This document shows, piece by piece, positions 1 through 64,000 of a DNA stretch of 64,000 nucleotides. The notes under the pieces are model-generated. The model saw nothing but the letters and a program-made list of their open reading frames with translations, ran no database searches and was not told where the DNA came from. The position numbers and the translations under genes were made by a program. How positions within the stretch are numbered: position 1 is the first letter of the stretch; each line of letters opens with the position of its first letter. This stretch comes from a phage: the NCBI GenBank assembly GCA_016389475.1, contig GCA_016389475.1_3042.1. The stretch is one strand, 5' to 3'.

Positions 1-61
1 GATTTCCACCTACTGACATTATATTTTGATACCTAACTCGGTTTAGTTTAAAATTCTTCAC
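1..61 (-). CDS. 46: gp46 recombination nuclease ATPase subunit (Rad50-like), first ~20 codons only; gene runs off the left edge
   Basis: Minus-strand reading from GTG at 61 gives (M)KNFKLNRVRYQNIMSVGGN, matching the recalled T4 gp46 N-terminus; GTG overlaps the upstream stop (GTGA). Confidence 0.5.
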   Translation of the reverse strand, partial: MKNFKLNRVRYQNIMSVGGN

Positions 62-321
62 AAAAGATTCCTTTTAATGTATCTTTTAGACCATTCTATC
101 ATATCATCATAATCTAAAAAGTATTCATCAAATTCAGCCACGCAAACAACGCCTTGTGCTGTTTTTGATGTAATATAAATTATTCCAACATATCTAGAAT
201 CTTCTTCGGTATAATCAATATTTGCTATGAATTCATCATTAATGTCAAATGTCGAAAACTTCACAGTATGCATCCTTAATACAAGATACAGCCATATCTT
301 GTAATGATTTAGGTGTGTCAT
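58..321 (-). CDS. hypothetical small early protein (87 aa)
   Basis: ATG start; TGA stop overlaps gene 46 start; overlaps next ORF by 77 nt so the true start is uncertain. Confidence 0.35.
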   Translation of the reverse strand: MTHLNHYKIWLYLVLRMHTVKFSTFDINDEFIANIDYTEEDSRYVGIIYITSKTAQGVVCVAEFDEYFLDYDDMIEWSKRYIKRNLL

Positions 322-508
322 TATCTAAAATGTTGAAGTTAAAAGATACAGCCCAGTCAGTGCAGACCGTAACCTTTTTAATACAATTATCTTCAACCTC
401 TAGCGGTTCAAACCAATATTCAATAATTTCTTTATGACCAATATCATCTTTTACTTCGCATTCAAAATGCTGACTCATCATAACATTTTTAAATTCATCA
501 AAAGTCAT
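245..508 (-). CDS. hypothetical small early protein (87 aa)
   Basis: ATG at 508 overlaps the gene 47 stop (ATGA coupling). Confidence 0.4.
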   Translation of the reverse strand: MTFDEFKNVMMSQHFECEVKDDIGHKEIIEYWFEPLEVEDNCIKKVTVCTDWAVSFNFNILDNDTPKSLQDMAVSCIKDAYCEVFDI

Positions 509-1524
509 TGTGTTGCCTCTACATATAACTGATTTGCATATTGAATAAGTGCTTCGCGATCAGAATCAGTGATGTCTGGAATTGCATTAATGTATTCTTC
601 CATCAACGTCTGAAGAGATTGAACTTCAACTTCTTCACTGTCATCTGACTCGACAGAGTTATCAATCTTTGACACAACTCGTAATGAATGCACAACTTTT
701 TCTAGTTCAGATTCGAACTTCGTTAGATTTTTGTCTACTTCAGTTACTATAACACGTACTGATAGATTTGTAAAATCTTTATAGTCAATTTTTCCTTTAA
801 ATGGATAATGAATTCTACGATGCCAGGTAGTATTGTTTGGAATAAATTCCATTCGTTCTGTTTCTGTATCAAACATCCAGAACCCACGAGGGTCATTCTC
901 GTCACCTGCAGTTAGTGTCCATGGTGTCCCAATATATCTAACGTTAGCAGCCTCAGAGATAGTATGGAAGTGACCAGACCACACTTCTTTATAAGTCTTA
1001 AGGAAATCAGGTTCAAGACCATGAGATTTCATTCCTTTATAAAAATAAAATCCATTCAGTTCCCAGTGACCAACACAAAAAGAAGCAGATGAAGTTTTGA
1101 TGTGTTCAAGAATTTCACCAGTATTTTCTTCACACATCCAAGGAATTAAATCAATTAAACATCCGTCAAAATCTACTGTAGTAGGCTTATCATATACTTT
1201 AACATTAGGATATTTAGCCAAAAGCTCAGTAGAAGCATTTGGATGCATTACATTTTTGTAGTGAAGATCGTGATTTCCTACAATAGTATGTAGGGTAATA
1301 CCAGCATCATCAAGCATTTGAACTATTTCACGAGCAAACTCCATAGTTTTATGCGTGATCGCTTTTCGCACATCAAAAATATCACCGTATTGAATCCATA
1401 CCGTAATTCCATTTTTCTTAGAATATTCTATCGCTTGCTTAATTCCATCAATTTGAATACCGCGAATCCACTCATCATCAGCTTTAACGCCTAAATGCCA
1501 ATCACCTAAATTTAAAATTTTCAT
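505..1524 (-). CDS. 47: gp47 recombination endonuclease subunit (Mre11/SbcD-like phosphoesterase)
   Basis: 339 aa; calcineurin-like phosphoesterase motifs LGDWHLG, GDIFD, GNHD, GHFH; N-terminus MKILNLGDWHLG as in T4 gp47. Confidence 0.9.
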   Translation of the reverse strand: MKILNLGDWHLGVKADDEWIRGIQIDGIKQAIEYSKKNGITVWIQYGDIFDVRKAITHKTMEFAREIVQMLDDAGITLHTIVGNHDLHYKNVMHPNASTELLAKYPNVKVYDKPTTVDFDGCLIDLIPWMCEENTGEILEHIKTSSASFCVGHWELNGFYFYKGMKSHGLEPDFLKTYKEVWSGHFHTISEAANVRYIGTPWTLTAGDENDPRGFWMFDTETERMEFIPNNTTWHRRIHYPFKGKIDYKDFTNLSVRVIVTEVDKNLTKFESELEKVVHSLRVVSKIDNSVESDDSEEVEVQSLQTLMEEYINAIPDITDSDREALIQYANQLYVEATQ

Positions 1525-1684
1525 ATATCAAGAACCGTCATTGAAATGCAAAATAAAATTATTGAAATAAACCCATCTGGTGTGCTAAAGAACCCAATCC
1601 AACATGCTCTAGTGAATAGATAAAATGCGAGAAAAAGTATCACATATCCAAGAAATATCATTATATCAAACTCCGTATAAAGCT

Positions 1685-1702
1685 AAAGGGCCGAAGCCCT
1701 TT
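1685..1702 (-). terminator. C(UUCG)G tetraloop hairpin at the 3' end of a-gt
   Basis: aaagggccgaagcccttt; on minus-strand RNA GGGC-UUCG-GCCC immediately after the a-gt stop; moderately U-rich tail. Confidence 0.5.
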
Positions 1703-2903
1703 ATTTTGTAATAATGTCAAACTGTTCTTTAAAGCAGAAGCTTGAATCTTGGTGCTGATACAAAAATTCATATGCTTTTTCTCGCTCACGGTCATAAAGA
1801 GTTCGGTCAGATGACAGTTCTTTAATACGTTCAAATGTTGATTCCATGTCATTTTCATCAAACCAAATGATACCGCTATCATGCGAGGTCAAAGGAGTAT
1901 TATCAACACGGAATTTTAAATTTTCGCCAGTAGATTTCCAAAATACCGGAATTGTTCCACATGCACCAAGCTCGAGATGAGTATATTCTAAAGAACGTTG
2001 TAGATATTTTTTATCCAACTTACTCAACTGATAACCAAAACCGGATTTACTCATACGTTCAAGCATTTCGCTATTTACATAACGGTCAAGAATTTGCGTT
2101 GGCAAATTAGGAGCAATTTTAATTTGGTCTACTTGATGAAGACGATAATACTCGTATGGAATTCCTTTTTCTTTAATAGGAATGAACGCTGGAGAACGTT
2201 CCAGACCTTCCATAATAGTACTTAGTCCTGCAGGTTTAAGATGTTTTTCATGAAAATCAAACATCTGATAAAAACCTTTCCATGTAGTCGTACGACCAAT
2301 CCAACGGTTGATATTCATGTTAATTTCAGAAACATCTTTCCAGTAAGTTGACCGAACCTTCGCAATATCCATAGGAGGCTGAAAGTTATATACGGTCGGT
2401 GCTTCTTCAATATCATCAAACAGAGAAACAGTTTCTGGATACCACTCTTTCATCAGAACTTTATTAAAATCACCATTATCAGAATGGCTAAAAATAACAT
2501 CAGCTCGACGAACAGTTTCTTCTAATCCCAAATTTCGACGCAAAGAAAGAGAAGAATGGTCATGTTGATAAACTACAACACGAACAGAAGGTTTAATGTT
2601 ATCAATAATTTTTTTATAGTTATTAATAGTGTCTTCTTCAACCGAAGTAGCAGGAACTGAATTGATAATTAGAATATCACAATCATTTACCAGCTTAAGT
2701 GTTTTATCATATTCTTTTGCCAATAAAACCGGAATTGAAAATGATTTATAATCATGCGCGCAATTACGAGTAAATGATTTATCTTTAGCATAAACCAAAG
2801 TCACTTCATGACCATTTTTAATAAACCAATCACGTTGCTCGAGTGAGAATTTAGTTACACCACAGCCTTCAAGACCTCGAGCCATAAAAATACATACTTT
2901 CAT
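1701..2903 (-). CDS. a-gt: DNA alpha-glucosyltransferase
   Basis: 400 aa, same length as T4 AGT; N-terminus MKVCIFMARGLEGCGVTKFSLEQRDWFIKNGHEV closely matches recalled T4 a-gt. Confidence 0.85.
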   Translation of the reverse strand: MKVCIFMARGLEGCGVTKFSLEQRDWFIKNGHEVTLVYAKDKSFTRNCAHDYKSFSIPVLLAKEYDKTLKLVNDCDILIINSVPATSVEEDTINNYKKIIDNIKPSVRVVVYQHDHSSLSLRRNLGLEETVRRADVIFSHSDNGDFNKVLMKEWYPETVSLFDDIEEAPTVYNFQPPMDIAKVRSTYWKDVSEINMNINRWIGRTTTWKGFYQMFDFHEKHLKPAGLSTIMEGLERSPAFIPIKEKGIPYEYYRLHQVDQIKIAPNLPTQILDRYVNSEMLERMSKSGFGYQLSKLDKKYLQRSLEYTHLELGACGTIPVFWKSTGENLKFRVDNTPLTSHDSGIIWFDENDMESTFERIKELSSDRTLYDREREKAYEFLYQHQDSSFCFKEQFDIITK

Positions 2904-2953
2904 TTAATATCCTCTTTGTTTTGGTTTATTTTACCAAAAATTTATAAAGCAAT

Positions 2954-2973
2954 ATAGGAGCCGAAGCTCCTAT
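2954..2973 (-). terminator. UUCG tetraloop hairpin
   Basis: ataggagccgaagctcctat; stem GGAGC/GCUCC with UUCG loop on the minus transcript, upstream of a-gt. Confidence 0.4.
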
Positions 2974-3143
2974 CCGCATAATACACCGTATAGAGGCTCA
3001 TTAGAGCTTCTAAATTTTATACGCTTATATGTTATAGTTCCTTCTGCTTTAGCTTTATCATGAGACTCTTTAAAGCGTCTCATCATTTCCTCTTTAGAGG
3101 AACGAACTTTATTATAATCTATTTCAGAAGTCTGGGTGTTCAT
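2970..3143 (-). CDS. hypothetical small basic protein (57 aa, below the track threshold)
   Basis: ATG at 3143 immediately after the upstream stop; MNTQTSEIDYNKVRSSKEEMMRRFKESHDKAKAEG...; stop overlaps hairpin 2954-2973. Confidence 0.3.
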   Translation of the reverse strand: MNTQTSEIDYNKVRSSKEEMMRRFKESHDKAKAEGTITYKRIKFRSSNEPLYGVLCG

Positions 3144-3146
3144 CTT

Positions 3147-3350
3147 TCATAACTGCCACCATTTTTTGACTTGATAAGAATCAACCCACACTTTCATATT
3201 AGGGTCTGCTCTTACAATAGGAGGATTAACTTCTTTAATTGAACTATCATGGTATTCTTTTTCAGAAATTTTCACACAAAGATGACCATTCAAAGATTCA
3301 GTAAATCCTGCATTAATTTTAAGACGCTTGAATTTTACATGTGTAAGCAT
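3147..3350 (-). CDS. hypothetical protein (67 aa)
   Basis: Track start at 3353 is TTG; first ATG is at 3350. Confidence 0.35.
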   Translation of the reverse strand: MLTHVKFKRLKINAGFTESLNGHLCVKISEKEYHDSSIKEVNPPIVRADPNMKVWVDSYQVKKWWQL

Positions 3351-3636
3351 CAATCATATCCTCAATCTGTGATCTAGTAGTCTTCCAAAGAATACTAATA
3401 AGTTCATCGTTATATGGCTGTTTTAGAATATCCCGACTTTTCTTGATAGCATATTCGTATTGAGCAAAATTATTGTTTTCAGCTGCGATCTGAGCGTGCT
3501 TATAAAGACGATTCAGTTCGCGTTTGTTTTTAGACAATAACTTATTTGCTTTTCTTTCTGCTTCAAGACGGTTCTTTTCTTCAATAGAAGAAATAAGCTT
3601 TTCCACTTCATCATTAATTTCGGGTTTATCAGTCAT
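3319..3636 (-). CDS. hypothetical protein, charged and helical (105 aa)
   Basis: ATG start; lysine/glutamate-rich heptad-like sequence. Confidence 0.5.
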   Translation of the reverse strand: MTDKPEINDEVEKLISSIEEKNRLEAERKANKLLSKNKRELNRLYKHAQIAAENNNFAQYEYAIKKSRDILKQPYNDELISILWKTTRSQIEDMIDAYTCKIQAS

Positions 3637-3637
3637 A

Positions 3638-3856
3638 TTATTTCTCTAATATAAAATAAAAATCATCATCTGTTAAATGATACCGATAGTTTAATTCTAC
3701 ACCATTAGATTTAAAAGCGGTATCATACGGATTTTCTGGATCAATATCAATGTCAAGAGCTAAAACTTCCCTGAGATACATTTTAAGTAAATAGGGAATA
3801 GCTTCAACTTCAGGTATTTCTTCCAAGAATCCGGAGAGGTTAATCGTTAGCCTCAT
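3638..3856 (-). CDS. hypothetical protein (72 aa)
   Basis: ATG at 3856; overlaps the gene 55 stop region. Confidence 0.5.
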
Positions 3857-4397
3857 ATAAAAAATCCAAACTAGGAGAATCGTCTACAACACTTTTCTTT
3901 TCAGCCCCCGGTGTTCTATAGGTTGATTCTTCGTAATGCGTCATTTTATCATAGATGTCTTGAATAAAAGTTTCATCTACTAACGCAACCATATCGTCGT
4001 CACGGCTGTCATAGACATTGTGAACGAAGTAACTATATTTCTTTGCAACTTCCTTACGTTCTTTTTTAATACGTTGGACGAATGCATTAAAACAAGCTTG
4101 AGTTATATATGCATGTGGGTTTTTATATTTCGTTTCATCAAAATTGTGAAGCCCCTTAATAGAAGCTTCTATACCATCTGCAATCATTTCTTGTTTCCAA
4201 GACTGGGTGTATCCTGAAAAGTTGAAACGTTTAGATAAGCCTTCTGCAATAAGCATAATGGCTAATCCGATAGTATCATTCTGACGAACTACTTTATTTG
4301 GGTCTTTATTATTTGCTAATTCTGTTTTCCAATCAATAATAGCTTGTAAAAGCTCTTTATTGTTTACGTAATTATATTTAGGCTTAGTTTCTGACAT
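3840..4397 (-). CDS. 55: gp55 sigma factor for late transcription
   Basis: Track start 4403 is GTG; ATG at 4397 gives 185 aa [23 protein letters not shown]..., the length and N-terminus recalled for T4 gp55. Confidence 0.85.
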
Positions 4398-4475
4398 TTT
4401 CACCTCTTAGCTCAATTCATAGATCTATTATATCATAATATTTGAAGATCTATCTTAAAGCATAGAGGATATCAG

Positions 4476-4745
4476 TTATCTAAGTAAACAGTATGCTTGG
4501 AACACTTTCTCCATCATCTTTTTAAATTCATGAATATCTATATAATGACTAGTTAGATCAGCATGATATAAAAAGTCTAAAAACTTTTCATGTGTACTAG
4601 CATATTCGCTTTCATTTAATTCAGAAACATGGCTTTCCCAATATCCAACACCAGTCTTATTTGGGAAAAATGAAATTTTCATGTATTGATCAACATAGAA
4701 AATGCCATAATTTTCAATAGTAATAGAAATATTAATAAATTTCAT
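4476..4745 (-). CDS. hypothetical protein (89 aa)
   Basis: ATG start; tight packing with neighbours. Confidence 0.5.
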   Translation of the reverse strand: MKFINISITIENYGIFYVDQYMKISFFPNKTGVGYWESHVSELNESEYASTHEKFLDFLYHADLTSHYIDIHEFKKMMEKVFQAYCLLR

Positions 4746-4957
4746 ACATTCATCAACTTAGCCGCTCCAAGAGCTGCATCTAGTGAATCAAATTGGTCAA
4801 CATATTCAATCAATTCGCCGTAATTGGCATATAACCACCATTGGCTAAATTCATACTCAAGGATGAATCCATTTCCTTCAATTTGAGTTAAACCATTGCC
4901 GTTTGTATTTACTTCATATCCGGCAAGACGCAAATCGTTAATAAGAGATTCGTTCAT
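4742..4957 (-). CDS. hypothetical protein (71 aa)
   Basis: ATG start; 4-nt overlap with downstream ORF. Confidence 0.5.
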   Translation of the reverse strand: MNESLINDLRLAGYEVNTNGNGLTQIEGNGFILEYEFSQWWLYANYGELIEYVDQFDSLDAALGAAKLMNV

Positions 4958-4959
4958 AA

Positions 4960-5286
4960 TTATACCTTAGTAATTTTCAGGTCTGCAAATTTTTTCTTGC
5001 GTTGATTTTTCATGCGACGAATAGTTTTATCGGAAATTTCATGCTTTTGATAAGCTTTAGATTCTACACCAAAAGCTTTAACATCAAATTCTGACAAGAT
5101 ATATTGAACCAACAATTCACGGACAGTATTGCGTCCAATTTTCTGATCATTCTGTTTCATCGTCTGATGAAGTTCTTTTTCCCATTTATCCAAAATTTGA
5201 GGAGTTACAATATCGCCTTTTTCTAGCAAAGAAACTACTTTATCATATGCGTAAGAATTGATGGCGTTTTTAATTTGAATAGTCAT
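4960..5286 (-). CDS. hypothetical protein (108 aa)
   Basis: ATG start. Confidence 0.55.
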   Translation of the reverse strand: MTIQIKNAINSYAYDKVVSLLEKGDIVTPQILDKWEKELHQTMKQNDQKIGRNTVRELLVQYILSEFDVKAFGVESKAYQKHEISDKTIRRMKNQRKKKFADLKITKV

Positions 5287-5326
5287 ACATTATCCTCAAT
5301 TGCGTTAAAATTTTATTATCCAAAAA

Positions 5327-5342
5327 AAGGGCCGAAGCCCTT
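5327..5342 (-). terminator. intrinsic terminator (hairpin plus U-run)
   Basis: Minus RNA UAA-GGGCUUCGGCCC-UUUUUUU directly after the stop of ORF 5341-5541. Confidence 0.65.
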
Positions 5343-5541
5343 AGCTAAACTGTTTGGCACCCTTCCAGCCTTCGTACATCATTGCGACTGACAATGACAA
5401 AGCTCCTTCGCATGCTGCATACTTATTATTCCAGAACCAATTTAGAAAAACTTCATCCTCAATACCATTGTGTTTCATGTTCTGGAAAAATTTGGCGCGT
5501 TCTTCACGAAGCTTTTGCGATAACATAGATTCAGGATTCAT
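5341..5541 (-). CDS. hypothetical protein (66 aa)
   Basis: ATG start; stop immediately followed by hairpin plus U-run terminator. Confidence 0.45.
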   Translation of the reverse strand: MNPESMLSQKLREERAKFFQNMKHNGIEDEVFLNWFWNNKYAACEGALSLSVAMMYEGWKGAKQFS

Positions 5542-5680
5542 TTAAATTTTCCAGTTACCGTTTTCATCAATAAATTTAATCCAGTCATTTACTGACCACT
5601 TAGTTGTATCGCCTTTTGGAGTAACATTTAAAGTATATAGCCCTTGCTTAAAAAGCATTCGTTTGATATTCATATTTTCC

Positions 5681-5974
5681 TCAGCTGTAACGATAGCACT
5701 CGTTTGATTTACGCTTAGCAACTAGTTGAGAAGTATTATAATCAAAATCATCGTCAATGTAAACAGATTTTTTCAACTTTCTTACTTCACCACGCAGTTG
5801 ACGATTCAATTCATTCTTAACCTCTGAATCAACACCTCGCATACGTCGCCATTTATCTGAACGAAAAATGTTTTCAACCATATCTTTATGACTTACCCCA
5901 TCAGGAGCTTTACGCTTTCCGAAATAGTCATAATCACGAACTTTCAAGTCTTTACGACGATACGTTTTACCCAT
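5681..5974 (-). CDS. hypothetical basic protein (98 aa)
   Basis: Track ORF shortened to internal ATG at 5974, which overlaps the stop of the upstream small ORF (ATGGGTAA); arginine/lysine-rich. Confidence 0.45.
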   Translation of the reverse strand: MGKTYRRKDLKVRDYDYFGKRKAPDGVSHKDMVENIFRSDKWRRMRGVDSEVKNELNRQLRGEVRKLKKSVYIDDDFDYNTSQLVAKRKSNECYRYS

Positions 5975-6143
5975 GGAGTTTAATTTCCTTAGCAACTGAA
6001 CTAAATACAGCACGGTCACAAATCATACGTTTGTTCCATTTAATCACAGTATAATGAACATCTAAATCATCGACTGCTGTAACAATAACGATATGTCCGT
6101 TAACACGATAGTACTGGTCAATTTTAATCTCTTTATCAACCAT
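5967..6143 (-). CDS. hypothetical small protein (58 aa, below the track threshold)
   Basis: ATG at 6143 with GAGG 8 nt upstream, directly downstream of early promoter 6171-6203; MVDKEIKIDQYYRVNGHIVIV... Confidence 0.35.
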   Translation of the reverse strand: MVDKEIKIDQYYRVNGHIVIVTAVDDLDVHYTVIKWNKRMICDRAVFSSVAKEIKLHG

Positions 6144-6170
6144 ATCAATTCCTCAAAGGTAATTCATATG

Positions 6171-6203
6171 TTAATAATACCACGGTTTGAACTTCTTGTA
6201 AAC
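6171..6203 (-). promoter_or_regulatory. early (sigma70-type) promoter
   Basis: Minus strand GTTTAC (6203-6198), 18-nt spacer, TATTATTA; downstream GAGG and ATG 6143. Confidence 0.5.
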
Positions 6204-6284
6204 AACTTTGTGAAAATTATTTTAGGGAATGATAAGAAGTGAACGATAGCTTAGAATGGTAATATACAGAATGTGAGAAAGAAA

Positions 6285-6298
6285 GGCCCAGAGGGCCC
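6285..6298 (-). terminator. GC hairpin downstream of nrdH
   Basis: ggccc-agag-gggcc, 3 nt after the nrdH stop, followed by a U-rich stretch on the minus RNA. Confidence 0.45.
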
Positions 6299-6301
6299 GT
6301 C

Positions 6302-6625
6302 TTAGTCTTCTATGATATCTCTATCATATCCAAGTGAAATGAGAGTTTCTTTGAAGTGTTTAATGTTCTTTTGTCTAGAATCATTAATGAAAATGACTGG
6401 ATAACGAATGTTAAGAGATGTGAATCCGGCGCGTTTGGCAAGAGATACAATCAGTGGACGATCATACTCAATCTTACCATTATTTGTAAGAACTTTATAG
6501 AAAGTAAAAGGAGCACTGAGCTCCTTTAGAAGTTTTGTAACTGATTGACATCCAGGACAACGACCTACTTCATCTGGAATTCCATAGACTTCAATCTTAT
6601 TCTTTAAGTTCGAGTTTTGTTCCAC
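6302..6625 (-). CDS. nrdH: NrdH-like glutaredoxin
   Basis: CPGC redox motif right after a beta-strand (KIEVYGIPDEVGRCPGCQ); start set at in-frame GTG 6625 with AAGGAA upstream, because the upstream ATGs lie inside the preceding ORF. Confidence 0.5.
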   Translation of the reverse strand: MEQNSNLKNKIEVYGIPDEVGRCPGCQSVTKLLKELSAPFTFYKVLTNNGKIEYDRPLIVSLAKRAGFTSLNIRYPVIFINDSRQKNIKHFKETLISLGYDRDIIED

Positions 6626-6908
6626 GAGAAATAATTCCTTGATAAGCCCAGTATGGCGGGTTAACAGAATCCTCACCAGAGTTTTCTTCAGGAAAATAAA
6701 CCTGGATAACGAAGCCGGATTCATCAAAGGTGAAATAAGTAGTAGGCAGTTCACCTAACAAATCAGCACGAGCGTTGATTTCTTCGAGGTCTTGTTCACG
6801 TCCAGCCCAGAAGCTTGGGTTCAGACTACATTCATAGAAATAATAGTCATTACCGAACATATCAAAACCATTCCAACTCTCTACTACATACCGCTCAAAA
6901 CTAATCAT
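6597..6908 (-). CDS. hypothetical protein (103 aa)
   Basis: ATG start. Confidence 0.5.
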   Translation of the reverse strand: MISFERYVVESWNGFDMFGNDYYFYECSLNPSFWAGREQDLEEINARADLLGELPTTYFTFDESGFVIQVYFPEENSGEDSVNPPYWAYQGIISRGTKLELKE

Positions 6909-6910
6909 AA

Positions 6911-7126
6911 TTAAGCCTTTTTATCAAGAACAGCATTCAGCTTATTAGTAATTTTATCCAGACGCTCATTGAACTCACTAGAAGATAAGCCCTTTTCTGG
7001 AGAAATCAAACTAATTACGAAAAATATAACAATAAAAGGAATAAGGAAAATAGCTCCAACTGCCATGAACAAAAAGAATGTTACAGTTGTAAGAAAATCA
7101 GCTAAACCTTTACGAAATTTATACAT
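6911..7126 (-). CDS. small membrane protein (71 aa)
   Basis: One long hydrophobic segment FLTTVTFFLFMAVGAIFLIPFIVIFFVISLI. Confidence 0.5.
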   Translation of the reverse strand: MYKFRKGLADFLTTVTFFLFMAVGAIFLIPFIVIFFVISLISPEKGLSSSEFNERLDKITNKLNAVLDKKA

Positions 7127-7241
7127 ATTTTACCCTTAATTGATTAACCAAGCATTGATAAGCACTAAACTATATTGCGAATAAAATTCTGGACCAAAAT
7201 GAAAAATCATATCATTTATAGTATCCATAATGTAATTCAAT

Positions 7242-7712
7242 TTAATCATGTTTCCACACCCCATCGGTATTTGACCAAAGTCGCTGATTATCTGATCCTC
7301 GCCACAGCTTTTTGGTCGGAAGATTTTTCTCATACTTCCCATCAATAATAACATCAACATATTTAAGCATTTCTAGTTGTTTAATATCTTCAAACTTATA
7401 TCCTGTCCACAACCAAATGCTTTTATTGGGATAAAGATTTTTAATAGTTTGAACCACAGAGTGAATCATGTCTCTGTTATCAGGATAAAGAGGGTCACCT
7501 CCAGTTATAGTTAATCCTTCTATATAATCATTATTCAAACATTCAATTAATTGCTCTAGTGTCTCTCCAGTGAATGGAATACCATTTCTAGCATTCCATG
7601 TTGATTTATTATAACACCCTTCGCATTTATGCAAACAACCTGTAACGAAAAGAACGACCCTGCAACCAGGGCCATTAACAAAATCGCAAGGATAAAATCT
7701 ATCATAATTCAT
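7242..7712 (-). CDS. nrdG: anaerobic ribonucleotide reductase activating protein (radical SAM)
   Basis: 156 aa; CxxxCxxC cluster motif GCLHKCEGC; directly upstream of nrdD. Confidence 0.85.
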   Translation of the reverse strand: MNYDRFYPCDFVNGPGCRVVLFVTGCLHKCEGCYNKSTWNARNGIPFTGETLEQLIECLNNDYIEGLTITGGDPLYPDNRDMIHSVVQTIKNLYPNKSIWLWTGYKFEDIKQLEMLKYVDVIIDGKYEKNLPTKKLWRGSDNQRLWSNTDGVWKHD

Positions 7713-9526
7713 TGGTGTTTAACCCTATGCATGATTTCTTTATTTTTACCGAGATTAAATCCGCGCTCGTTCGGATTTCCCAAATAACCACATGTTCTTC
7801 TTATGGTATTCATCTTTTTAGGATCAGTTTCTCCACAAATAGAACAAACAAATCCGTTTTCAGTAGGAGTCATTTCATGGGTACTTCCACACGTAAAACA
7901 TTTATCTACCGGCATATTAACACCAAAATAATCTAAATGTTGTGCAGCATAATCCCACACGGCCTCAAGACCTTTTAGGTTATTTTTCATATCAGGAAGT
8001 TCAACATAAGAAATGTGACCACCTGTCGCAATGAAATGATATGGCGCTTCACGAGAAATCTTTTCAAACGGAGTAACATTTTCTTCTACTGAAACGTGGA
8101 AACTGTTAGTGTACCAACCTTTATCAGTAACATCCTTTACACTTCCATATTTTTCTGTATCAAGTTTACAGAAGCGATAGCAAAGGTTTTCAGCAGGAGT
8201 AGAATACAAGCTAAAAGCAAACCCAGTTCTTTCAGTCCACTGTTTAAGATGAGCATTCATTTTAGTTAAAATTTCCTGTCCAATATCACGACCGATAAGA
8301 ATATTCAATTCGTGAATACCAATGTATCCTAAAGACACTGAACTTCTACCGTTTTTAAATAACTCAATTATGTCGTCATCAGGTTTAAGACGAACCCCGA
8401 ATGCACCTTCTTGGTAAAGAATAGGAGCAACAGTCGCTTTAACTCCTTTTAAGGAACTAATTCTGCACATCAAAGCTTCAAAACATAAATCCATTCGTTC
8501 ATTGAACAATTCGATAAATTTCTGTTCATTGAACTGTGTTCCAATATAAGAATCTAACGCGATGCGAGGAAGATTCAGTGTTACAACACCAAGATTATTA
8601 CGTCCATCAAGAATTTCATTGCCAGTCGAATCTTTCCATACGCTCAAGAAACTACGACAACCCATTGGAGAAACAGGAATAGATGAGCCGGTGATAGCTT
8701 TATTGTTCTTAGCTGAAATAATATCAGGATACATTCTTTTGCTTGCGCACTCTAGAGCAAGCTGTTTAATATCATAGTTCGGATCGTCTTTATAAAGATT
8801 AACACCTTCTTCAACGAACATAACAAGCTTAGGGAAAATAGGAGTTATCCCATCACGACCAAGACCTTTAATACGATTTTTCAGAATTGCTTTCTGAATC
8901 ATTCGTTCAGTCCAGTCAGTTCCCGTACCAAATGTAATTGTTACAAAAGGCGTTTGTCCGTTTGAACTAAAGAGAGTATTTACTTCATATTCATAAGCTT
9001 GGAATGCATCGTATACGTCTTTTTCTGTTTTAGATTGAGCATAATTCAACGCATCAGCGATTTGCCATTTTTCTGCATCCTCAATATGTTTTGCATAGGT
9101 GCGTTTAACATAAGGAGAAAGTACTTTATCTACATTAGCAAAAGTCGTTCCGCCGTATTGATGGGAAGCAACCTGTGCAGTAATTTGTGCCATAATTGCA
9201 GTAGCAACACCGATTGATTTAGGAGTTTCAATCTGTGCATTACCAAGCTTAAATCCATTCTCAAGCATTCCTTTTAAATCTACTAAACAACAATTAGTAA
9301 ATGGAAGAGCAGGGGAATAATCAATATCATGGAAATGGATAATTCCGCTTTCATGCGCTTTCATAATAAAAGACGGGACCATATTTTTGGCAATGTGTTT
9401 AGACACAATACCAGCCATAAGGTCCCGTTGAGTTGGAAAAACACGAGAATCTTTATTAGCATTCTCGTTTAAAAGGTCTTTATTAGTTTTATGAATCAAT
9501 CCTTCAATTTCTTTTTCAATTGTCAT
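7709..9526 (-). CDS. nrdD: anaerobic ribonucleoside-triphosphate reductase (glycyl radical enzyme)
   Basis: 605 aa uninterrupted ORF; C-terminal glycyl-radical motif RRTCGYLG and zinc ribbon CFTCGS...CSICG. Confidence 0.9.
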   Translation of the reverse strand: MTIEKEIEGLIHKTNKDLLNENANKDSRVFPTQRDLMAGIVSKHIAKNMVPSFIMKAHESGIIHFHDIDYSPALPFTNCCLVDLKGMLENGFKLGNAQIETPKSIGVATAIMAQITAQVASHQYGGTTFANVDKVLSPYVKRTYAKHIEDAEKWQIADALNYAQSKTEKDVYDAFQAYEYEVNTLFSSNGQTPFVTITFGTGTDWTERMIQKAILKNRIKGLGRDGITPIFPKLVMFVEEGVNLYKDDPNYDIKQLALECASKRMYPDIISAKNNKAITGSSIPVSPMGCRSFLSVWKDSTGNEILDGRNNLGVVTLNLPRIALDSYIGTQFNEQKFIELFNERMDLCFEALMCRISSLKGVKATVAPILYQEGAFGVRLKPDDDIIELFKNGRSSVSLGYIGIHELNILIGRDIGQEILTKMNAHLKQWTERTGFAFSLYSTPAENLCYRFCKLDTEKYGSVKDVTDKGWYTNSFHVSVEENVTPFEKISREAPYHFIATGGHISYVELPDMKNNLKGLEAVWDYAAQHLDYFGVNMPVDKCFTCGSTHEMTPTENGFVCSICGETDPKKMNTIRRTCGYLGNPNERGFNLGKNKEIMHRVKHQ

Positions 9527-9996
9527 TTTAAACTCTTTCTAAGCTGCTTCTTAAATGAAGCTATTAATTGTGTTTTAGTGTCAGATTCATTATATTCAAA
9601 TCCTCTTTGAAGCATCTCAGCCATCATTTCCTCTTTTCCTAAACGAGAAAATTCCTTTGATTTATCTCCAACAAAGTTAGGGTGAATATTATTTTGGGTG
9701 TAATCGGATTTTAAATAAGTAAGTAAATTTTCTAACCATTCAAGATAATCAACACCTTGCCCCTTTAAGCCAGAACGATTAAATTTATGCTTCATTTGAC
9801 CTTCTGCGGCATTGCAGAGATTACAAAGCAATCCACGCACCTTTCCTGCTTTTGGTCCATTTAATTCATGGTCATGATCAAGATGATTAGCTTGAACATC
9901 AGGATTTAGTTCTCGTTGGCAAATTAAGCATTTACCATTTTGTGCATCATAAAATTTCTGTTTTTCTTCTTTGTATAATTTGCCAGTCAATAACAT
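9523..9996 (-). CDS. 49: endonuclease VII (Holliday-junction resolvase)
   Basis: 157 aa; Cys/His zinc-binding motifs CLICQ...HLDHDHE...CNLCN; position after nrdD as in T4. Confidence 0.85.
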   Translation of the reverse strand: MLLTGKLYKEEKQKFYDAQNGKCLICQRELNPDVQANHLDHDHELNGPKAGKVRGLLCNLCNAAEGQMKHKFNRSGLKGQGVDYLEWLENLLTYLKSDYTQNNIHPNFVGDKSKEFSRLGKEEMMAEMLQRGFEYNESDTKTQLIASFKKQLRKSLK

Positions 9997-10037
9997 AATA
10001 AACCCTTACCTTAAATAGATAAGGGTATTTATTATTT

Positions 10038-10214
10038 TCAAGTATTGTAAAAGGCTCGATGCAATCGCTTATATTGTCGAATCATCTTTTTAGTAGGACG
10101 AGAATAAGTTCCTACACAAGTGGTCATATTAGGGTCGGTAGGACTTCCTTTAATAAAAAGTTTCCAAACCTTACCGCCATTTAACTTTTCAGTATAAATC
10201 AATTCAGTTTTCAT
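10038..10214 (-). CDS. hypothetical small protein (58 aa, below the track threshold)
   Basis: ATG overlaps upstream stop (TAATG); MKTELIYTEKLNGGKVWKLFIKGSP... Confidence 0.35.
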   Translation of the reverse strand: MKTELIYTEKLNGGKVWKLFIKGSPTDPNMTTCVGTYSRPTKKMIRQYKRLHRAFYNT

Positions 10215-10660
10215 TAAAACGCTCGGTCAGAAAAAGAAATTTGAGTTTCAAGCCATTCAATATATTCTGCCGCGGCTTGCATTAAATTTCCTTCGTAATC
10301 ATCAATATCTTTTTTCAACGCCGATTTAGATAATGCATATGAAATGCGTTCACCCTGAAATCCAGCTTTAGGTTTATGAAGAACTTGATCAATTCGTTCT
10401 ACAACTTCTTCAATTTCGCCATTTTCTGCGGATTCAGTATTCCACAAGCACCAATACGTAATTGGCTTATCGTAGATGTTAATAATCTTTCCATCAGAAA
10501 GTTCAATTTCAATAATTCCAGTATCAGGTTCTATATCATCTTCGCATTCTTTTGCAAGTTCACGAACTTTAAAGACAGTACCTGCACTAAGTTCCGGCCA
10601 GTAATTACACAGCCCTTTATCAGCACGATTAATTCTAAACCACTTATCTACTGCAATCAT
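10214..10660 (-). CDS. hypothetical acidic protein (148 aa)
   Basis: Track start 10678 is TTG; first ATG at 10660. Confidence 0.5.
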   Translation of the reverse strand: MIAVDKWFRINRADKGLCNYWPELSAGTVFKVRELAKECEDDIEPDTGIIEIELSDGKIINIYDKPITYWCLWNTESAENGEIEEVVERIDQVLHKPKAGFQGERISYALSKSALKKDIDDYEGNLMQAAAEYIEWLETQISFSDRAF

Positions 10661-10783
10661 ATCCCATCTCCATATCAATTAAGTCATTTATCGTCGGTTC
10701 ATTATATATTGTTTCTTCATCAGTGTAAACCGGTTCTTCCGGCTCTGGCTCTGCAGTTTCCCATCTAGCCGCCCACCAAGGTT

Positions 10784-11104
10784 TTATAGCGTAATCCATT
10801 CTCGTACTATCTGAGTTACTACACGTTCACGGGGCTCGACTAGTTCAACAGTCGGAACTGCATAATACCAGTCAGAATGATAAGAACCTGACCGAGATTC
10901 ATTTACCGCTACATGTACATTATGTTTTGGACTAAAGTAAACACACTGACGATATTGACATTTACCATCTTGCACCCAGTCTTCTATTTCGACAGGTTTA
11001 AGATAATCGGAAAAATCGAAATCATAGTTTTCCGAAAATGCATCATGGTCTTCAATGATTTCGCTCAGAACTGCATCAACATCTAATTTATTTTCAATAG
11101 TCAT
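10784..11104 (-). CDS. hypothetical protein (106 aa)
   Basis: ATG start. Confidence 0.5.
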   Translation of the reverse strand: MTIENKLDVDAVLSEIIEDHDAFSENYDFDFSDYLKPVEIEDWVQDGKCQYRQCVYFSPKHNVHVAVNESRSGSYHSDWYYAVPTVELVEPRERVVTQIVREWITL

Positions 11105-11114
11105 TTTTCACCAA

Positions 11115-11285
11115 TTAATTTCGCAATTTATTAAGTTCTTCATCATCAATCCAGGATTCTAGTCCTGATGGCAGGTCACATTCAATTTCCCAAAGAAGTT
11201 CTTCAATTTTCTGAAGACGATCTAATTCTTCGGCTGGAATAGTAACCATTGACGGAGCTCGTGATACATTAATATCGTAAATCAT
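11115..11285 (-). CDS. hypothetical small protein (56 aa)
   Basis: Track start is GTG; ATG at 11285 lies just after the upstream stop. Confidence 0.35.
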   Translation of the reverse strand: MIYDINVSRAPSMVTIPAEELDRLQKIEELLWEIECDLPSGLESWIDDEELNKLRN

Positions 11286-11287
11286 AT

Positions 11288-11503
11288 TTACCCCAGTTTG
11301 ACCATGCAATCGCCGTATTTCCACTTAGAAATAGACTTTTCACCATTAGAATAATAAACTTCGAGTTTAGCACGATTATTTTTAATTTGAATAACCTTGG
11401 CTGTCATCAAAGTTCCATACCCATAATAAACTGCAACCTCATCACCTACATATACCGCGCTTCCGCGGTAGTCATGGATATAATCGGTTCCTTCGAGCAT
11501 CAT
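11288..11503 (-). CDS. hypothetical protein (71 aa)
   Basis: ATG overlaps the nrdC stop (ATGA). Confidence 0.45.
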   Translation of the reverse strand: MMLEGTDYIHDYRGSAVYVGDEVAVYYGYGTLMTAKVIQIKNNRAKLEVYYSNGEKSISKWKYGDCMVKLG

Positions 11504-11763
11504 TTAAAGTATTCCCGCAATTGGTCAAATCCACCAATATGACTTCCATCTGGAGCGAATACCTGCGGCATTGTCAATCCAATTTGAGTATCACGACCTA
11601 GTTTAGTCAGAAGCTCAGCGATTTTCTCATCATCAAAAACACCTTTTTCCGGCATAATGTTGATAAATTCAAACGGCTGTTTCTTCACGGTCAAAAGACG
11701 TTTTGCATTATCGCAATACACACATTTATGAATGTTGCTATCATAACCATATACTTTAAACAT
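11500..11763 (-). CDS. nrdC: thioredoxin/glutaredoxin
   Basis: 87 aa; CVYC redox motif after MFKVYGYD beta-strand. Confidence 0.8.
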   Translation of the reverse strand: MFKVYGYDSNIHKCVYCDNAKRLLTVKKQPFEFINIMPEKGVFDDEKIAELLTKLGRDTQIGLTMPQVFAPDGSHIGGFDQLREYFK

Positions 11764-11764
11764 A

Positions 11765-12007
11765 TTATTCCTTAATTCCTAATACTTGTTTAAAAGTCTC
11801 GTCGTAATCAAGACTTTGGCCCGTTTGTTCTTTATGTTTGTATATAATATCACTTACTTCTGATAGCATATTTTTATATGAACGAGTTAAAGCAGATTTA
11901 AGCACGCTGTATCTATCAGGAAATTTACCATGTTCATTATAATAAGCTATTGCTAATTCACGGACTGCCTTTTCAGCAGCCTCCATATATTCTTTACGCT
12001 TGGTCAT
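11765..12007 (-). CDS. hypothetical protein (80 aa)
   Basis: ATG start. Confidence 0.5.
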
Positions 12008-12009
12008 TT

Positions 12010-12399
12010 TTAATCCAAAATATTATTAGGCATTGGTTGAACACTCACAAGTTCTTTAAAGAACTCAGTAGAGTCAGGCAATTTAACCATTTCCGGAGCA
12101 TGCTTACTGAATTTATGTTTACATTGACGGCATTTATATTCAAGCTCTGGTTTACGCCAGTTAATCAATTGAACTTGTTCAGTACCGCATTCAGGGCAAT
12201 TAGGAACGTTTTTAGAAGCTCTTTCACGTCGTTCAACCATAGCCATAATAGCATCCCATGCTGGAGGTTTAAAATCTAAATCGTCGCAGCCGTGAATCTT
12301 TCCACGCATTTCCATATCATCTTCCTCACCAGCCATAATAATTTTAATTAAACTGGAATTACTTGAAGCTGCAATGTCTTCTAATAAACGCTTTTTCAT
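12010..12399 (-). CDS. hypothetical zinc-ribbon protein (129 aa)
   Basis: CPEC...CRQC four-cysteine ribbon. Confidence 0.55.
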
Positions 12400-13322
12400 T
12401 TCAATACCTCAATAGCATTACGTAAACCATTTGCTTTGGCGGTTAAAGCCTTAAGAACTTTAGTATGCTCTTCAATTTGTTTTTCAACTTCAGTCAAACG
12501 GACATTGAGATATTCACGTTCTTCTTTCATAGTATCATTTCCATGATTGGATTTTGGTATAGGTTTAAATTCACTAGGGTCCTTTAATTTAATAACAAAT
12601 TTAGTTTCAAACAGTGAAAGACCATAATTCGTATTATCATCAAAGGATTTGACTACATCCATATCAGATAATAACACGCGCAAATTATAAGCCAAAGAAC
12701 TAATAGTTTCATTGTGTTTATTAGCTTCGCGTGGTTTCATATACGGAAGATTTTTATATATCTCATGCGGAGCGCAAACGATAATTGACAATTCAAATTG
12801 TCCATTCTGGGACGATGGAATGAATTTAGCCGTAACCCAGTCTTTTACATTCACATTAATAGTACGGTTATCACCATGACAAAACAGTCTACGAGAATGC
12901 TTAAAAAGCATATTCACGTTATTATTGAATTCGTGTGAAAATTCACTAGCAAATTTTTCTTTACTATCTTTAGAAAACCATTCTTCTAAATAAGTTCTTT
13001 TCACGTCGTTAATAATATTAAATGTAACAACACTAGCATTTGATACATTAGTCTTAATGTAGCTTGGATACATAAATTTTTTAACATTATTAACAGCTAT
13101 CACAGAAGATAGTAATCGGGAACGTTTGAACCACTCGAGCAAAGAACCAAGAGAATGTGAATACGCATTTTGTGTATCTTTACAAATATGGTTTTCCCAT
13201 CCAATATAGTCTAAAAAATCACGAAGAATATTATTGATTACTGCTCTGTGTCCGATTTGATAATTACGGTGTTTAGTAATAAGACTGTCAAAATAATCAA
13301 TATAATGTTTACGAGTTTTCAT
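12396..13322 (-). CDS. hypothetical protein with C-terminal coiled coil (308 aa), first of four tandem similar-architecture proteins
   Basis: N-terminus MKTRKHY...; C-terminal heptad segment [31 protein letters not shown]. Confidence 0.6.
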   Translation of the reverse strand: MKTRKHYIDYFDSLITKHRNYQIGHRAVINNILRDFLDYIGWENHICKDTQNAYSHSLGSLLEWFKRSRLLSSVIAVNNVKKFMYPSYIKTNVSNASVVTFNIINDVKRTYLEEWFSKDSKEKFASEFSHEFNNNVNMLFKHSRRLFCHGDNRTINVNVKDWVTAKFIPSSQNGQFELSIIVCAPHEIYKNLPYMKPREANKHNETISSLAYNLRVLLSDMDVVKSFDDNTNYGLSLFETKFVIKLKDPSEFKPIPKSNHGNDTMKEEREYLNVRLTEVEKQIEEHTKVLKALTAKANGLRNAIEVLK

Positions 13323-13373
13323 GTTCTTCTCACTTGTTAATGATTTATACTCCGAGCCATCCTTGGCTTTAAA

Positions 13374-14375
13374 TTACTTAATTAACTGTAAAGCTTGTTC
13401 AAGACGATCCAAGCGATTAACAGATTCTTCCCAAATCTTTTTAGCCTTCTCATATTCTTTCTGCGCTTTATTAGAAATTTCTAGAACTTCTTTATAAGCT
13501 TTTTCTAGTGCAACAACTTCTGGACGAATTTCTACCGGTTCAAGTGAATCGTCAAGATTATCCATTAGTTCCTCAAGGGTAGTTTCTTCTTTAGGAGTAT
13601 TCACAATTTCTTCGCATTTTTGTTGGTAAATTTCTTTATCAGTTAGTGAATAAGCACATTTCACTTCACGAAGACTAATTACAATTTTATATCCTTCCCA
13701 ACCACCAATATTTTTGAAAGGATATGTATGAATACTTTTTACAGTTTCCATACAATCCAAAGCCGTCTCTAATTGATGAGTTATAGTGCTAGCAATTGAG
13801 AAAAATTTATTAATATTCTTTTGGTTAGCTTCTGGTGTAAAAAATTCATAATTCACAAAAATAGCTACTTTATTTTTATCAAGCTCATATTCTTTTACGA
13901 TAATCATATCAGAAGCCAAAGGATGAATTTGACGATAATCGCCATAACATAATTTAGAAGCTGATTTTAGAATTTGTCCTTTAAAAAGTCTGAAATTACT
14001 AATCCAACGACGAGTAAAAATATTCTTAGGGTCTTCTTTGATATTAAGATGATAAGAATTAACATCACCGAACCAATTGTATCCTATTACACCTTTAGTT
14101 CGTTTAATTTCTTTCCCAAAATTACCAAGAATATCCCGATTAACTAAATATGAAAGAAGACGAGACCCTTTAAAGATTATCTTAATATCATCTTTATCTA
14201 CACGGCTAGAAATTTCACGAACTTCATGAATAAATTTACTGGAAGAAACAATACTTGCATCAATACTGCTGAGCCATTGATTGATAATAGAAAGAACAGC
14301 ATTCTGACTAGACATGGGTTTAACTTTATCATCAATAACCCTATTGAATGATTTGATATATTCGTTACGAGTCAT
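13374..14375 (-). CDS. hypothetical protein with C-terminal coiled coil (333 aa)
   Basis: Shortened to ATG 14375 (MTRNEYIKSF...) because early promoter 14404-14433 and GAGGAG lie inside the longer track ORF. Confidence 0.6.
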   Translation of the reverse strand: MTRNEYIKSFNRVIDDKVKPMSSQNAVLSIINQWLSSIDASIVSSSKFIHEVREISSRVDKDDIKIIFKGSRLLSYLVNRDILGNFGKEIKRTKGVIGYNWFGDVNSYHLNIKEDPKNIFTRRWISNFRLFKGQILKSASKLCYGDYRQIHPLASDMIIVKEYELDKNKVAIFVNYEFFTPEANQKNINKFFSIASTITHQLETALDCMETVKSIHTYPFKNIGGWEGYKIVISLREVKCAYSLTDKEIYQQKCEEIVNTPKEETTLEELMDNLDDSLEPVEIRPEVVALEKAYKEVLEISNKAQKEYEKAKKIWEESVNRLDRLEQALQLIK

Positions 14376-14403
14376 ATTAATCTCCTCAGTAGAAAGTAAG
14401 AAC

Positions 14404-14433
14404 ATTATACCACATCCTTGTGGCAAAGTAAAC
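14404..14433 (-). promoter_or_regulatory. early (sigma70-type) promoter
   Basis: Minus strand GTTTAC (14433-14428), 18-nt spacer, TATAAT (14409-14404); conserved leader then GAGGAG and ATG 14375. Confidence 0.55.
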
Positions 14434-15452
14434 TAGTTCAGTGCATTTAATGCACTGTTCAGTTTAGAACGTTGCTTTGTCAGATTTTGAACCCTTGACT
14501 GAGCTTGTTCTAACGCCTTTTCAGCTTCTAGCACTTCATTGGTCGCTTTAACGAGTTCATCATCTACTGCCTTGATAGACTTCTCAATCGCATCCGCGTG
14601 CCATTTTTCAACAGGTTTAAGACTCGGATTTTCAACAGGAAGAAAATTCACTTTATTGAATTTCCATGCATCATTATTACCTGAACTATACATCCAAAAT
14701 TTAGGATCGTTTGATAAGTAATTGGATAAATTTAAGTTATCTTGTACTTCCTGCTTTTTCTCTTGCGGGACTTCGTCCTTTCTCAAAAAATCGTATTTAA
14801 ATGAAACGATCATATCAAGTTCATATGATGTTGTATCTAACTTAAATCGTTCAAAACGAGGTAAAATCTTAGACTGAACAGCGGCAACAACATCCATATA
14901 CTTAAATGCTTCTGTCAACTGTGATTTAAGGCATTCACAAATTGAAAGAGAATTTTTTGTATTAGGTTTAAAGCTAATTCGTGCAGTTCTATTATTTTCT
15001 TTTAATGGTCTTACTTCCATCTGAAGAGTATAACCATCAAATTTCAGGTTCTTTAAGTTATTGTCAGAACCTTTTAATCGACTAGCTGTCGACAAAATTT
15101 GCTTTAACTGTTTACGGAATAGAGCAATAAATCTCCATTCAATACGATAATGATTGGGATTGAAAAATCCAGATGATAAATCAACCTTACTCTGACCAAC
15201 ACCTTGAACAAATAGAGGATTTTTATAATCAATAGTTTTACAGAAATCGGTGAGCTGCTCACGAGCAGTCATTTGTGTAATATATCCCGCTTTACTAAAA
15301 TGACGTAACCATTCACTGCTATTCATATACTTAAAGTGAATGGAACTATTAACTCTATCAGGGTCTAAATTATTTTGGCACAAAAATGTCATAACATCAC
15401 GAGTATAGCTGGCATTACGAACCATATCTTCAATTTGAGAACGAGTTTTCAT
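14433..15452 (-). CDS. hypothetical protein with C-terminal coiled coil (339 aa)
   Basis: N-terminus MKTRSQIEDM...; C-terminal EVLEAEKALEQAQSRVQNLTKQRSKLNSALNALN. Confidence 0.6.
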   Translation of the reverse strand: MKTRSQIEDMVRNASYTRDVMTFLCQNNLDPDRVNSSIHFKYMNSSEWLRHFSKAGYITQMTAREQLTDFCKTIDYKNPLFVQGVGQSKVDLSSGFFNPNHYRIEWRFIALFRKQLKQILSTASRLKGSDNNLKNLKFDGYTLQMEVRPLKENNRTARISFKPNTKNSLSICECLKSQLTEAFKYMDVVAAVQSKILPRFERFKLDTTSYELDMIVSFKYDFLRKDEVPQEKKQEVQDNLNLSNYLSNDPKFWMYSSGNNDAWKFNKVNFLPVENPSLKPVEKWHADAIEKSIKAVDDELVKATNEVLEAEKALEQAQSRVQNLTKQRSKLNSALNALN

Positions 15453-15460
15453 AGTGTTCC

Positions 15461-16348
15461 TTAAGATTTAAGTAAATCAACAATTTTAATTAACTTTTCA
15501 CGCTCAGATTTAGCTTTACTACTCAATCCAGATAGTCTAAAGATTTCATCGTCATATTGTTGAATAGAAATATTCAGCTCTTCAATTTGCTTATTAAAAT
15601 AATCAATTTGCTCAGAATGTTTTTCGTTACTACGAACTGGTACAGGTTTTGTAGGCAATTTAGTTGAACTGGATTCATCCGGGCGATAAATTAAAATACA
15701 ACTTGAACCAATTGGACATTTTGCACCAGATGAATATTCTAATGTTCCAGATTCTTTTAAAACTTCAAAAGCTAAACAGAGATGATGACCCATATTGACA
15801 TAATCAGTAGAGCAAGCTCTGATGTAATAATCATCTCCACGAGTACTAAATTTAAAGCATTTAAGGTCTTCTGTATTATTGGTCTTAAAAATCATTTGTT
15901 TATCTAGACCTTTAGCTAATCGAGCGCCTAATGCTAATAATCGTCGTTGATTTTCCCACAAATCTGCAATCATTTGGTCAAATGATAATTTTGGCATTAG
16001 TCGACCATAAAGGTCATATCCTTTATTATAATTACGAAGAATTTCACTCGCATTAATACGAGACAATGCTCCAATTTTATTAAGGGCTTTCATGATGCGA
16101 TTAGATAAACTCATTCCAGATCCGTTTGTTCGCTGTAAATGTTTTTCTAATCCAAATCCAATATCAACTTTAAATTTATCTAAAATTTCAGCATGAACAT
16201 CTCTGTCAATAACATTCAAATCCAAAGTTGGGTTAAATCTATGAAAAAATTTATCTGGCTCTCCACGACGAAGTACAGTCCATTCATTCAATTTTTTATT
16301 AACTAAAGATTTAATTACTGTATTGACATTATTAATTACTACTGACAT
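15461..16348 (-). CDS. hypothetical protein with C-terminal coiled coil (295 aa)
   Basis: Track start is GTG; ATG at 16348 with GAGGAA upstream. Confidence 0.6.
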   Translation of the reverse strand: MSVVINNVNTVIKSLVNKKLNEWTVLRRGEPDKFFHRFNPTLDLNVIDRDVHAEILDKFKVDIGFGLEKHLQRTNGSGMSLSNRIMKALNKIGALSRINASEILRNYNKGYDLYGRLMPKLSFDQMIADLWENQRRLLALGARLAKGLDKQMIFKTNNTEDLKCFKFSTRGDDYYIRACSTDYVNMGHHLCLAFEVLKESGTLEYSSGAKCPIGSSCILIYRPDESSSTKLPTKPVPVRSNEKHSEQIDYFNKQIEELNISIQQYDDEIFRLSGLSSKAKSEREKLIKIVDLLKS

Positions 16349-16355
16349 ATTTTCC

Positions 16356-16763
16356 TCACTCAATTTCAATTTTACTAAATACACAGAATATGATGGAAAA
16401 GACTATATAAGCACCGCATACAGATTGAACTAATACCATTCCAAAGAACCAAACGATATTATCAAACAATGTCTGTTTTACGTCGAAAGGACGTAAACTT
16501 ACAGTAATATTATCACCTTTTTCTATTGAAGAATACATCTCTGGGGAAATATATTCACTAAATCTATAACCGTCTTTGAGTTCATATACGGCAATAAACG
16601 ATAAACTAGACCCCTTTCCTTGAGTTCCTGTAATGGTATTAACTACAGTAACATCATAATCTTTATAATGCATATAATCATTAATAGCATAATAACCATA
16701 TGCAATTACTATACATAAACAACATATCAATAAATTCAATCTTTTAATTATCAACTGTTTCAT
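16356..16763 (-). CDS. membrane protein (135 aa)
   Basis: Two hydrophobic helices (N-terminal LLICCLCIVIAYGYYAI, C-terminal FFGMVLVQSVCGAYIVFSIIFCVF). Confidence 0.5.
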   Translation of the reverse strand: MKQLIIKRLNLLICCLCIVIAYGYYAINDYMHYKDYDVTVVNTITGTQGKGSSLSFIAVYELKDGYRFSEYISPEMYSSIEKGDNITVSLRPFDVKQTLFDNIVWFFGMVLVQSVCGAYIVFSIIFCVFSKIEIE

Positions 16764-16818
16764 AATAATCTCAATTAAAAGGGCTTAGAACCATTATACC
16801 ATCCTTGGTATAAAGCGG

Positions 16819-17346
16819 TTATGCGAGTACCGTCTTTAACCGTTCTTCAAATTTCCGAAGAGTGTTCTGGCGTTCAGCTCTTTGCTTTTTGTAAGTTTCA
16901 ATACGCTCTGAAATGAGAGTGTATCGTTCATTTACTGATTCTTTCATAAAATCAGGAATTTCACGAGAAGCTTTAATCTCATCAAATTTATCAATAACAG
17001 CTTGCTCTTCAGCAATTAAGTTATCATACATTAAAATATCTTTCTTGATGAACTCAATATCTTCTTGAGTTACACGAGATAATTTAGATGCTTTATCCTT
17101 TTTGTACTGTTCGTTAGTATCACGAGACCAGTGTAATGTACGATTTTTATTCGTATTTTTGTAAATTTCTACAATACCAATTTCATCAATAATAACGATC
17201 CAATTCCAACGGGATTTGTAAATTTGTCCTCCATCAACAGTGATTTCACCTCCGATTGAGATGTCATTAAAGAACTTGCTTTGTGCTTCAGATTTAAATT
17301 TACCGTCGTTATAATTTACCAGGTTGAAAATATCTTTAGCGTTCAT
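16819..17346 (-). CDS. hypothetical protein (175 aa)
   Basis: ATG start downstream of early promoter 17371-17402. Confidence 0.55.
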   Translation of the reverse strand: MNAKDIFNLVNYNDGKFKSEAQSKFFNDISIGGEITVDGGQIYKSRWNWIVIIDEIGIVEIYKNTNKNRTLHWSRDTNEQYKKDKASKLSRVTQEDIEFIKKDILMYDNLIAEEQAVIDKFDEIKASREIPDFMKESVNERYTLISERIETYKKQRAERQNTLRKFEERLKTVLA

Positions 17347-17370
17347 GTTTTACCTCCAGTAGTTGATAGG

Positions 17371-17402
17371 TCTATAATAACATAACCATAGACCTTGTAA
17401 AC
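17371..17402 (-). promoter_or_regulatory. early (sigma70-type) promoter
   Basis: Minus strand GTTTAC (17402-17397), then TTATTATAG; 8-bp inverted repeat aggtctat/atagacct within it; drives ORF 16819-17346. Confidence 0.5.
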
Positions 17403-17404
17403 AA

Positions 17405-17692
17405 CTAAAAGAAACTTTTTTCGGTATTTTTTCCACTGAACCAAACAGACTTCGGGATTTTTTGTAATTTTTCAGATTTAAGTTTCTCTTCCTGTTCTTT
17501 CTTATATACACTCTTGTCGTACTGGAGCATCTCTAGGGCATTCTTTTGCAAACGATCTAAGGTAATTAAGGCTTTAGTTTTTCCTTTCAAGGAAGAGTCC
17601 TGGCGAACTTCCTCGCTATATTGCATCGTAGAACTAACCATACGATGTGCATACAGTTCGACTGCGGCTTTAATTTTTTGCATAAAATCCAT
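17405..17692 (-). CDS. hypothetical charged helical protein (95 aa)
   Basis: ATG with AAGAGGA 6 nt upstream. Confidence 0.5.
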   Translation of the reverse strand: MDFMQKIKAAVELYAHRMVSSTMQYSEEVRQDSSLKGKTKALITLDRLQKNALEMLQYDKSVYKKEQEEKLKSEKLQKIPKSVWFSGKNTEKSFF

Positions 17693-17830
17693 AACATATC
17701 CTCTTTGATTTGTACATCATTATTTTTAAATATTTCTATGCCCTCAGTAGGTTCCTGGTGTCCTTCTTTGAGGTAAGCCATATGATTATTCATCTTTATG
17801 GCTTTTGTTACCTCAGAACTTCCTATAAGC

Positions 17831-18799
17831 TTATTTCAGTAAAGTAACTTCCGAGATTTCTTCCCAACCATCTTTATCAGTTGAAATAAAATCTGCTACA
17901 TAAAGAGCCGTACGTAATGATACATTGCGAAGACGAGATACGTTAGCCTTCATCCAGGACAATGCTTTATACGTTTCTGCATCCGTCAGACCACGTTTCT
18001 GCATCATGTCAGTAGATAATATTACATCTTCAACTCGAACCATAATCTCTTCATTAGAGTGTACTCCAAGGTCGAGATACACTGAACGAGATACTAAAGC
18101 TTGAAGGTGTGGAGCAAGTTTCGAACCCCGTTCTAACTCTTTATCGATATCAACGTTTGTAATGAAAACGATAGTACCTTCAAACTCAAATTCTTTATCA
18201 ATACCCTTATCCTCGAGATAAGATGACGCAGTGCTCCAACAAACTTTGCGTTTATCTCCGGTATCTAATGCTGCTTTAAGAAGGTTCAGGATGTCCATAT
18301 CTGAGAATACGTCAACGTCATCGATTAAGAGAACGCTGTCTTCATCACGGTTGAGCCAAAGTTGTTCGTAAAGGCCAATACCAGAGATTTTACCATTAAT
18401 GCTTTTGTATTTGATGAAACCGTTATCATTAGCATTATTAAGTGCTTTATCCAGAGAATACGTTTTACCAATACCTGCTGCTCCCGAGATAATTAATGAA
18501 CGAATGTTTCCGTTAATAATACCATTCGTCATCATTCCCATAACATTAAATCTTTTATTAATGCGGGTTTTCATATCTTCATACGATTCTTTAACTTCTT
18601 CAACTTTTACACCATCATATGAAATGTCTGATTTGTAAACCCAAACACCGCGACGCTTACCGTCAATTTCAACAAAAACTTTACCATCTCCTTGTGCATC
18701 TACCGGAGCATTATCTGGGAACCATTCACCTAAGAGCTCAAAAGTTCCAGAGATTTCTTTACCGAAGTAGATACCCTTATTGATAGTTACAGTTTTCAT
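17831..18799 (-). CDS. P-loop NTPase (AAA-like) with ~115 aa N-terminal extension
   Basis: Walker A GAAGIGKT and Walker B VLLIDDVD; track start is TTG, ATG at 18799 with GGAG upstream. Confidence 0.65.
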   Translation of the reverse strand: MKTVTINKGIYFGKEISGTFELLGEWFPDNAPVDAQGDGKVFVEIDGKRRGVWVYKSDISYDGVKVEEVKESYEDMKTRINKRFNVMGMMTNGIINGNIRSLIISGAAGIGKTYSLDKALNNANDNGFIKYKSINGKISGIGLYEQLWLNRDEDSVLLIDDVDVFSDMDILNLLKAALDTGDKRKVCWSTASSYLEDKGIDKEFEFEGTIVFITNVDIDKELERGSKLAPHLQALVSRSVYLDLGVHSNEEIMVRVEDVILSTDMMQKRGLTDAETYKALSWMKANVSRLRNVSLRTALYVADFISTDKDGWEEISEVTLLK

Positions 18800-18832
18800 T
18801 TTATTCTCCAAATCCGTATCAGTTGATAGTTG

Positions 18833-18863
18833 TATAGTACCATAAAGCTTTATGCTTGTAAAC
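18833..18863 (-). promoter_or_regulatory. early (sigma70-type) promoter for the P-loop NTPase gene
   Basis: Minus strand GTTTAC (18863-18858), -10 TACTATA (18839-18833); perfect 14-bp palindrome cataaagctttatg (18841-18854) in the spacer. Confidence 0.5.
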
Positions 18864-18893
18864 CGTTTTGTGAAAAATTTTTGAAATAAAAAA

Positions 18894-18911
18894 GGGAGCC
18901 CGAAGGCTCCC
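18894..18911 (-). terminator. intrinsic terminator after the nucleotidyltransferase gene
   Basis: Minus RNA GGGAGCC-UUCG-GGCUCCC followed by UUUUUUAUUUC; 3 nt after the stop. Confidence 0.7.
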
Positions 18912-18913
18912 TA

Positions 18914-19927
18914 TCATTTATAATAACTTCGGTGGTTTTCAAGATAGACCTTCTCAAGGAAGTCATCCCAGAAACCCATGTCTACTTTTTGCTGCATACC
19001 GTTCTTAGAAGCTTCAGTAGATGCTGCTTCTACTTGATCGACCACATCTTCCAAAAACTCTTGAACTGTTTTAAATGGATGTTTACCCAACTTCACGTCG
19101 AGAATAAATGGAGCATCTTGGAGTGGATAAACCAAGTCACCAGTTTTGTAAATTTCCAATAGTTGGAGTCCACCACGACAAGCATGACTCAGAGCTTTCC
19201 AGTCAATGCCTTCATTAGCTTCGGCTTTACGAGCACGTTCACCATATTCAGCATCTAATTTATTCAGTGACTGCTTAAGCTCAATAAGAGAAAGTGTTGT
19301 CTGATATTTACGACCCAACACAGTGTAGAACGTTTGCGGGCCTGTTTTCTCGTGATTATGGAACACCCATTCACAGAATTCGTTTTCTGGAAGACGATGC
19401 TTAATATCTTCAACTTTAGTGCGACGCTGCTTAATAGAACCATCTTCTTGGTAATCAACCCATTGCTCGGGGATTTGATTAACTACTTTCAATACATCAC
19501 GTAATGCAGCCAAACGAGAACCCTTGACACCGTATTTAGAAGCTTGCTTGCGAACATATCCTAAATAGGATTTCATGTTAGTCGTATAAAAACGAGAACG
19601 GTTGTCTTGAATAAACTTCCACACATCAGGCAAATCAGATTTAACCACTAGTTCAGGTGGAGTGTGAAGCATATCCAATGCTACAGTTTCACCATCTGCT
19701 GCTAATTTAAAGAAATATTTAAGACTGTATAGTTCATGGTCAATATCATCTTTAGTGTTTTTAGATGATGTGTTGTTAGTGTTTTTACTCATGTGCTCTT
19801 TGACATTTCCGATAAGAATATCACGAGCAGGAGGAACAAAAATTTCTTTAAAATCTACATCAGATTCTGGGGTAGAAGTTCCATAAAGATGACTACCAAA
19901 ATAGCTTTTCATTACTGTTTTCATCAT
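18914..19927 (-). CDS. Pol-beta-superfamily nucleotidyltransferase-like protein (337 aa)
   Basis: N-terminal motif YFGSHLYGTSTPESDVDF (GS-x10-DxD) followed by a helical domain. Confidence 0.6.
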   Translation of the reverse strand: MMKTVMKSYFGSHLYGTSTPESDVDFKEIFVPPARDILIGNVKEHMSKNTNNTSSKNTKDDIDHELYSLKYFFKLAADGETVALDMLHTPPELVVKSDLPDVWKFIQDNRSRFYTTNMKSYLGYVRKQASKYGVKGSRLAALRDVLKVVNQIPEQWVDYQEDGSIKQRRTKVEDIKHRLPENEFCEWVFHNHEKTGPQTFYTVLGRKYQTTLSLIELKQSLNKLDAEYGERARKAEANEGIDWKALSHACRGGLQLLEIYKTGDLVYPLQDAPFILDVKLGKHPFKTVQEFLEDVVDQVEAASTEASKNGMQQKVDMGFWDDFLEKVYLENHRSYYK

Positions 19928-20385
19928 TCAGCCTTATATTCAATAACAGGACATACTTTAGCTTTACGAGCTTTTAAAAATTCAACGATAATCGATTTCT
20001 TGGGTTGAATAGGAGGTAAACCTTTATACGCCCTATCAATATTTTCTACGTGTAAAGCATAATCCTTTTTCCATTTATAATCTTTATATTTTTCACGCAA
20101 ATGTGCAGGAATAACAAATGAACCGATAATAAGTAAAACAACCAAAAGCGCAAGTATAAATGCTGATGGAAGCAAAGTCCATAAACTACCAAAAATAAGC
20201 CAACGCTGTAGGCTTTCTGCACAAATAATTGTTAGCCCTACGAGTATAGCACATCCAAAAATAGAAACGAAAAATGTAGGAATGGCAATAGACCAAAAAT
20301 ATGCGCATAGTGTCTTAGGTCGTTGCCATTCATCGTTAAACAATTTGAATAATTTATAGTGCCAAGAGTTTTCATTAATAATCAT
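19924..20385 (-). CDS. membrane protein (153 aa)
   Basis: Three or more hydrophobic helices; stop overlaps the nucleotidyltransferase start (ATGA). Confidence 0.55.
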   Translation of the reverse strand: MIINENSWHYKLFKLFNDEWQRPKTLCAYFWSIAIPTFFVSIFGCAILVGLTIICAESLQRWLIFGSLWTLLPSAFILALLVVLLIIGSFVIPAHLREKYKDYKWKKDYALHVENIDRAYKGLPPIQPKKSIIVEFLKARKAKVCPVIEYKAE

Positions 20386-20387
20386 AA

Positions 20388-20909
20388 TTATCCTTTCATT
20401 GAAGGCGTAACGGTTGTTAAATACTTAATCATAGCTTCAGCTTCTGATTTTGACAATGAAATTTCTTCATTGTTTTGACGAATAGAAATAAAATCCGGAT
20501 GACGGTCACCACCAGCTTTTAAAACACACATATAAGTATCAACTTCATCTTCAATATTTGAAATGATTGAAGCAGTTCCACATGAATGCGGTTTTTGATA
20601 AATCAATGCAGCTTTTCTTCCGCCATTTGACTGTTCATAAACTTTTAATACATCAAACAAATCACTTCTTTTATCAATAGCTAAAATGTTATTTTCATCT
20701 TCAATGTTAAATCCTTCGGATACTTCATAAAGTGTCACCCATAAATCGCCAATATCAATAACAGCATTTACTTTTCCATGACTTTCAAGAGCATGACAAA
20801 TTTTCTTGATTTCGTCATAACTCATTTTAATAATATCATCTCCTTGACTAAGAAAGATGTCATTTTTAAATTCAACACGAATTAAACCGCTTCCACTTGA
20901 AATAAACAT
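20388..20909 (-). CDS. hypothetical protein (173 aa), paralog-like to the next ORF
   Basis: Shares GFNIE and a C-terminal YL-x2-V-x-P-x-M tail with 20916-21449. Confidence 0.55.
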   Translation of the reverse strand: MFISSGSGLIRVEFKNDIFLSQGDDIIKMSYDEIKKICHALESHGKVNAVIDIGDLWVTLYEVSEGFNIEDENNILAIDKRSDLFDVLKVYEQSNGGRKAALIYQKPHSCGTASIISNIEDEVDTYMCVLKAGGDRHPDFISIRQNNEEISLSKSEAEAMIKYLTTVTPSMKG

Positions 20910-20915
20910 ATTTCC

Positions 20916-21449
20916 TCACTTTGAAATCATAGTTGGAATAACAGAATCAAGATAAGTCTTTAGTGCAATAGTTTCGTCTTTGGTAAATGTGACAATATGT
21001 GCTCGAAAATCATCAATTTGACGAATAGTTAAGACATCTCCATCTTCATAACATTTTGATACGTTTAAAACAGTTTCATCATTCTGATTGCAAGCGTTAG
21101 TAATAATAGCATTGCAATTTTTAAACCATTTTAAACTATGTTTTCTTTCATTAGAATAATAAAAATATTTAATCTTATCTATAAAACTATCCCAATGGAT
21201 AACTGATAAGCATATTGACTCGCTTTCAATATTAAATCCTGGGCATGAAGAATAAAAATGAATTTTATGCTCATCATTAATGCTTATAATTTTATCAGTA
21301 TAAGGATTTTCAATTTTGGTTAAATGAATGATTTCACTAGGCGTAAAATACAGCATATCGTCTTCTTGTGTCAAACGATACATATTATTTACTTTTTCTA
21401 TAGCCAATTCACCAAAAAGTGAACTAACTTCTAATACTAATCGTTTCAT
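20916..21449 (-). CDS. hypothetical protein (177 aa), paralog-like to the previous ORF
   Basis: Track start is GTG; ATG at 21449; ends ...LKTYLDSVIPTMISK. Confidence 0.55.
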   Translation of the reverse strand: MKRLVLEVSSLFGELAIEKVNNMYRLTQEDDMLYFTPSEIIHLTKIENPYTDKIISINDEHKIHFYSSCPGFNIESESICLSVIHWDSFIDKIKYFYYSNERKHSLKWFKNCNAIITNACNQNDETVLNVSKCYEDGDVLTIRQIDDFRAHIVTFTKDETIALKTYLDSVIPTMISK

Positions 21450-21475
21450 ATTGATTCTCTTCGACTCGCTCACAA

Positions 21476-21580
21476 TTACATACTCCTTTGAATAATATCA
21501 ATAATGTTGTTCACCAGATTATAGGTAAACAAAGGATAATTATATTGAATCATCACATACACAACAAACAAAATTTTCAT
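21476..21580 (-). CDS. hypothetical hydrophobic peptide (34 aa)
   Basis: ATG 21580 preceded by GAGGAG and early promoter 21607-21638; MKILFVVYVMIQYNYPLF... Confidence 0.3.
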   Translation of the reverse strand: MKILFVVYVMIQYNYPLFTYNLVNNIIDIIQRSM

Positions 21581-21606
21581 TCTCTTCTCCTCAGTAGTTG
21601 ACAAGA

Positions 21607-21638
21607 TTACTATACCATAACCTTGCCAACTTGTAAAC
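21607..21638 (-). promoter_or_regulatory. early (sigma70-type) promoter
   Basis: Minus strand GTTTAC (21638-21633), spacer, TATAGTAA; followed by CTACTGAGGAGAAGAGA leader and ATG 21580. Confidence 0.5.
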
Positions 21639-21640
21639 CA

Positions 21641-21814
21641 TTAAATGGCGTTTTCAATAAAATTCTGAAGCTTTGTGTGAGCATCAACCATGATTTTCAT
21701 TTCTTCTTTGGCGAAAGCTGTACCTCTTTCCCGAGAAGAACATTCATAGTCAGAAACTGCATTAGCATATTCTTCGATTAGTTTCATTAAAAACATCTGT
21801 TTTTCAGTTTTCAT
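21641..21814 (-). CDS. hypothetical small protein (57 aa, below the track threshold)
   Basis: ATG 21814; MKTEKQMFLMKLIEEYANAVSDYECSS... Confidence 0.35.
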   Translation of the reverse strand: MKTEKQMFLMKLIEEYANAVSDYECSSRERGTAFAKEEMKIMVDAHTKLQNFIENAI

Positions 21815-21998
21815 TATTCCACCTAATCATTTCAAGATATTGAACTAACTTAGCTTTAGATTTATCCAAATCCTTTTTAGCTGCTTCTATACCGTCGTAT
21901 GAATATCCTTCACAATGCTCAACTGCTAATTGATATGAATCTATTTCAATATCACGTGCTAATTTAATGATTTTTTCAAACTGTTCGCGTGTTAGCAT
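21804..21998 (-). CDS. hypothetical protein (64 aa)
   Basis: ATG start. Confidence 0.4.
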   Translation of the reverse strand: MLTREQFEKIIKLARDIEIDSYQLAVEHCEGYSYDGIEAAKKDLDKSKAKLVQYLEMIRWNNEN

Positions 21999-22000
21999 AC

Positions 22001-22204
22001 TTACACTCTCGTATTATGATCGATAATTTCATCAAGAAACATATCTAACGCTTCTATAGCATTATCCACTTTAGTTTCAAAGTCTTTAATGCCTTTATTC
22101 GAAATACCCGATGAATACCAAGCAAAGTCAATCAGCTCTTCATCTGCTTTACGAATTGAAGCCACTAATTCCTTGATTTTATCTGCTTGCTCTATACTAA
22201 TCAT
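22001..22204 (-). CDS. hypothetical protein (67 aa)
   Basis: Track start is GTG; ATG 22204 overlaps the upstream stop (TAATG). Confidence 0.45.
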   Translation of the reverse strand: MISIEQADKIKELVASIRKADEELIDFAWYSSGISNKGIKDFETKVDNAIEALDMFLDEIIDHNTRV

Positions 22205-22392
22205 TATTCCACCACATATGACAGAGAGAATATTGCGCACGCCATGTGAGTTGCAACTTCATCACACATATTATAACGTTTCTTAAGAAGTTCTACAAGT
22301 TCTTCACTAGTAACTTCATCCATGTCGACGAAAAAATCACCATTAATGATGACGTAGATATTTCCTTCTTGATTGAGTGCTTCAATTTTCAT
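22204..22392 (-). CDS. hypothetical protein (62 aa)
   Basis: Shortened to ATG 22392 with GAGGAG upstream; the longer track ORF would begin upstream of early promoter 22421-22450. Confidence 0.4.
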
Positions 22393-22420
22393 GATATTCT
22401 CCTCTTTATCTGATAGTTGT

Positions 22421-22450
22421 ATAGTATCACAGCTCAAACGGAAAGTAAAC
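22421..22450 (-). promoter_or_regulatory. early (sigma70-type) promoter
   Basis: Minus strand GTTTAC (22450-22445), 18-nt spacer, TACTAT; followed by GAGGAG and ATG 22392. Confidence 0.5.
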
Positions 22451-22465
22451 CGGTAAAATGAAAAA

Positions 22466-22483
22466 AGTCTCCCGAAGGAGACT
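22466..22483 (-). terminator. intrinsic terminator after ORF 22488-22874
   Basis: Minus RNA AGUCUCC-UUCG-GGAGACU followed by UUUUUCAUUUU. Confidence 0.65.
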
Positions 22484-22487
22484 AATG

Positions 22488-22874
22488 TTATTCGAGGGAA
22501 AGAAGATACTTACTCTGGTAAAACATTCCAGTAATATCATCTATCGTGCTTTGAATGGCTGGAGGCATTTCTTTATAAATGCTGTTAGATTGGTCTAGTA
22601 TGCGATCAATCATTTTAATTGTGTCGGTAGGAAGTTTACTGGCATCTGGAATTGAAGGCGTGTATTTTCTACCAGAATACCCCAAATATTGCTCACCAAA
22701 TTTATCAATCAAATCTGGCAACTCGGAGAAAATAAAATCGTATGCTTTGTGTCTAGCATAACTTTTAGTTTCAAAATGTGCAGAATGAAAATAAGCTTGT
22801 GCAGCCATTAATAAACCTAAGTATTCATCTGCCTTTGAAGGTTTTCCACTTTGTGAAAAGTCGCTGAATTTCAT
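22488..22874 (-). CDS. hypothetical protein (128 aa), position of T4 rI.-1
   Basis: ATG overlaps the rI stop (ATGA); followed by a hairpin terminator. Confidence 0.5.
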
Positions 22875-23164
22875 TCAGTCTCCAATTTAATGTTCATAAT
22901 TCTAGCGTATGATTGTGCCATCTCCGCGCCTCGTTCTATACATTCAAAATCAGAAGAGCACGGGTCATTTTTATAGGTCGTTCTCATAAAACTATAGAAC
23001 TGTTCAGATGATTCTACGCTTTTATTTTCAAAAAGCATATAAACATGTCTAATACCAGATTCCATAAATTTATCAAAATGAGGATCGACATTCGCTTCAA
23101 TCGGTGGAGATAAAGCAAACGCTAATCCTAGCATGGCAAATAGTGCCGTTGCTTTTAAGGCCAT
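22871..23164 (-). CDS. rI: lysis inhibition regulator rI (periplasmic)
   Basis: 97 aa; N-terminal signal-anchor MALKATALFAMLGLAFALSPPIEA; size and position immediately before tk as in T4. Confidence 0.75.
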   Translation of the reverse strand: MALKATALFAMLGLAFALSPPIEANVDPHFDKFMESGIRHVYMLFENKSVESSEQFYSFMRTTYKNDPCSSDFECIERGAEMAQSYARIMNIKLETE

Positions 23165-23176
23165 AAAGGCCTCCTA

Positions 23177-23389
23177 TCATTTTTGTCCTGTATTTACTTT
23201 ATGCCGATGCACGGCCTTAACTTTATCAAGGTATTTTTCAAAATTTCGCAATCTAGTATAGTCTGCCGGAGATTGGTTGAGTGATACTTCTCGACGCAAA
23301 GCTGAAATGATATTTCCAACTTTCCTACGAATTTCATCTAATTGAAGCACAGTAAGATTGCGAAGTTGCTTTTCAGTTAATTGTAGCAT
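23177..23389 (-). CDS. hypothetical protein (70 aa)
   Basis: ATG start. Confidence 0.45.
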
Positions 23390-23431
23390 ATATACCCCTT
23401 TAGTTAGATAAACCTATTTATAACTTTTGCA

Positions 23432-24013
23432 CTAACCAAGCTTTTTAGTTAATTCATTCCAATGTTTTCTGCACAAAGAAACATAAATTTCATCACCAAT
23501 ACAGATTTGATTACCTTCTTTAACTGGTGTTCCATCTTCCATTAATCGAGCTGTCATAATCGCTTTTTTGCCGCAATGACAAACTGCCTTTAGTTCAATA
23601 AGTTTATCTGCAATCGCTAAAAGTTCTTTAGAACCTTCAAACAATTTTCCAGCGAAATCAGTCCTTAATCCATAAGCCATAACAGGAACATTATATGTAT
23701 CAACAATTCGGCTTAATTGGTGCACCTGTTCAGTTTTTAAAAATTGGGCTTCATCCACAAATACGCAATGAATATCTTTTTGTGCTTCAGCCCATTTATA
23801 GAACTCGAAAATATCCATATCATCTGTAATAATATTCGCTTCCTGTTTAATTCCAATGCGAGAAACAACTTCACAGACAGAATCGCGAGTATCAATAGCA
23901 GGCTTAAGAACTAATACACTCATTCCACGTTCTTTATAATTATGTGCAGCAGTCAAAAGAGAAGCAGATTTTCCAGCATTCATTGCTGCATAAGTAAAAA
24001 TTAAACTCGCCAT
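23432..24013 (-). CDS. tk: thymidine kinase
   Basis: 193 aa; P-loop AAMNAGKSASLL; C-terminal zinc ribbon CHCG...CxxC. Confidence 0.9.
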   Translation of the reverse strand: MASLIFTYAAMNAGKSASLLTAAHNYKERGMSVLVLKPAIDTRDSVCEVVSRIGIKQEANIITDDMDIFEFYKWAEAQKDIHCVFVDEAQFLKTEQVHQLSRIVDTYNVPVMAYGLRTDFAGKLFEGSKELLAIADKLIELKAVCHCGKKAIMTARLMEDGTPVKEGNQICIGDEIYVSLCRKHWNELTKKLG

Positions 24014-24022
24014 ATCACCTTC

Positions 24023-24208
24023 TTAAAGCGTATTCACATAAGCTATTAATTCATTTTCTTTCTTATCAAACCGATCAGCAAATTCTTCCTGCTGTTCAGG
24101 AGATAGCGGGCCGTATTCATCATAAAAGGTGTTTGCTTCTGTATGCTCATCTAGAAGTTCATGGATAAGCTCAAACAATTTATCTTTTTGTTCTTTACTC
24201 AGACTCAT
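24023..24208 (-). CDS. hypothetical acidic protein (61 aa)
   Basis: ATG overlaps the upstream stop (ATGA). Confidence 0.45.
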   Translation of the reverse strand: MSLSKEQKDKLFELIHELLDEHTEANTFYDEYGPLSPEQQEEFADRFDKKENELIAYVNTL

Positions 24209-24378
24209 ATATTAATTTCCAGGAGTTTTAAAATAATTCGCTTTTGCTTAAATATTTCCATAGTTAAATGACTAGTATCTTTTTGACCGATTCCAATGGC
24301 AAAACCTTTATTAACAGCGAGTTCAATTAAATTATCAAGCTCACGTAACACTTCGTATTGTAACTCAAAACTATTCAT
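24208..24378 (-). CDS. hypothetical small protein (56 aa, below the track threshold)
   Basis: ATG 24378 overlaps the upstream stop (ATGA) and its own stop overlaps the next ATG; MNSFELQYEVLRELDNLIELAVNKGF... Confidence 0.4.
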
Positions 24379-24587
24379 TTTGGTTTACCTTCTTTAACGA
24401 AATCAGGATAAGGATAAAATCCTGAATAAAATCCTTCACCTTTATGATTGATGCATCCTTTATTAGAACAATAGCACCAATAATCGAAATCACAAGCCAT
24501 TTCATCATTACATAAAGCAAAAACAACAGGCCACTTACACTTTTCACAGTGGGCATTTTTAAGAATACTAGTTTGGCTCATAACCAT
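24375..24587 (-). CDS. hypothetical cysteine-rich protein (70 aa)
   Basis: Track start is TTG; ATG 24587; eight Cys in CEKCKW...LCNDEMACDFDYWCYCSNKGC. Confidence 0.45.
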   Translation of the reverse strand: MVMSQTSILKNAHCEKCKWPVVFALCNDEMACDFDYWCYCSNKGCINHKGEGFYSGFYPYPDFVKEGKPK

Positions 24588-24790
24588 GTAACCTTTAAGC
24601 AATATTCTTCTACATGTTGTTTACGACCTTTCTTATCAATAAAGGTATATTCAACGAATGTTCCAATGTAGTCTTTATCTACATCATGTGGACTATTAAT
24701 TGGACATTTAGTACGGCAAATGCGTTCCCATTGACGAATAATTTCCACTTTGTTTTTAGGATCAAACGGATGTGGGTAATGTACTTTCAT
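24578..24790 (-). CDS. hypothetical protein (70 aa)
   Basis: ATG start. Confidence 0.45.
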   Translation of the reverse strand: MKVHYPHPFDPKNKVEIIRQWERICRTKCPINSPHDVDKDYIGTFVEYTFIDKKGRKQHVEEYCLKVTWL

Positions 24791-25241
24791 AATCCACCAC
24801 TATTAAATCAATATCAGGAGTAAACATGTCGATTAATTTAGAAACCTTATCCCAATCGCCGCCAGCAATACCACAACCTATGCGTGGAATGTAAATTACT
24901 GGTTTAAACAAAAGGGTTTCTGCCTGTAGATTTAATTCTATCATGCAGTTTACTAAAGCACCATAATCAAGATTAGGACCTGGTTCGTATTGCGTATACA
25001 AGTTATAACATATGCCAAAACCATTAGGTTTATGTTTAAAAACTATAGACATATCGCCTAATTTATCACGAGAACCGTACTCAGTAGTGGTTTTATCTAT
25101 TTCTAAAATTTTGGGATAGGCTCTTGCTAATTGACCCGCTACACCTGAACCCATAGTATGAAAACAATTGCACCCGTGCGCAATAATATTACCTTGAAGA
25201 AATAGGGCGACAATATCGCCCTTGATATATTTTACAATCAT
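24762..25241 (-). CDS. macro-domain-like protein (159 aa)
   Basis: KGDIVA...NIIAHGCNCFHTMGSGVAGQLA...IPRIGCGIAGG follows the macro-domain pattern GDIT...NAAN...GGGV...IAFP-IS-G-x-G. Confidence 0.55.
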   Translation of the reverse strand: MIVKYIKGDIVALFLQGNIIAHGCNCFHTMGSGVAGQLARAYPKILEIDKTTTEYGSRDKLGDMSIVFKHKPNGFGICYNLYTQYEPGPNLDYGALVNCMIELNLQAETLLFKPVIYIPRIGCGIAGGDWDKVSKLIDMFTPDIDLIVVDYESTLPTSV

Positions 25242-25579
25242 CTAGTACTCAATCCTCGATTATAAGAATCTACCAAACGGTCAACCATTGAATGACAAGC
25301 GGCTTTATCTTTCTCCTCCGCAACTGAACATTCTAAAGTATTCCACTTTTTAGCATATCGTTTTAACAATGTATCGTTTTTGTATCTACTTGATTTATCT
25401 CTTTCTCCGTCTTTATATGCATATATTAATTTCTGCGCAAATTCAGCTTGGCATGCTTTATTTTTCCCGCAATAATCCGCTGCAGTACGGTTTACATACT
25501 CTCTAATTTCAGTATATGATGTATCTGCTAACGCAGAAAATGAAATTAATCCTATACATAAAACCAAAATTTTAGTCAT
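25238..25579 (-). CDS. secreted/periplasmic hypothetical protein (113 aa)
   Basis: Signal peptide MTKILVLCIGLISFSALA; four Cys. Confidence 0.5.
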   Translation of the reverse strand: MTKILVLCIGLISFSALADTSYTEIREYVNRTAADYCGKNKACQAEFAQKLIYAYKDGERDKSSRYKNDTLLKRYAKKWNTLECSVAEEKDKAACHSMVDRLVDSYNRGLSTR

Positions 25580-26117
25580 TTACTATTTCCAAAAGTTTAT
25601 TATTTTTAAGGTAATTAGCCTTTTCTAGGACTTCAGAAGCATATTTAGAACCTGCTTTAACATTCCATCCCGAATTATAAGAGGATATTGCTTTTCTTAT
25701 ATCGCCCTTATGTATATTTAACCAATAAGAAAGTTCAATGTACGCCCAGGAAGCTGAATTGGACCGTTTATTCAACATTCTTTTTATTTCAGCATCGGTC
25801 ATATTATAACCAAGTTCCTTAACTCTTGCTCGCATAGTAGGCAAATAATTTTGGAACATTCCGTAGGCGTGATGCTTTGGTTTAGATTTTAAATTAACTC
25901 CGCCAGAGCTTTCTTGCCATAAAATAGCAGCCATTATATGACCTAATCCACTCTTGTGGATGTTTTTATGTGTTTTATATTTTCCATCCTTAGAAAATTG
26001 TTCCCCGAATTGATACGCGTAACGCATGTTATCGAGTTGGACATTACTGAAAGTATGCTCGGAGCTATGTGCCATCATTGAAATGGCCAATAGACCAGCG
26101 AGTAGTGCTTTTCTCAT
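25572..26117 (-). CDS. secreted lytic transglycosylase-like protein (181 aa)
   Basis: Signal peptide MRKALLAGLLAISMMAHS; SLT-like catalytic region ILWQESSGG...YGMFQ. Confidence 0.6.
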   Translation of the reverse strand: MRKALLAGLLAISMMAHSSEHTFSNVQLDNMRYAYQFGEQFSKDGKYKTHKNIHKSGLGHIMAAILWQESSGGVNLKSKPKHHAYGMFQNYLPTMRARVKELGYNMTDAEIKRMLNKRSNSASWAYIELSYWLNIHKGDIRKAISSYNSGWNVKAGSKYASEVLEKANYLKNNKLLEIVND

Positions 26118-26124
26118 GCTTACC

Positions 26125-26586
26125 TCATTGAGTTTTAATTACTGCTTTAGAAGCCTTTCCTGGTAAACGACGACTGTTGATAATTGCCATCCTGCATTGG
26201 AGTGACGGGTCTTTGAACTTCTCATTAGGTTTACAAACTGTAAATCCAAGCCAAAGATTTCCATCTGTGATTTCTAAACGTCCAGGACGATATTCAACCC
26301 CATCAATAAAATCCTCGTCAATGTCAGGACGCGGAGGCATACTCAGGAATTCATTAACTTCTAAAACATGGTCTTTTATTTTGTGGAATAATTCAAAAAC
26401 ATATGTCTCATCAATCTCCCGTTGAATTGCACGATCAAGAAGATGTTGAGAATATTTTAGATGAAACGATGAGACTCCTGCTGCTTTTGATGCCTCACGA
26501 ATCTCATTGTTAATTTGACGAAACTCCGACTCAAAATGACGACGAAGCTTATTTCGACGGATAAAAACTTCTGTATTGATAGTCAT
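26125..26586 (-). CDS. regB: sequence-specific mRNA endoribonuclease RegB
   Basis: 153 aa; N-terminus MTINTEVFIRRNKLRRHFESEF as recalled for T4 RegB; early promoter and GAGGAG upstream. Confidence 0.8.
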   Translation of the reverse strand: MTINTEVFIRRNKLRRHFESEFRQINNEIREASKAAGVSSFHLKYSQHLLDRAIQREIDETYVFELFHKIKDHVLEVNEFLSMPPRPDIDEDFIDGVEYRPGRLEITDGNLWLGFTVCKPNEKFKDPSLQCRMAIINSRRLPGKASKAVIKTQ

Positions 26587-26613
26587 GTTGTTCTCCTCTT
26601 AACTGATAGAAAA

Positions 26614-26643
26614 ATTATACCACAGTCAAGAGGAAAAGTAAAC
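26614..26643 (-). promoter_or_regulatory. early (sigma70-type) promoter for regB
   Basis: Minus strand GTTTAC (26643-26638), 18-nt spacer, TATAAT (26619-26614); GAGGAG then regB ATG 26586. Confidence 0.6.
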
Positions 26644-26645
26644 AG

Positions 26646-26924
26646 TTATTCTTTAAATCTAATCAATTTATTCATAGACTTTGAAACTTCTGCACGAACC
26701 TCATGTAAGTTTTTAAGCTGTTCAAGACGCTGCTCATAGTAAGCAATTTCATCTTCTTCGAGACAGTCCTGTGAATCTTCTTTAAGATAACGTGCATAGT
26801 CCTGAAAAGCTTTACGGACTACTTCCTGGAAGTCATCAAGACTTTGAATTTTCTTAGGAGCGGCAGATACACGACGAGGTGCAGTATAATACTCATAACC
26901 AAACCCTGCGCTTAATTGAGCCAT
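26646..26924 (-). CDS. hypothetical protein (92 aa)
   Basis: Track start is GTG; ATG 26924 overlaps the upstream stop (TAATG) with GAGGAAA upstream. Confidence 0.5.
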
Positions 26925-27190
26925 TAGTATTTTTCCTCTGGTTGGAACACTGCGCGACAAGCCCACATACTAGCTTCTTTGAGTTTCGTTTTAGCAATAG
27001 TTAACTGATCGAGGCTTTCAGCATAATTCTTCGCGAGTTCATCATCTTCACAGCTATCGAATGCTTCCCAGAATTCATCGTATAAAGCATCAAAGATAAG
27101 TCCTAAACGAACTTCAGCGTCTTTGATAGCATTCACTTTACCGATTTTCTCTTCAGTATGCGGCTTATAACCTTTAATGTCTTCAATCAT
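26924..27190 (-). CDS. hypothetical acidic helical protein (88 aa); occupies the vs.4-like slot
   Basis: Track start is TTG; ATG 27190 with GAGGAAG 7 nt upstream. Confidence 0.45.
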
Positions 27191-27404
27191 ATTTGACTTC
27201 CTCACCAGTACATAAATCATATTCAACTAAACGAATAGGTTCATGAATGCCATATCCTTGAACAGAAATTTCTGTCGTAGGATAAATTCCATCAATATCA
27301 CCCATATTCCAGGCTTCATTAAATTGCTGTTCGCCTGAATTACTAAACCACTCGGCGAAAGCATTTAGCACATCTTCAGAACCTTCAATAATTATCTTTG
27401 CCAT
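27183..27404 (-). CDS. hypothetical protein (73 aa)
   Basis: ATG start; 1-nt junction with the upstream gene. Confidence 0.45.
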   Translation of the reverse strand: MAKIIIEGSEDVLNAFAEWFSNSGEQQFNEAWNMGDIDGIYPTTEISVQGYGIHEPIRLVEYDLCTGEEVKYD

Positions 27405-27766
27405 TACAAACTCTCGGTGAATGTACGAGCGATAACGTCGCGCTGCTGTTCCGGAGTCAGAGAGTTAAAGCGAACTGCATAACCTGATACACGGATGGTC
27501 AGCTGCGGATATTTTTCCGGATGCTTAACTGCATCTTCCAGAGTTTCACGACGCAGAACGTTAACGTTCAGGTGTTGACCACCTTCAATTTTAACTGCAG
27601 GCTGTTGCTCAATTTCAATTTCACGGGCATGCAAACCATAGAAAATTTCTGGGTCTACAAAAGAGTCCTCTTTAAAGGTTTTAGAAACGATAATTCGTGC
27701 TTGAATACCATCTTCAAAATAAATAGTACCTTTGTGTATGCCTTCAAGAATTTGATATGCTTTCAT
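27404..27766 (-). CDS. autonomous glycyl-radical cofactor-like protein (GrcA/YfiD-like)
   Basis: 120 aa; C-terminal glycyl-radical signature [29 protein letters not shown]. Confidence 0.7.
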
Positions 27767-27773
27767 ATAAACC

Positions 27774-28103
27774 TCAATTAGAAAATAAATTTATCCAAGA
27801 TTGTTCTTTAATTAAAAACGGCTCAGAATCATATGCCATTAAACTTTGCGTAATTAATCCTTTAAAAGGTCCATCAATAAATTCCATGGTAAAATATGGA
27901 ATTTTATTCATTAGCCGTGCATTAGGAGCAGTACATAAAACTCTGCATCCTTTGAATACACCTTTTTGTAATTTGTATTGCTTGGGATAAAATTCGCTCA
28001 AAATGTTATTATTTGCTAAAATTTCAAAATGATTCACCAATTTATTTTTAATAGTTTTTGGCGAAAAATAAAGATATTCGAAAAGTTGCGTATCTGTCAT
28101 CAT
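27774..28103 (-). CDS. hypothetical protein (109 aa)
   Basis: Shortened to ATG 28103, which overlaps the upstream stop (ATGATGA). Confidence 0.4.
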
Positions 28104-28642
28104 TGCATTCCAATTACGAAAAACTGCGGACGAGTAATACCACCAATACAGCATTTACTATTGCAGCAATATTGCACAGTTTCAATATGAATATCGTAAA
28201 TTTTATCCATATCAGGAGATTTAACAGGCTCATCGATTATATACAAAATTCGAGAAAGCGATAAACCTCTGAACTTGCTACCTCTATTACCAACAAAACT
28301 ACGGACAGAATCAGTAAATAAACGGAATCGAATATCATCGCTAGAATAACGAGAAAATTCTTTTTTAATGCGGCCCACAGAAATTTTAGCGTAAGCTGAA
28401 GTATTAGAAAGAACAATAACTGTTCCACCATCATACAACCAATTAGCGGCAAAATTAGTTACTGCAGTTGATTTACCGGATTGTCTGCCACCATCTAAAC
28501 GAAGTGTACAATATTCTTTAAATAAATACGACGAATCAGGTACATAAAATCCACTATTACAAATTTCTTCTACTCTAGCGTCAGAATGGTGTGTAAAAGC
28601 ATTCATCAGGGATAGATAAGGACCAGTTAAAAATGTTCTCAT
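28100..28642 (-). CDS. small P-loop NTPase (about 180 aa)
   Basis: Walker A GGRQSGKST and Walker B ILYIIDEP; start chosen at ATG 28642 (weak Shine-Dalgarno); ATGs at 28672 and 28690 are alternatives. Confidence 0.5.
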   Translation of the reverse strand: MRTFLTGPYLSLMNAFTHHSDARVEEICNSGFYVPDSSYLFKEYCTLRLDGGRQSGKSTAVTNFAANWLYDGGTVIVLSNTSAYAKISVGRIKKEFSRYSSDDIRFRLFTDSVRSFVGNRGSKFRGLSLSRILYIIDEPVKSPDMDKIYDIHIETVQYCCNSKCCIGGITRPQFFVIGMQ

Positions 28643-28783
28643 TTTATTCTCTCTAAATTTGGGCCATTCCATGGCGCATGAATTGTCCATTTCTGTATTT
28701 ACCCATTACCGCACTTGGGCTCGACCTTATTACAGGTTGGCGGGAATCCCTCACAGAATCATGAGGTCCAGCTTGTTCCCATA

Positions 28784-29257
28784 TTATTTGAACGATTTAA
28801 CGTACTGAATAGAACCTTTACTATTTACAAAGGCAATTTTACCATTTTTATTATACATGGTAGCAGTACGCTGATAGCCATAAGTTTGCTTACCAGATTG
28901 ATAACCAACTAATGCAAAATTATCTTCACCCATTTTATTCTGTTTAGCGCGAATGCGTTCATGACCATGTGCCATAAGAACCTTAGCATCACCAGTTACA
29001 ATGGATCGACGAGTTTTTTCATCTTCAACTGTATTAACAAAGTCGTCAAATGAATCAAATTTAGCATGAGATTTATTATACAGTTTTCCATCTACTGCAT
29101 AATTATATCCCTGTACATCCATCTCAACTTCTGTACCATCATCCAATACAGCAGTAATTTTCTGTCCTTTTTTAAATTTCAAAAGATCAGTAAAAGATTC
29201 AGCAATAATTTGAGAATTAATAGCTGCTTCAGTGATAAATTCTTGATATGTTTTCAT
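28784..29257 (-). CDS. internal-protein-like virion protein with capsid-targeting sequence
   Basis: Begins MKTYQEFITEAA (CTS pattern with L/I-x-E prohead-protease site); lysine-rich; early promoter 29311-29341 upstream. Confidence 0.6.
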   Translation of the reverse strand: MKTYQEFITEAAINSQIIAESFTDLLKFKKGQKITAVLDDGTEVEMDVQGYNYAVDGKLYNKSHAKFDSFDDFVNTVEDEKTRRSIVTGDAKVLMAHGHERIRAKQNKMGEDNFALVGYQSGKQTYGYQRTATMYNKNGKIAFVNSKGSIQYVKSFK

Positions 29258-29310
29258 GTGTTTCCTTTAAATATTTTAATTAGTAATTTGTCTCTTCAAG
29301 CAACTGTGAA

Positions 29311-29341
29311 TATACTATCACAATTCTAGGAGAAAGTAAAC
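29311..29341 (-). promoter_or_regulatory. early (sigma70-type) promoter for the CTS-protein gene 28784-29257
   Basis: Minus strand GTTTAC (29341-29336), spacer, -10 TAGTATA. Confidence 0.5.
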
Positions 29342-29345
29342 AACT

Positions 29346-29876
<531 letters not shown>

Positions 29877-30332
29877 TTAAAAGAGGCTGTTCATTATTCG
29901 GTAAAGTGAAGGACCCATCACATATTGCCACTGAGTACGAGGAATAAGAGCAAAAGCATCCATCTCTGGAATCATAACGCCATCTTTATTTTCAAAATAA
30001 GACTCGCAATGGCAATTTCTGAACATCTCATGCTCTACTGGAATCGTATAATAAAATAACTGTAAGTCTTTATTACTAGAATATTTAAATATACCTAGGT
30101 CTTCTAGAAGGTCTGGATTATAATTGCTAAAACCGGTCTCTTCTAAGCATTCTCTTTTTGCAGCTTCCAGTGCATTCAAATCAGAACTTTCTACACGCCC
30201 CTTTGGAATATCCCAGCGATGTGCCATCATTCCAGGCTTACGAGAACCAGTAACCCGACCCATAAATAAATCTTTATCTTCTGTCATAAAGATAATACCA
30301 GCTGATAGTGTTTTCATTTTAATTTCCTGCAT
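29877..30332 (-). CDS. nudE: Nudix hydrolase
   Basis: 151 aa; Nudix box GRVESSDLNALEAAKRECLEETGF. Confidence 0.8.
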   Translation of the reverse strand: MQEIKMKTLSAGIIFMTEDKDLFMGRVTGSRKPGMMAHRWDIPKGRVESSDLNALEAAKRECLEETGFSNYNPDLLEDLGIFKYSSNKDLQLFYYTIPVEHEMFRNCHCESYFENKDGVMIPEMDAFALIPRTQWQYVMGPSLYRIMNSLF

Positions 30333-30802
30333 TCAGTGATAAAGTTATTTAAATTTTGAGTATATTTCTTTTCATCAAAAATCTTTTGTTGTCTGCGTAG
30401 TCGCCATGGCATTTCAATGAACGTGTACCATATCCCAGATAATATTGCTGCAGTAAAAATATTAACAAGTATAGTTAAAAGAATCCAATCTCCTATTCTG
30501 TCCATTGGATTTTTTATAAAAAAGTAAAATACGAATGATGTCACAGGAAGACTAATAATATACCACAGAATCATAATTTTATCTGTGAACCAATCAGCGT
30601 TCGTTAACTTAGCGCGACCATTATGAATACACACGAATTTATCATCTGTTATAATAGATGGCTTAGCTGCTTGATATCCCATTCTAAACTCCCTAATCAA
30701 CAAATTTTTCATATCTTCGGAACAACCATTCCAGTCAACTCTATCAACTGAAATGCCATCATCCCCATCATCTAAATCATACCAGCGAGTTTTTAAAATC
30801 AT
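30314..30802 (-). CDS. small membrane protein (162 aa)
   Basis: Two hydrophobic helices; C-terminal tail ...FITECRKLK. Confidence 0.5.
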   Translation of the reverse strand: MILKTRWYDLDDGDDGISVDRVDWNGCSEDMKNLLIREFRMGYQAAKPSIITDDKFVCIHNGRAKLTNADWFTDKIMILWYIISLPVTSFVFYFFIKNPMDRIGDWILLTILVNIFTAAILSGIWYTFIEMPWRLRRQQKIFDEKKYTQNLNNFITECRKLK

Positions 30803-31173
30803 TTAATTTTCCTACAATCACTCACAAACTCTTCCATTGATTCTTTTTCAATATAAGACATGTAGCTATTATATTCCTTTAATTGTATTTTGTAATCTTT
30901 TTTTCTTTGCCAATTTATTTTAAAATTATCATAATGAAAATATAACATGGTACCAAAGAATGAAAATAATGAAATCGCTATAGTATAATGAAGTTCACTC
31001 CAAACTTCTATTATATCTATTATACCGCTGACGTTACTACGGATGTTTAAAATAAGACAGTCAATTAACAATCCAAAAAGACTACCCGCAAGAGCTGCAG
31101 CCAACGCTACAGCAAAAATTAAAAATGACTCAGGAAGAGAATATTTGACTTTATTTAGTTTTGGCTTTTGCAT
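30799..31173 (-). CDS. small membrane protein (124 aa)
   Basis: Two hydrophobic helices; C-terminal tail ...EEFVSDCRKIK, partly encoded by the next gene's Shine-Dalgarno. Confidence 0.5.
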   Translation of the reverse strand: MQKPKLNKVKYSLPESFLIFAVALAAALAGSLFGLLIDCLILNIRSNVSGIIDIIEVWSELHYTIAISLFSFFGTMLYFHYDNFKINWQRKKDYKIQLKEYNSYMSYIEKESMEEFVSDCRKIK

Positions 31174-31547
31174 CGTGATTCCTTAACAAATTTCATAATT
31201 TCATCAAATTCATGCGCAGCAAGTTTAAGCTGATGTTCCTTTTTAATCTTTTTACACTGAGCTTTCCAATCACGTACACGTTTACGATAGTGTCTTCCTT
31301 GATACCAATATCCTATCCAATTTATAGGTACTAATAAAAGCGGAACTACCAACGGAAGAATTAGTGTTGCTCCAAATATTGCACCAGATTCAATATCAGT
31401 CATAACGTCTATAACCATTCCAGCAATCACCAGAATCACAAATGATACAACTACCACAGGACCTATTAACACATCAGTAGAAATTATCTGACGCTTTAAT
31501 TCATACTTCAACGGTTTACTTGGAAGGTATAGTGATGGTTTTGACAT
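31155..31547 (-). CDS. small membrane protein (130 aa)
   Basis: Track start is TTG; ATG 31547 with AGGAA upstream; two hydrophobic helices; tail ...KFVKESRCKSQN. Confidence 0.5.
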   Translation of the reverse strand: MSKPSLYLPSKPLKYELKRQIISTDVLIGPVVVVSFVILVIAGMVIDVMTDIESGAIFGATLILPLVVPLLLVPINWIGYWYQGRHYRKRVRDWKAQCKKIKKEHQLKLAAHEFDEIMKFVKESRCKSQN

Positions 31548-32118
31548 ATTCTCTACATTCCTTAACAAATTTTTCTAATAATAAATCGCTTTCAAAATTG
31601 GGATTTTCTACGAATTTATCAAAAAGATCATCGACAATAGTTAAGATATTCTTTTTACTAAGAATACGTTTATTTTCATATTTTGTTTCAGAGTCAACTA
31701 TAAGAGTAAAGAAATATTTCTTGCCCTGAAATTTTACAGTAGTATCAATATAGAATAAATTTGACTTTTGTAAATTACGTTTAAACCATGCATCACTTAA
31801 ACTATAAACGCCAAGATAATCATAATCGTCGTTTAAATAACAGACCGTCCATTCAGGAGAAACAAAATCAGTAAATTCAACGTCAAAATCGCATGTTAAT
31901 GAATGAATTGATTCAATACTGTTAATAAGTATTCCAGGACGTATTAAAGACTTTTTACCTCTAGAAAATCTTCCAGAAAGATTTTCATCAGTTTCATATG
32001 AAGAACCCCAATAATAATTACGTCCTTCTGCCATACGTTTAAGAGCATTTAATAATTGGTCTGGAACATCAACTTGTCTTTGGAATTCTTCAAACATTGA
32101 ATTGAAATCACTTTGCAT
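31516..32118 (-). CDS. hypothetical protein (200 aa)
   Basis: ATG start; C-terminal ...EKFVKECREYVK resembles the tails of the three downstream ORFs. Confidence 0.5.
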   Translation of the reverse strand: MQSDFNSMFEEFQRQVDVPDQLLNALKRMAEGRNYYWGSSYETDENLSGRFSRGKKSLIRPGILINSIESIHSLTCDFDVEFTDFVSPEWTVCYLNDDYDYLGVYSLSDAWFKRNLQKSNLFYIDTTVKFQGKKYFFTLIVDSETKYENKRILSKKNILTIVDDLFDKFVENPNFESDLLLEKFVKECREYVKTITIPSK

Positions 32119-32146
32119 TTTTCATTCCTATTTACTCCAAGTAATA

Positions 32147-32160
32147 GGGGCCGAAGCCCC
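32147..32160 (-). terminator. C(UUCG)G tetraloop hairpin, intercistronic
   Basis: ggggccgaagcccc; 7 nt after the stop of ORF 32167-32760; no clear U-run, so perhaps an mRNA-stability element rather than a terminator. Confidence 0.4.
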
Positions 32161-32166
32161 TTATCA

Positions 32167-32760
32167 TTATTTCAGAGAATTAATATATTCCTGAACATCG
32201 GCAGAGGTAGTTTCAACCCCAGAAATATTGCCATTAAAGGTTTCAACTCGGGCAAGAGTATCTTCAATATCAACCTTAGTCAGCGCTGCAATTTCAACTA
32301 CATCATCAGCAGTACTAATTCCGAGGGCATTCGCGGCGCGAGTTTCACGGATATATTCCAATTTAACTGCAAGTTCTTGGCGAGCATCATCTAACTCAAC
32401 TACTTTCTTGGCGATTTCAATTCGCATTTCAGCATAACCATCAGCTTTAGTAGTCAGCTGCTCAGCTGTTCGACGATATAGTAAACCGAGTTTAGCATGC
32501 ATTGTTACATCTTGACCTTCAGAAAGGAGCTTGCGAATTTCGCGCTCTTTTGATTCGGCCTGCTTATTCTTTTCGACAATAAGTTCACGAATACGCTTTT
32601 CTTCGTTAATAGATTTAATGGAAGCAGTTTTTAGGTCTTTAATCTTATCAAGTAGTTTTGCTGCTGCAGCAGTATACTGTTCTTCAACAGATAGATTTTT
32701 AGCCATAACAGAACCAAGTTTAGTGCGAATAAACTCAACAATTTTCTTCAGTGTGTTCAT
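32167..32760 (-). CDS. hypothetical coiled-coil protein (197 aa)
   Basis: ATG start downstream of early promoter 32802-32831; long charged heptad-like helices. Confidence 0.55.
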
Positions 32761-32801
32761 AGTATTTCCTTAGGTTGATTAAAATTAAAATCCACAGAAA
32801 A

Positions 32802-32831
32802 ATTATATCATGCTATTTAAGAGATGTAAAC
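32802..32831 (-). promoter_or_regulatory. early (sigma70-type) promoter
   Basis: Minus strand GTTTAC (32831-32826), spacer, ATATAA; drives ORF 32167-32760. Confidence 0.45.
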
Positions 32832-33321
32832 TATTTTTAATTTTACAAATTCGTTCAGCTTCTTCAACAGCGGCAGTGATAATGCTTTTAGCTATAGGAG
32901 TACTAATACTAGTAGCTTTTACACTTAACACGATTTCTTTATCTTTACCAGGCCAACCCCACGATTTTTCACCATGAGTGCCTTTAATTACAGCAGACAC
33001 CTCAAGTGAGCATCCATTATCACATGTTTTTACATTAACAACCCAAGTGTCACTTTTCTCAACCGGTTTATCCCAGTAAATATTGAGAATACGCGGGACA
33101 TCAAATTTAGCAGGGCAAATCTTAACCGTAAGACCTTCGCTTTCTAGCCAATTAATAAGAGGACGTTCATACATGCGGCGATGTGGGCTTTGAACTCGAC
33201 AAGCCTTGTACCCATTGCTTGCGGCTTCACTAAGCTCTTCTAATACCTGCTTTTGCATTATTGATAAGATACCATCAAAAGATTTTTCGGAAGTTTCATT
33301 CAGTTCGGTATAAAGAGACAT
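32803..33321 (-). CDS. hypothetical protein (172 aa)
   Basis: Track start is TTG; ATG 33321 with GAGGAAAA upstream. Confidence 0.55.
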   Translation of the reverse strand: MSLYTELNETSEKSFDGILSIMQKQVLEELSEAASNGYKACRVQSPHRRMYERPLINWLESEGLTVKICPAKFDVPRILNIYWDKPVEKSDTWVVNVKTCDNGCSLEVSAVIKGTHGEKSWGWPGKDKEIVLSVKATSISTPIAKSIITAAVEEAERICKIKNSLHLLNSMI

Positions 33322-33377
33322 AACAGTTTTCCTCAAATTATAGGCTCATAATATCTCAATCATGAGCCTATGTAAAC

Positions 33378-33641
33378 TTATTTCATATTATTGAAATATT
33401 CTTCTGCAATTTCGTCGTTATCATGATAAACTTTAGAAGACAGTTTAACATAACCTTCAGCAGTGAACATGTTAATCACAACCTTTACAGTATACCACTG
33501 ACCATCTTCATTACCCATTACTGCGTAAGTTTCAAACATCGGATGATCAGGACCGATAACTTTAATATCATTCACTGTACGACCAAAATCTTCTGAAACA
33601 CATTTCATAAAGAAGTTGAACAGTTCGCCGTAATTATCCAT
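33378..33641 (-). CDS. hypothetical protein (87 aa)
   Basis: Track start is TTG; ATG 33641 with GGAGA 6 nt upstream; early promoter 33684-33714. Confidence 0.5.
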   Translation of the reverse strand: MDNYGELFNFFMKCVSEDFGRTVNDIKVIGPDHPMFETYAVMGNEDGQWYTVKVVINMFTAEGYVKLSSKVYHDNDEIAEEYFNNMK

Positions 33642-33683
33642 TTCATTCTCCAAGTTGTTTTCTGTATCAGTAGTTGATAGTTG

Positions 33684-33714
33684 TATAGTACCATGGAAGA
33701 ACAGGGATGTAAAC
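33684..33714 (-). promoter_or_regulatory. early (sigma70-type) promoter
   Basis: Minus strand GTTTAC (33714-33709), 18-nt spacer, TACTATAC; CTATCAACTACTGATACAG leader. Confidence 0.5.
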
Positions 33715-33847
33715 AGTTTTGTGAAAAATTTTTTAAAAAGTTTTGGGGAATTCTAGGGCAAGGAGGGGAAATCAAAGGATAGGATAATATATTATAAAGG
33801 GTAGAAACTAAATGATGCCTAGAGAGGCCTGGAAAGGCCTAGATACC

Positions 33848-33878
33848 AAAAAGCCCCAACCTTTTGGTCGGGGCTAAG
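33848..33878 (-). terminator. intrinsic terminator after the CTS-protein gene (repeat copy 1)
   Basis: aaaaagccccaaccttttggtcggggctaag; minus RNA hairpin AGCCCCGACC/GGUUGGGGCU followed by UUUUU; 5 nt after the stop. Confidence 0.65.
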
Positions 33879-33882
33879 AATG

Positions 33883-34356
33883 TTATTTGATTTGTTTAGC
33901 AGACCAAATGCGGTCTTTAATAATTTTTTGGATGTCTTCAACATACTCTAGGTCATGAGCATGTGGGTTATCTTTAAAGCTATGAGCACGAGCTAGCTTT
34001 TGGCCTTCAGTTTTGATTACTAAAAGCTCTTTAAGGATAGCTTCATATTTGGAGATAATTCCTTTAACGATATTTTTTTCTTGTGCGACTTTAGGATCTG
34101 CTTTAGGAGCAGGTTTACCCGAAGCCTTTGCAAAAGCAGCGCCAGTAGCAACTAAACTTTTCCAGGCCATACTAACTGCATTTCCCGTAAATCCTTCCGC
34201 TTTCATGTCGCGTGCGAACTGAAATCGCGATTCATCAGAAGCATCTTTGTAAGAATATTTACCCGCTGCAATGGCTGCTTTTGCGACAGCTTGAATTTCG
34301 GTGCTAGATGCTTCATTTAACACCGCTTCATTTAAAAATTGAGTATATGATTTCAT
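33883..34356 (-). CDS. internal-protein-like virion protein with capsid-targeting sequence (157 aa)
   Basis: Begins MKSYTQFLNEAVLNEA; own late promoter 34393-34400; bracketed by two near-identical hairpin terminators. Confidence 0.55.
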   Translation of the reverse strand: MKSYTQFLNEAVLNEASSTEIQAVAKAAIAAGKYSYKDASDESRFQFARDMKAEGFTGNAVSMAWKSLVATGAAFAKASGKPAPKADPKVAQEKNIVKGIISKYEAILKELLVIKTEGQKLARAHSFKDNPHAHDLEYVEDIQKIIKDRIWSAKQIK

Positions 34357-34392
34357 CTTATTTCCTGTTTTAATTCGTGGATTTAATATACT

Positions 34393-34400
34393 TATTTATA
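34393..34400 (-). promoter_or_regulatory. late promoter (TATAAATA) for the CTS-protein gene 33883-34356
   Basis: Exact TATAAATA on the minus strand 37 nt upstream of the ATG. Confidence 0.6.
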
Positions 34401-34402
34401 CT

Positions 34403-34433
34403 AAAAAGCCCCAACCTTTCGGTCGGGGCTAAG
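34403..34433 (-). terminator. intrinsic terminator upstream of the CTS-protein cassette (repeat copy 2)
   Basis: aaaaagccccaacctttcggtcggggctaag; identical to 33848-33878 except one loop base; hairpin followed by UUUUU on the minus RNA. Confidence 0.65.
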
Positions 34434-34737
34434 CCTTGCGGCAACCTTGTCGGGGTTCCACCTGCTAAGGCAAGTGTTTGTACGAAACGCCGGGATTCGA
34501 ACCCGGTTATTAAGCAGTTGACGCTACTCAATATTTTTAAAAGGCCATATCTCGACCATATCCGAACGTTCCGTCAAAAACGCTACTCGGTTTACTGCAA
34601 AGATATTTCCTCGAATCGATAATTCGGTGCGCCGTTTCTGCTGTGATAGTAAAGAGCCAGAACACAGTAAAACTGTGGGAGGAAACTATACTCCAGGGAA
34701 CATCAGTCCGACGACTTACCGGTAGCGACCCGGTTTC
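34434..34737 (-). ncRNA. candidate structured small RNA region with a tRNA-like T-arm (no ORF)
   Basis: 304 nt ORF-free gap between a terminator and the gene downstream of tRNA-Arg; minus-strand CCGGG-UUCGAAU-CCCGG at 34490-34506 but no complementary acceptor strand. Confidence 0.3.
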
Positions 34738-35088
34738 TTAGTATTCTTTTAAAGCATCAACCTGTTCACGACGTTTACGCCATAAATCAATTACTTCATA
34801 CGCAGATTCAGCATTTCGAATTGGACGGCATTTATATAAAGACTTGTGATTTTGATATTGTGTAGATAACGGAATTTTATCTAAAAGGTCTTTACGTTCA
34901 AAATATTCGTAACCATCTAAACCAAATGAACGATTTTTGAGAAATTGCCAATGACCAAATTCGTTTTCGACATAAACATAATCTGCATGCTGATAAAGCA
35001 AATTAATTACGCGTTCAGAAATAACAGTATCATTATGATTAAAATAGAATGTTAAATCATGAACTACTAAATAAACATTACCTTTCAT
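34738..35088 (-). CDS. hypothetical protein (116 aa)
   Basis: ATG with GAGGAAAA upstream; lies immediately downstream of tRNA-Arg. Confidence 0.5.
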   Translation of the reverse strand: MKGNVYLVVHDLTFYFNHNDTVISERVINLLYQHADYVYVENEFGHWQFLKNRSFGLDGYEYFERKDLLDKIPLSTQYQNHKSLYKCRPIRNAESAYEVIDLWRKRREQVDALKEY

Positions 35089-35106
35089 ATTTTCCTCACT
35101 TATAAT

Positions 35107-35182
35107 TGGTCGAGGCAGTAGGGATCGAACCTACGACCCAGGACTTAGAAGGTCCTTGCTCTTCCTTCTGAGCTATGCCCCG
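35107..35182 (-). tRNA. tRNA-Arg (anticodon UCU)
   Basis: Manual cloverleaf: acceptor CGGGGCA/UGCCUCG, anticodon loop CU-UCU-AA, T-arm GUAGG-UUCGAUC-CCUAC, CCA encoded. Confidence 0.7.
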
Positions 35183-35186
35183 TAAT

Positions 35187-35262
35187 TGGGGTGACCGATG
35201 GGAGTCGAACCCATGACTACGAGAATCACAATCTCGAGTTCTACCAACTGAACTACGGCCAC
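35187..35262 (-). tRNA. tRNA-His-like (anticodon GUG)
   Basis: Acceptor GUGGCCG/CGGUCAC, loop UU-GUG-AU, discriminator C, CCA encoded; position -1 is U, not G. Confidence 0.6.
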
Positions 35263-35376
35263 ATTAATACCTACTCCAACAATCATGATGTCTTCACACG
35301 AAATTAAGAGAAGAGTGATCAGTTCAACCCCTATAATCGCGTCAAGTAGATATTAATGTGACAGTTGTCACAAATT

Positions 35377-35451
35377 TGGCGGACGTGATAGGATTCGAAC
35401 CTATAACCAATCGCTTAACAGGCGATCGCTCTGCCATTGAGCTACACATCC
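35377..35451 (-). tRNA. tRNA-Asn (anticodon GUU)
   Basis: Acceptor GGAUGUG/CACGUCC, loop CU-GUU-AA, T-loop UUCGAAU. Confidence 0.65.
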
Positions 35452-35455
35452 AAAT

Positions 35456-35542
35456 TGGTGGGGAGTGATGGAGTCGAACCACCCGAGTCGCAATGACAAT
35501 GAATTTACAGTCCACACCGCTACCTCTACGGGATAACTCCCC
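35456..35542 (-). tRNA. tRNA-Tyr (anticodon GUA), long-variable-arm type
   Basis: 87 nt; acceptor GGGGAGU/ACUCCCC, loop CU-GUA-AA, variable-arm hairpin GUCAUUGCGAC. Confidence 0.6.
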
Positions 35543-35554
35543 TAATTCATAATT

Positions 35555-35629
35555 TGGTGGCCCTGGGTGGAATTGAACCACCATCTGGCGATTATGAGTC
35601 GCTTGCTTGAACCTTCCAGCTACAGGGCC
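35555..35629 (-). tRNA. tRNA with CAU anticodon (Met, or Ile if lysidine-modified as in T4)
   Basis: Acceptor GGCCCUG/CAGGGCC, loop CU-CAU-AA, T-arm GGUGG-UUCAAUU-CCACC. Confidence 0.6.
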
Positions 35630-35630
35630 T

Positions 35631-35706
35631 TGGTGCTGATTGACGGAATCGAACCGCCGACATCCTCATTACAAGTGAGGTGCTCTACCTACTGAGCTAA
35701 ATCAGC
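35631..35706 (-). tRNA. tRNA-Thr (anticodon UGU)
   Basis: Acceptor GCUGAUU/AAUCAGC, loop CU-UGU-AA. Confidence 0.7.
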
Positions 35707-35711
35707 AAAAC

Positions 35712-35801
35712 TGGCGGAGGCGATAGGATTCGAACCTATGAGTCGCCGGAGCGACTGCCGGTTTTCAAGACCGGTGCATTCAACCACTCTGCCACGCCTC
35801 C
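35712..35801 (-). tRNA. tRNA-Ser (anticodon UGA), long-variable-arm type
   Basis: 90 nt; acceptor GGAGGCG/CGCCUCC, loop CU-UGA-AA. Confidence 0.7.
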
Positions 35802-35803
35802 AG

Positions 35804-35877
35804 TCTCCATACAAGGATTTGAACCTTGGACCTCCTGATCCCAAATCAGGCGCTCTACCAAACTGAGCTACACGGAG
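35804..35877 (-). tRNA. tRNA-Pro (anticodon UGG)
   Basis: Acceptor CUCCGUG/UAUGGAG, loop UU-UGG-GA; 3' CCA not encoded. Confidence 0.7.
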
Positions 35878-35887
35878 TAAATTAAAT

Positions 35888-35961
<74 letters not shown>

Positions 35962-35966
35962 AAATT

Positions 35967-36053
35967 TGGTGCGAGAAGTGGGACTCGAACCCACAAGGAA
36001 ATCATTCCGCAGCATTTTAAGTGCTGTGCCTTTACCAATTTGACCATTCTCGC
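35967..36053 (-). tRNA. tRNA-Leu (anticodon UAA), long-variable-arm type
   Basis: 87 nt; acceptor GCGAGAA/UUCUCGC, loop CU-UAA-AA. Confidence 0.7.
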
Positions 36054-36054
36054 G

Positions 36055-36127
36055 CTGGGAATAAAGGATTCGAACCTTTGCATCCTGGAATCAAAATCCA
36101 GTGCCTTACCAACTTGGCTAATTCCCA
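36055..36127 (-). tRNA. tRNA-Gln (anticodon UUG)
   Basis: Acceptor UGGGAAU/AUUCCCA, loop UU-UUG-AU; CCA not encoded. Confidence 0.7.
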
Positions 36128-36224
36128 ATTATTAACAAAGGCTCTTTAGCAAGAACCCTTGATGATAGAGGGTATTAATCAGTGCGGTATGAGTTAATAA
36201 TAACAAATAATTCTTAAAGCATAT

Positions 36225-36512
36225 TTACCATTTATGATAATACATATTTACGATGCATTCAAGATCTAAAGGATTCTTGAAAATATCATATTCAAGAGGA
36301 CCTTTTTCTGTTTCAATAAAGAAATCAAAATTTACTGTATTAAATTTACGATCTTCCTTCACTAATTTAACTTGAGAAGATGAACGGTCAACATAAACCT
36401 TTTCAACTTCAAAACATGTTAAAACGCCATAATCATCAATCAAGGCTTTAGCCGCGTCTTGATCATATTTATATCCATTTTCAATGGACGATACTTTAGC
36501 ATAAAGAATCAT
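36225..36512 (-). CDS. hypothetical protein (95 aa)
   Basis: ATG start; upstream of the tRNA cluster in the same orientation. Confidence 0.5.
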   Translation of the reverse strand: MILYAKVSSIENGYKYDQDAAKALIDDYGVLTCFEVEKVYVDRSSSQVKLVKEDRKFNTVNFDFFIETEKGPLEYDIFKNPLDLECIVNMYYHKW

Positions 36513-36514
36513 TA

Positions 36515-36895
36515 TTACCCTTCATCAACAATAGTATGAGTGTGGGCATTTACAATTTGCCACCAATCAAAGCGATTAGAACCATACATTGGTTTGTTCT
36601 CATTTTCTTTGATAATGTCACGGAGTTCATCTTCAGTAGCGGCTTTCGCGATTAAATCAGCATACCCACCGCGAGGATAATAATTATCACCCGCAAAAAG
36701 TAAAAAGTTTGGTTTAATATTATTAAACTCTTCAAGAGTAATAACTTTTCCTGTCGGTTGAACAATCTCTACATATTTATATCCTAATTTTTGAGCAGCA
36801 TCTACTGCTTCAAGCAAAGTATCATGAGCCCATCCAATTTGACAATCTGGCTTTTCAGATGGATTAGCCTGATAATCCGCGTACACTTTATACAT
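36515..36895 (-). CDS. hypothetical protein (126 aa)
   Basis: Track start is TTG; ATG 36895 with AAGGTG upstream. Confidence 0.5.
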   Translation of the reverse strand: MYKVYADYQANPSEKPDCQIGWAHDTLLEAVDAAQKLGYKYVEIVQPTGKVITLEEFNNIKPNFLLFAGDNYYPRGGYADLIAKAATEDELRDIIKENENKPMYGSNRFDWWQIVNAHTHTIVDEG

Positions 36896-36896
36896 T

Positions 36897-37082
36897 CTAT
36901 TCACCTTTAGAAATTTTATCCATAACGATAGCAATTAAACCAATTAAAAATGCTACTACAAGTGAAAATACATTTTCTGCTGTAGTTAATAATCCGCATA
37001 TAAATCCAACAAACATTGAAAAACTAAAAGCAGAAGCAGAAATTGCAATAGCAACATTTCGAATTAATTCACAACGTTTCAT
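36897..37082 (-). CDS. hypothetical small membrane peptide (61 aa)
   Basis: ATG 37082 preceded by GAGGAG and early promoter 37111-37140; hydrophobic throughout. Confidence 0.45.
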   Translation of the reverse strand: MKRCELIRNVAIAISASAFSFSMFVGFICGLLTTAENVFSLVVAFLIGLIAIVMDKISKGE

Positions 37083-37110
37083 TTTATTCTCCTCAGTAGT
37101 TGATAGGGTA

Positions 37111-37140
37111 ATAGTATCACAACTAAAACCCTATGTAAAC
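37111..37140 (-). promoter_or_regulatory. early (sigma70-type) promoter
   Basis: Minus strand GTTTAC (37140-37135), 18-nt spacer, TACTAT; 7-bp inverted repeat atagggt/accctat (37103-37134) spans it; GAGGAG and ATG 37082. Confidence 0.5.
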
Positions 37141-37158
37141 AACTTTGTGAAAAATTTA

Positions 37159-37443
37159 TTACAAAAGATTTTTAGCAATAATTTTAAGCTGAGCTACTGA
37201 AATATGCTTGGCTTTAAACAAAGCAGTTTCTTCAGCAGGGGAGATAACGATTGTAGCACCATCTTTCTTAGCGGACCATCCATCACCCAGGTAAACAGTA
37301 CCTTTGACTTCTTCGCCATCAACCAGGCTAATCATCGGTTTACCTTCACGTCCTTTGTTTGCTTTAATAACTTCAGAAGTAAGGGTCGCTTCAGTCAAAG
37401 TAGAAGCGTTAGTGGTTGAAGTGAATTCTTGATAAGTTTTCAT
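37159..37443 (-). CDS. ipI: internal protein I-like virion protein with capsid-targeting sequence (94 aa)
   Basis: Begins MKTYQEF...; size and position immediately upstream of 57B as for T4 ipI; early promoter 37475-37504. Confidence 0.6.
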   Translation of the reverse strand: MKTYQEFTSTTNASTLTEATLTSEVIKANKGREGKPMISLVDGEEVKGTVYLGDGWSAKKDGATIVISPAEETALFKAKHISVAQLKIIAKNLL

Positions 37444-37474
37444 TTTTATTTTCCTAATTAATTTTGATGAGGTA

Positions 37475-37504
37475 ATAGTATCACTACCTCATCAGCATGT
37501 AAAC
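37475..37504 (-). promoter_or_regulatory. early (sigma70-type) promoter for ipI
   Basis: Minus strand GTTTAC (37504-37499), 18-nt spacer, TACTAT; 9-bp inverted repeat gatgaggta/tacctcatc (37466-37493) encloses the -10. Confidence 0.5.
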
Positions 37505-37516
37505 AACTTTGTGAAA

Positions 37517-38201
<685 letters not shown>

Positions 38202-38202
<1 letters not shown>

Positions 38203-38927
38203 TATAGTACCTTTAGTGTATTTTTAATTTTAGAAAAAAGTTCTTCAAGAGAACCATCGTTTGTAATTACTAAATCACCATCACGAATTGGCAATCCAGC
38301 TTCTGTAATATGTGTATCATTGGATTTTTGACCAGGACGAACTACATGAATTACTGTAGCACCCATCGCCCTAGCCGCATCCATTTCATGATCTTGACGG
38401 GTATCAGGAACGATATAATAATCATAACCTGAGTTAAATTTATCAAGATAATCTAAAGCAAATAATTTTACCCAGTACATGCGGTCGAAGTTATTAACAA
38501 TCAAATCCGTACCTAGGGCTTGCATCAGACGACGGACTGACCATTGATCTTCAATATTATTTATAACGTCAATAATCTTGTTAAATGCTACGGAATTAAC
38601 TGATTCTTGTCCTTCGTCATCAAAAACAAACACACCCTTAATTGGGCTTTTACCATTAAGATAGCAAAATGCTTGTTCCATAATCGTGATTACTTCTAAT
38701 TTAGTCAGATTTAAATTAGTCTCACGATCATAGTCAATTCCTTCAAACTCTTTACGAGTTAAGCAAGGATAGCCAGTGTTTGCTGCAAATACTCCCCATG
38801 CATAAGCCAATGCATCCTTAATAGGACCAGCAAGTTGGTATTTAACTGCAGAATAATTGCTCATGATAAAATCAGCAGTAGTATCTTTTCCACTACGCTT
38901 TACACCGCTTAAAAAGATTAGTTTCAT
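38202..38927 (-). CDS. 1: gp1 deoxynucleoside monophosphate kinase
   Basis: Track start is TTG; ATG 38927 with GAGGAG upstream gives 241 aa MKLIFLSGVKRSGKDTT (P-loop), the T4 gp1 length. Confidence 0.85.
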
Positions 38928-38976
38928 GTGTTTCTCCTCAAATTTAATTAAGATTATAACACACAAAACTGAAGCA

Positions 38977-39507
38977 TTAAACTTCTGCTATAATTTTTCC
39001 ATCTTTTTCTACTTGAAAATAGGTGTAAGGAATCGTTGCAGTACATACTAAAGCCGGGTCTGAATCTTCCGTATAGCTAAATTCTACTTCAGATAGGTCA
39101 GAAACCCAAGGCTTATAAAAATTTATTGACATCACGATTTCAGTTTTGCTATTATCTAAGATGTAAAGCGTAATGTACTCAGGACCCGTTTTTTGGGCAG
39201 TATTTTCACCTGTAAGATAGTTGCTAGTTCCTAGCATCCATTCATACATTCCTATCCATGACTTAAGTTCTTCATCAACTATAAATCTCACAATGAGTGG
39301 ATCATACTCAAATGTAACACCTGGACGTTGTGCTCGGCCCAGTCCAAACGGCCCAGTCACGGTATCAGTAACAGGTATTCTAATTCCTGGAATAGGAACT
39401 GACTGAGCATTTAAAGTAAAAGCAGATGTAGTATTACTATGTGGTATTGATACTACAAAGTTAGTTGTATTTGCTTGGTTAAAAATTTGTTGCAGAGCTT
39501 GCGACAT
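38977..39507 (-). CDS. 3: gp3 tail completion / sheath stabiliser
   Basis: Shortened to ATG 39507 with GAGGAA upstream giving 176 aa, the T4 gp3 length; gene order 1-3-2-4. Confidence 0.7.
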   Translation of the reverse strand: MSQALQQIFNQANTTNFVVSIPHSNTTSAFTLNAQSVPIPGIRIPVTDTVTGPFGLGRAQRPGVTFEYDPLIVRFIVDEELKSWIGMYEWMLGTSNYLTGENTAQKTGPEYITLYILDNSKTEIVMSINFYKPWVSDLSEVEFSYTEDSDPALVCTATIPYTYFQVEKDGKIIAEV

Positions 39508-39613
39508 ATATTCCTCATAATGCTTTATAACTGTTGGTGGTATAATGGGTCTAAGTCCCTTCCATTCAATTCCATTTAGAACAAACAACAGAAAAGAATG
39601 GAAGATAATAGAA

Positions 39614-40438
39614 TTAGATATTTGACCAGACTTTGTTTGCAGAGAAACGTTTTCCTTTTGAAACGAACTGCTGAAGTGGCATCAACACAACGTTCGCCCA
39701 GTCTTTCGGGGCGATTTCAACAAGGCTACCCATAATATTACCGGGTATATATGCCTTAATCATTTGGTCTGCACCCCTAAATCCTTTCACTTGACTCCAA
39801 TCAATTTTTAATTTCGTTTTATTAGTAATAGTAGGTGTATTTGCATATTGCTTTAAAAGCTCTTCTAGAAATTGCTGACGAGCTTTAGGTGGAATATAGT
39901 GCAAGTTTAATCCGTACATTAAATTATGCTTACCTAAACCAAGGTAAATTATCAAAGGAAATTTATCCCAGTAAGGAAGAGTTTCCTTGTGTTTAGCATC
40001 ATAAGCAAAAGCATATATTCGTCCCGGCTGCGGGCGAACAACTTTATGTCCTTTTACTTGCTTAATAGTTTCAGCAAACCATTTTCTGGTTTTATTATTA
40101 ATTGCTGCGCCTTCATTACGAATTTTATCACGCAATGTTTGTCTGAATGAATTTATCATAAGCAGTTGTCTTTCTTGCTTATTGAGCTTATTCATTGGTT
40201 TTGATTCAAGCTTTTGAATCTTTTCAGCTGTTTTAATTCCTGAAGCATATTTTGACATTGCCGAAGTAAACGTAGAGTATTTGATTCCTCTTTCTTCAGC
40301 AAATTGCTTTCCTGTCATTCCTTTTGCTTTGGCCTTTTTATATTCAAGACCTATCTGAATCCATTTCTTTTCGTTTAATGATTGCTTAACCTTTGGAACT
40401 TGGGGAGTGCTTTCATTAATTATTTGAAAAATAGCCAT
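39614..40438 (-). CDS. 2: gp2 DNA end protector
   Basis: 274 aa, the T4 gp2 length; basic N-terminus; gene order. Confidence 0.75.
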
Positions 40439-40890
40439 TATGCCCCCTTAAAGCCAAGAGCTCGTAATCCATCTTCTGTTAGAATTCTAAATTTTATTCC
40501 ACGCTTTTCAGCTAAAGATTGTGCTGCTTTCCATTTGTCAGCGTTCACAGACCAGGTATAAATTTCATTCATAAATCTTTTCTTCGCTGCAGTTGTTAGA
40601 TGTGCTGGTTTAACTGGTGGTTGTGTTTCTTTTTTAGGTTTTATTTCAATAAAAAATTCTTGTCCAGAAGAATCTTTCATCCAAATATCCATGAAGTATC
40701 TACGTTTTTTCCCTTCTGCATTACAAAAATAAGGAATTACTGCTGTTTCACTACCCCATGCAATAATTTCTGGATTTTTATCTAACCATTCAAAAAAGAA
40801 TTTTTCCCAATTTGATCTATACGTAATTTTTTTAGGGTCACCTCTATATTTTGATATATTTTTAGGAACCCATTTTCCAGAATATGCCAT
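40438..40890 (-). CDS. 4: gp4 head completion protein
   Basis: 150 aa, the T4 gp4 length; late promoter TATAAATA 27 nt upstream. Confidence 0.75.
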
Positions 40891-40901
40891 TGGATTCTCC
40901 T

Positions 40902-40909
40902 TATAAATA
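40902..40909 (+). promoter_or_regulatory. late promoter (TATAAATA) for gene 53
   Basis: Exact TATAAATA 29 nt upstream of the ATG. Confidence 0.65.
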
Positions 40910-40916
40910 GATAATA

Positions 40917-40924
40917 TATTTATA
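40917..40924 (-). promoter_or_regulatory. late promoter (TATAAATA) for genes 4-2-3
   Basis: Exact TATAAATA on the minus strand 27 nt upstream of the gene 4 ATG; divergent from the gene 53 promoter. Confidence 0.6.
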
Positions 40925-40937
40925 AACAGGAGGGCCC

Positions 40938-41528
40938 ATGCTCTTTACATTTTTTGATCCGATTGAATATGCGGCCAAAACGGTGAATAAAAACGCGCCG
41001 ACTATTCCTATGACAGATATTTTTAGAAACTATAAAGACTATTTCAAACGTGCTCTTGCGGGATACCGCTTACGTACTTATTATATTAAAGGTTCACCAC
41101 GCCCGGAAGAATTAGCAAATACTATATATGGAAATCCACAGTTGTATTGGGTTTTATTGATGTGTAATGATAATTATGATCCATATTATGGATGGATTAC
41201 TTCACAAGAAGCTGCTTATCAAGCATCTATACAAAAATACAAAAACGTAGGTGGAGACCAAATAGTATATCATGTAAATGAGAACGGTGAAAAATTTTAT
41301 AATTTAGTATCATACGATGATAATCCATATGTTTGGTATGACAAAGGTGATAAAGCTAGAAAATATCCTCAATATGAAGGAGCACTTGCTGCTGTTAATA
41401 CGTATGAAGCTGCTGTTCTTGAAAATGAAAAACTTCGTCAAATAAAAATAATAGCAAAATCAGACATCAATTCATTTATGAACGACCTTATACGTATAAT
41501 GGAGAAATCTTATGGAAATGATAAGTAA
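40938..41528 (+). CDS. 53: gp53 baseplate wedge protein
   Basis: 196 aa; divergent from gene 4 with its own late promoter; precedes gene 5. Confidence 0.8.
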   Translation: MLFTFFDPIEYAAKTVNKNAPTIPMTDIFRNYKDYFKRALAGYRLRTYYIKGSPRPEELANTIYGNPQLYWVLLMCNDNYDPYYGWITSQEAAYQASIQKYKNVGGDQIVYHVNENGEKFYNLVSYDDNPYVWYDKGDKARKYPQYEGALAAVNTYEAAVLENEKLRQIKIIAKSDINSFMNDLIRIMEKSYGNDK

Positions 41529-43239
41529 TAACCTTAATTGGTTTGTTGGTGTTGTTGAAGATAGAATGGACCCATTAAAATTAGGTCGTGTTCGTGTTCG
41601 TGTGGTTGGTCTGCATCCACCACAAAGAGCACAAGGTGATGTAATGGGTATTCCAACTGAAAAATTGCCATGGATGTCAGTTATTCAGCCTATAACTTCG
41701 GCAGCTATGTCTGGAATTGGAGGTTCCGTTACCGGACCGGTAGAAGGAACTAGAGTTTATGGTCATTTTTTGGACAAATGGAAAACTAACGGAATTGTTC
41801 TTGGCACGTATGGTGGAATAGTTCGCGAAAAACCGAATAGACTTGAAGGATTTTCTGACCCGACTGGGCAATATCCTAGACGTTTAGGAAATGATACTAA
41901 CGTACTAAACCAAGGCGGAGAAGTAGGATATGATTCGTCTTCTAACGTTATCCAAGATAGTAACTTAGACACCGCAATAAATCCCGATGATAGACCACTA
42001 TCAGAGATTCCAACTGATGATAATCCAAATATGTCAATGGCTGAAATGCTTCGCCGCGATGAAGGATTAAGACTAAAAGTTTATTGGGATACCGAAGGAT
42101 ATCCGACAATTGGTATTGGTCATCTTATCATGAAGCAGCCAGTTCGTGATATGGCTCAAATTAATAAAGTTTTATCGAAACAAGTTGGTCGTGAAATTAC
42201 TGGAAACCCAGGTTCTATTACAATGGAAGAAGCGACGACTTTATTTGAGCGTGATTTGGCTGATATGCAACGTGATATTAAATCACATTCTAAAGTAGGA
42301 CCAGTCTGGCAAGCTGTCAACCGTTCTCGTCAAATGGCGTTAGAAAATATGGCATTTCAGATGGGTGTTGGCGGTGTAGCTAAATTTAACACAATGTTAA
42401 CTGCTATGTTAGCAGGAGATTGGGAAAAAGCATACAAAGCCGGTCGTGATTCATTGTGGTATCAACAAACAAAAGGCCGTGCATCCCGTGTTACCATGAT
42501 TATTCTTACGGGGAATTTGGAATCATATGGTGTTGAAGTGAAAACTCCAGCTAGGTCTTTATCGGCAATGGCTGCGACTGTAGCTAAATCTTCTGACCCT
42601 GCTGACCCTCCTATTCCGAATGATTCAAGAATTTTATTTAAAGAACCTGTTTCTTCATATAAAGGCGAATATCCTTATGTGCATACAATGGAAACTGAAA
42701 GTGGACATATTCAGGAATTTGATGATACCCCTGGGCAAGAACGATATAGATTAGTTCATCCAACTGGAACTTATGAAGAAGTATCACCGTCAGGGAGAAG
42801 AACAAGAAAAACTGTTGATAATTTATATGATATAACCAACGCTGATGGTAATTTTTTGGTAGCCGGCGATAAAAAGACTAACGTCGGTGGATCAGAAATT
42901 TATTACAACATGGATAATCGTCTTCACCAAATAGATGGAAGCAATACAATATTTGTACGTGGCGATGAAACTAAGACGGTTGAAGGTAATGGAACTATCC
43001 TAGTTAAAGGTAATGTTACTATTGTAGTTGAAGGTAATGCTGACATTACAGTTAAAGGAGATGCTACCACTTTAGTTGAAGGAAATCAGACTAATACAGT
43101 AAATGGAAATCTTTCTTGGAAAGTTGCTGGGACAGTTGATTGGGACGTTGGTGGTGATTGGACAGAAAAAATGGCATCTATGAGTTCTATTTCATCTGGT
43201 CAATACACAATTGATGGATCGAGGATTGACATTGGCTAA
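41512..43239 (+). CDS. 5: gp5 baseplate hub spike with tail lysozyme domain
   Basis: 575 aa; internal lysozyme domain MAEMLRRDEGLRLKVYWDTEGYPTIGIGHLI paralogous to gene e; C-terminal VxGxxxxx beta-helix repeats. Confidence 0.9.
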   Translation: MEMISNNLNWFVGVVEDRMDPLKLGRVRVRVVGLHPPQRAQGDVMGIPTEKLPWMSVIQPITSAAMSGIGGSVTGPVEGTRVYGHFLDKWKTNGIVLGTYGGIVREKPNRLEGFSDPTGQYPRRLGNDTNVLNQGGEVGYDSSSNVIQDSNLDTAINPDDRPLSEIPTDDNPNMSMAEMLRRDEGLRLKVYWDTEGYPTIGIGHLIMKQPVRDMAQINKVLSKQVGREITGNPGSITMEEATTLFERDLADMQRDIKSHSKVGPVWQAVNRSRQMALENMAFQMGVGGVAKFNTMLTAMLAGDWEKAYKAGRDSLWYQQTKGRASRVTMIILTGNLESYGVEVKTPARSLSAMAATVAKSSDPADPPIPNDSRILFKEPVSSYKGEYPYVHTMETESGHIQEFDDTPGQERYRLVHPTGTYEEVSPSGRRTRKTVDNLYDITNADGNFLVAGDKKTNVGGSEIYYNMDNRLHQIDGSNTIFVRGDETKTVEGNGTILVKGNVTIVVEGNADITVKGDATTLVEGNQTNTVNGNLSWKVAGTVDWDVGGDWTEKMASMSSISSGQYTIDGSRIDIG

Positions 43240-43273
43240 TATACTTCCAATGAGCGCTGATTTAGGAGAATCC

Positions 43274-43768
43274 ATGGAAGGTTCTTCTATCGACGTCACC
43301 TTTACCGCTCAATTAGAAACAGGTGAAACGTTAGTATCTATAAATATAACTAGTTACGAAGAAACTCCTGGGGTTTTAGTAGAAGAAAATCGCTTATATG
43401 GAACATATGAATCTGTGTTTGGATTTGGAAATGACGCGTTGAAATATCGTTTAGGCGATGAATTTAAAATTGCTGCTTCATGGGAAGAACTTCCTACTGA
43501 TTCTGATACTCAGCTGTATTTGTGGAAAGCTCCTCAAAATCTCCAGAAGACATTCACTTACGAAGTAACATTAATATATGACTACCAAGAACAAAGTGAA
43601 TCTGGGGGTTCTGGCAGTAATTCTAGGTCATCTTCTGATACTACTGAACCGACGGATCCTCCTGCTCCAGTAAGAAAAACTCTCGTTAAAAATTATACTA
43701 AAACTATAGTTGGAAATTGGAGTCGTTGGGCTAATAAACTGAGAAGCTATGTATATGAGAGGCCATAA
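43274..43768 (+). CDS. 5.1: gp5.1-like hypothetical protein
   Basis: Start set at ATG 43274 (AGGAG 5 nt upstream); the track ORF begins at TTG 43211; ATGs at 43214 and 43250 are alternatives. Confidence 0.45.
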
Positions 43769-44062
43769 ATGTCAGGATTAAGTTATGATAAGTGTGTTAC
43801 TGCTGGCCATGAAGCGTGGCCTCCAACAGTTGTGAATGCTACACAAAGTAAAGTATTCACTGGAGGAATTGCTGTTCTAGTAGCAGGCGATCCAATTACA
43901 GAACATACAGAAATTAAAAAGCCATATGAAACACATGGCGGAGTGACACAACCTAGAACTTCTAAGGTATATGTCACTGGAAAGAAAGCTGTTCAAATGG
44001 CTGATCCAATATCATGCGGTGATACTGTGGCTCAGGCATCATCTAAAGTATTCATTAAATAG
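43769..44062 (+). CDS. 5.4: gp5.4 PAAR-repeat spike-tip protein
   Basis: 97 aa; position after gene 5; small Gly/Cys-containing beta-rich protein. Confidence 0.7.
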
Positions 44063-44070
44063 GATTTAAA

Positions 44071-46053
44071 ATGGCAAATACCCCTGTAAATTATCAATTA
44101 ACAAGAACAGCAAATGCTATTCCCGAGATATTCGTCGGGGGTACGTTTGCTGAAATAAAACAAAACCTCATTGAATGGCTTAATGGCCAAAATGAATTTT
44201 TGGATTATGATTTTGAAGGCTCAAGATTAAACGTTCTGTGTGACCTTTTGGCTTATAATACATTATATATTCAGCAGTTTGGTAATGCTGCTGTGTATGA
44301 AAGCTTCATGCGTACTGCTAACTTACGAAGTTCAGTTGTTCAAGCTGCACAAGATAACGGATATTTACCTACTTCAAAATCCGCTGCGCAGACCGAAATT
44401 ATGTTAACGTGTACAGACGCATTGAATAGAAATTACATTACTATTCCTCGCGGAACTCGCTTTTTAGCATATGCAAAAGATACTTCTGTTAATCCATATA
44501 ACTTCGTTTCTACCGAAGACGTTATTGCTATTCGTGATAAAAATAACCAATATTTTCCACGTTTAAAATTGGCCCAGGGACGTATAGTAAGAACTGAAAT
44601 CATTTATGATAAATTAACACCTATTATCATTTATGATAAAAATATTGATAGAAACCAAGTTAAGCTGTATGTTGATGGAGCAGAATGGATTAACTGGACA
44701 AGAAAGTCAATGGTCCATGCTGGTTCTACATCAACAATTTACTACATGCGTGAAACTATTGATGGAAACACTGAATTCTATTTTGGCGAAGGTGAAATTT
44801 CTGTTAATGCGGCAGAAGGAGCTCTAACTGCTAACTATATTGGAGGTCTTAAACCTACCCAGAACTCTACTATTGTTATTGAGTACATCAGTACTAACGG
44901 TGCAGATGCGAATGGTGCAGTCGGATTTTCATACGCAGATACATTAACAAATATAACTGTCATCAATATTAACGAAAATCCAAATGATGACCCAGATTTT
45001 GTTGGGGCCGATGGCGGTGGCGATCCAGAAGATATTGAGCGTATTCGCGAATTGGGTACTATTAAGCGCGAAACCCAGCAACGCTGCGTAACTGCGACCG
45101 ACTATGATACATTCGTTTCAGAGAGATTTGGTTCTATTATTCAAGCTGTTCAGACTTTCACTGATTCTACTAAACCTGGGTATGCATTTATTGCTGCTAA
45201 ACCTAAATCAGGACTATATTTAACTACTGTGCAACGTGAAGATATTAAAAATTATCTCAAAGACTATAATTTAGCGCCTATTACACCGTCAATTATTTCT
45301 CCTAATTATCTTTTTATTAAGACTAATTTAAAAGTCACATATGCTTTAAATAAACTACAAGAATCCGAACAGTGGCTTGAAGGTCAAATAATTGATAAAA
45401 TTGATCGCTATTATACCGAAGATGTAGAAATTTTTAACTCATCTTTTGCCAAGTCTAAGATGTTAACTTACGTAGATGATGCAGATCATTCTATCATTGG
45501 TTCATCAGCGACTATTCAAATTGTTCGTGAAGTACAAAACTTCTATAAAACGCCTGAAGCAGGTATTAAATACAATAATCAAATAAAAGATCGTTCTATG
45601 GAATCTAATACGTTTTCATTTAATTCTGGACGAAAGGTTGTAAATCCTGATACTGGTTTAGAAGAAGATGTATTATATGACGTTCGTATAGTATCAACAG
45701 ACCGAGATTCTAAAGGAATTGGTAAAGTTATTATTGGTCCATTTGTTTCTGGCGATGTTACAGAAAATGAAAACATTCAGCCGTATACGGGCAACGATTT
45801 TAACAAATTAGCAAATTCTGATGGACGCGACAAATACTATGTTATCGGTGAAATAAATTATCCAGCTGACATGATTTATTGGAATATCGCTAAAATTAAT
45901 TTAACATCTGAAAAATTTGAAGTTCAGACTATTGAATTATATTCTGACCCAACCGATGATGTTATCTTTACTCGCGATGGTTCACTGATTGTATTTGAAA
46001 ATGACTTACGTCCACAATACTTAACTATCGATTTGGAGCCTATATCACAATGA
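44071..46053 (+). CDS. 6: gp6 baseplate wedge protein
   Basis: 660 aa, the T4 gp6 length; gene order. Confidence 0.85.
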   Translation: MANTPVNYQLTRTANAIPEIFVGGTFAEIKQNLIEWLNGQNEFLDYDFEGSRLNVLCDLLAYNTLYIQQFGNAAVYESFMRTANLRSSVVQAAQDNGYLPTSKSAAQTEIMLTCTDALNRNYITIPRGTRFLAYAKDTSVNPYNFVSTEDVIAIRDKNNQYFPRLKLAQGRIVRTEIIYDKLTPIIIYDKNIDRNQVKLYVDGAEWINWTRKSMVHAGSTSTIYYMRETIDGNTEFYFGEGEISVNAAEGALTANYIGGLKPTQNSTIVIEYISTNGADANGAVGFSYADTLTNITVININENPNDDPDFVGADGGGDPEDIERIRELGTIKRETQQRCVTATDYDTFVSERFGSIIQAVQTFTDSTKPGYAFIAAKPKSGLYLTTVQREDIKNYLKDYNLAPITPSIISPNYLFIKTNLKVTYALNKLQESEQWLEGQIIDKIDRYYTEDVEIFNSSFAKSKMLTYVDDADHSIIGSSATIQIVREVQNFYKTPEAGIKYNNQIKDRSMESNTFSFNSGRKVVNPDTGLEEDVLYDVRIVSTDRDSKGIGKVIIGPFVSGDVTENENIQPYTGNDFNKLANSDGRDKYYVIGEINYPADMIYWNIAKINLTSEKFEVQTIELYSDPTDDVIFTRDGSLIVFENDLRPQYLTIDLEPISQ

Positions 46054-49000
46054 CAGTAAAAGCACCTTCAGTCACTAGTCTCAGAATTTCCAAGTTATCC
46101 GCTAATCAGGTGCAAGTACGCTGGGATGACGTTGGTGCTAATTTCTACTACTTTGTAGAAATCGCTGAGACAAAATCAAACTCGGGAAAAAATCTCCCGA
46201 GTAATCAATATCGTTGGATTAATTTAGGATATACAGCAAATAATAGTTTCTTTTTTGATGATGCTGATCCACTGACATCATATGTTATTAGAGTAGCTAC
46301 AGCTGCGCAAGATTTTGAGCAGTCTGATTGGATTTATACCGAAGAGTTTGAAACTTTTGCTACAAATGCTTATACATTTCAAAACATGATTGAAATGCAA
46401 TTAGCCAATAAATTCATTCAGGAAAAATTTACTCTTAATAATTCTGATTATGTTAATTTCAATAATGACACAATAATGGCTGCGTTGATGAATGAATCAT
46501 TTCAGTTCAGCCCATCGTATGCTGATGTCTCATCAATCAGTAATTTTATTATTGGTGAAAACGAGTATCATGAAATACAAGGTTCTATTCAGCAAGTATG
46601 TAAGGATATTAACCGAGTTTATTTGATGGAATCAGAAGGGATTCTATATCTTTTTGAGCGTTATCAACCCGTAGTTAAAGTATCCAATGATAAAGGACAA
46701 ACCTGGAAAGCTGTAAAGCTCTTCAATGACCGTGTAGGATATCCTTTATCTAAGACTGTATATTACCAATCTGCAAACACAACATACGTTCTAGGATACG
46801 ATAAGATTTTCTATGGCCGTAAATCGACTGACGTTAGATGGTCAGCAGATGATGTCAGATTCAGTTCACAGGATATAACATTTGCTAAATTAGGAGACCA
46901 ACTTCATTTAGGATTCGATGTTGAAATCTTCGCTACTTATGCGACTTTACCAGCGAATGTATATCGTATAGCTGAAGCCATTACTTGTACGGATGATTAT
47001 ATCTATGTTGTTGCCAGAGATAAAGTTAGATATATAAAAACGAGTAATGCACCTATAGATTCTGACCCGTTATCACCAACATACTCGGAAAGACTTTTTG
47101 AACCTGATACAATGACTATAACTGGAAATCCTAAAGCTGTATGCTATAAAATGGATTCTATTGGTGATAAAGTTTTTGCTCTTATTATTGGTGAAGTTGA
47201 AACATTAAATGCTAATCCTAGAACATCAAAAATAATTGATTCCGCTGATAAAGGAATATATGTTTTAAATCATGACGAAAAAACATGGAAAAGAGTTTTT
47301 GGTAACACTGAAGAAGAAAGAAGACGTATTCAACCTGGATATGCGAATATGTCAACTGATGGTAAATTAGTTTCTCTGTCTTCGAGTAATTTTAAATTTT
47401 TAAGTGATAACATTGTTAATGACCTTGAAACTGCAGCGAAATATCAGTTAATCGGTGCTGTTAAATATGAATTTCCTCGCGAATGGTTAGCTGATAAACA
47501 TTATCATATGATGGCATTTATAGCAGATGAAAAATCTGATTGGGAAACTTTTACGCCTCAGCCGATGAAATACTATGCAGAACCATTCTTTAACTGGTCT
47601 AAAAAATCTAACACGCGCTGTTGGATAAACAACTCTGATAAAGCTGTTGTAGTTTATGCAGATTTGAAATACACCAAAGTTATTGAAAATATTCCAGAAA
47701 CGTCACCAGATAGATTAGTGCATGAATACTGGGATGATGGCGATTGCACTATAGTAATGCCAAATGTTAAATTCACTGGATTTAAAAAATACGCATCAGG
47801 AATGCTTTTTTATAAATCTTCTGGTGAAATAATTTCTTATTATGATTTTAACTATCGTGTGAGAGATACAGTAGAAATTATTTGGAAGCCGACTGAAGTA
47901 TTTTTAAAAGCATTTTTACAAAACCAAGAGCGTGAAACTCCTTGGTCACCAGAAGAAGAACGTGGATTAGCTGACCCTGATTTAAGACCATTAATTGGCA
48001 CAATGATGCCTGATTCTTATTTGTTACAAGATTCTAATTTTGAGGCATTTTGCGAAGCATATATTCAGTATCTTTCTGATGGATATGGAACTCAGTATAA
48101 CAATTTACGAAATTTAATTCGTAACCAATATCCACGAGAAGAGCATGCGTGGGAATATTTATGGTCAGAAATATATAAAAGAAACATTTATTTAAATGCT
48201 GACAAACGCGATGCAGTTGCAAGATTCTTTGAATCACGTAGTTATGATTTTTATTCTACTAAAGGAATTGAAGCATCATATAAATTTCTTTTTAAAGTTC
48301 TTTATAATGAAGAAGTTGAAATTGAAATTGAATCGGGAGCAGGTACTGAATATGATGTAATCATTCAATCTGATTCTCTTACAGAAGATTTAGTAGGACA
48401 AACTATCTATACTGCAACTGGAAGATGTAATGTTACTTATATAGAAAGAAGTTATTCTAATGGTAAATTGCAATGGACTGTGACTATACATAATCTTTTG
48501 GGGCGGTTAATAGCAGGACAAGAAGTTAAAGCAGAAAGACTTCCGGGCTTTGAAGGTGAAATTATTCGTGGGGTTAAAGGAAAAGATTTGCTTCAAAATA
48601 ATATAGACTATATTAATAGAAGTAGATCATATTATGTAATGAAAATTAAATCCAATTTACCTTCTTCCCGCTGGAAATCTGACGTTATTCGTTTTGTTCA
48701 CCCAGTAGGATTTGGATTTATAGCAATCACGCTTTTAACTATGTTTATTAATGTCGGTTTAACTCTTAAACACACAGAGACAATAATTAATAAATATAAA
48801 AACTATAAATGGGATTCTGGATTGCCTACTGAATATGCTGATAGAGTAGCTAAATTGACTCCAACTGGTGAAATTGAGCATGATTCGGTAACAGGCGAAG
48901 CAATTTATGAGCCTGGCCCAATGGCTGGTGTAGAATATCCTCTTCCTGATGACTATAATGCTGAAAATAACAATTCAATATTTCAAGGTCAATTGCCGTC

Positions 49001-49148
49001 TGAACGACGTAAATTAATGAGTCCTTTATTTGATGCATCTGGAACAACATTTGCGCAATTTAGAGATTTAGTTAATAAACGTCTAAAAGATAATATAGGA
49101 AATCCAAGAGACCCTGAAAATCCAACACAGGTTAAAATAGATGAATGA
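46050..49148 (+). CDS. 7: gp7 baseplate wedge protein
   Basis: 1032 aa, the T4 gp7 length; gene order. Confidence 0.85.
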   Translation: MTVKAPSVTSLRISKLSANQVQVRWDDVGANFYYFVEIAETKSNSGKNLPSNQYRWINLGYTANNSFFFDDADPLTSYVIRVATAAQDFEQSDWIYTEEFETFATNAYTFQNMIEMQLANKFIQEKFTLNNSDYVNFNNDTIMAALMNESFQFSPSYADVSSISNFIIGENEYHEIQGSIQQVCKDINRVYLMESEGILYLFERYQPVVKVSNDKGQTWKAVKLFNDRVGYPLSKTVYYQSANTTYVLGYDKIFYGRKSTDVRWSADDVRFSSQDITFAKLGDQLHLGFDVEIFATYATLPANVYRIAEAITCTDDYIYVVARDKVRYIKTSNAPIDSDPLSPTYSERLFEPDTMTITGNPKAVCYKMDSIGDKVFALIIGEVETLNANPRTSKIIDSADKGIYVLNHDEKTWKRVFGNTEEERRRIQPGYANMSTDGKLVSLSSSNFKFLSDNIVNDLETAAKYQLIGAVKYEFPREWLADKHYHMMAFIADEKSDWETFTPQPMKYYAEPFFNWSKKSNTRCWINNSDKAVVVYADLKYTKVIENIPETSPDRLVHEYWDDGDCTIVMPNVKFTGFKKYASGMLFYKSSGEIISYYDFNYRVRDTVEIIWKPTEVFLKAFLQNQERETPWSPEEERGLADPDLRPLIGTMMPDSYLLQDSNFEAFCEAYIQYLSDGYGTQYNNLRNLIRNQYPREEHAWEYLWSEIYKRNIYLNADKRDAVARFFESRSYDFYSTKGIEASYKFLFKVLYNEEVEIEIESGAGTEYDVIIQSDSLTEDLVGQTIYTATGRCNVTYIERSYSNGKLQWTVTIHNLLGRLIAGQEVKAERLPGFEGEIIRGVKGKDLLQNNIDYINRSRSYYVMKIKSNLPSSRWKSDVIRFVHPVGFGFIAITLLTMFINVGLTLKHTETIINKYKNYKWDSGLPTEYADRVAKLTPTGEIEHDSVTGEAIYEPGPMAGVEYPLPDDYNAENNNSIFQGQLPSERRKLMSPLFDASGTTFAQFRDLVNKRLKDNIGNPRDPENPTQVKIDE

Positions 49149-50145
49149 TTCAAGTGTTATCTATCGTGCGATAGTTACTTCAAAATTTAGAACAGAAAAA
49201 ATGTTGAATTTTTATAATTCAATTGGAAGTGGTCCGGATAAAAACACTATCTTTATCACATTTGGAAGATCAGAACCGTGGTCATCAAATGAAAATGAGG
49301 TGGGCTTTGCCCCACCTTATCCTACCGATTCTGTATTAGGTGTAACTGACATGTGGACTCATATGATGGGAACAGTAAAAGTTCTTCCATCAATGCTTGA
49401 TGCAGTTATTCCTCGTCGAGATTGGGGAGATACTAGATATCCGGATCCATACACATTTAGAATTAACGATATTGTAGTGTGTAACTCAGCTCCTTACAAC
49501 GCTACTGAATCAGGCGCGGGATGGTTAGTGTATCGCTGTTTAGATGTTCCTGATACTGGAATGTGCTCAATAGCATCTTTAACTAATAAGGATGAATGCC
49601 TTAAGTTAGGTGGAAAATGGACTCCTTCTGCTAGGTCAATGACTCCTCCTGAAGGTCGAGGAGATGCTGAAGGAACAATTGAACCTGGGGATGGATATGT
49701 TTGGGAATATTTATTTGAGATTCCGCCTGATGTATCTATAAATAGATGTACGAATGAATACATCGTGGTTCCTTGGCCTGAGGAATTAAAAGAAGACCCG
49801 ACTAGATGGGGGTATGAAGATAATCTCACTTGGCAACAAGATGATTTTGGATTAATTTACCGTGTTAAGGCAAATACTATCCGTTTTAAAGCATATTTAG
49901 ATTCAGTTTATTTTCCTGAAGCTGCATTGCCGGGAAATAAAGGATTTAGACAAATATCAATAATTACGAATCCTCTTGAAGCTAAAGCTCATCCAAATGA
50001 CCCAAATGTTAAAGCTGAAAAGGATTATTATGATCCGGAAGATTTAATGAGGCATTCGGGCGAAATGATTTATATGGAAAATAGGCCACCTATTATTATG
50101 GCAATGGATCAGACAGAAGAAATCAATATTCTGTTTACATTTTAA
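49141..50145 (+). CDS. 8: gp8 baseplate wedge protein
   Basis: 334 aa, the T4 gp8 length; followed by hairpin terminator. Confidence 0.85.
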   Translation: MNDSSVIYRAIVTSKFRTEKMLNFYNSIGSGPDKNTIFITFGRSEPWSSNENEVGFAPPYPTDSVLGVTDMWTHMMGTVKVLPSMLDAVIPRRDWGDTRYPDPYTFRINDIVVCNSAPYNATESGAGWLVYRCLDVPDTGMCSIASLTNKDECLKLGGKWTPSARSMTPPEGRGDAEGTIEPGDGYVWEYLFEIPPDVSINRCTNEYIVVPWPEELKEDPTRWGYEDNLTWQQDDFGLIYRVKANTIRFKAYLDSVYFPEAALPGNKGFRQISIITNPLEAKAHPNDPNVKAEKDYYDPEDLMRHSGEMIYMENRPPIIMAMDQTEEINILFTF

Positions 50146-50150
50146 ATTAA

Positions 50151-50177
50151 GGGAGCCCATGGGCTCCCTTTTTCTTT
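50151..50177 (+). terminator. intrinsic terminator after gene 8
   Basis: gggagcc-catg-ggctccc followed by tttttcttt, 6 nt after the gene 8 stop. Confidence 0.7.
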
Positions 50178-50184
50178 ATAAATA
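50177..50184 (+). promoter_or_regulatory. late promoter (TATAAATA) for gene 9
   Basis: Exact TATAAATA 25 nt upstream of the ATG, just after the gene 8 terminator. Confidence 0.65.
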
Positions 50185-50208
50185 CTATAAACTCATAAGG
50201 AAACCGCT

Positions 50209-51075
50209 ATGTTCATTCAAGAACCAAAGAAATTGATTGATACCGGCGAAATTGGTAACGCTTCTACTGGTGATATCTTATTCGACGGTGGTAATAAAAT
50301 TAATAGTGATTTTAACGCAATTTATAACGCGTTTGGCGATCAACGTAAAATGGCAGTAGCAAATGGCACTGGAGCAGATGGTCAAATTATCCATGCTACT
50401 GGATATTATCAAAAACACTCTATTGCAGAGTATGCAACTCCAGTAAAAGTTGGCACTAGGCATGATATTGATACCTCTACTGTAGGTGTTAAAGTTATCA
50501 TTGAAAGAGGCGAACTTGGCGACTGCGTTGAATTTATTAACTCAAATGGATCAATATCAGTTACTAATCCTTTAACGATTCAAGCTATTGATTCAATTAA
50601 AGGCGTTTCAGGTAATTTAGTAGTAACTAGTCCATATAGTAAAGTTACCTTACGTTGTATTTCATCTGATAATTCTACGTCGGTTTGGAATTATTCTATT
50701 GAAAGTATGTTTGGTCAAAAGGAATCACCTGCTGAAGGTACATGGAATATTTCTACATCTGGATCAGTTGACATTCCACTATTTCATCGCACTGAATACA
50801 ATATGGCTAAATTGCTAGTTACGTGCCAATCAGTAGATGGAAGAAAAATTAAAACAGCAGAAATAAATATTCTTGTGGATACTGTTAATTCAGAAGTTAT
50901 TTCTTCTGAGTATGCTGTCATGCGAGTTGGAAATGAAACAGAAGAAGACGAAATCGCTAATATTGCATTTAGTATTAAAGAAAATTACGTAACGGCGACT
51001 ATAAGTTCTTCAACTGTCGGCATGAGAGCAGCAGTTAAAGTTATCGCTACGCAGAAAATCGGGGTGGCTCAATAA
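50209..51075 (+). CDS. 9: gp9 baseplate wedge / long-tail-fibre socket
   Basis: 288 aa; late promoter TATAAATA 50177-50184 upstream. Confidence 0.85.
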   Translation: MFIQEPKKLIDTGEIGNASTGDILFDGGNKINSDFNAIYNAFGDQRKMAVANGTGADGQIIHATGYYQKHSIAEYATPVKVGTRHDIDTSTVGVKVIIERGELGDCVEFINSNGSISVTNPLTIQAIDSIKGVSGNLVVTSPYSKVTLRCISSDNSTSVWNYSIESMFGQKESPAEGTWNISTSGSVDIPLFHRTEYNMAKLLVTCQSVDGRKIKTAEINILVDTVNSEVISSEYAVMRVGNETEEDEIANIAFSIKENYVTATISSSTVGMRAAVKVIATQKIGVAQ

Positions 51076-52880
51076 TGAAACAAAATATTAATATCGGTAA
51101 TGTTGTAGATGATGGTACCGGTGACTACCTGCGTAAAGGTGGTATAAAAATAAATGAAAACTTTGATGAGCTTTATTATGAACTTGGTGATGGTAATGTT
51201 CCATATTCAGCCGGTGCCTGGAAAACTTATAATGCTTCATCTGGGCAAACATTAAAAGCTGAATGGGGAAAATCATACGCTATTAATACTTCGTCTGGAA
51301 GAGTAACACTGCAACTTCCTAAAGGAACTGTTAATGATTATAATAAAGTAATTAGAGCTAGGGATGTATTTGCAACATGGAATGTTAATCCAGTTACTTT
51401 AGTAGCCGCTTCTGGTGATACTATCAAAGGTTCATCGTCATCGGTTGAAATTAACGTTCAATTTAGTGATTTAGAGCTAGTTTATTGCGCTCCGGGTCGT
51501 TGGGAATATGTCAAAAATAAACAAATTGACAAAATTATTAGTTCAGACATTAGCAATGTAGCTCGTAAAGAATTTTTAGTCGAAGTTCAAGGACAAACAG
51601 ACTTTTTAGATATTTTCCGTGGAACTAGTTATAATGTTAATAACATCAGAGTAAAACACCGCGGTAATGAATTGTATTACGGCGATGTTTTTAGCGAAAA
51701 CAGTGACTTTGGCTCTCCAGGGGAAAATGAAGGAGAATTGGTTCCTCTTGATGGATTTAATATTAGATTAAGACAGCCTTGTAATATTGGTGACACTGTT
51801 CAAATTGAAACATTTATGGACGGTGTATCGCAGTGGAGAAGTTCATACACAAGACGTCAAATAAAAGTATTAGATTCAAAATTAACATCAAAAACTTCTT
51901 TGGAAGGAAGTATTTACGTTACTGATTTATCGACAATGAAATCAATTCCATTCTCCGCATTTGGATTAATTCCAGGAGAACCTATTAATCCTAATTCTCT
52001 TGAAGTTCGTTTTAATGGAATTTTACAACAACAAGCTGGAACAGCCGGATATCCTCTGTTTTTATGTGAAGGCGCTAATTCAGATACACAAGAAGGATGT
52101 ATATCTCTTGGTGGTGAATGGAAAGAATCAAACACAGATTATTCTATAGAATATGAAGATGGAAAACCGATCAGTCTTTTATTTGATAGAAAATTTGAAT
52201 CAGGTGATATAATCGTTATAACATGGTTCAATAATGATTTAGGAACTCTTTTGGAAAAAGATGACATCATTGAATTAACTGATGAACGCTATGTTAGCAA
52301 AGGATCATCTACTGAAGTTACTGGTGATGTAGCCTTAACTGATTTTGATAAAATCGGTTGGCCAAATGTTGAAAAAGTTGATTCTTATACTAGAACATAT
52401 AATTCAATATCATCTATTTTCGATAGCATTTATCCTGTAGGTTCAATTTATGAAAATGCTATAAATCCAAATAATCCGGTGACTTATATGGGATTTGGTT
52501 CATGGAAATTATTTGGTAAAGGACAAGTTTTAGTAGGATGGAATGATGATGTTACGGATCCAAACTTTGCTTTAAACAATAATGATTTAGATTCTAGCGG
52601 AAATCCTTCACATACTGCCGGTGGAACAGTTGGAACAACATCAGTGACACTTGAGAACGCAAATCTTCCTGCGACTAAAACTGATGAAAAAGTTTTAATT
52701 GAAGATGAAAACGGATCAGTTATTATTGGAGGTTGCCAATATGACCCAGATGAAACTGGTCCTATATATACAAAATATCGTGAAGACTACGCAACAACAA
52801 ACTCTTCACATACTCCTCCTGCTAATATTAGTAATATTCAACCGTCTATTACTGTATACCGTTGGATAAGGATTGCATAA
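51075..52880 (+). CDS. 10: gp10 baseplate wedge protein
   Basis: 601 aa (T4 about 602); gene order. Confidence 0.85.
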
Positions 52881-53539
52881 TGAGTTTACTTAATAATAAA
52901 GCGGGAGTTATTTCCCGCTTAGCAGATTTTCTTGGTTTTAGAACTAAGAAAAATGATATTTCGGTTATGAATAATCAGCCAGTAGGTGCTGTAACAATTT
53001 CACAAATAGCAAAAGGTTTTTATGACCCAAATGTAGAATCTGCTATCAATGATGTTAGAAATATGGCAGAGCAACAGGTTGGAGCTGTATTAGTTAATAT
53101 AAGTGGCGTATCTCCTACTGGCGTGCAGCAAACAGACTATTGGTCATTTGAAGGAACTGTTACTGATACTTCAGCCAAACCAGGTGACCCAGTTATTGTT
53201 AATATGTTTGGCATTCCTGTTAAAGCTACTAATGGAATGACTTCAATCGAATTTACCAGTGCCGTTAGAACAGCTCTGCAGGAAATGGTTGCAAAATTTA
53301 TTGCAATTGATTCATTTGAAGACCATCCTACCATAGGAAATAAAATACAAGTTAAGTATTTAGATAACCAAGAACATATCTTAGAACAATACTCTGATAA
53401 AGGAATTACTTTCAAACAGGAAATAATTTCTCCTTCTAAACCTGGATACGGAACTTGGCAATTATTAGGTGCGCAAACTGTTACGCTAGATAGTCACACC
53501 CAACCTACAGTATTTTATTATTTTGAGAGAATAGCATGA
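52880..53539 (+). CDS. 11: gp11 baseplate wedge / short-tail-fibre attachment
   Basis: ATG 52880 overlaps the gene 10 stop (TAATG) giving 219 aa [20 protein letters not shown], as recalled for T4 gp11. Confidence 0.8.
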
Positions 53540-55086
53540 GTAACAATACATATCAGCACGTATCAAATGAATCAAAATACGTTAAATTCGATCCTGTAGG
53601 ATCGAATTTTCCTGACACTGTCACGACAGTGCAGTCTGCATTATCAAAAATAAGTAATATCGGCGTAAATGGTATTCCTGATGCAACTATGGAAGTTAAA
53701 GGAATAGCAATGATTGCGTCAGAGCAAGAGGTTTTAGATGGAACTAATAATTCTAAAATCGTTACACCAGCTACATTAGCAACAAGATTATTGTATCCAA
53801 ATGCTACTGAAACTAAGTATGGTTTAACGCGCTATTCAACAAATGAAGAAACATTAGAAGGCTCAGATAATAATTCATCAATAACGCCGCAAAAACTGAA
53901 ATACCATACTGACGATGTGTTCCAAAATAGATATTCGTCTGAGTCATCAAACGGGGTTATTAAAATATCATCTACACCTGCAGCTTTAGCTGGTGTAGAT
54001 GATACTACGGCAATGACTCCGCTAAAAACACAAAAACTTGCAATAAAATTAATTTCGCAAATAGCTCCTTCAGAAGACACAGCATCAGAATCTGTTAGAG
54101 GCGTAGTTCAGTTATCAACTGTCGCTCAAACTCGTCAAGGAACTCTCCGCGAAGGATATGCAATTTCTCCGTATACCTTTATGAATTCTGTTGCAACACA
54201 AGAATATAAGGGTGTTATACGTTTAGGAACACAATCGGAAATTAACAGTAATTTGGGAGATGTTGCTGTAACAGGTGAAACATTAAATGGTCGAGGAGCT
54301 ACCGGTTCTATGCGTGGGGTAGTAAAATTAACGACGCAAGCCGGTATTGCCCCTGAAGGTGATAGCTCTGGAGCATTAGCATGGAACGCAGATGTAATTA
54401 ATACTCGCGGTGGACAAACTATTAATGGTTCTTTAAATTTAGATCATTTAACAGCAAATGGAATTTGGTCACGCGGCGGAATGTGGAAAAATGGCGATCA
54501 ACCTGTTGCCACTGAAAGATATGCGTCCGAAAGGGTTCCAGTTGGAACTATTATGATGTTTGCTGGAGATTCAGCTCCTCCTGGTTGGATTATGTGCCAT
54601 GGTGGAACTGTGTCAGGAGATCAATATCCTGATTATAGAAACACAGTTGGAACGAGATTTGGTGGCGATTGGAATAATCCTGGCATTCCTGATATGCGAG
54701 GTCTTTTCGTCAGAGGAGCTGGTACTGGTGGTCATATTTTAAATCAACGAGGGCAAGATGGTTACGGGAAGGATAGACTTGGTGTAGGATGTGACGGAAT
54801 GCATGTTGGCGGGGTTCAAGCACAACAGATGTCATACCATAAACATGCTGGCGGTTGGGGAGAATACCAAAGACATGAAGCTCCATTTGGCGCGTCCGTT
54901 TATCAAGGATATCTTGGAACTAGAAAATATGCCGACTGGGATAATGCTTCATACTTCACTAATGATGGATTTGAATTAGGTGGGCCGAGAGATGCCCTTG
55001 GTACACTTAATCGCGAAGGATTAATTGGTTATGAAACTAGACCATGGAATATATCATTAAACTATATTATTAAAATTCATTACTAA
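53536..55086 (+). CDS. 12: gp12 short tail fibre
   Basis: 516 aa (T4 recalled as 527); gene order between 11 and wac. Confidence 0.8.
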
Positions 55087-55095
55087 GGATTACAA

Positions 55096-56553
55096 ATGAT
55101 TGAATTAAAAGATTTACCTTTTGTTGATAGCGTTCCTGGCGAAGGTCAGGAACGTATTTCATGGATTAAAAATGGTGAAGAAATACTAGGAGCTAGTACT
55201 AAGTATGGAAACGATGGATCAATGAATAGACCAACTGTGTCCGTATTTAAAAATGTTGAGGTTCTTGATGAAAATATAGGAATTCTTAAAACTGCCGTTG
55301 AAACATCACAGGAAGATATTAAAACAATTCAAGGCATTTTGGATGTATCTGGAGATATCGAAGCACTATCACAGATTAGCGTTAATAAAAATGACATATC
55401 AAATTTAAAGACGCTTACGAATGAACACACTGATATATTAAATGGTACAAATACTACGGTTGATAATATTCTTTCTGATATTGGTCCATTTAATTCGCAA
55501 GCAAATTCAGTTTATAGAACGATTAGAAATGATTTGTTATGGATTAAAAGGGAATTAGGACAATATGCTGGGCAAGATATTAATGGTCTTCCTGTTGTAG
55601 GAAATAGCAGCACGGGGATGAAGCACCGTATCATTAATAATACAGATGCTATAACTTCCCAAGGAATACGTCTAAGTGATTTGGAAGAAAAATTTATTGA
55701 ATCTGATGTAGGTTCACTGACAATTGAAGTTGGAAATCTTAGACAAGAACTTGGACAAAGACCATCTTCATTTAGTGAAAGCATATATTCACGTGTGCAT
55801 AATTTAGATCAATCACAGATTAATCTTAGTTCCGAAATTAAATCTATCAAAACTTCTATTGGATATCCAGGAAATACTTCAATAATCACAGATGTCAATG
55901 TCAACAGTCAAGAAATTTCAGCTTTAAATGATGAACTAAATAAAAGTGGCGGCGTTAAACAGCGATTAACTGTTATTGAAACATCGATTGGTTCAGATGA
56001 TATTCCTTCTAGTATTAAAGGTCAAATTAAAGATAATACCACTTCTATTGAATCTTTAAATGGAATTGTAGGTGAAAACACCTCGTCCGGTTTAAGAGCT
56101 AACGTTTCATGGCTAAATCAGATAGTTGGAACTGATTCTAGCGGAGGTCAACCTTCTCCTCCGGGGTCTCTTTTAAATAGAGTTTCAACTGTTGAAACCT
56201 CTGTTAATAGACTTAACAATGATGTTCAAAACTTACAGGTTGAAATTGGTAATAACAATTCCGGAATTAAAGGGCAAGTTGTAACACTAAATAAATTAGT
56301 AAATGGAACAAATCCGAATGGTTCAACTGTCGAAGAACGCGGATTGACTAATTCAATAAAAGCTAATGAGACTAACATTTCTTCAATTAATCAAGAGATT
56401 CGTAGTATTAAAGGTAATGTGTCCTCATTGCAGAGGGATGTCCAGACTTTACAAGAAGCTGGTTATATTCCTGAAGCTCCAAAAGATGGTCAAGCTTACG
56501 TTCGTAAAGACGGCGAATGGGTATTGCTTTCTACCTTTTTATCACCAGCATAA
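55096..56553 (+). CDS. wac: fibritin (whisker/neck protein)
   Basis: 485 aa coiled coil ending in the foldon [27 protein letters not shown]. Confidence 0.85.
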
Positions 56554-56556
56554 CAT

Positions 56557-56572
56557 GGGGCCGCAAGGCCCT
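56557..56572 (+). terminator. GNRA tetraloop hairpin after wac
   Basis: gggcc-gcaa-ggccc, 4 nt after the wac stop; weak U-tract. Confidence 0.45.
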
Positions 56573-56584
56573 AAAGGATTTTAA

Positions 56585-58286
<1,702 letters not shown>

Positions 58287-58327
58287 TAAATATTATAAAC
58301 TAATTAAAGCCCAGATTAGGAGAAATC

Positions 58328-61468
<3,141 letters not shown>

Positions 61469-61496
61469 TATTAAAGCATATTAAAGAGGATTAAAA

Positions 61497-63476
61497 ATGA
61501 CTTTATTATCTCCGGGCATTGAGCTCAAAGAAACTACGGTTCAAAGCACCGTGGTTAATAACTCTACTGGTACAGCAGCTTTGGCCGGTAAATTCCAGTG
61601 GGGTCCTGCTTTTCAGATTAAACAGGTTACAAATGAAGTAGATTTAGTTAATACTTTTGGTCAACCAACCGCTGAAACTGCTGACTATTTTATGTCTGCG
61701 ATGAATTTCTTGCAGTACGGAAATGACTTACGAGTAGTTCGTGCTGTTGATAGAGATACCGCTAAAAACTCATCGCCAATTGCTGGTAATATTGAATACA
61801 CAATTTCTACCCCAGGTAGTAACTATGCAGTTGGAGATAAAATCACGGTCAAATATGTTTCAGATGATATTGAAACTGAAGGTAAAATTACTGAAGTAGA
61901 CGCAGATGGAAAAATTAAGAAAATTAATATTCCTACTGCAAAAATTATCGCTAAAGCTAAAGAAGTTGGCGAATACCCAACATTAGGTTCTAATTGGACT
62001 GCAGAAATTTCTTCATCTTCTTCCGGTTTAGCTGCAGTAATAACTCTTGGAAAAATTATTACTGATTCCGGTATTTTATTAGCTGAAATCGAGAGCGCTG
62101 AAACTGCTATGACAGCAGTTAATTTTCAGGAAAATCTTGAAAAATATGGAATTCCAGGAGTAGTAGCTCTCTATCCAGGCGAATTAGGCGATAAAATTGA
62201 AATTGAAATCGTATCTAAAGCTGACTATGCGAAAGGCGCTTCTGCATTACTCCCAATTTATCCTGGCGGTGGTACTCGCGCATCTACTGCTAAAGCAGTG
62301 TTTGGATATGGACCACAAACTGATTCACAGTACGCTATTATAGTTCGTCGTAATGATGCTATTGTTCAAAGCGTTGTTCTTTCAACTAAGCGTGGTGAAA
62401 AAGATATTTACGATAGTAACATCTATATCGATGACTTTTTCGCAAAAGGCGGCTCAGAATATATTTTTGCAACTGCACAAAACTGGCCAGAAGGCTTCTC
62501 TGGAATTTTAACTCTGTCTGGTGGATTATCATCAAATGCTGAAGTAACAGCAGGAGATTTGATGGAAGCTTGGGACTTCTTTGCTGACCGTGAATCTGTT
62601 GACGTTCAACTGTTTATTGCGGGTTCTTGTGCCGGTGAATCTCTAGAAACAGCATCTACTGTCCAAAAACACGTCGTTTCAATTGGGGATGCTCGCCAAG
62701 ATTGCTTAGTATTGTGCTCACCACCACGTGAAACTGTAGTTGGAATTCCTGTAACTCGTGCAGTAGATAATTTAGTTAACTGGAGAACTGCAGCAGGTTC
62801 ATACACTGATAATAACTTTAATATCAGTTCAACCTATGCAGCAATCGATGGCAACTACAAATATCAGTATGACAAATATAATGATGTGAATCGTTGGGTT
62901 CCATTAGCAGCTGATATTGCTGGTTTATGCGCGAGAACCGATAACGTTTCTCAGACTTGGATGTCTCCAGCTGGTTATAATCGTGGCCAGATTCTTAACG
63001 TTATTAAACTTGCTATTGAAACTCGCCAGGCTCAGCGCGACCGTTTATACCAAGAAGCTATCAACCCGGTAACTGGTACAGGTGGTGATGGTTACGTATT
63101 GTATGGTGATAAAACAGCTACTTCTGTTCCTTCTCCATTTGATCGTATTAACGTTCGTCGTCTGTTTAATATGTTGAAAACGAATATCGGACGTAGTTCA
63201 AAATATCGTTTGTTCGAATTAAACAATGCGTTTACTCGTTCATCATTCCGCACGGAAACTGCCCAGTACTTACAGGGAATTAAAGCTCTCGGTGGAATTT
63301 ATGAATATCGTGTAGTTTGCGATACAACAAATAACACTCCGTCAGTAATTGATAGAAATGAGTTTGTTGCAACATTCTACATCCAACCGGCTAGAAGCAT
63401 TAACTACATTACCTTAAACTTCGTAGCAACTGCTACCGGTGCAGATTTCGATGAGTTAACTGGTCTTGCAGGTTAA
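61497..63476 (+). CDS. 18: tail sheath protein
   Basis: 659 aa, the T4 gp18 length; late promoter 61461-61468; terminator downstream. Confidence 0.9.
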   Translation: MTLLSPGIELKETTVQSTVVNNSTGTAALAGKFQWGPAFQIKQVTNEVDLVNTFGQPTAETADYFMSAMNFLQYGNDLRVVRAVDRDTAKNSSPIAGNIEYTISTPGSNYAVGDKITVKYVSDDIETEGKITEVDADGKIKKINIPTAKIIAKAKEVGEYPTLGSNWTAEISSSSSGLAAVITLGKIITDSGILLAEIESAETAMTAVNFQENLEKYGIPGVVALYPGELGDKIEIEIVSKADYAKGASALLPIYPGGGTRASTAKAVFGYGPQTDSQYAIIVRRNDAIVQSVVLSTKRGEKDIYDSNIYIDDFFAKGGSEYIFATAQNWPEGFSGILTLSGGLSSNAEVTAGDLMEAWDFFADRESVDVQLFIAGSCAGESLETASTVQKHVVSIGDARQDCLVLCSPPRETVVGIPVTRAVDNLVNWRTAAGSYTDNNFNISSTYAAIDGNYKYQYDKYNDVNRWVPLAADIAGLCARTDNVSQTWMSPAGYNRGQILNVIKLAIETRQAQRDRLYQEAINPVTGTGGDGYVLYGDKTATSVPSPFDRINVRRLFNMLKTNIGRSSKYRLFELNNAFTRSSFRTETAQYLQGIKALGGIYEYRVVCDTTNNTPSVIDRNEFVATFYIQPARSINYITLNFVATATGADFDELTGLAG

Positions 63477-63492
63477 TACGGTGCATTCTAAA

Positions 63493-63510
63493 GGCCTGTT
63501 TCGGCAGGCC
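63493..63510 (+). terminator. hairpin after gene 18
   Basis: ggcctg-tttcgg-caggcc, 17 nt after the gene 18 stop; no U-run. Confidence 0.4.
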
Positions 63511-63511
63511 A

Positions 63512-63519
63512 TATAAATA
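63512..63519 (+). promoter_or_regulatory. late promoter (TATAAATA), distal copy upstream of gene 19
   Basis: Exact TATAAATA immediately after the gene 18 terminator hairpin. Confidence 0.55.
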
Positions 63520-63570
63520 CACTATATCCTTAATTCTTTAATTCTATATGCCCTAGGTTAAACATAGGGA

Positions 63571-63578
63571 TATAAATA
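63571..63578 (+). promoter_or_regulatory. late promoter (TATAAATA), proximal copy for gene 19
   Basis: Exact TATAAATA 15 nt upstream of the ATG. Confidence 0.65.
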
Positions 63579-63592
63579 CTACAGAGGCTAAT

Positions 63593-64000
63593 ATGTTTGT
63601 AGATGATGTAACACGAGCGTTTGAATCTGGTGATTTTGCTCGACCTAACTTATTCCAAGTAGAAATTTCTTATCTTGGACAAAATTTTACGTTCCAATGT
63701 AAAGCCACTGCTTTACCAGCTGGTATTGTAGAAAAAATTCCAGTCGGATTTATGAACCGTAAAATTAATGTGGCAGGCGATCGTACATTCGATGACTGGA
63801 CTGTTACAGTAATGAACGATGAAGCTCATGATGCTCGCCAGAAGTTTGTTGATTGGCAAAGCATTGCCGCAGGACAAGGAAACGAAATTACTGGTGGAAA
63901 ACCTGCAGAGTATAAAAAGAGCGCTATTGTTCGTCAATATGCTCGTGATGCTAAAACAGTAACAAAAGAAATTGAAATTAAAGGTCTGTGGCCTACTAAC
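63593..64000 (+). CDS. 19: tail tube protein, N-terminal 136 codons (continues past window end)
   Basis: MFVDDVTRAFESGDFARPNLFQVEISYLGQNF matches recalled T4 gp19; two TATAAATA late promoters upstream. Confidence 0.85.
   Translation, partial: MFVDDVTRAFESGDFARPNLFQVEISYLGQNFTFQCKATALPAGIVEKIPVGFMNRKINVAGDRTFDDWTVTVMNDEAHDARQKFVDWQSIAAGQGNEITGGKPAEYKKSAIVRQYARDAKTVTKEIEIKGLWPTN

Follow-up and report, generated by a model that had tools for sequence, protein, structure and literature searches.

Four consecutive ORFs on the minus strand at positions 12396-16348 of the window (the 64,000-nt stretch of phage DNA analysed here) were identified from their sequences as the nrdC.3, nrdC.4, nrdC.5 and nrdC.6 genes of a T4-like phage (Tequatrovirus), and we consider it fairly probable that their products are early anti-defence proteins of one family that arose by duplication. 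The body of each protein would set the target and the C-terminal tail would drive oligomerisation. All four ORFs are intact. The lengths of 308, 333, 339 and 295 aa given in the earlier note were confirmed with ATG starts supported by Shine-Dalgarno ribosome-binding sites (13322, 14375, 15452 and 16348), while the mechanical ORF list, which used upstream TTG/GTG starts, gave 350 and 307 aa. The megablast search matched more than 500 Tequatrovirus genomes, and the identification agrees with the annotation of RB51 and T4. Protein identity to T4 NrdC.3-6 was 88-97%: the nrdC.3 orthologue (12396..13322), which is closest to nrdC.4, had 92%, nrdC.4 (13374..14375, with GAGGAG upstream of its ATG) had 88%, nrdC.5 (14433..15452) had 95%, and nrdC.6 (15461..16348), the most divergent of the four, had 97% over 259 residues. 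The gaps between these co-directional genes are only 8-57 nt. An early-promoter-like site (GTTTAC-17-TATAAT with an extended -10 TG) lies upstream of nrdC.4 at 14404..14432 on the minus strand, which is a consensus match only, and the total of such sites in the region was no higher than in shuffles by the consensus scan.

Comparison with known families placed the four proteins in three groups. The nrdC.3 and nrdC.4 proteins both matched phrog_1435 over their full length (E 1e-98, residues 2-308 on profile positions 1-334, and E 5e-164, respectively) and carry PF26897 in the precomputed annotation. The nrdC.6 protein matched phrog_2257 over its full length (E 1e-152), and PF26899 was found on all nrdC.6 homologues. 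The nrdC.5 protein matched Pfam DUF7235 (PF23882) over its full length with 401 bits (E 5e-120). With the Pfam gathering score of 30 bits as cut-off, strict membership of PF23882 is limited to nrdC.5, because the nrdC.3 protein reached only 15 bits, confined to its tail, and the nrdC.4 (333 aa) and nrdC.6 (295 aa) proteins gave no match. Thus the 339-aa protein is the orthologue of T4 NrdC.5 at the same locus, whereas the other three are less than 25% identical to T4 NrdC.5 and belong to PF26897/phrog_1435 and PF26899/phrog_2257 instead. The searches placed the proteins in no enzyme family and revealed neither a catalytic motif nor a relative among solved structures. No DNA-binding domain was detected in the four proteins, and PADLOC and other anti-defence libraries offered no family for them.

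The N-termini are MKTRKHYIDY (nrdC.3), MTRNEYIKSF (nrdC.4), MKTRSQIEDM (nrdC.5) and MSVVINNVNT (nrdC.6), so the similarity noticed earlier among the first three holds as a common M(K)TR motif, whose T3 and R4 are invariant across genera. In the crude gene set this motif was flagged in two of these three proteins and in one unrelated 64-aa ORF, and the MTR of the 333-aa protein was read directly from the sequence. By itself, "MKT" is frequent in the genome, with 8 of 104 crude genes.

The earlier note had proposed that the four proteins are diverged paralogs and had set against this the possibility of unrelated bodies with coincidental tails. Pairwise profile comparison supported the paralogs and found related bodies. 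The nrdC.3 and nrdC.4 families aligned by hhalign with 97% probability at an E of about 1e-11 with full-length profiles, and again with 97% (E 4e-12) when the tails were excluded, which solidly places them as clear paralogs on sequence. The nrdC.5 family aligned with nrdC.4 at E 8e-6 to 2e-4 (body only, 2e-4 to 8e-4) and with nrdC.3 at E 2e-5 to 6e-5 (body only, 5e-4 to 4e-3). Intermediate sequences were also found: P0212/Potts1 gp58 matched the nrdC.3, nrdC.4 and nrdC.5 HMMs at 3e-5, 6e-9 and 3e-14, and gp58 of Klebsiella phage Potts1 gave hhalign probabilities of 97% to the nrdC.3/nrdC.4 profile and 95% to the nrdC.5 profile. These intermediates give good grounds for joining nrdC.5 to nrdC.3 and nrdC.4.

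A shared modular build is suggested by the sequences and by the AlphaFold2 models of nrdC.5 (moderate confidence, pLDDT 65) and nrdC.6, which have the same order of elements: a helical core and a ββαββ domain (together the predicted body), a disordered linker whose length varies, and, at the C-terminus, an amphipathic heptad-repeat helix (43-57 residues). In nrdC.5, the predicted core consists of residues 45-128 (15069..15320, minus strand; helices 45-54, 57-68, 104-114 and 116-126) and aligns across all four families in the hhalign registers. It is followed by the predicted ββαββ domain (residues 141-218, 14799..15032, minus strand) and a linker predicted to be disordered (residues 222-277, pLDDT below 50). 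In nrdC.6, residues 82-146 (15911..16105, minus strand; predicted helices 81-91, 94-106, 123-132 and 134-144) align with residues 45-128 of nrdC.5, and the predicted ββαββ domain consists of residues 165-221 (15686..15856, minus strand). The linkers are the most variable part of these proteins and the tails the most conserved.

C-terminal heptad segments had been claimed for all four proteins, and the shuffling analysis agreed. When the last 43-57 residues, read in one heptad register, were compared with 5000 composition-preserving shuffles, the heptad z was 4.8 for the 308-aa protein, 3.1 for the 333-aa protein (p = 0.006), 7.0 for the 339-aa protein, whose C-terminus is the peptide quoted in the earlier note, and 4.6 for the 295-aa protein. 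The tails contain no Pro and 0-1 Gly, and by a crude tail score the same proteins ranked 2nd, 8th, 1st and 6th among the 66 window ORFs of at least 100 aa. On the minus strand, the nrdC.3 tail (residues 266-308, 12399..12527) is 100% conserved between two divergent allele classes, and the nrdC.4 tail (residues 286-333, 13377..13520) is the least variable part among Tequatrovirus copies. The nrdC.5 tail (residues 283-339, 14436..14606, minus strand) was modelled in the monomer as a lone 56-residue helix (283-338, pLDDT 77-89), and the nrdC.6 tail (residues 242-295, 15464..15625, minus strand) as a folded-back helical hairpin with helices 242-271 and 277-294 around a short break at 272-276. All tails end at the extreme C-terminus in a hydrophobic-x-x-L-K motif. 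In a leave-one-family-out search, the nrdC.5 and nrdC.6 tails were not recognisably similar to the others (15th and 13th of 240), so the "shared tail" means a shared position and type, not a shared sequence. In the T4 reference strain a frameshift removes the NrdC.6 tail, so under laboratory conditions the phage can do without it.

Only T4-like phages (Straboviridae and close relatives) carry the family. The copy number by genus was 4, 3, 3, 2 or 1, and the copies invariably occupy one slot upstream of nrdC. Absences include nrdC.4 in Mosigvirus, nrdC.3 in Dhakavirus and Gaprivervirus, and nrdC.5 in ESCO47, and nrdC.5 is split in YwIITB1. The tandem duplication suggested earlier fits this series of 1, 2, 3 and 4 copies at one syntenic slot in related phages, and the sequences fit a single ancestral gene just upstream of nrdC.2/nrdC that was duplicated in tandem. 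The dN/dS was 0.12-0.31 for the family and 0-0.06 for nrdC, nrdC.1, nrdC.8, nrdC.10 and nrdC.11; these gene-wide values are below 1, so they do not demonstrate positive selection. NrdC.3 occurs within one genus as two allele classes that are about 60% identical. The second class has a central body of the Mosigvirus type (83-97% in most blocks) and, at its ends, the same N-terminus and tail as the window copy, a sequence pattern that shows cassette-like exchange of the nrdC.3 body between conserved ends.

Function is known from experiment for one of the four members, NrdC.5 in T4. T4 nrdC.5, described as early and non-essential, restored plating of a deletion mutant on dsr1 cells when supplied alone on a plasmid (PMC9391042, Srikant et al. 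2022, eLife). That paper does not describe the paralogy and architecture of nrdC.3-6 or the mechanism, and no published account of how NrdC.5 works, by binding or otherwise, was found in the literature searched. The sensor of Dsr1 recognises the phage major capsid protein (PMC13581612). DSAD1 of phage SPbeta is reported to block DSR2, an SIR2-domain NADase with a sensor for a late structural protein, by competing with the trigger for the sensor region. The mechanism we infer for NrdC.5 against Dsr1 would be analogous to this. No sequence or fold similarity to DSAD1 was found. The earlier note had suggested a separate partner for each copy, for example a defence protein; this agrees with the published work on NrdC.5, which overcomes Dsr1 (PMC9391042), and may extend to the other three. 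Since one copy has already been found to counter an immune protein of bacteria, NrdC.3, NrdC.4 and NrdC.6 would be good counter-defence candidates.

Two other T4-like arrangements are comparable. The T4 internal proteins IPI, IPII and IPIII also combine one shared module with variable bodies that each act against a different host defence (IPI on GmrSD, IPIII on an unidentified ECOR17 system). However, their module is an N-terminal capsid-targeting sequence (MKTYQEF...) and they are packaged and injected, while the module of nrdC.3-6 is a predicted C-terminal coiled coil, the transcripts are early and the bodies are unrelated to theirs. The consensus of the capsid-targeting sequence is MKTYQEFI(A/T)E with an (L/I)xE cleavage site. 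Membership of the internal proteins was rejected, and what the N-termini of nrdC.3-6 have in common with this consensus is limited to the widespread "MKT" and a Y/F-I pair. Elsewhere in the window, ORFs at 28784-29257 and 37159-37443 do bear a capsid-targeting sequence. The second arrangement is that of the T-even anti-defence islands dmd-tifA-adfA and pin-49.2-nrdC.1, whose small early non-essential genes each counter one defence system (ToxIN, RnlA, DarTG, OLD or Septu). The nrdC.3-6 genes are immediate neighbours of pin, 49.2 and nrdC.1, and the window orthologues of nrdC.1 and 49.2, which inhibit Septu and OLD, are 99% and 96% identical to those of T4. The island genes are unrelated to each other, whereas nrdC.3-6, each coding for about 300 aa, appear to be genuine paralogs that share a modular design.

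Whether all four genes belong together depends on nrdC.6. Direct hhalign of its family against nrdC.3, nrdC.4 or nrdC.5 was not significant (probability 7% or less), an HMM of the other families' bodies missed its body (E 0.73), it has no M(K)TR N-terminus, and its Pfam and PHROGs entries are separate, all of which would suit an unrelated neighbour with an independently acquired C-terminal coiled coil beside three true paralogs. But every profile comparison, nrdC.6 included, aligned one and the same four-helix core without a change of register, and the significance grew as the superfamily profile was broadened (E 0.005, then 4e-4, then 2e-6; with bodies only, 36-68%, E 5e-5 to 4e-4). A single-copy bridge, gp085 of Enterobacter phage IME523, scored on both sides, with 30 bits to the nrdC.6 HMM (hhalign 94%, E 1e-7) and 98% (E 2e-13) to the nrdC.3/4/5 profile. 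Foldseek also gave full-length reciprocal matches: the nrdC.6 model matched the IME523 protein (E 7e-7), the nrdC.5 model matched that of Sf25 NrdC.6 (E 2e-4), and both models matched the same Merlin and fHe-Yen9-01 proteins. Because the models contain several domains and flexible linkers, the TM-scores were low (0.2-0.5). With the identical order of elements in the two models and the presence of nrdC.6 in the same array in all examined genera with more than one copy, an unrelated nrdC.6 is quite improbable, and nrdC.6 is probably part of the superfamily.

The paralogs could also be subunits of one hetero-oligomeric complex, zipped together by their tails and directed at one joint target. The tight co-directional arrangement of the genes, the conservation of the tails and their common end motif would suit such a complex, but related phages have 1, 2 or 3 copies in differing combinations, the tail sequences differ strongly between families, the T4 reference strain lacks the NrdC.6 tail, nrdC.5 is split in YwIITB1, and plasmid-borne NrdC.5 alone rescued plating on dsr1 cells (the paper is silent on the paralogs kept by the mutant). 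We therefore give a joint complex very little weight. Host-takeover or regulatory factors, such as nucleic-acid or nucleoid binders or adaptors of host machines for which the effect of NrdC.5 on Dsr1 is a side effect, are likewise unlikely. Early expression, the basic bodies of nrdC.3, nrdC.5 and nrdC.6 (pI 9.2-9.4, which would also fit nucleic-acid binding), and the lack of an assignable anti-defence family or solved-structure relative are consistent with such factors. However, no DNA-binding domain was detected, laboratory hosts can be infected without these genes, and evolved T4 lost them at no cost. Their variable presence, swapped alleles and dN/dS above that of their neighbours are typical of accessory arms-race genes, and they are embedded among the proven anti-defence genes pin, 49.2 and nrdC.1.

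If the family does serve in early anti-defence, its members would most likely neutralise host immune proteins stoichiometrically. The body of each protein would bind a particular defence protein directly, which for NrdC.5 would be the sirtuin NADase Dsr1, and NrdC.5 would most plausibly occupy or lock the Dsr1 sensor before the late capsid-protein trigger appears. The coiled-coil tail may oligomerise the inhibitor and so provide avidity for oligomeric defence complexes, and new specificities would arise through duplication, fast amino-acid change and cassette-like swapping of bodies while the N-terminus and tail stay fixed. If this reading is true, NrdC.3, NrdC.4 and NrdC.6 would be candidates for further phage counter-defence proteins.

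The window phage is T4-like and belongs to the genus Tequatrovirus, and matches to its region 12000-16800 were present in more than 500 phage genomes, with 90-97% identity. According to the annotation of the matching RB51 and T4 genes, the four consecutive ORFs are nrdC.3 (12396-13322, 308 aa), nrdC.4 (13374-14375, 333 aa), nrdC.5 (14433-15452, 339 aa) and nrdC.6 (15461-16348, 295 aa), all on the minus strand, and their proteins are 92, 88, 95 and 97% identical to those of T4, respectively. The order of transcription is nrdC.6, nrdC.5, nrdC.4 and nrdC.3, then nrdC.2, nrdC.1 and nrdC. The earlier note had read these ORFs as divergent tandem paralogs with a variable body and a C-terminal coiled coil, and the starts that gave its four protein lengths were found to be ATG codons with Shine-Dalgarno sequences upstream. 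No additional paralog of the four families was found anywhere else in the 64-kb window.

The end of nrdC.3 overlaps nrdC.2 (12010-12399) by 4 nt. The 129-aa product of the latter is of the RB51 type, at 99% identity, and has a CxxC...CxxC zinc-ribbon match; with the 104-aa T4 protein it shares only 78% identity, over 100 residues, so judging from its sequence nrdC.2 is one more variable gene of the cluster. The sole strong terminator-like site in the cluster, on the minus strand at 18893-18912 between nrdC.11 and nrdC.10, consists of a GC-rich hairpin with a perfect 8-bp stem (AGGGAGCC-TTCG-GGCTCCCT) and a T-run after it.

When the four proteins were compared in pairs, BLASTP was too insensitive and detected the NrdC.3-NrdC.4 pair alone, at E 0.019; word-indexed homologue searches for NrdC.5 gave only close relatives with at least 79% identity. 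Divergent members of the families (C3 to C6, after nrdC.3 to nrdC.6) were collected by tblastn against phage genomes. NrdC.3 and NrdC.4 both matched phrog_1435 over their full length, and hhalign aligned the C3 and C4 profiles at E about 1e-11 (97% probability) whether the tails were included or left out; that these two belong to one superfamily is certain. C5 aligned with C3 and C4 at E 8e-6 to 2e-4. Exhaustive HMMER search with a C3/C4/C5 profile against 1.84 billion representative proteins found only 18 proteins, several of which were intermediates. The library protein P0212 (Klebsiella phage Potts1 gp58) gave 3e-5, 6e-9 and 3e-14 with the models of C3, C4 and C5 taken one by one, and its full-length alignment reached 97% with the C3/C4 profile and 95% with the C5 profile. 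The link of C5 to the C3/C4 superfamily is strong.

Direct family-level hhalign of C6 with C3, C4 or C5 was not significant, and one may ask if nrdC.6 is simply unrelated to the other three genes. These direct comparisons always paired the same four-helix core (residues 82-146 of C6 with 45-128 of C5), and the link was found with a broadened profile and bridge sequences: the broader superfamily profile matched C6 more strongly, at E 2e-6 to 4e-4 over the full length and 5e-5 to 4e-4 with the bodies only. Enterobacter phage IME523 has a single-copy protein in the same genomic slot, gp085, which scored 30 bits with the C6 model (hhalign 94%, E 1e-7) and aligned with the C3/4/5 profile at 98% and E 2e-13. 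We regard C6 as a probable member of the same superfamily, and an unrelated nrdC.6 as improbable. The profile alignment of the bodies proposed in the earlier note therefore came out in favor of homology, for C5 and C6 by way of intermediates and bridges.

The predicted structures of C5 (pLDDT 65) and C6 (pLDDT 78) have a common order of elements, in which a helical domain at the N-terminus is followed by a β-β-α-β-β unit, then by a disordered linker and last by the terminal helix. When predicted viral structures were searched with Foldseek, the C6 model matched the protein from IME523 at E 7e-7, as well as proteins from T4-like phages of Pectobacterium, Acinetobacter, Yersinia and Citrobacter with lengths of about 300-335 aa, the C5 model matched the predicted structure of Sf25 NrdC.6 at E 2e-4, and matches from Merlin and fHe-Yen9-01 were common to both. 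The TM-scores of these matches were low, as expected because the models are flexible and multi-domain. The ββαββ domain of C5 also gave many weak matches (E about 1e-2) to tail-completion, terminator and connector proteins.

The heptad-repeat C-termini described in the earlier note were confirmed. The terminal 43-57 residues of all four proteins are free of proline and keep one heptad register up to the last residues, and their a/d-position scores against 5000 same-residue shuffles gave z = 4.8, 3.1, 7.0 and 4.6 for C3, C4, C5 and C6. In a ranking of the 66 long ORFs of the window by how heptad-like the C-terminus is, these four came 2nd, 8th, 1st and 6th. AlphaFold2 predicted the NrdC.5 tail as a single helix (283-338) and the NrdC.6 tail as two helices (242-271 and 277-294), with a low-confidence linker between tail and body in both models. 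Among Tequatrovirus copies, variation is lowest in the tail and highest in the linker. A conserved tail sequence module common to the families was considered and dropped; in leave-one-family-out tail HMMs the C5 and C6 tails showed no recognisable similarity to the others.

By a crude score, heptad-like amphipathic C-terminal helices were also seen at 16819-17346 (nrdC.8; z = 3.1, 99% conserved), 32167-32760 and 32803-33321, the last two encoding members of phrog_1203 and phrog_6869, families without assigned function; none of the three proteins matched the NrdC.3-6 profiles. In the T4 reference (NC_000866, L002), nrdC.6 (9067-9894) has a one-base deletion relative to window 15461-15640 (GAGCTGAATATT to GAGCTG-ATATT), and the frameshift removes the coiled-coil tail (275 aa vs 295 aa). 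The tail is still encoded in the old frame by the DNA 3' of the frameshift, and other T4 records have the intact gene, so the deletion either arose recently in a laboratory strain or is a sequencing error. The M(K)TR N-termini resemble the capsid-targeting sequence found in internal proteins, but this likeness was set aside because MKT, with which 8 of 104 crude genes begin, is the commonest N-terminal tripeptide of the window and because an (L/I)xE site is lacking. ORFs at 28784-29257 and 37159-37443 begin with MKTYQEF, which we take to be the capsid-targeting sequence of T4 internal proteins.

No family of known function was matched among Pfam, NCBIfam and PHROG, and nothing in the literature searched mentioned a function of nrdC.3, nrdC.4 or nrdC.6 or their families' Pfam accessions. 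The earlier note had suggested defence proteins as possible targets, and for NrdC.5 this agrees with a published phenotype: an evolved T4 deletion mutant fails on E. coli ECOR17 owing to the Dsr1 sirtuin system, which T4 NrdC.5 overcomes (Srikant et al., eLife 2022, PMC9391042). The Dsr1 sensor is reported to recognise the phage major capsid protein (2026 Nature, PMC13581612). The four genes are directly followed downstream by orthologues of gp49.2 (10784-11104, 96% identical to T4), whose product inhibits OLD (PMC13096335), of nrdC.1 (11765-12007, 99%), whose product is reported to inhibit Septu (bioRxiv 10.1101/2025.11.20.689424), and of pin (10214-10660, 88%), annotated as an inhibitor of the host Lon protease. 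The entire pin-nrdC.x stretch looks like an anti-defence island.

In all cases the array lies between nrdC.7/nrdC.8 and nrdC.2, and its copy number varies from four in Tequatrovirus (C6, C5, C4, C3) to three in Gaprivervirus and Dhakavirus (C6, C5, C4) and in Mosigvirus MM02 (C6, C5, C3), two in Mosigvirus ESCO47 (C6, C3) and one in Kanagawavirus and Marfavirus. Such a series at one slot is what tandem duplication and loss would be expected to produce, in line with the origin first proposed for these genes. Between the window and T4, dN/dS was 0.23, 0.31, 0.12 and about 0.18 for nrdC.3, nrdC.4, nrdC.5 and nrdC.6, and 0-0.06 for nrdC, nrdC.1, nrdC.8, nrdC.10 and nrdC.11. NrdC.3 occurs in Tequatrovirus as two allele classes, with at least 90% identity in about 140 genomes and about 60% in about 284. 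The second class (phage JoYop; L011, 4501-5430) is a mosaic. Its identity to the window type is 100% in the first 30 residues and at the tail end but only 31-53% in the central body, which in most blocks shares 83-97% identity with the Mosigvirus protein, so N-terminus and tail are fixed and the nrdC.3 body between them has been swapped as a cassette.

Other rearranged sequences were also seen. P0056, a 299-aa protein from the metagenome/Logan data, is a naturally occurring in-frame fusion of NrdC.5, from residue 146 to about 270, with the C-terminal half of a JoYop/Mosigvirus-type NrdC.3, which implies that nrdC.4 was deleted through recombination between paralogs at a short common N(K/N)VN motif. 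In P0211 (173 aa, from the representative library) an unrelated N-terminal part of 120 residues is followed by a tail that has 100% identity to some NrdC.5 tails; this N-terminal part was found in none of 50,697 phage records, so P0211 may be either an assembly chimera or a rare module shuffle, and it was not relied on. An apparent body replacement in Escherichia phage Ec_YwIITB1 proved to be only a frameshifted nrdC.5 (L009, 3776-4779) with ORFs of 180 aa and 86 aa. This nrdC.5 represents a pseudogene or else an error of sequencing, and serves as a natural-isolate example of loss of the anti-Dsr1 gene. The AAA/STAND-like ATPase gene nrdC.10 (17831-18799), which has an HTH match, showed a synonymous divergence from T4 of 1.17 vs 0.09-0.22 for all neighbours with dN/dS 0.05, and seems to be an old divergent allele brought in by recombination.

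We propose that NrdC.3-6 would act as early-expressed stoichiometric antagonists of host immune proteins, with the body recognising the target. NrdC.5 would bind Dsr1 and block its activation by the late capsid protein, a proposal analogous to the block of DSR2 by the SPbeta inhibitor DSAD1; homology of the family to DSAD1 was looked for and not found. Most likely the tail drives homo-oligomerisation and thereby avidity, because an amphipathic helix of about 50 residues, alone and exposed to solvent, would not be expected to remain stable in monomeric form. Duplication, fast change and exchange of body cassettes would then diversify specificity.

The same tails could instead join the four proteins in one hetero-oligomeric complex, but the combinations of copies vary between phages, NrdC.5 is active alone and NrdC.6 of the T4 reference has no tail, so we consider a complex quite unlikely. 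The bodies are basic, as would suit general host-takeover or nucleic-acid-binding factors; however, the genes are dispensable and their evolutionary pattern is that of accessory genes, which makes this reading unlikely. Another reading, to which we also give only a small chance, is that the family is a modular decoy platform, in which an exchangeable body, set between a fixed N-terminus and a fixed oligomerising tail, has a surface that mimics a late structural protein seen by bacterial pattern-recognition sensors, such as the major-capsid-protein sensors of the Dsr1/Avs7 type and others. Oligomeric decoys made early would saturate the sensors and hold them inactive ahead of the real triggers, and duplication with cassette exchange between phage genera would retarget them to new sensors. 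Hints compatible with decoys are the capsid trigger of Dsr1, the weak structural-protein matches of the C5 ββαββ domain and the nrdC.3 mosaics in which only the body is swapped.

T4 is the best-studied lytic phage, and about half of its genes are without known function. The ORFs themselves and the phenotype of one of them were already known; what is new is that three separately filed "DUF" families are unified as one modular superfamily, with a single-copy ancestor and growth to 1-4 copies, and that nrdC.3 has undergone a natural body swap. The superfamily offers a testable division of labour, with specificity in the body and oligomerisation in the tail. The link to nrdC.5, the sole member with a phenotype, makes the orphans nrdC.3, nrdC.4 and nrdC.6 concrete anti-defence candidates, which means three additional candidates for phage counter-defence with a testable architecture and no new category. 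The nrdC locus may be of use in explaining or engineering host range in T4-like therapeutic phages.

Follow-up and report, generated by a model that had tools for sequence, protein, structure and literature searches.

RlaPs (Pfam PF10127) are the described proteins with which NrdC.11, a nucleotidyltransferase of T2/T4-like phages, can best be compared. A 2025 preprint, not yet peer reviewed (PMC12776372), reports that PfRlaP and PaRlaP, from Pseudomonas fluorescens and P. aeruginosa, add one to two NMPs to the 3′-OH of RNA, prefer Mn2+, favour the 5′ half of a cleaved tRNA mimic and are inactive on DNA or protein. The crystal structure of PfRlaP in the same work comprises an N-terminal nucleotidyltransferase (NTase) domain and a C-terminal helical domain, the last helix of which packs on the NTase domain. 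T4 NrdC.11 appears there in cluster 5 of a PF10127 similarity network, as an "RlaP of unknown function", whereas the assayed RlaPs belong to cluster 1a. It has been predicted in print that phage RlaPs put back, ahead of ligation, the nucleotides that RloC takes out (PMC7824862), and the repair hypothesis was already published by Burroughs and Aravind in 2016, as cited in PMC7824862 and PMC12776372.

Two other systems are relevant to the comparison. In T4, Pnkp (pseT) and Rnl1 (gene 63) heal and seal tRNA cleaved by the anticodon nuclease PrrC (Amitsur et al. 1987, as cited in PMC12776372). This is a phage counter-defence for which NrdC.11 has been proposed as an upstream gap-filling step, although its gene is unlinked to pseT and gene 63 and its proposed part would matter only for nucleases that remove nucleotides, for example RloC. 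Hailong HalB (PDB 9dbh), on the other hand, is a defence NTase of the host that makes oligodeoxyadenylate, by a synthesis described as tyrosine-primed and template-independent, and has a large channel partner.

The mobD.2–nrdC.11 gene cluster

The window, that is, the whole stretch of 64,000 nucleotides of phage DNA analysed here, comes from a Tequatrovirus (a T2/T4-like phage), and its operon DNA is 96.6–97.8% identical to the best-matching Tequatrovirus records, where it is annotated as nrdC.11/mobD.1. This operon is an early gene cluster well known from these phages, mobD.2–nrdC.11. Its five tightly packed genes, in the order mobD.2, mobD.1, mobD.1 paralog, small membrane ORF and nrdC.11, form one transcription unit with a single early promoter and a strong terminator at its end. 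All of the elements that the original prediction had listed for this operon were found where it had placed them, on the minus strand. The locus and its neighbours are as follows.

21609–21637, minus strand: early promoter of T4 type (sigma-70, extended −10), GTTTACA, 17 nt, TGgTATAGT
21476–21580, minus strand: mobD.2, 34-aa ORF with a GAGGAG ribosome-binding site (PHROG 3515, E 2.4e-21)
20916–21473, minus strand: mobD.1 (y05I), 185 aa from a GTG start (PHROG 1502; T4_y05I_N, E 4.6e-38; T4_y05I_C, E 2e-19)
20388–20909, minus strand: second y05I-family paralog, 173 aa, RB32ORF097c type (T4_y05I_N, E 2.4e-34; T4_y05I_C, E 8.7e-23)
19924–20385, minus strand: membrane ORF, 153 aa, RB32ORF096c type (PHROG 944 "membrane protein", E 3.8e-50)
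18914–19927, minus strand: nrdC.11, RlaP-family Pol-beta nucleotidyltransferase, 337 aa (336 from the second ATG, as annotated)
18893–18912, minus strand: intrinsic terminator, 8-bp stem with 6 G-C pairs, UUCG loop, U6 tail
18834–18862, minus strand: second early-type promoter, for nrdC.10; TTTACA, 17 nt, TACTAT, with TG
17831–18811, minus strand: nrdC.10, the next gene beyond the operon, annotated in AR1, T4 and RB14

The position of nrdC.11 between mobD.1 and nrdC.10, its promoter and its terminator are all the same as in T2 and T4. In T4, however, the homing endonuclease gene mobD takes the place of the second y05I paralog and the membrane ORF, both of which are present in this phage, RB14, RB32 and AR1. 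The feature is real but ordinary and already catalogued, and the window brings no new gene or family.

The early promoter (21637–21609) scores 10/12, which is the joint best between 17.7 and 23.5 kb, and it is the sole 10/12 site in this interval with an upstream TG. Promoter-like matches overall were not commoner than in shuffled sequences (26 observed, 24.3 expected), and therefore the case for this promoter rests on its position and its conservation, almost base for base, in T4, AR1 and RB14, and not on the scan. Early expression had been predicted, and the T4 orthologs do have early-class transcripts: in omics data, T4 nrdC.11 is early as RNA and middle-class as protein, while mobD.1 and mobD are early at both levels (PMC9697503 supplement). 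The terminator (18912–18893), also described beforehand as strong, has a minimum free energy of −17.7 kcal/mol (z −4.05), and none of 200 shuffles folded as well. Immediately beyond it, the second early-type promoter marks the end of the operon. An Rfam scan of the window found no RNA family within the operon, and NCBIfam and PADLOC gave no match for NrdC.10 or for any of the four larger proteins of the operon.

The first gene, annotated as mobD.2 in T4 and RB14, had been described as encoding a hydrophobic peptide. The ORF is there, but the adjective was too strong, as the Kyte-Doolittle peak is 1.38 and only the N-terminus is weakly hydrophobic. For mobD.1, public records place the start at downstream in-frame codons (for instance, giving 177 aa in AR1), and its family, y05I, is a putative transcription factor according to the Pfam description. 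The second y05I gene has no counterpart in T4 and is annotated in RB14 as "similar to mobD.1". The two proteins are indeed paralogs, as had been supposed from their GFNIE and YLxxVxPxM motifs, which are visible in both: they are 29% identical (BLASTP E 2e-10) and both pass the Pfam cutoffs for T4_y05I_N (24.9 bits) and T4_y05I_C (27 bits), one with 118.4 and 80.9 bits and the other with 130.3 and 70.2 bits.

A hydropathy scan of the membrane ORF gave long hydrophobic blocks at residues 25–60 and 62–98, followed by a basic C-terminal tail, and its TGA stop shares an ATGA with the start codon of nrdC.11, both of which agree with the multi-helix membrane protein and the overlap that had been described. 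The ORF sits in the mobD slot of T4, and the RB14 annotation reads "replaces mobD". The further suggestion of a coupling between membrane protein and nucleotidyltransferase did not hold as a conserved function, because T4 has mobD, an HNH homing endonuclease gene, in that slot and keeps nrdC.11 without the membrane ORF.

Active site and fold of NrdC.11

The 337-aa NrdC.11 matches, at 100% identity, the representative of a protein cluster that bears the name of phage T2; its identity to T4 nrdC.11 (UniProt P39242) is 98% by tblastn. The original prediction regarded the enzyme as unexplained; in fact, both the gene and its assignment to the RlaPs were already published. NrdC.11 matched COG3541 as early as 2006 (PMC1524935), RefSeq labels it "nucleotidyltransferase", it is named in PMC12776372, and it passes Pfam RlaP with E 2.5e-11 and 44.2 bits (gathering cutoff, 23 bits), in a match that spans only residues 7–135, corresponding to model positions 23–142 of 249. 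All of its close relatives carry a precomputed PF10127 assignment. A match to a characterised enzyme of known housekeeping role had been named as evidence against the prediction; a match to a characterised enzyme does exist at the level of the RlaP family, but RlaP is not housekeeping.

The expectation of a Pol-beta-type nucleotidyltransferase was confirmed, with an intact active site and a confident fold. The NTase motif consists of F10-G11-S12, ten residues, and D23-V24-D25. The third catalytic acid, for which a search had been recommended together with a classification of the family, is D63 in I62-D63-H64, on a strand (62–68) next to that of D23 and D25, as judged from the model and the alignment. 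In the AlphaFold model (pLDDT 94), strand 3–10, helix 12–15 and strand 24–31 follow one another, with G11-S12 in the loop that leads into the first helix and D23 and D25 where strand 2 begins. G11, S12, D23, D25 and D63 are invariant in an alignment of 81 diverse relatives, and the same five residues are kept in 76 of the 77 cellular homologs aligned there, S12 being replaced by Ala in 19. In hhalign comparisons, the catalytic residues fall on the GS, the SDYD and the invariant Asp of canonical RlaPs.

Like the RlaP family, NrdC.11 has a Pol-beta NTase core at its N-terminus, with GS, SDxD and a third Asp, followed in the model by a C-terminal domain of helices, and some of its full-length relatives lie in RNA-repair contexts. 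It is, however, about 70 residues longer than canonical RlaPs. The profile-profile match to these proteins covers residues 2–91 only, and hhalign gave no alignment to them for the C-terminal half of NrdC.11, including a beta-rich insert at about 150–213. The helical C-terminal domain had been anticipated along with the GS-x10-DVD motif; in the model, its helices occupy residues 214–336, after the NTase core, and they carry a DWKAxSHAxR motif with invariant K244, H248 and R251. Structure comparison recognised the alpha/beta NTase fold; Foldseek gave only weak NTase matches in the PDB (E about 1e-2). PDB sequence searches with the protein, with the 81-sequence profile and with a canonical-RlaP profile returned nothing relevant, and no RlaP structure was detectable in the PDB copies searched, either by sequence or by fold.

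Gene neighbourhoods of NrdC.11 relatives

In cells, the long NrdC.11 type often occurs beside a canonical RlaP and not in its place. A canonical RlaP lies directly downstream of a full-length NrdC.11-type gene in 22 of the 72 cellular loci that could be evaluated, and both partners of such tandems have intact active sites. Among 80 cellular loci, Pnkp was found in 6 and Hen1 in 7. For example, an Asticcacaulis operon (L131) reads Hen1, Pnkp, NrdC.11-type gene, canonical RlaP and Macro. What is new here is this occurrence of the NrdC.11-type subfamily in bacterial Hen1-Pnkp operons, often in tandem with a canonical RlaP, and we consider it a modest addition.

Similar contexts are found in some viral contigs, one of which has the order NrdC.11-type gene, RNA ligase, PNKP (L080), while another has an Rnl1-family ligase directly upstream of the NrdC.11-type gene (L081). 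Of 81 phage loci, only 3 have RNA-repair genes at a distance of 6 kb or less. In 34 divergent phage loci, the neighbours included an RNA ligase once, PNKP once, HD proteins three times and ProQ_C-like proteins three times, with no dominant partner family, and we therefore rejected a strict linkage between RlaP and ligase in phages. In T-even phages, as in the window, the neighbours of nrdC.11 are mobD.1, the membrane ORF and nrdC.10, with no adjoining RNA ligase or kinase. Canonical RlaPs are present in jumbo phages of Pseudomonas, Caulobacter, Brevundimonas and Burkholderia, but we found none in T-even phages.

Possible roles of NrdC.11

By analogy with the Pseudomonas RlaPs, NrdC.11 probably takes part in RNA-end repair against host anticodon nucleases. 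Of the two halves of the earlier suggestion, counter-defence is the leading hypothesis and host takeover a lesser rival. The enzyme would add one or two nucleotides, untemplated, to the 3′-OH of broken RNA, and the addition would replace the nucleotide that a host nuclease, RloC for example, had cut from the anticodon loop of a cleaved tRNA. Polynucleotide kinase/phosphatase and RNA ligase 1 of T4, whose genes lie in other parts of the genome, could afterwards join the halves into a working tRNA. We infer the substrate (RNA 3′ ends), the target in vivo and the counter-defence role. Several points count against a repair role, namely that the biochemistry of the family comes from one preprint, that the Pfam and profile-profile matches are confined to the NTase core, that the C-terminal half of NrdC.11 does not align with canonical RlaPs, that T-even phages have no RNA-repair genes beside nrdC.11, and that they lack the canonical RlaP often paired with the long form in cells.

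The same 3′-end chemistry could serve host takeover if NrdC.11 tailed or blocked tRNAs or mRNAs of the host and so targeted them for decay or changed translation early in infection. RlaPs label E. coli RNAs of rRNA, tRNA and fragment size with any NTP (PMC12776372), and nrdC.11 is expressed early and is unlinked to ligase or kinase genes in T-even phages. We nevertheless regard takeover as rather unlikely, given that full-length relatives are found inside Hen1-Pnkp operons and beside RNA ligase and PNKP in viral contigs. Moreover, nrdC.11 is non-essential, since viable reduced T4 genomes lose the nrdC.11–mobD.3 block, and its dispensability on laboratory hosts (PMC9825161) fits conditional counter-defence better. 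A different departure from the repair reading starts from the canonical RlaP that often accompanies the cellular long form and that T-even phages lack, so that the long form alone may act differently. In that case, the long NrdC.11-type RlaPs, with their beta-rich insert and DWKAxSHAxR motif and their pairing with a canonical RlaP in cellular Pnkp/Hen1 operons, would be a functionally distinct subfamily, and the lone T-even form could carry out either a specific, perhaps tRNA-guided, restoration of an excised anticodon nucleotide or the synthesis of a HalB-like oligonucleotide decoy against host defence. We consider this proposal, taken as a whole, unlikely.

It is improbable that all five operon genes form one functional module in which the y05I regulators, the membrane protein and the NTase act jointly. 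A common promoter and terminator, tight spacing and the ATGA overlap would suit such a module, as would the membrane ORF homolog found upstream of nrdC.11 in about 31 phage loci. This synteny, however, is explained by common Tevenvirinae ancestry, gene spacing differs among relatives (in phages with NrdC.11 64–70% identical, the membrane ORF homolog mostly lies 0.4–1.2 kb further upstream), and T4 swaps the second paralog and the membrane ORF for a homing endonuclease while keeping nrdC.11. Homologs of NrdC.10, the membrane ORF and y05I adjoin none of the 80 cellular NrdC.11-type loci, and none of these partners is adjacent in phage homologs below 60% identity, save for one short membrane-ORF match near locus L045. 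The remaining four genes are accessory and variable, and they share a transcript with nrdC.11 without being parts of one machine. A HalB-like activity is quite improbable too. NrdC.11 would then be a primer-independent or protein-primed oligonucleotide synthase (making, for example, oligo-dA), and its product a signal or a decoy keeping a HalA-type channel closed, possibly together with the membrane ORF. HalB was the top-ranked fold, perhaps by default, as no RlaP structure was detectable for comparison, but it is only 16% identical to NrdC.11 and has no sequence-level match in the PDB searches, and PADLOC gave no meaningful match for NrdC.11 or the membrane ORF. This ORF is small (153 aa), shows no detectable link to HalA and is dispensable for nrdC.11 retention, as T4 illustrates; its relatives form only 23 protein clusters, of which every source-named one is a T4-like phage or E. 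coli record, the others being metagenomic. Least probable of all is the option, raised in the original prediction, that the target of NrdC.11 is a protein or a small molecule, which it would nucleotidylate in the manner of MNT antitoxins or aminoglycoside nucleotidyltransferases. Structure matches of this kind were weaker than that to HalB and reflect the common minimal NTase fold, the assayed RlaPs gave no labelling of E. coli proteins (PMC12776372), and the gene context of the relatives is RNA repair.

RNA-end repair is the role for which we consider NrdC.11 a candidate. Should it fill in the nucleotides lost from cleaved tRNAs, the classic tRNA-repair counter-defence of T4 would gain a third component, and one could explain the survival of T-even phages in the face of "repair-proof" anticodon nucleases, RloC among them.

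Family, fold and active site of NrdC.11

The 2.9 kb around the operon is matched by 722 phage records, and the best-matching Tequatrovirus (T4-like) genomes, which include Yersinia phage fPS-2, AR1, RB14 and RB32, are 96.6-97.8% identical to it. These records annotate the operon as mobD.2, mobD.1, a mobD.1-like ORF (RB32ORF097c), a membrane ORF (RB32ORF096c, noted as "replaces mobD") and nrdC.11, with mobD.3-5, rI.-1, rI and tk upstream and nrdC.10 downstream. The 337-aa nucleotidyltransferase (NTase), NrdC.11, is 100% identical to a cluster representative named for phage T2, and T4 nrdC.11 matches it at 98% (tblastn).

The original prediction was correct in calling a Pol-beta-type NTase. The protein scores above the curated cut-off for Pfam RlaP (PF10127; 44.2 bits against 23), and its match to PHROG 388, "nucleotidyltransferase", spans the whole protein. 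An exhaustive search found 3424 clusters of relatives, clustered at 50%, of which 829 reach E <= 1e-30. Among 81 diverse full-length relatives (34-55% identity), G11, S12, S22, D23, D25, N57, D63, Y132, K244, H248, R251, P268 and K279 are invariant. A confident AlphaFold2 model from this alignment (pLDDT 94.3, pTM 0.83) has a classical NTase core comprising strand 3-10, helix 12-15, strand 24-31, which starts at D23-x-D25, and strand 62-68, which carries D63, the third catalytic acid whose location had been left to structure prediction. When aligned by hhalign with canonical (shorter) RlaPs, GS falls on GS, SDVD on SDYD and D63 on an invariant Asp. Detectable homology to the assayed RlaPs is limited to this core, and the long form differs by an extra beta-rich insert.

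The gene was already known, and its family has been named and is now partly characterised. NrdC.11 orthologs were matched to COG3541, "nucleotidyltransferase", in 2006 (PMC1524935), the RefSeq label is the same, and a December 2025 preprint explicitly counts T4 NrdC.11 among the RlaPs (similarity-network cluster 5, "unknown function"; PMC12776372). Many phage records matching 18800-21700 label NrdC.11 "thioredoxin", one has "putative HNH homing endonuclease", and MobD.1, MobD.4 and MobD.5 appear as [quoted passage not shown], all of them errors of annotation that spread from the gene names.

Operon structure and expression

All the elements originally described were found on the minus strand; they are listed here together with flanking features:

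22466-22483, minus: second UUCG-loop terminator (AGTCTCC-TTCG-GGAGACT, then a T run)
21637-21609, minus: early promoter, GTTTACA-17 nt-TGgTATAGT, joint top sigma-70-like site between 17.7 and 23.5 kb
21476-21580, minus: 34-aa ORF, MobD.2 (PHROG 3515)
20916-21473, minus: mobD.1
20388-20909, minus: second y05I-family protein
19924-20385, minus: 153-aa membrane ORF
18914-19927, minus: nrdC.11
18912-18893, minus: terminator of the operon
18862-18834, minus: early-type promoter of nrdC.10
17831-18811, minus: nrdC.10

Since promoter-like sites as a class are no more common here than in shuffled sequence, the real evidence for the operon promoter is its intergenic position and its conservation, T4, AR1 and RB14 carrying a nearly identical copy; it is also the sole 10/12 site in the scanned 17.7-23.5 kb with an upstream TG. 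In T4 omics data, nrdC.11 RNA is early and its protein middle-class, and mobD.1 and mobD are early at both levels (PMC9697503 supplement). The 34-aa ORF is present, but the hydrophobicity ascribed to it is weak. The proposed paralogs are genuine, being 29% identical (E 2e-10) and both having the Pfam domains T4_y05I_N and T4_y05I_C, and the membrane ORF, which has two long hydrophobic blocks and then a basic tail, overlaps the nrdC.11 start through ATGA. The strong terminator (-17.7 kcal/mol, z -4.05) consists of an 8-bp G+C-rich stem closed by a UUCG loop and followed by a U6 tail, and nrdC.10 has its own early-type promoter directly after it, which supports the operon boundaries as first given. 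The terminator at 22466-22483, just downstream of rI.-1, stands between the rI unit and the mobD.5-mobD.2a genes.

Representatives of membrane ORF clusters among close relatives range from 85 to 161 aa (135 aa in the one named for T2), suggesting frequent truncation or alternative starts.

Gene neighbourhoods in phages and cells

The proposed functional coupling of the NTase to the membrane protein is not conserved: in T4, the HNH homing endonuclease mobD takes the place that the second y05I paralog and membrane ORF have here. In a comparison of 78 loci from a viral-contig scan and three annotated reference regions, nrdC.11 is found together with the membrane ORF and nrdC.10 chiefly where the genome is Tevenvirinae-like and identity is at least 62%, only two or three weaker cases departing from this; the association is synteny by descent, and a single functional module of the five operon genes is a less supported reading. 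nrdC.10 encodes a 326-aa P-loop, AAA-like protein (PHROG 1250; weak Pfam AAA_22, AAA_16 and nSTAND matches) and follows nrdC.11 in 33 phage loci, but it adjoins none of the cellular homologs.

No dominant partner family surrounds NrdC.11-type genes in the divergent phage loci. In one viral contig (L080:6001-9179), the next genes after such a gene are an RNA ligase (PF09414) and then PNKP (kinase and HAD phosphatase), and in another (L081:4862-6906), an Rnl1-family ligase lies directly upstream. In T-even phages, no ligase or kinase gene is linked to nrdC.11, and canonical RlaP is absent from these phages and found in jumbo phages.

A cellular-genome scan gave 80 loci with full-length NrdC.11-type genes (32-54% identity), in which the commonest neighbouring family is RlaP itself: a canonical RlaP of about 260-290 aa lies directly downstream on the same strand in 22 of the 72 evaluable loci. 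Pnkp occurs in six loci and Hen1 in seven; one cellular locus (L131:1088-7277) reads Hen1, Pnkp, NrdC.11-type (long RlaP), canonical RlaP, Macro. Long forms and canonical partners alike retain the catalytic residues.

The window also holds 11 clustered tRNA genes (35107-36127, minus strand: Arg, His, Asn, Tyr, Met, Thr, Ser, Pro, Gly, Leu and Gln), among which tRNA-Lys, the PrrC target, is absent. T4 has eight tRNA genes, and the set of this phage may be expanded in comparison.

Possible role of NrdC.11

RlaP biochemistry comes from a single preprint (PMC12776372), in which two Pseudomonas RlaPs, preferring Mn2+, put one or two NMPs, or dNMPs, on RNA 3'-OH ends, favoured the 5' half of a cleaved tRNA mimic and partly rescued aminoacylation of a tRNA lacking one anticodon-loop nucleotide. 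On the best-supported reading, NrdC.11 adds nucleotides to RNA 3' ends and would serve to repair RNA, probably tRNA, as a counter-defence with T4 Pnkp and Rnl1; the analysis establishes its identity, fold and active site and the repair setting of its relatives, and both substrate and in vivo role are inferred. Tailing of RNA for host takeover, which would draw on the same 3'-end activity, is less supported, as is synthesis of a HalB-like oligonucleotide. Nucleotidylation of a protein or small molecule also has less support, and neither DNA nor proteins were substrates of the Pseudomonas enzymes (PMC12776372). Genome-reduced T4 phages without the nrdC.11-mobD.3 block are viable (PMC9825161).

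Follow-up and report, generated by a model that had tools for sequence, protein, structure and literature searches.

What does a free-standing macrodomain do in a T4-like phage, and whose ADP-ribose marks would it act on? The question is raised by a 159-aa, ATG-initiated open reading frame (ORF) found in the ORF listing of a 64,000-nt stretch of phage DNA, which we call the window. DarTG systems stop phages through ADP-ribosylation of phage DNA, and T-even phages themselves encode three ADP-ribosyltransferases (PMC9503650). A first-pass annotation had described the protein as macro-domain-like and had proposed that it could reverse or read either kind of modification, that made by host DarT or that made by the phage enzymes Alt, ModA, and ModB. 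Here we assign the gene to a locus, the protein to a macrodomain class, and its active site to a type, and we then weigh the possible targets.

Gene identity and locus

The window is Tequatrovirus DNA. The 2.6 kb around the ORF shares 99.5% identity with Escherichia phage vB_EcoM-Sa45lw (here, Sa45lw), and about 470 Tequatrovirus records match it at 95% identity or more. Genes in the region run in the order tk, small ORFs, a tk.3-like ORF, the 159-aa ORF, vs, vs.1, and regB. The order in T4 is identical, and the T4 annotation names the gene between vs and tk.3 as tk.4. The test of positional orthology to T4 tk.4 gave vs and tk.3 neighbors set in a Tequatrovirus backbone, with flanks that are 97-99% identical at the DNA level. 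By sequence and position, then, the ORF is the ortholog of T4 tk.4, i.e., the tk.4 (adfM) gene of a T4-like phage. T4 tk.4 has long been annotated as “phosphatase; contains A1pp phosphatase motif,” and in some GenBank records an identical or near-identical protein already carries the label “macro domain protein.” The gene and the features at and upstream of its start are as follows.

24762..25241, minus strand: tk.4/adfM-type macrodomain gene, 159 aa (ORF, Pfam Macro match, AlphaFold2 model, fold matches, and homology to Tk.4)
25238..25241, minus strand: ATGA overlap of the vs stop codon and the tk.4 start codon (ORF coordinates and sequence)
26614..26642, minus strand: best sigma-70-like promoter match, TTTACT-17-TATAAT with TG, just upstream of regB

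The ATGA stop/start overlap suggests that vs and tk.4 are translationally coupled. At its other end, tk.4 overlaps the tk.3-like ORF, which belongs to DUF7202, by 29 nt. The vs ortholog (113 aa, 25238-25579) has a signal-like hydrophobic segment at its N terminus, and the vs.1 ortholog (181 aa, 25572-26117, minus strand) combines a hydrophobic, signal-like N terminus with an SLT lytic-transglycosylase domain (PF01464, E=1e-5).

The site upstream of regB may serve as an early promoter of the tightly packed, co-directional string regB-vs.1-vs-tk.4. We place little weight on it, since the region holds 21 promoter-like sites against 20.9 expected from shuffled sequence, which is no enrichment. At 25204-25222, within tk.4 codons 7 to 13, a perfect hairpin rich in GC (AGGGCGA-N5-TCGCCCT), with a T-rich tract behind it, was flagged as terminator-like on both strands. 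It lies in the conserved 5′ end of the gene, where T4 has the identical sequence, and it may be a coincidence of the coding sequence.

Fold and macrodomain class

Re-translation of the ORF returned 159 residues and the motifs on which the first-pass annotation had been built: KGDIVA at residues 7-12, NIIAHGCN...MGSGVAGQLA at 18-39, and IPRIGCGIAGG at 118-128. The protein matches the Pfam Macro family (PF01661) at 33.1 bits (E=6e-8), above the gathering cutoff of 22 bits, over profile positions 2-117 of 118. In a single-sequence phmmer search of the PDB, the matches included BT1257 (1e-10), yeast Poa1p (1e-9), and SCO6735 (8e-8), followed more weakly by Mycobacterium tuberculosis DarG (2e-5) and TARG1 (8e-3). 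A profile built from 75 homologs strengthens these matches to values from 6e-19 through 1.6e-10.

The structure model leads to the same family. AlphaFold2, run on the 75-homolog alignment, gave a model with a mean pLDDT of 94 and a pTM of 0.89, and the predicted fold is the three-layer alpha/beta/alpha macro fold, on whose appearance in structure prediction the first-pass annotation had beforehand staked its proposal. The leading Foldseek matches in the PDB were TARG1 at the top, Poa1p, BT1257, DarG, and SCO6735, all with probability 1.00. The ADP-ribose-binding loops MGSG and IGCGIAGG and the conserved asparagine (N25) are present and are invariant or nearly so among the 75 homologs. The structural neighbors form the ALC1/TARG1-like class and are clearly apart from the MacroD, viral, and PARG classes. 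With Pfam, PDB profile searches, the AlphaFold2 model, and Foldseek in agreement, the macrodomain identity is confirmed as far as profiles and predicted structure reach, and we regard the 159-aa protein as a stand-alone macrodomain of the ALC1/TARG1-like class.

A glutamine at the catalytic position

Invariant columns were defined by the 75-homolog alignment. They comprise H22, G23, N25, C26, G33, A35, and D49 and, further along the chain, N80, Y82, Q84, P119, G122, G124, and W130. Most of these residues fall in three motifs:

25137..25178, minus strand: loop-1/distal-ribose motif HGCNCFHTMGSGVA, residues 22-35 (H22, N25, and G33 family-invariant)
24990..25004, minus strand: NLYTQ motif, residues 80-84 (Q84 at the catalytic position; N80, Y82, and Q84 invariant)
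24852..24887, minus strand: phosphate-binding loop PRIGCGIAGGDW, residues 119-130 (P119, G122, G124, and W130 invariant)

The sequences of SCO6735, BT1257, TARG1, and DarG were recovered from the PDB search alignments and aligned with the window protein, T4 Tk.4, and gp104 of phage PhiKZ. MAFFT places Q84 in one column with Gln85 of SCO6735, Lys84 of TARG1, Lys80 of Thermus aquaticus DarG, and the lysine of the PTKD motif of gp104; N25 aligns with N22 of DarG. In an hhalign comparison of the family profile with SCO6735 (probability 98.7%), H22 pairs with His24, N25 with Asn27, N80-x3-Q84 with N81-x3-Q85, and G122 and G124 with Gly126 and Gly128. A HMMER profile alignment had set T83 opposite TARG1 Lys84. 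We rejected that register in favor of Q84 because MAFFT and hhalign agree in pairing Q84 with SCO6735 Gln85, which the authors of the SCO6735 study treat as the equivalent of Lys84 and Lys80. As read from these alignments, the T-even Tk.4 clade has an SCO6735-type, Gln-directed active site without the lysine of DarG and TARG1.

In published work, SCO6735 removes ADP-ribose linked to thymidine in DNA and confers protection from DarT. Neither the Lys nor the Asp found in TARG1 and DarG is present in it; its Q85A mutant is inactive, N27S is nearly inactive, and G128E has reduced activity (PMC9411070).

A divergent allele in a conserved backbone

The window protein and T4 Tk.4 are 57% identical (89 of 155 residues, no gaps, E=1e-69), and by residue count the identity falls from about 77% over residues 1-60 to 52% over 61-120 and 34% over 121-155. 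The genes around it are far closer to T4 at the DNA level: tk is 97.5% identical, vs 97.1%, vs.1 99.1%, and regB 98.5%. The tk.3-like ORF is 91.5% identical overall and 96-100% in its body, the drop being confined to the overlap with tk.4. The body of tk.4 itself has 64.6% DNA identity to T4, with sharp transitions near 24745 and 25130. A three-way DNA alignment and windowed identity define the divergent segment:

24745..25130: allele cassette divergent from T4 (42-76% identity in 50-bp windows; flanks 96-100%)

Judged by these alignments, the tk.4 gene of the window is a mosaic allele replacement relative to T4. By tblastn, the window-type allele (at least 90% identity) occurs in about 319 phage records and the T4-type allele in about 224, and there are more allele classes, some 80-90% identical to T4 and others 60-80% identical to the window. 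Carriers of the window allele include the BASEL phages FriedrichMiescher and FriedrichZschokke as well as Sa45lw. In the phosphate loop, the window sequence IGCGIAGGDW is the family consensus and the T4 sequence IGAGIGKGNW is derived.

A second mosaic cassette directly adjoins the divergent tk.4 allele. Compared with T4, the stretch at 24014-24590, from tk to the tk.3-like ORF, has been exchanged, and its alignable parts are 50-58% identical with many gaps. Where the T4 counterpart holds tk.1 and tk.2, the window has a 61-aa ORF of family DUF7438 (24023-24208), a 57-aa ORF without a Pfam match (24205-24378), and a Cys-rich ORF of 68/75 aa (24375-24602) that matches Pfam Phage_zn_bind (E=3e-29).

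Proposed role in counter-defense

The role of the T4 ortholog in resistance to DarTG2 is known from genetics. T4 lacking both adfA and adfN is still resistant to DarTG2, which led to the prediction of another factor (PMC11825919). When a T4 transposon library was grown on a DarTG2 host, tk.4 was the sole significant hit, and a clean tk.4 knockout became DarTG2 sensitive; the gene was named adfM, for anti-DarT factor macrodomain, in a preprint of November 2025 (10.1101/2025.11.20.689424). A macrodomain of phage PhiKZ, gp104, was independently named AdfM and has been shown biochemically to strip DarT2-made ADP-ribose from an oligonucleotide (PMC13309987, Cell Rep 2026). In the CmdTAC paper we found no link between macrodomains and RNA ADP-ribosylation.

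Since the T4 ortholog is needed for DarTG2 resistance, the anti-DarT half of the first-pass proposal was right, and the SCO6735-like site of the window protein is in line with it; the half concerning Alt, ModA, and ModB found no support here. An anti-DarT macrodomain is thus already known, having been published in 2025 for the T4 ortholog, and the window does not hold a new kind of system.

We propose that the tk.4/adfM protein acts in counter-defense as an orphan antitoxin. Host DarT2 would ADP-ribosylate thymidines in single-stranded phage DNA and so block replication. The attached ADP-ribose would be bound in a cleft that loop 1 (HGCNC...MGSG) makes up together with the phosphate-binding loop (IGCGIAGG); N25 and Q84 would position the distal ribose, while both glycine loops would hold the diphosphate. 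Gln84, at the catalytic position and held by Asn25 as in SCO6735, would then allow hydrolysis of the N-glycosidic bond between ribose and thymine, releasing free ADP-ribose and leaving the DNA intact.

The window protein is probably a hydrolase that removes ADP-ribose from DarT2-modified thymidines in phage single-stranded DNA. The window itself contributes the macrodomain fold, the orthology to T4 tk.4, and the conserved SCO6735-type active site. The chemistry has been demonstrated only for SCO6735 (PMC9411070), DarG, and gp104 (PMC13309987), and the anti-DarTG2 role is known from T4 genetics, reported in a preprint for an allele that shares only 57% identity with that of the window; by analogy with these relatives, we infer the same substrate and role for the window allele.

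Free ADP-ribose could have a further fate in the phage. A NUDIX hydrolase ORF (PF00293, E=7e-13) lies at 29877-30332, minus strand, at the position of T4 nudE/e.1. T4 NudE hydrolyzes ADP-ribose among other substrates, and the protein at this position, if NudE-like, could dispose of the ADP-ribose freed by the macrodomain.

Alternative targets

The same enzyme family could serve another target, either a different DarT2 variant or another nucleic-acid ADP-ribosyltransferase (for example, one whose product is uracil-linked [U-ADPr] or phosphate-linked ADP-ribose on RNA), or it could act mainly by binding and inhibiting the toxin. Sequence divergence of this order amid near-identical flanks, and several allele classes co-circulating in T-even phages, speak for such a shift. 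Cleavage of U-ADPr on RNA is known for both SCO6735 and TARG1 (PMC13036486), and SCO6735 inhibits DarT through direct interaction (PMC9411070). The active-site residues, however, are invariant across the alleles, which indicates a shared chemistry; the divergence of the alleles keeps an altered specificity in consideration, and we regard this reading as doubtful. A more elaborate version joins two claims, that the tk.4 clade works without a lysine, by the Gln-directed mechanism for which SCO6735 is so far the only demonstrated case, and that its alleles are specificity variants in an arms race. The window allele might then neutralize another set of DarT2 enzymes or a different nucleic-acid ADP-ribosyltransferase, such as an RNA-modifying one, partly by binding the toxin; taken together, these claims seem rather unlikely. 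Readings that leave DarT aside fare less well. That the protein reads or erases the marks of the phage's own Alt, ModA, and ModB, whether ADP-ribosylation or RNAylation, and so tunes host takeover, draws on the presence of three such transferases in T-even phages and on the existence of arginine-specific macrodomains, of which MavL is one cited in PMC13036486. Yet the protein belongs to an ALC1-like clade without any link to arginine-ADP-ribose, and in the PDB searches it was not notably similar to MavL-type domains. In the closest genome, Sa45lw, the 42.6-kb stretch reaching about 20 kb to either side of the gene has no annotated ADP-ribosyltransferase gene, and in the T4 screen on a DarTG2 host tk.4 stood as the one significant hit. 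We consider it very improbable that this is the role of the protein.

The database names point elsewhere again, to an enzyme of metabolites rather than DNA repair, that is, an ADP-ribose-1″-phosphate (Appr1p) phosphatase or an O-acetyl-ADP-ribose (OAADPr) deacetylase that clears soluble ADP-ribose derivatives in the infected cell. “Phosphatase” and “Poa1p-like” do imply such an activity, but both are transfers by homology only. The residues mutated in Poa1p structures are H23, S30, and F152. H22 and T29 are the counterparts of the first two, and the protein may have a side activity of this kind; the alignment to Poa1p, however, is strong in the N-terminal half only, and it is weak in the remainder, where F152 lies (E=6.2 for the second stretch). 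Moreover, the catalytic position corresponds to SCO6735 Gln85, and the phenotype of the T4 ortholog is specific to DarTG2. Appr1p phosphatase or OAADPr deacetylase activity is unlikely to be what the gene was selected for, and we judge this reading as a whole improbable. Removal of ADP-ribose from DarT2-modified thymidines is the reading we prefer.

Other features of the window

Three further regions were noted. Eleven tRNA genes (Arg, His, Asn, Tyr, Met, Thr, Ser, Pro, Gly, Leu, and Gln) lie at 35107-36127, minus strand, the identical set being found in Sa45lw; T4 itself has 8 tRNA genes. At 37517-37972, minus strand, a 151-aa ORF sits directly upstream of a 76-aa ORF and a dNMP kinase gene. 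Synteny makes the 76-aa ORF the counterpart of the gene annotated in Sa45lw as “chaperone for tail fiber formation,” and the 151-aa ORF is at the position of T4 57B/Acb1, a putative assignment made by position. Acb1 is an anti-CBASS nuclease mentioned in the HIDEN-SEQ preprint. The Sa45lw annotation also includes a homing endonuclease at 40637-41233 (corresponding to about 43.7-44.4 kb in the window), in the region between gene 5 (baseplate hub) and gene 6 (wedge), which is typical of the mobile-element content of T-even phages.

Comparison with known systems

The closest characterized relative is T4 Tk.4/AdfM, with which the window protein has in common the locus between vs and tk.3, the length class (159 versus 155 aa), and the invariant H, N, Q, and G residues. 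Its C terminus is 4 aa longer, and the DarTG2 phenotype is known only for the T4 allele, with its 57% identity.

In its active site, the protein resembles SCO6735 of Streptomyces coelicolor (PDB 5e3b). Sequence identity to SCO6735 and to BT1257 of Bacteroides (2afc/2fg1) is only about 26-29%, but His24, Asn27, and Gln85 of SCO6735 are matched by H22, N25, and Q84 in both the MAFFT and hhalign alignments, and the segment PRIGCG, with G122 and G124, is identical to PRIGCG with Gly126 and Gly128. Differences lie around this core. Lys34 of SCO6735, which positions DNA, is replaced by Ser32 in the hhalign alignment, and Lys89 sits in a loop of 5-6 residues after the Gln that is missing from the window protein. 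SCO6735 is, moreover, a cellular protein, whereas the window protein is phage encoded.

Human TARG1/OARD1 (4j5r) and yeast Poa1p (6lfq) belong to the same macrodomain class. The Lys84/Asp125 dyad of TARG1 corresponds to Gln84/Ala126 in the window protein, so that a TARG1-type dyad is absent. Poa1p has the HxCNC motif in common with the window protein.

We also considered, and rejected, a DarG identity (structures 5m3i from M. tuberculosis and 5m31/5m3e from T. aquaticus). The window protein has no C-terminal DarT-binding domain, the catalytic Lys80 of T. aquaticus DarG is replaced by Gln84, and no darT was found next to tk.4, whose neighbors are vs and the tk.3-like DUF7202 ORF. The NCBIfam DarG equivalog NF048014 (PADLOC DarG) scores 27.8 bits, far under its cutoff of 250, and covers profile positions 2-142 of 338.

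PhiKZ gp104 is likewise a phage-encoded, stand-alone macrodomain, and it neutralizes DarT2. It is of another subfamily, however, DarG-like and with the PTKD lysine where the window protein has Gln, and BLASTP between the two gives only two short patches (E=0.001). Given this minimal similarity, we rejected equating the window protein with the PhiKZ protein on the strength of their common name. The Gln site of the Tk.4 clade, set against the DarG-like lysine and scant similarity of gp104, leads us to conclude from the sequences that the name AdfM spans two independent recruitments of different macrodomain subfamilies, a T4 type and a PhiKZ type.

The mosaic allele swap at adfM, together with a Gln-type active site distinct from those of DarG and PhiKZ AdfM, goes slightly beyond the literature. 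Phages carry orphan erasers that resemble antitoxins, AdfN acting on guanine and AdfM on thymine; these explain the DarTG resistance of T-even phages and are relevant to predicting host range for therapy. The difference between T4-type and PhiKZ-type AdfM matters for the design of mutants and inhibitors and for any transfer of function by name.

Follow-up and report, generated by a model that had tools for sequence, protein, structure and literature searches.

Ip4 (IpIV) as the internal-protein cassette of a T2-type e/vs.8 locus in a T4-like coliphage, with a putative anti-defence role

The open reading frame that lies between the lysozyme gene e and the vs genes in the 64-kb stretch of phage DNA analysed here (the window) is almost certainly ip4 (ipIV), an interchangeable internal-protein cassette of the T-even phages. 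Taken from the ORF list, it runs on the minus strand (28784..29257, stop codon included) and encodes, from an ATG start, a precursor of 157 aa. The proposed account, to which a probability of roughly 0.8 is assigned with the target set aside, is that this cassette protein is packaged, processed, injected and directed against a host defence. The precursor would be expressed from the early-type promoter that came with the cassette, and probably late in infection as well; its 10-residue leader would dock it into the prohead scaffolding core, and the gp21 prohead protease would then remove the leader after Glu10 and possibly 10 further residues after Glu20. The mature protein (~15-16.5 kDa) would stay in the head with the DNA and be injected together with it, most likely to bind and block a host defence that attacks glucosyl-hmC DNA right after injection. 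Gene, name, locus and T2-type layout had all been described before: the finding is real, not new.

The first piece of evidence for the identity of the gene comes from family profiles. The 157-aa product matches Pfam DUF7412 (PF24183) over its full length (residues 1-157, E 2.5e-95) and PHROG 3155, "internal virion protein" (E 2.3e-101). By tblastn, Ip4 was located in 471 phage records of GenBank: 307 have at least 95% identity to the protein of the window and another 159, from T4-like phages of Klebsiella, Salmonella and Serratia, have 60-80%. Given these two profile matches and the 471 phage records, the frame was considered a real gene and not a chance ORF. The closest known proteins are the Ip4/IpIV of K3, T2, RB14, RB32, PP01 and ime09, which share length, leader and e/vs.8 locus with the window protein, are 98-100% identical to it and differ by one or two substitutions, nothing of substance. 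Specifically, the identity is 98% to UniProt Q38388, "Ip4 [Enterobacteria phage K3]", 99.4% to the T2 and RB14 proteins, and 100% to the protein of KMB42 and ACG-C40. The label "Ip4" is found in RB14, RB32 and ime09, "ipIV" in PP01 and GiZh, and "IpIV internal head protein" in T2 (LC348380). A Foldseek comparison against BFVD gave Q38388 as the best viral structural match, and Ip4 alone was returned. The name is said to have arisen in the wake of the survey of T-even polymorphism by Repoila (1994); Q38388 is reportedly an entry from that 1990s survey, and the gene, its name and the plasticity of the locus are said to have been on record since 1994. The 1994 survey is cited for the many proteins with a capsid-targeting sequence (CTS) by three later papers (PMC12373910, PMC3012670, PMC9026906). 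A literature search for papers on Ip4 or DUF7412 by name found none. Thus, the original prediction, which had described a 157-aa CTS protein starting with MKTYQEFITE|A, was borne out by the minus-strand frame, the family matches and the leader. Its further suggestion of an uncharacterised injected effector stands insofar as the function is still unassigned, but the protein is neither new nor unnoticed, being the named Ip4/IpIV (Q38388, DUF7412).

Two better known internal proteins of T4, IpII and IpIII, share the locus with Ip4 and are also small and basic. They might be expected to follow the same route (core, gp21 cleavage, injection), and the module made of promoter, ribosome-binding site and leader is common to them (~92% DNA identity between ip4 and ipIII up to codon 11). 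However, their mature parts are unrelated in sequence to Ip4. The alignment with T4 IpIII is confined to residues 1-13, and that with T4 IpII (31% identity across 77 residues) is driven by the leader, in agreement with tblastn. The notion of an orthologue of ipII or ipIII, which had been raised as the counter-explanation from the outset, was rejected on this ground, as the similarity is gone after ~13 residues. An exhaustive profile search among 1.84 billion representatives returned just four clusters at E < 1e-10, all of them Ip4-like and with a CTS-like leader. The distant homologues begin with leaders of the MNFxxFLNES type, and a search for such distant members among GenBank phages found none. 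In this search the family stayed within T4-like phages.

The window itself belongs to a Tequatrovirus, that is, a T4/T2-like coliphage. Over positions 27700-30400, identity to vB-Eco-KMB39, CAM-21 and G4507 amounts to 99.2-99.3%, and the segment 28700-29840 is 99.9% identical to CAM-21. All genes of the region lie on the minus strand and follow the transcription order nudE (29877-30332), e, ip4, vs.8, vs.7 and vs.6. The upstream border of the locus is gene e (29346..29840), encoding the T4-type lysozyme (Pfam Phage_lysozyme), which in KMB39 is 97% identical to T4 e. The downstream border is the vs.8 orthologue (28100..28642, or up to 28690), identified by its Walker-A motif GRQSGKST and by PHROG 1488, and annotated as 543 nt in G4507 and MLF4. 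This P-loop ORF had been taken as an occupant of the variable interval, a view that has to be abandoned: it is Vs.8, the last vs gene, and T4 has one too (82% identity). For the same reason, the P-loop protein was rejected as a replacement of denV. At the far end of this gene series, vs.6 (27404-27766, minus strand) encodes, as in T4, a GrcA-like autonomous glycyl-radical cofactor (Pfam Gly_radical, E 2.7e-18); the KMB39 annotation divides this gene in two.

In order to place this layout among its relatives, 27 loci anchored on e and vs.8 were compared, namely 22 IMG/VR contigs plus T4, MLF4, Sf25, G4507 and the window. The order e, ipIII, ipII, denV and vs.8 given for T4 proved correct, and so did the view of the region as a hypervariable internal-protein locus, since both the CTS ORFs and denV vary among the 27 loci. 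The gap between e and vs.8 ranges from 656 to 2448 bp, the window having the shortest one; the number of CTS ORFs in it varies between one and at least four. Ip4 occurs in six loci, which makes it, in a tie, the commonest cassette in this set, and it is the only internal protein that T2 carries at the e/vs.8 locus. The position of denV also varies, as it adjoins vs.8 in T4 and e in MLF4. The order in T2, e-Ip4-vs.8, is exactly that of the window, so the synteny comparison reveals nothing unusual. A second set was obtained as an evenly spaced sample from the 773 records matching Ip4 plus e, and comprised 24 sampled records with both genes. In 10 of them (T2, RB7, RB27, RB32, KIT03, CAM-21 and others) Ip4 and e are adjacent and uninterrupted; the six named phages share the whole e-Ip4-vs.8 layout with the window. 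The remaining sampled records have denV, Ip10 or other ORFs between both genes; in PP01, Ip10 is annotated between e and ipIV, at the position where Sf25 has a 105-aa CTS protein. The denV-less e-Ip4-vs.8 arrangement is therefore the ordinary layout of phage T2, found in roughly 40% of the Ip4-carrying relatives.

The borders of the cassette become apparent when the window is compared with T4. Identity is 91.8% through the 3' end of e, the promoter-like element, the ribosome-binding site and the leader codons. The homology ends at about codon 11 of ip4 and resumes exactly at its stop codon, which aligns with the stop codon of T4 denV (blastn breakpoints). In this way, a 442-bp Ip4 body stands in place of 1443 bp in T4, which comprise the ipIII body, ipII and denV. 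The break after the leader and the return at the stop codon indicate a cassette swap relative to T4. A second copy of the promoter and leader module, with 73% identity, precedes T4 ipII, and the pattern fits a shuffling of cassettes that would proceed by recombination within such repeated modules.

Downstream of ip4 there is a kept spacer (28691..28783, minus strand; 93% mean identity in a five-phage alignment), a stretch which in T4 corresponds to the annotated N-terminus of Vs.8. A structured RNA or a terminator in this GC-richer 93-nt spacer was considered and rejected: Rfam gave just a chance snoRNA match (E 0.15), and the spacer folded no better than its shuffled versions (z = 0.19). The start of vs.8 varies between phages (window 28643-28783, minus strand; T4 piece 2215-2446). 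T4, with 9 extra nt, has a frame that yields a Vs.8 of 219 aa. This upstream frame stops in the window, T2, Sf25 and MLF4 (33-aa ORF, 28653-28754), and the gene probably starts in these phages at the position matching 28642. In the window and MLF4, one extra T opens an alternative 196-aa frame from 28690, and in one T2 record vs.8 is spread over three frames.

The claim that no ORF in the window resembles endonuclease V held up: within the 64 kb, the best tblastn match of T4 DenV had E = 8.6. In T4, denV lies within the variable e/vs.8 interval; across the comparison, 21 of the 27 loci have it and six lack it. The alternative that denV is merely located outside the window is disfavoured by the complete genome of KMB39 (168,887 bp), which shares 95.9% identity with the window across 62.5 kb and has the same e/Ip4/vs.8 layout at 99.3% identity. 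DenV gave no match at E <= 1 in this genome, and e, nudE, vs.7, vs.8 and Ip4 were all recovered. By comparison with KMB39, denV is likely absent from the whole genome of the window's phage. Such an absence is a normal, T2-type allele of the locus. A lack of the v (denV) function makes T2 classically more sensitive to UV than T4. The lack of denV in the window predicts a T2-like UV sensitivity, above that of T4, a point of practical weight only, for instance in the UV inactivation of phage preparations.

Upstream of ip4, a T4 early-type promoter-like element was recognized (29312..29341, minus strand). It consists of GTTTAC (29341-29336), which we take to be the -35 consensus of T4 early promoters, an 18-nt spacing, and TAGTAT (29317-29312) with a TG in front. 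The stretch upstream of ip4 is ~92% identical to the e-ipIII intergenic region of T4, where a near-identical element precedes ipIII; a similar one precedes T4 ipII. The early promoter that had been proposed to drive the gene gains from this match, although a generic sigma-70 scan did not list the GTTTAC...TAGTAT site, because each hexamer fits the E. coli consensus at just four of six positions. Hence, an early promoter before ip4, suggested by orthology with the T4 ipIII upstream region, is plausible. In MLF4 and Sf25 the same promoter precedes denV or a 105-aa internal protein, and ip4, 9-16 nt further on, lacks its own promoter. A Shine-Dalgarno-like AAGGAA (29262..29267, minus strand) is found 4 nt upstream of the ATG; TTTAAAGGAAAC is kept before the compared ip genes that have an upstream region of their own, and Sf25 Ip4 shows GGATAC instead. 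T4 produces IPI-III abundantly as early as 1-3 min after infection, and late as well (PMC6071114).

The N-terminus of the precursor suggests how the protein would reach the head. Residues 1-10, MKTYQEFITE (29228..29257, minus strand), form the putative capsid-targeting sequence or propeptide, with a gp21 cut predicted after Glu10, and match the T4 IpII/IpIII leader MKTYQEFIAE at nine of ten residues. Experiments with IPIII had demonstrated that the first ten residues are enough for packaging, that targeting depends on residues 4 and 7 and processing on residues 8 and 10, and that the gp21 protease cleaves after L/I-x-E (PMC9026906). All four residues (Y4, F7, I8 and E10) are kept in Ip4, the motif at the end of the leader being I8-T9-E10|A11, and the sole difference, at position 9, falls on the free x. 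The leader is followed by a flexible linker (residues 11-20; 29198..29227, minus strand), with pLDDT < 50 for residues 11-19 in the full-length model, which ends in a possible second gp21 site, I18-A19-E20|S21. E20 is fully conserved across the close Ip4 family, as is a hydrophobic residue two positions before it, and two of three distant homologues have L-N-E at this position. A second gp21 cut that would remove the disordered linker is therefore plausible, and may be compared with the longer leader of IpI. The gene for gp21 and the scaffolding core genes lie past the end of the 64 kb; the relative KMB39 has annotated genes for prohead core and scaffold. The placement between e and vs.8, which together with 57B/tRNA makes up the pair of polymorphic internal-protein loci, the IPIII-type leader and the gp21 motif characterize Ip4, as far as its sequence tells, as a T4-type internal protein, and it is probably packaged into the head and processed. 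A literature search for a proteomic report of Ip4 in virions found none.

The proposal of a role after injection derives from the other internal proteins. Ip1, Ip2 and Ip3 are each described as inhibitors of one specific GmrSD type IV restriction enzyme, and the same paper puts forward GmrSD variants as the targets of the proteins encoded at both Ip loci (PMC12373910). T4 IpI*, the inhibitor of the GmrSD of E. coli CT596, belongs to the same class of injected protein as Ip4, and leaderless IPIII is active in the host cytoplasm (PMC9391042). More recently, another internal protein, Bas37_0260, was reported to inhibit McrBC; it is a CTS cassette protein unlike Ip1-3 beyond the leader (bioRxiv 10.1101/2025.11.20.689424). 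Bas37_0260 sits at the ipI locus, whereas Ip4 sits at e/vs.8, and both are likened by description, not by sequence; it does indicate that internal proteins can have targets other than GmrSD. Judging by analogy from Ip1, Ip2, Ip3 and Bas37_0260, there is about an even chance that Ip4 serves against a host defence. T4 IpIII inhibits the two-gene GmrSD of ECOR17 and IpII the GmrSD/BrxU of ECOR21, and T2, a natural Ip4 carrier without Ip2 or Ip3, is restricted by the GmrSD of both strains (PMC12373910). These two enzymes are thus not targets of Ip4, which differs in this from IpII and IpIII. In addition, section 10 and Supplementary Fig. 9 of this paper give no reproducible inhibition for 'ip4-10' versus a panel of GmrSD variants, where 'ip4' is matched to the present protein by its name. 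The near-invariance of Ip4 within Tequatrovirus (at least 95% identity in 307 of 471 records) is unlike a fast arms race at the sequence level.

This conservation within the genus also speaks for a rival view, in which Ip4 is mainly a generic basic head filler that neutralises DNA charge in packaging and ejection and is not directed at any specific target of the host. The protein is basic and moderately rich in lysine, which makes up 11.5% of the precursor and 11.6% of the mature form, the pI of which is 9.1, compared with a lysine content of 15% in T4 IpII and 13.5% in IpIII. Contacts between lysines and DNA phosphates have been described for the T4 internal proteins (PMC3012670), PMC6071114 mentions a role in charge balance, and the published GmrSD panel yielded no target for Ip4 (PMC12373910). 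However, the net charge of Ip4 is just +4, versus +10 for IpIII, its model contains a well-defined folded domain, and its presence in only 6 of 27 loci makes it dispensable for head function. Moreover, all T4 internal proteins once given that supposed role proved to have specific targets (PMC12373910). A mere filling function for Ip4 was consequently judged unlikely.

Further elements of judgment were provided by structure prediction. The AlphaFold2 model of full-length Ip4 is mediocre (pLDDT 71), with residues 11-19 disordered. When residues 21-157, the mature domain (28787..29197, minus strand), were modelled with three distant homologues added, the values rose to pLDDT 91.2 and pTM 0.85, and the predicted fold is a small SH3/Sm-like beta-barrel that accommodates three inserted helices. 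Searching the PDB chains with a sequence profile built from the family alignment gave nothing below E 0.5. Fold comparison yielded weak matches to small beta-barrels, which include those of RNA polymerase-, Rho- or RNA-binding proteins (CarD, YaeO, Hfq/Sm, L19). These matches, together with the early-type promoter common to T4 ipIII, the abundance of T4 internal proteins 1-3 min after infection and the early regulatory role suggested for them (PMC6071114), are what could be invoked for a factor that mainly acts early in the cytoplasm to take over host processes such as translation or transcription, its packaging being secondary; this was deemed improbable. Less likely still is an injected enzyme that modifies a host component, like the ADP-ribosyltransferase Alt. 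The close family does present invariant H64, H99, E111 and D112, but these residues are lost, and invariance is no longer seen for any Asp, Glu, His, Cys or Ser, once the distant homologues P0015-P0017 are aligned, and neither an enzyme fold nor a Pfam catalytic domain was found in Ip4 by Pfam, PDB profile search or fold comparison. The loss of invariant His and acidic residues argues against catalysis and for a binding protein; the modelled fold and the residues would suit a binder rather than an enzyme.

Returning to the anti-defence reading, its most specific version is that Ip4 acts as an injected inhibitor of a modification-dependent defence yet to be named, other than the GmrSD pair that restricts T2 and the variants of the published panel, by means of its SH3/Sm-like beta-barrel. 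This version is tentative, somewhat short of an even chance. If true, the predicted small beta-barrel would be a fold so far undescribed for an anti-restriction protein.

The weakest alternative, a decaying remnant no longer packaged or functional in the window's phage, recalls that ip4 is split in G4507 and that fragments such as P0020 exist, but it is barely credible for an intact frame 100% identical to the KMB42/ACG-C40 protein and 99.4% to that of T2, with promoter, ribosome-binding site and leader intact. In G4507, whose locus is 99.2% identical to the window, an extra A in an A6 run (window 29168-29173; G4507 piece 3943-3950) divides ip4 into two annotated CDSs, and a 39-aa fragment (P0020) matching the split gene is present in protein collections. 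The split reflects either a sequencing error in the homopolymer or a naturally occurring knock-out.

By 2025, Ip1, Ip2 and Ip3 had each been assigned a GmrSD enzyme, and another internal protein McrBC, Ip4 still being an orphan. Its target, once found, would add one more pair of phage and anti-restriction partners, and could explain differences in host range among therapeutic T4-like phages.

The window contains a second CTS protein, an IpI orthologue (37159-37443, minus strand) of 94 aa and 91% identity to T4 IpI, with an 18-residue leader (MKTYQEFTSTTNASTLTE|A); the phage therefore carries IpI plus Ip4. The ipI locus has been swapped too: the segment 37153-37428 differs from KMB39 (20081-20338), which has there an unrelated 85-aa CTS protein (MKTFKEFATKTTITE...), and the two sequences become homologous again within the leader codons, which repeats the pattern of a leader-bounded cassette observed at e/vs.8. 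Short stretches of the tRNA region (34740-35106 and 35803-35882) have no megablast match in KMB39, where a homing endonuclease lies among the tRNA genes, and represent a further small polymorphic spot. Lastly, some database labels call for caution. In Sf25, Ip4 (2581-3054) is wrongly called 'IpIII', and an unrelated 105-aa CTS protein (3071-3388), with just the leader in common with T4 IpII, is called 'IpII'. Two records labelled 'Pseudomonas phage' (PV654520.1 and OR584013.1) contain the Tequatrovirus locus at ~96% identity, and such host labels look doubtful for T4-like coliphages.

Follow-up and report, generated by a model that had tools for sequence, protein, structure and literature searches.

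A shared C-terminal motif, with Shine-Dalgarno signals superimposed on it, in proteins of the overlapping e.5 to e.2 genes of a Tequatrovirus

Introduction

It has been described that the hyperplastic regions of T4-type phages carry PeSL cassettes (Arbiol et al. 2010, PMC2839356; Comeau et al. 2014, PMC4122927), each combining an intergenic sigma-70 promoter with a terminator stem-loop (PMC2839356). The gene-end tails described here resemble these cassettes as short repeated boundary elements of a variable region, in which recombination between copies removes or exchanges genes, but differ from them in being coding, in frame, devoid of promoter or hairpin, and kept as amino acids. Short terminal peptides on differing proteins are also represented by the capsid-targeting sequence (CTS) of T4, an N-terminal peptide of the MKTYQEFIAE type that is carried by soluble packaged proteins and cleaved after an obligatory Glu, the cleavage consensus of gp21 being L/I-x-E. 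The tail likewise marks differing proteins of neighbouring genes and has a superficial F-I-x-E, although this analogy is one of kind only, as the tail is found at the C-terminus, can do without its Glu and is carried mostly by membrane proteins. C-terminal amphipathic helices of the MinD/FtsA type, on the other hand, target proteins to the membrane. The tail would share with them a predicted C-terminal helix with a hydrophobic stripe and basic flanks, which would explain why the soluble e.5 joins membrane proteins; it differs by a conserved acidic residue in the stripe region and, in the transmembrane (TM) proteins, by a distance of 24-39 residues from the membrane. Finally, a Shine-Dalgarno sequence (SD) inside the upstream reading frame of overlapping, coupled genes is found generally in the operons of phages and bacteria. 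The genes considered here resemble such translationally coupled genes in their ATGA or longer overlaps and in an SD placed in the last codons of the preceding gene, but coupling explains the GGA-containing codons only and leaves over the invariant F, [IV], C and R of the tail.

T4 is the best-studied phage, yet to our knowledge about half of its genes, including e.2-e.5, are without a known role, and our search of the literature on the e.2-e.5 locus found no functional data. The databases list these genes as four separate families, and the C-terminal motif that they share is absent from the annotations examined.

The locus and its gene order

The window, that is the whole stretch of 64,000 nucleotides that was analysed, comes from a Tequatrovirus, being 99.4% identical to CAM-21 and 98.8% to RB51. 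Its four minus-strand reading frames under study are the accessory early T4-type genes e.5, e.4, e.3 and e.2 (formerly msp4-msp7), followed by nudE and e (Table 1), and the order e.6-e.5-e.4-e.3-e.2-nudE-e on one strand is the same in the annotations of RB51, T4 and L13089. The proteins e.2-e.5 are 84-100% identical to their Tequatrovirus homologues, tblastn with them reached 534-644 phage records, and they fall in four separate PHROGs, each profile being matched over its full length. In a local copy of Pfam, e.5 and e.3 matched no family and e.4 and e.2 gave sub-threshold noise only; precomputed Pfam accessions are found on homologues of e.5 (PF26876) and of e.2 (PF26896), with PF26873 as another accession on homologues from these searches. 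Gene e.2, which is split or frameshifted in T4 and absent from T2, is intact here. A start of e.4 at TTG 31568 was considered and rejected, the true start being ATG 31547.

Table 1. Genes, tails and signals of the e.6-nudE region, in window coordinates.
Feature	Coordinates	Strand	Description	Evidence	Remarks
e.6 (msp3)	32167..32760	-		PHROG 1203; annotation	heads transcription unit; without tail motif
e.5 (T4 msp4)	31516..32118	-	soluble, 200 aa	PHROG 2607, E = 9.5e-109; RB51 and T4 annotation	
e.4 (msp5)	31155..31547	-	130 aa, two TM segments	PHROG 2604, E = 1.8e-69	
e.3 (msp6)	30799..31173	-	124 aa	PHROG 2330, E = 7.5e-63	
e.2 (msp7)	30314..30802	-	162 aa	PHROG 2203, E = 4.7e-79	
nudE (e.1)	29877..30317	-	Nudix hydrolase	Pfam NUDIX, E = 6.2e-13; annotation	ends overlapping chain
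e.5 tail	31549..31569	-	F-V-K-E-C-R-E	TTT GTT AAG GAA TGT AGA GAA	eleven codons after
e.4 tail variant	31170..31190	-	F-V-K-E-S-R-C	TTT GTT AAG GAA TCA CGA TGC	
e.3 tail	30808..30828	-	F-V-S-D-C-R-K	TTT GTG AGT GAT TGT AGG AAA	
e.2 tail	30323..30343	-	F-I-T-E-C-R-K	TTT ATC ACT GAA TGC AGG AAA	
Hairpin	32147..32160	-	GGGGC-UUCG-GCCCC, between e.6 and e.5	stem_loop annotated in T4 record L13089	
Promoter match	32802..32830	-	best sigma-70-like match, upstream of e.6	TTTACA-17-TATAAT, 11/12 positions	

Together with nudE, the genes e.5-e.2 overlap in a chain that lies downstream of the e.6 promoter and the UUCG hairpin. The only hairpin (32147-32160) and the only strong promoter match (32830-32802) flank e.6, and -35 and -10 signals are annotated in T4 record L13089 at the place equivalent to the latter. 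A PeSL cassette was found at none of the four tail junctions, which have no intergenic space and hence no room for one, and a search of Rfam over 29300-33400 returned nothing.

A common tail and the ribosome-binding sites within it

The proteins e.2 and e.3 end in ...NNFITECRKLK and ...EEFVSDCRKIK, e.4 in ...MKFVKESRCKSQN and e.5 in ...EKFVKECREYVKTITIPSK. The preliminary description had recorded four adjacent reading frames with a common C-terminal tail F-[VI]-x-[ED]-C-R-[KE]. The common tail is real, but this strict pattern holds in three of them: e.4 carries the variant FVKESRCK, in which S-R-C takes the place of the C-R-K of the others, and the e.5 motif does not stand at the extreme end, since eleven residues follow it and overlap the start of e.4. 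In the 64-kb window, with its 127,996 six-frame codon positions, the strict pattern is matched exactly three times, in each case at one of these gene ends, against an expectation by composition of 0.009. Even the loose pattern F[VIL]xxCR matches only the same three tails among reading frames of at least 40 codons in the whole Tequatrovirus genome, some 170 kb that were made up for this count from the window and RB51 segments. As a protein motif, the common element is a C-terminal stretch of about 12 residues that reads h-x-x-F-[IVL]-x-x-C-R (h being L or M).

The tail codons double as the SD of the following gene, as had been proposed: at all four junctions (e.5/e.4, e.4/e.3, e.3/e.2 and e.2/nudE, with overlaps of 32, 19, 4 and 4 nt) the best anti-SD pairing lies inside the tail, with duplex energies of -4.2 to -6.1 kcal/mol and spacers of 5-10 nt. 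For the starts of e.4 and e.3 the pairing is GUUAAGGAA (spacers 10 and 5), so that AAGGA in the e.5 tail is the best SD for e.4 and AAGGA in the e.4 tail that for e.3, whose start ATG is itself made by the R-C codons CGA TGC of e.4. For e.2 and nudE it is UGYAGGAA (spacer 6), comprising the AGGA of the R-K codons of the e.3 tail and the AGGA of the e.2 tail, both at junctions with an ATGA stop/start overlap. The E-C codons GAATGC of the e.2 tail also make an alternative nudE ATG at 30332. As the tails hold the SD at every junction of the window, some superimposed constraint at the nucleotide level is certain.

It could be argued that the motif is purely nucleotide-level, reflecting the initiation region of the next gene (SD, AU-rich enhancer and possibly a repressor site), with the amino acids as a by-product. 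The best anti-SD pairing lies in tail codons not only here but at most junctions of relatives; the motif of e.5 and e.4 tracks the downstream start, 17-28 nt upstream of it, and not the stop codon; the E to G change of Kanagawavirus e.2 preserves AGGA; and the tails of e.5 and e.4 have 16 identical nucleotides, AAATTTGTTAAGGAAT. Presumably AAAUUUGUUAAGGAAU resembles the AU-rich, RegA operator-like sites, although the 16-nt identity is absent in Mosigviruses. Against this interpretation, which we regard as the least probable of those weighed here, the SD falls in different motif codons from junction to junction, x-E (AAG GAA) in some and C-R-K (TGY AGG AAA) in others, F and [IV] lie upstream of it, and Cys has no known RNA role; the comparison of relatives, given next, adds to these arguments.

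Conservation at the protein level

Word-indexed homologue searches gave relatives of at least 69% identity only, too close to address deep conservation, and distant relatives of e.2 came from tblastn searches of phage genomes and from a single full HMMER scan, resulting in a family alignment of six genera and metagenomic relatives. Across homologues down to 24% identity, 13 columns are invariant (n=10), including F154, C158 and R159. Among Tequatrovirus cluster representatives the tails hardly vary, whereas the TM and loop regions do. In Mosigviruses the e.5 tail FIMECREYVK is kept at 46% overall identity, e.3 ends in ENFIKECRK at 38%, and e.4 keeps a variant, FVKEIRCK. The E/D position alone relaxes, to G or M among the remotest homologues of e.2. 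It had been considered that the F-V-x-E part might be lost in related phages, leaving only SD-encoded residues; instead, F, [IV], C and R are kept across the six genera.

The codons point in the same direction. Entropy of the core codons by codon position is 0.35/0.00/0.97, the variation being mostly at third positions, and Arg is written as AGG, AGA, CGA or CGT, Cys as TGT or TGC and Phe as TTT or TTC; in the Tequatrovirus loci read, the three canonical tails show only synonymous changes at the codons for F, [VI], [ED], C and R. The tail is also kept in relatives where the SD lies elsewhere or no gene follows. The e.2 of Dhaka- and Gapriverviruses ends in TGC CGT AAA TGA, which encodes C-R-K without an SD; the Kanagawavirus gene at the e.5 position has the motif as TTT GTC GAC CAA TGC CGC, with a separate AAAGGAG lying about 30 nt further downstream; and a 109-aa protein of Dhaka- and Gapriverviruses ends in ...LFLEYCRSSIQV, followed by an intergenic gap of 64 nt. 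Taken together, these comparisons show a tail that, as judged from codon and residue patterns, is maintained by purifying selection on its amino-acid sequence. The proposal that translation signals constrain the motif is thus right about the overlap, but an SD that shifts between codons, and a motif found without one, mean that it cannot account for the motif itself. The SD overlap is a secondary dual-coding constraint that shapes variable positions: because the genes are packed end to start, the SD is written into the permissive positions of the tail, as AAG GAA or AGG AAA.

Other carriers of the tail

The motif recurs on further proteins of the same region, both two-TM and soluble, in Mosig-, Dhaka-, Gapriver- and Kanagawaviruses. 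ORF133c of RB69, found in 150 Mosigvirus records, ends in ...ENFIKECRGK; Kanagawaviruses have carriers that end in ...LDFVDQCRANIKARKGAYDVL and ...ELESFIQMCRGKQNVS and a two-TM protein that ends in ...ELFIKNVRRK; and a carrier of Dhaka- and Gapriverviruses ends in ...DKLFLEYCRSSIQV. The soluble carriers are e.5, a Kanagawavirus protein of 92 aa and the Dhakavirus protein of 109 aa. One Kanagawavirus protein has Val in place of Cys, and in e.4 the Cys is displaced, so that the chemistry of the motif is not fixed. By BLASTP, the Kanagawavirus carriers did not match e.5 or e.3/e.4, and the hhalign alignment of the Kanagawavirus protein with e.5 was collinear but weak (probability 8%); these carriers are accordingly treated as positional equivalents only of e.5 and e.3/e.4. 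Scanning IMG/VR for FIxECRK-TGA gave 25 matches and no new carrier family, the real matches all being known e.2/e.3 homologues and the rest short non-ORFs, and a search for related loci with e.5 gave 6 loci only. One candidate (P0119), which joins a foreign N-terminus to the last 25 residues of e.2 on a contig of 524 nt, is most likely an assembly chimera and was set aside.

Architecture and kinship of the carriers

Of the three two-helix membrane proteins that had been proposed, e.4 and e.2 have two strong hydrophobic segments (Kyte-Doolittle peaks 2.87 and 2.51, and 1.99 and 2.17, respectively), while e.3 has one strong segment (2.47) and a weaker one at residues 61-79 (1.37); e.5 has no hydrophobic segment on the same scale. 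Two hydrophobic segments, a basic stretch, a charged linker of 24-39 residues and the tail succeed each other in e.4, e.3, e.2 and ORF133c, and in e.2, where the linker has 24 residues, they are preceded by a conserved N-terminal soluble domain. The second TM segment (TM2) is followed by four K/R and no D/E in e.4 and by three K/R in e.2, and such flanking charges suggest that both termini of the membrane carriers are cytoplasmic. AlphaFold2 models of e.5 (pLDDT 41) and e.2 (pLDDT 52) were too poor for fold searches. In both, the tail is helical at low confidence, and since the models are poor they support its helix and exposure only weakly.

The layout raises the question of common descent, and it may be supposed that e.2, e.3 and e.4 (and ORF133c) are tandem paralogues of a two-TM ancestor whose slowest-diverging remnant is the tail, that e.5 obtained it through an offset duplication boundary, and that the tail has no special function beyond that of the whole protein. 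The three genes are adjacent, their architecture is the one shared with ORF133c, e.3 and e.4 have similar N-termini (MxKPxL), Kanagawaviruses have a single two-TM gene in the place of the two found in Tequatro- and Mosigviruses, and a natural e.4::e.2 fusion in UFV11 joins equivalent positions of TM1. With the tails included, hhalign scores reach 35 both for e4-e3 over 108 columns and for e2-ORF133c over 60 columns, against 11 ± 2 for column-shuffled controls. However, without the tails the comparisons of e.2, e.3, e.4, e.5 and ORF133c fall to scores of 8-16 and probabilities of at most 1.1%, which is background; unrelated soluble proteins bear the tail as well, and a neutral remnant would not stay invariant at 24% overall identity. 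Descent from a two-TM ancestor as the explanation of the tail is therefore considered unlikely, and the duplicated module of small membrane proteins suggested in the preliminary description is not demonstrated. Since similarity outside the tail is at background and soluble carriers exist, what is shared is the tail and not a demonstrable gene family; as far as alignment can tell, the tail is the sole element common to these otherwise unalignable proteins.

Gene loss and breakpoints

Gene e.2 is absent from T2 and from the IMG/VR locus L010, and about 10% of Tequatrovirus records are without it (499 matches to e.3 versus 448 to e.2 at 60% identity or more). The junction of T2 and L010 is of e.3 type on the left and of e.2 type on the right, with the shared TGCAGGAAA in the middle, and its reading is that both lost e.2 by a crossover within this 9-nt identity of the e.3 and e.2 tails. 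The deletion left the e.3 tail and the nudE ribosome-binding site intact. In another locus, L012, most of e.3 is deleted while its tail and junction are kept. Short nucleotide identity between tails thus provides breakpoints for in-frame gene loss that spare the tail and the downstream ribosome-binding site. For each of e.2, e.3 and e.4 there are natural phages in which the gene is missing or damaged, so no carrier is essential by itself.

Such events invite the view that the tail is a recombination linker, a coding counterpart of the PeSL, in which gene-end sequences are kept for the in-frame gain, loss and exchange of accessory genes. The crossover inside TGCAGGAAA and the tail-sparing loss in L012 agree with it, and T4-type phages are documented to shuffle modules at boundary elements that are repeated (PMC2839356). 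We consider it very unlikely as the cause of conservation, given that microhomology of 7-10 nt suffices for such deletions, the UFV11 fusion having used TCCTGTG inside TM1 and no tail; moreover, nucleotide identity between tails is low beyond 9-16 nt and is not kept between genera, conservation is at the amino-acid level, and selection for evolvability is weak.

Proposed role of the tail

The main reading, to which we assign a probability of roughly 0.6, is that the tail is a C-terminal motif selected for its amino acids, with the SD as a secondary feature, and likely a cytoplasmic docking or assembly helix. In the membrane carriers the tail would end the charged, predicted-helical linker of 24-39 residues on the cytoplasmic side of TM2, and in e.5 it would be the last predicted helix. 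Most likely, its hydrophobic stripe L-F-[IV]-C and its invariant Arg would serve as a common docking or assembly helix by which the members of a variable set of accessory proteins attach, on the inner side of the membrane, to a single common partner or to one another. Their synthesis would be co-ordinated through overlapping starts. In Dhaka- and Gapriverviruses the tail is found on e.2 and perhaps one other protein, and its presence on so few proteins there argues against an obligatory e.2-e.5 hetero-oligomer.

The hydrophobicity of the tails does not clearly support a membrane-binding amphipathic helix. The hydrophobic moment of the tails is moderate (muH 0.26-0.55) and their mean hydrophobicity negative (<H> -0.19 to -0.42); a MinD reference peptide gave muH 0.27 and <H> -0.10. 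It has also been considered that the tail is a sorting or turnover tag, either a degron recognised by an AAA+ protease of the host or a label of the capsid-targeting kind, in view of its terminal position on unrelated proteins, its basic end (CRKLK, CRKIK) and the resemblance of its F-I-x-E core to the EFI[AT]E of MKTYQEFITE. This last peptide is the N-terminus of the adjacent Ip4-like gene, which we take to be a capsid-targeting sequence. A tag of this kind seems improbable, because the Glu is not invariant, being D in e.3 as well as relaxed in distant e.2, because e.5 and its positional counterpart in Kanagawaviruses have the motif 11-13 residues from the end, and because membrane proteins cannot enter capsids. 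For a capsid-targeting sequence or gp21 site proper, the C-terminal place and the variable Glu rule the tail out.

An extension of the docking reading, offered more tentatively, is that the tail may be a portable address peptide, which genes new to this variable region would gain through short-homology recombination at gene ends and which would recruit a changing set of accessory early proteins to one conserved partner at the inner membrane. That partner could be of host or phage origin, the address would be the motif h-x-x-F-[IV]-x-x-C-R, and the cargo would be both membrane-anchored and soluble.

Conclusions

The shared, selected peptide is the first feature that ties e.2-e.5 together, and it extends to ORF133c and to proteins of Dhaka-, Gapriver- and Kanagawaviruses. 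It provides an experimental handle, in the form of a 12-residue peptide with three invariant residues, as well as a natural case of dual coding, with a protein motif and an SD in the same codons and with comparative data that separate both constraints. It also illustrates how similar endings of neighbouring genes allow a gene to be lost seamlessly from an operon with tight overlaps. If the tail does act as an address peptide, it would define a new functional system that joins e.2-e.5 to RB69 ORF133c and others, and perhaps to NudE.

Organization of the e.5 to e.2 gene cluster

The segment 29800-32800 of the window matched 514 phage records in megablast, the best matches being Escherichia virus CAM-21 (99.4%) and wV7/RB51 (98.8-98.9%), all of them Tequatrovirus. 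Gene names were taken from the RB51 and T4 annotations and from the old T4 record L13089 ('msp1-msp8'); e.2-e.5 are already annotated as ORFs, with no function assigned in these annotations. None of the four has a significant match in a local Pfam copy, and PHROGs places them in four separate families, 2607 (e.5), 2604 (e.4), 2330 (e.3) and 2203 (e.2). From e.5 to nudE all junctions overlap, by 32, 19, 4 and 4 nt, respectively.

The annotated e.5 start shifts between phages because the length of an A-run and of an ATGAAA repeat varies, yielding the N-termini MQSDF in the window, MKMQSDF in T4 and MKMKMQSDF in the related loci L007 and L008. Within the e.2 tail, the codons for E-C (GAATGC) give nudE a further in-frame ATG upstream (MQEIK-MKTLSAG…), which is used by the T4 and UFV11 annotations and not by that of RB51; a Shine-Dalgarno (SD) sequence is present for the MKTL start and absent for the upstream ATG. 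In T2, nudE lacks its stop and is annotated as a 972-nt ORF running into the lysozyme gene e; this reflects either a genuine fusion or an error in the sequence.

Features of the cluster and of related loci, with C-terminal tails
Feature	Position	Strand	Remarks
Sigma-70-like promoter, best match	32830-32802		Upstream of e.6; sole strong promoter match of the unit
GGGGC-UUCG-GCCCC tetraloop hairpin	32147-32160	minus	Between e.6 and e.5; putative stem-loop in L13089
e.5 (msp4)	32118..31516	minus	RB51, T4, L13089 annotation
e.5 start repeat	32118-32125; L004 (T4) 1550; L007 3989
e.4 (msp5)	31547..31155	minus	RB51, T4, L13089 annotation
e.3 (msp6)	31173..30799	minus	RB51, T4, L13089 annotation
e.2 (msp7)	30802..30314	minus	RB51, T4, L13089 annotation; intact, 162 aa
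nudE	30317..29877		Downstream of e.2; lysozyme e also follows
Upstream nudE ATG	30330-30332
157-aa ORF, MKTYQEFITEA…	28784-29257	minus	Annotated Ip4 in RB51
157-aa ORF, MKSYTQFLNEA…	33883-34356	minus
T2 nudE ORF	L003 2860-3831		LC348380
T4 e.2, split by a frameshift	L004 2860-3329
e.4::e.2 fusion	L006 (UFV11) 2501-2821		Protein record P0096
W-[VI]-[SA]-S-S-x-x-C ORFs	L016 7246-8041; L005 3357-4151; L042 957-2562		L016: RB69 ORF136c-139c
Mosigvirus/RB69 e.5			Tail …EQFIMECREYVKANPIHAK
Mosigvirus/RB69 e.4			Tail …EFVKEIRCKSLNS
Mosigvirus/RB69 e.3			Tail …ENFIKECRK
ORF133c			101-aa two-TM protein; tail …ENFIKECRGK
Mosigvirus/RB69 e.2			Tail …ERFITECRNLR
Kanagawavirus 92-aa soluble protein			Tail …ELESFIQMCRGKQNVS
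Kanagawavirus two-TM protein			Tail …ELFIKNVRRK; Cys replaced by Val

A shared C-terminal tail

The preliminary description assigned to these four adjacent genes a common tail, F-[VI]-x-[ED]-C-R-[KE], and the tails are present as quoted, except that e.5 continues for 11 residues past the motif (…ECREYVKTITIPSK) and that the e.4 tail, FVKESRCK, lies outside the strict pattern. It also counted three two-helix membrane proteins, which applies to e.4 and e.2, with two strong hydrophobic segments each, and in part to e.3, with one strong and one weaker segment; e.5 has none. Across six frames of the whole window the strict pattern occurs three times, all at these gene ends, against 0.009 expected. 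In a whole Tequatrovirus genome put together from three segments of RB51 and the window, F[VIL]xxCR was found in real-sized ORFs only at the tails of e.5, e.3 and e.2. F[VIL]xxxRC, the form of the e.4 tail, was found there and in one further ORF of at least 57 codons (minus strand, nrdA-td interval), away from any gene end. The shared tail is real and non-random.

Protein motif and ribosome-binding signal

Overlap of an SD with an upstream ORF, and the translational coupling that goes with it, are commonplace, and here the best anti-Shine-Dalgarno pairing before each downstream start indeed falls within the tail codons. On one reading the tail is nothing but a translation signal; five lines of evidence speak for the protein instead. 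Ten different tails, which represent five protein families in four genera, were aligned on the Phe codon, and the mean entropy of their core codons at positions 1/2/3 was 0.35/0.00/0.97, with Arg encoded by AGG, AGA, CGA and CGT, Cys by TGT and TGC, and Phe by TTT and TTC. Moreover, the place of the SD within the motif differs from junction to junction: it lies in the x-E codons (AAG GAA, GAG GAA) at e.5 to e.4, e.4 to e.3, RB69 e.3 to ORF139c and Dhaka-/Gaprivervirus e.2, and in the C-R-K/G codons (TGY AGG AAA, TGT CGA GGA) at e.3 to e.2, e.2 to nudE, RB69 ORF133c and RB69 e.2. The CRK codons of Dhaka-/Gaprivervirus e.2, which ends TGC CGT AAA TGA, carry no SD.

The tail is also kept in relatives where overlap is absent. 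A Kanagawavirus protein at the e.5 position ends …LDFVDQCRANIKARKGAYDVL, with motif codons TTT GTC GAC CAA TGC CGC and a separate AAAGGAG downstream, and a Dhaka-/Gaprivervirus protein of 109 aa has the ending …DKLFLEYCRSSIQV, after which comes an intergenic stretch of 64 nt. The collection of e.2 homologues relied on tblastn together with a single exhaustive scan by HMMER. Their alignment covers Tequatro-, Mosig-, Dhaka-, Gapriver- and Kanagawaviruses as well as relatives from metagenomes, with identity falling to as little as 24%. Its 13 invariant columns comprise nine in the N-terminal domain, I129, and F154, C158 and R159 of the tail; I155 is nearly invariant and the E/D position is relaxed to G or M. 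The F-V-x-E part of the motif, whose loss in relatives had been envisaged as leaving only SD-encoded residues, is therefore not lost. Among Tequatrovirus cluster representatives, the tails and the cytoplasmic segment after TM2 hardly vary, whereas TM and loop regions do.

Taken together, third-position codon entropy, the shifting SD, motifs without overlap, the e.2 invariants and the conserved Tequatrovirus tails rule out a translation signal only. Of the earlier proposal that overlapping translation signals constrain the motif, the overlap itself stands; an origin as a mere SD artefact does not. What is conserved at these C-termini is a protein motif, into which the SD is written. Most likely the SD determines what residues can stand at the x, E/D/G and K/E/G positions, which makes the tail a dual code.

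Gene duplication as an alternative

The other proposal, a duplicated module of small membrane proteins, was addressed by profile-profile comparison of small family alignments of e.5, e.4, e.3, e.2 and ORF133c (the RB69 two-TM protein). With tails included, e.4 and e.3 scored 34.9 over 108 columns and e.2 and ORF133c 35.0 over 60 columns, while matches of e.3 with e.2, of e.3 with ORF133c and of e.5 with the others were restricted to the tail. This similarity is real, since reversed and column-shuffled controls scored 11-20. Once the last 13-24 columns were removed all pairs fell to 8-16, that is, to background. What these proteins can be shown to share is therefore a tail of some 12-14 residues, for which the consensus is [LM]-x-x-F-[IV]-x-[ED]-C-R; a gene duplication behind it is not demonstrable. 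A common origin of the two-TM bodies is plausible: they have the same architecture, e.3 and e.4 both start with MxKPxL, and Kanagawavirus has just one two-TM gene at the corresponding position. Such an origin cannot, however, account for soluble proteins having the tail.

Tail carriers in related phages

Mosigviruses, including RB69, have five tail carriers (e.5, e.4, e.3, ORF133c and e.2), and the genes downstream of these differ. ORF133c was found in 150 records, every one listed being a Mosigvirus-type coliphage. In an IMG/VR scan no family besides e.2 and e.3 had the exact FIxECRK-TGA ending. So far, the data place the motif in this variable region alone, within a group of enterobacterial Tevenvirinae.

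A second C-terminal signature occurs in the same variable region, where three to five adjacent small soluble ORFs, lying next to the e.3 homologue in Mosig- and Kanagawaviruses, all end in the Cys-terminated pattern W-[VI]-[SA]-S-S-x-x-C. Dhaka-/Gaprivervirus e.2 (L013, L014, L015, L018-L038) exists with two very different central TM-region versions, …DDKYICLQDGKAKL…EMPWRLRRQQ… and …PDPLISYSKKYGFR…EVPFRISKVKK…, between a conserved N-terminal domain and tail, a pattern that indicates probable mosaic exchange within this gene.

Tails at deletion breakpoints

In T2 and the IMG/VR locus L010, e.2 is missing and e.3 ends …TTTGTGA(G/T)TGAT-TGCAGGAAA-TTAAAATGAAAACA, with e.3 sequence to the left, a 9-nt identity of both tails between, and the e.2/nudE junction to the right. 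Searches by tblastn at 60% identity or more returned 499 records with e.3 and 448 with e.2, which suggests that about a tenth of Tequatroviruses are without e.2. In T4, e.2 is split by a frameshift (102 aa; e.2a/e.2b in T4T) and its old tail persists untranslated ahead of nudE. A Mosigvirus-like contig has lost about 245 nt of e.3 and retained the e.3 tail and junction, and UFV11/UFV05 carry an in-frame fusion e.4(1-30)::e.2(87-162) with e.3 deleted, joined where TM1 begins, at a 7-nt microhomology (TCCTGTG), and found on 5 contigs. Some phages clearly do without individual tail-bearing genes. The deletions at this locus are ordinary short-homology events, some of them seamless owing to the tails, and these breakpoints (T2, L010, the Mosigvirus-like contig, UFV11/UFV05) give no sign that tails are maintained to enable deletions.

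Possible role of the tail

The charges flanking the TM segments, read by the positive-inside rule, predict that both termini of e.4, e.3 and e.2 are cytoplasmic. A highly charged linker of 24-39 residues connects TM2 to the tail; AlphaFold draws it as an extension of the TM2 helix and the e.5 tail as the last helix, both models being of low confidence. L/M(-3), F(0), I/V(+1) and C(+4) share one helical face, beside the invariant Arg(+5). As the mean hydrophobicity of the tail is negative, a protein-binding helix fits better than a lipid-binding one. The best inference is that the tail may act as a common docking or assembly helix on the cytoplasmic side of the membrane. Accessory proteins, in a set that varies, would display such a helix at this face; one operon of overlapping genes, terminating with the Nudix hydrolase NudE, would yield these proteins at a fixed ratio.

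The T4 internal proteins, whose genes neighbour the locus, share an N-terminal capsid-targeting sequence; the tail is likewise a terminal peptide, although it is without the defining features of that family. The two 157-aa ORFs of the window have starts of this capsid-targeting type; counting the tails as well, the region is rich in proteins with only a terminal peptide in common. Elements at gene boundaries through which T4-type phages shuffle genes are known, namely the intergenic promoter-stem-loop cassettes or PeSLs (PMC2839356); the tails are not PeSLs. No description of the C-terminal motif was found in the literature searched. Its interest is moderate, because it ties together several orphan genes of T4-type phages and gives a direct experimental handle on them.
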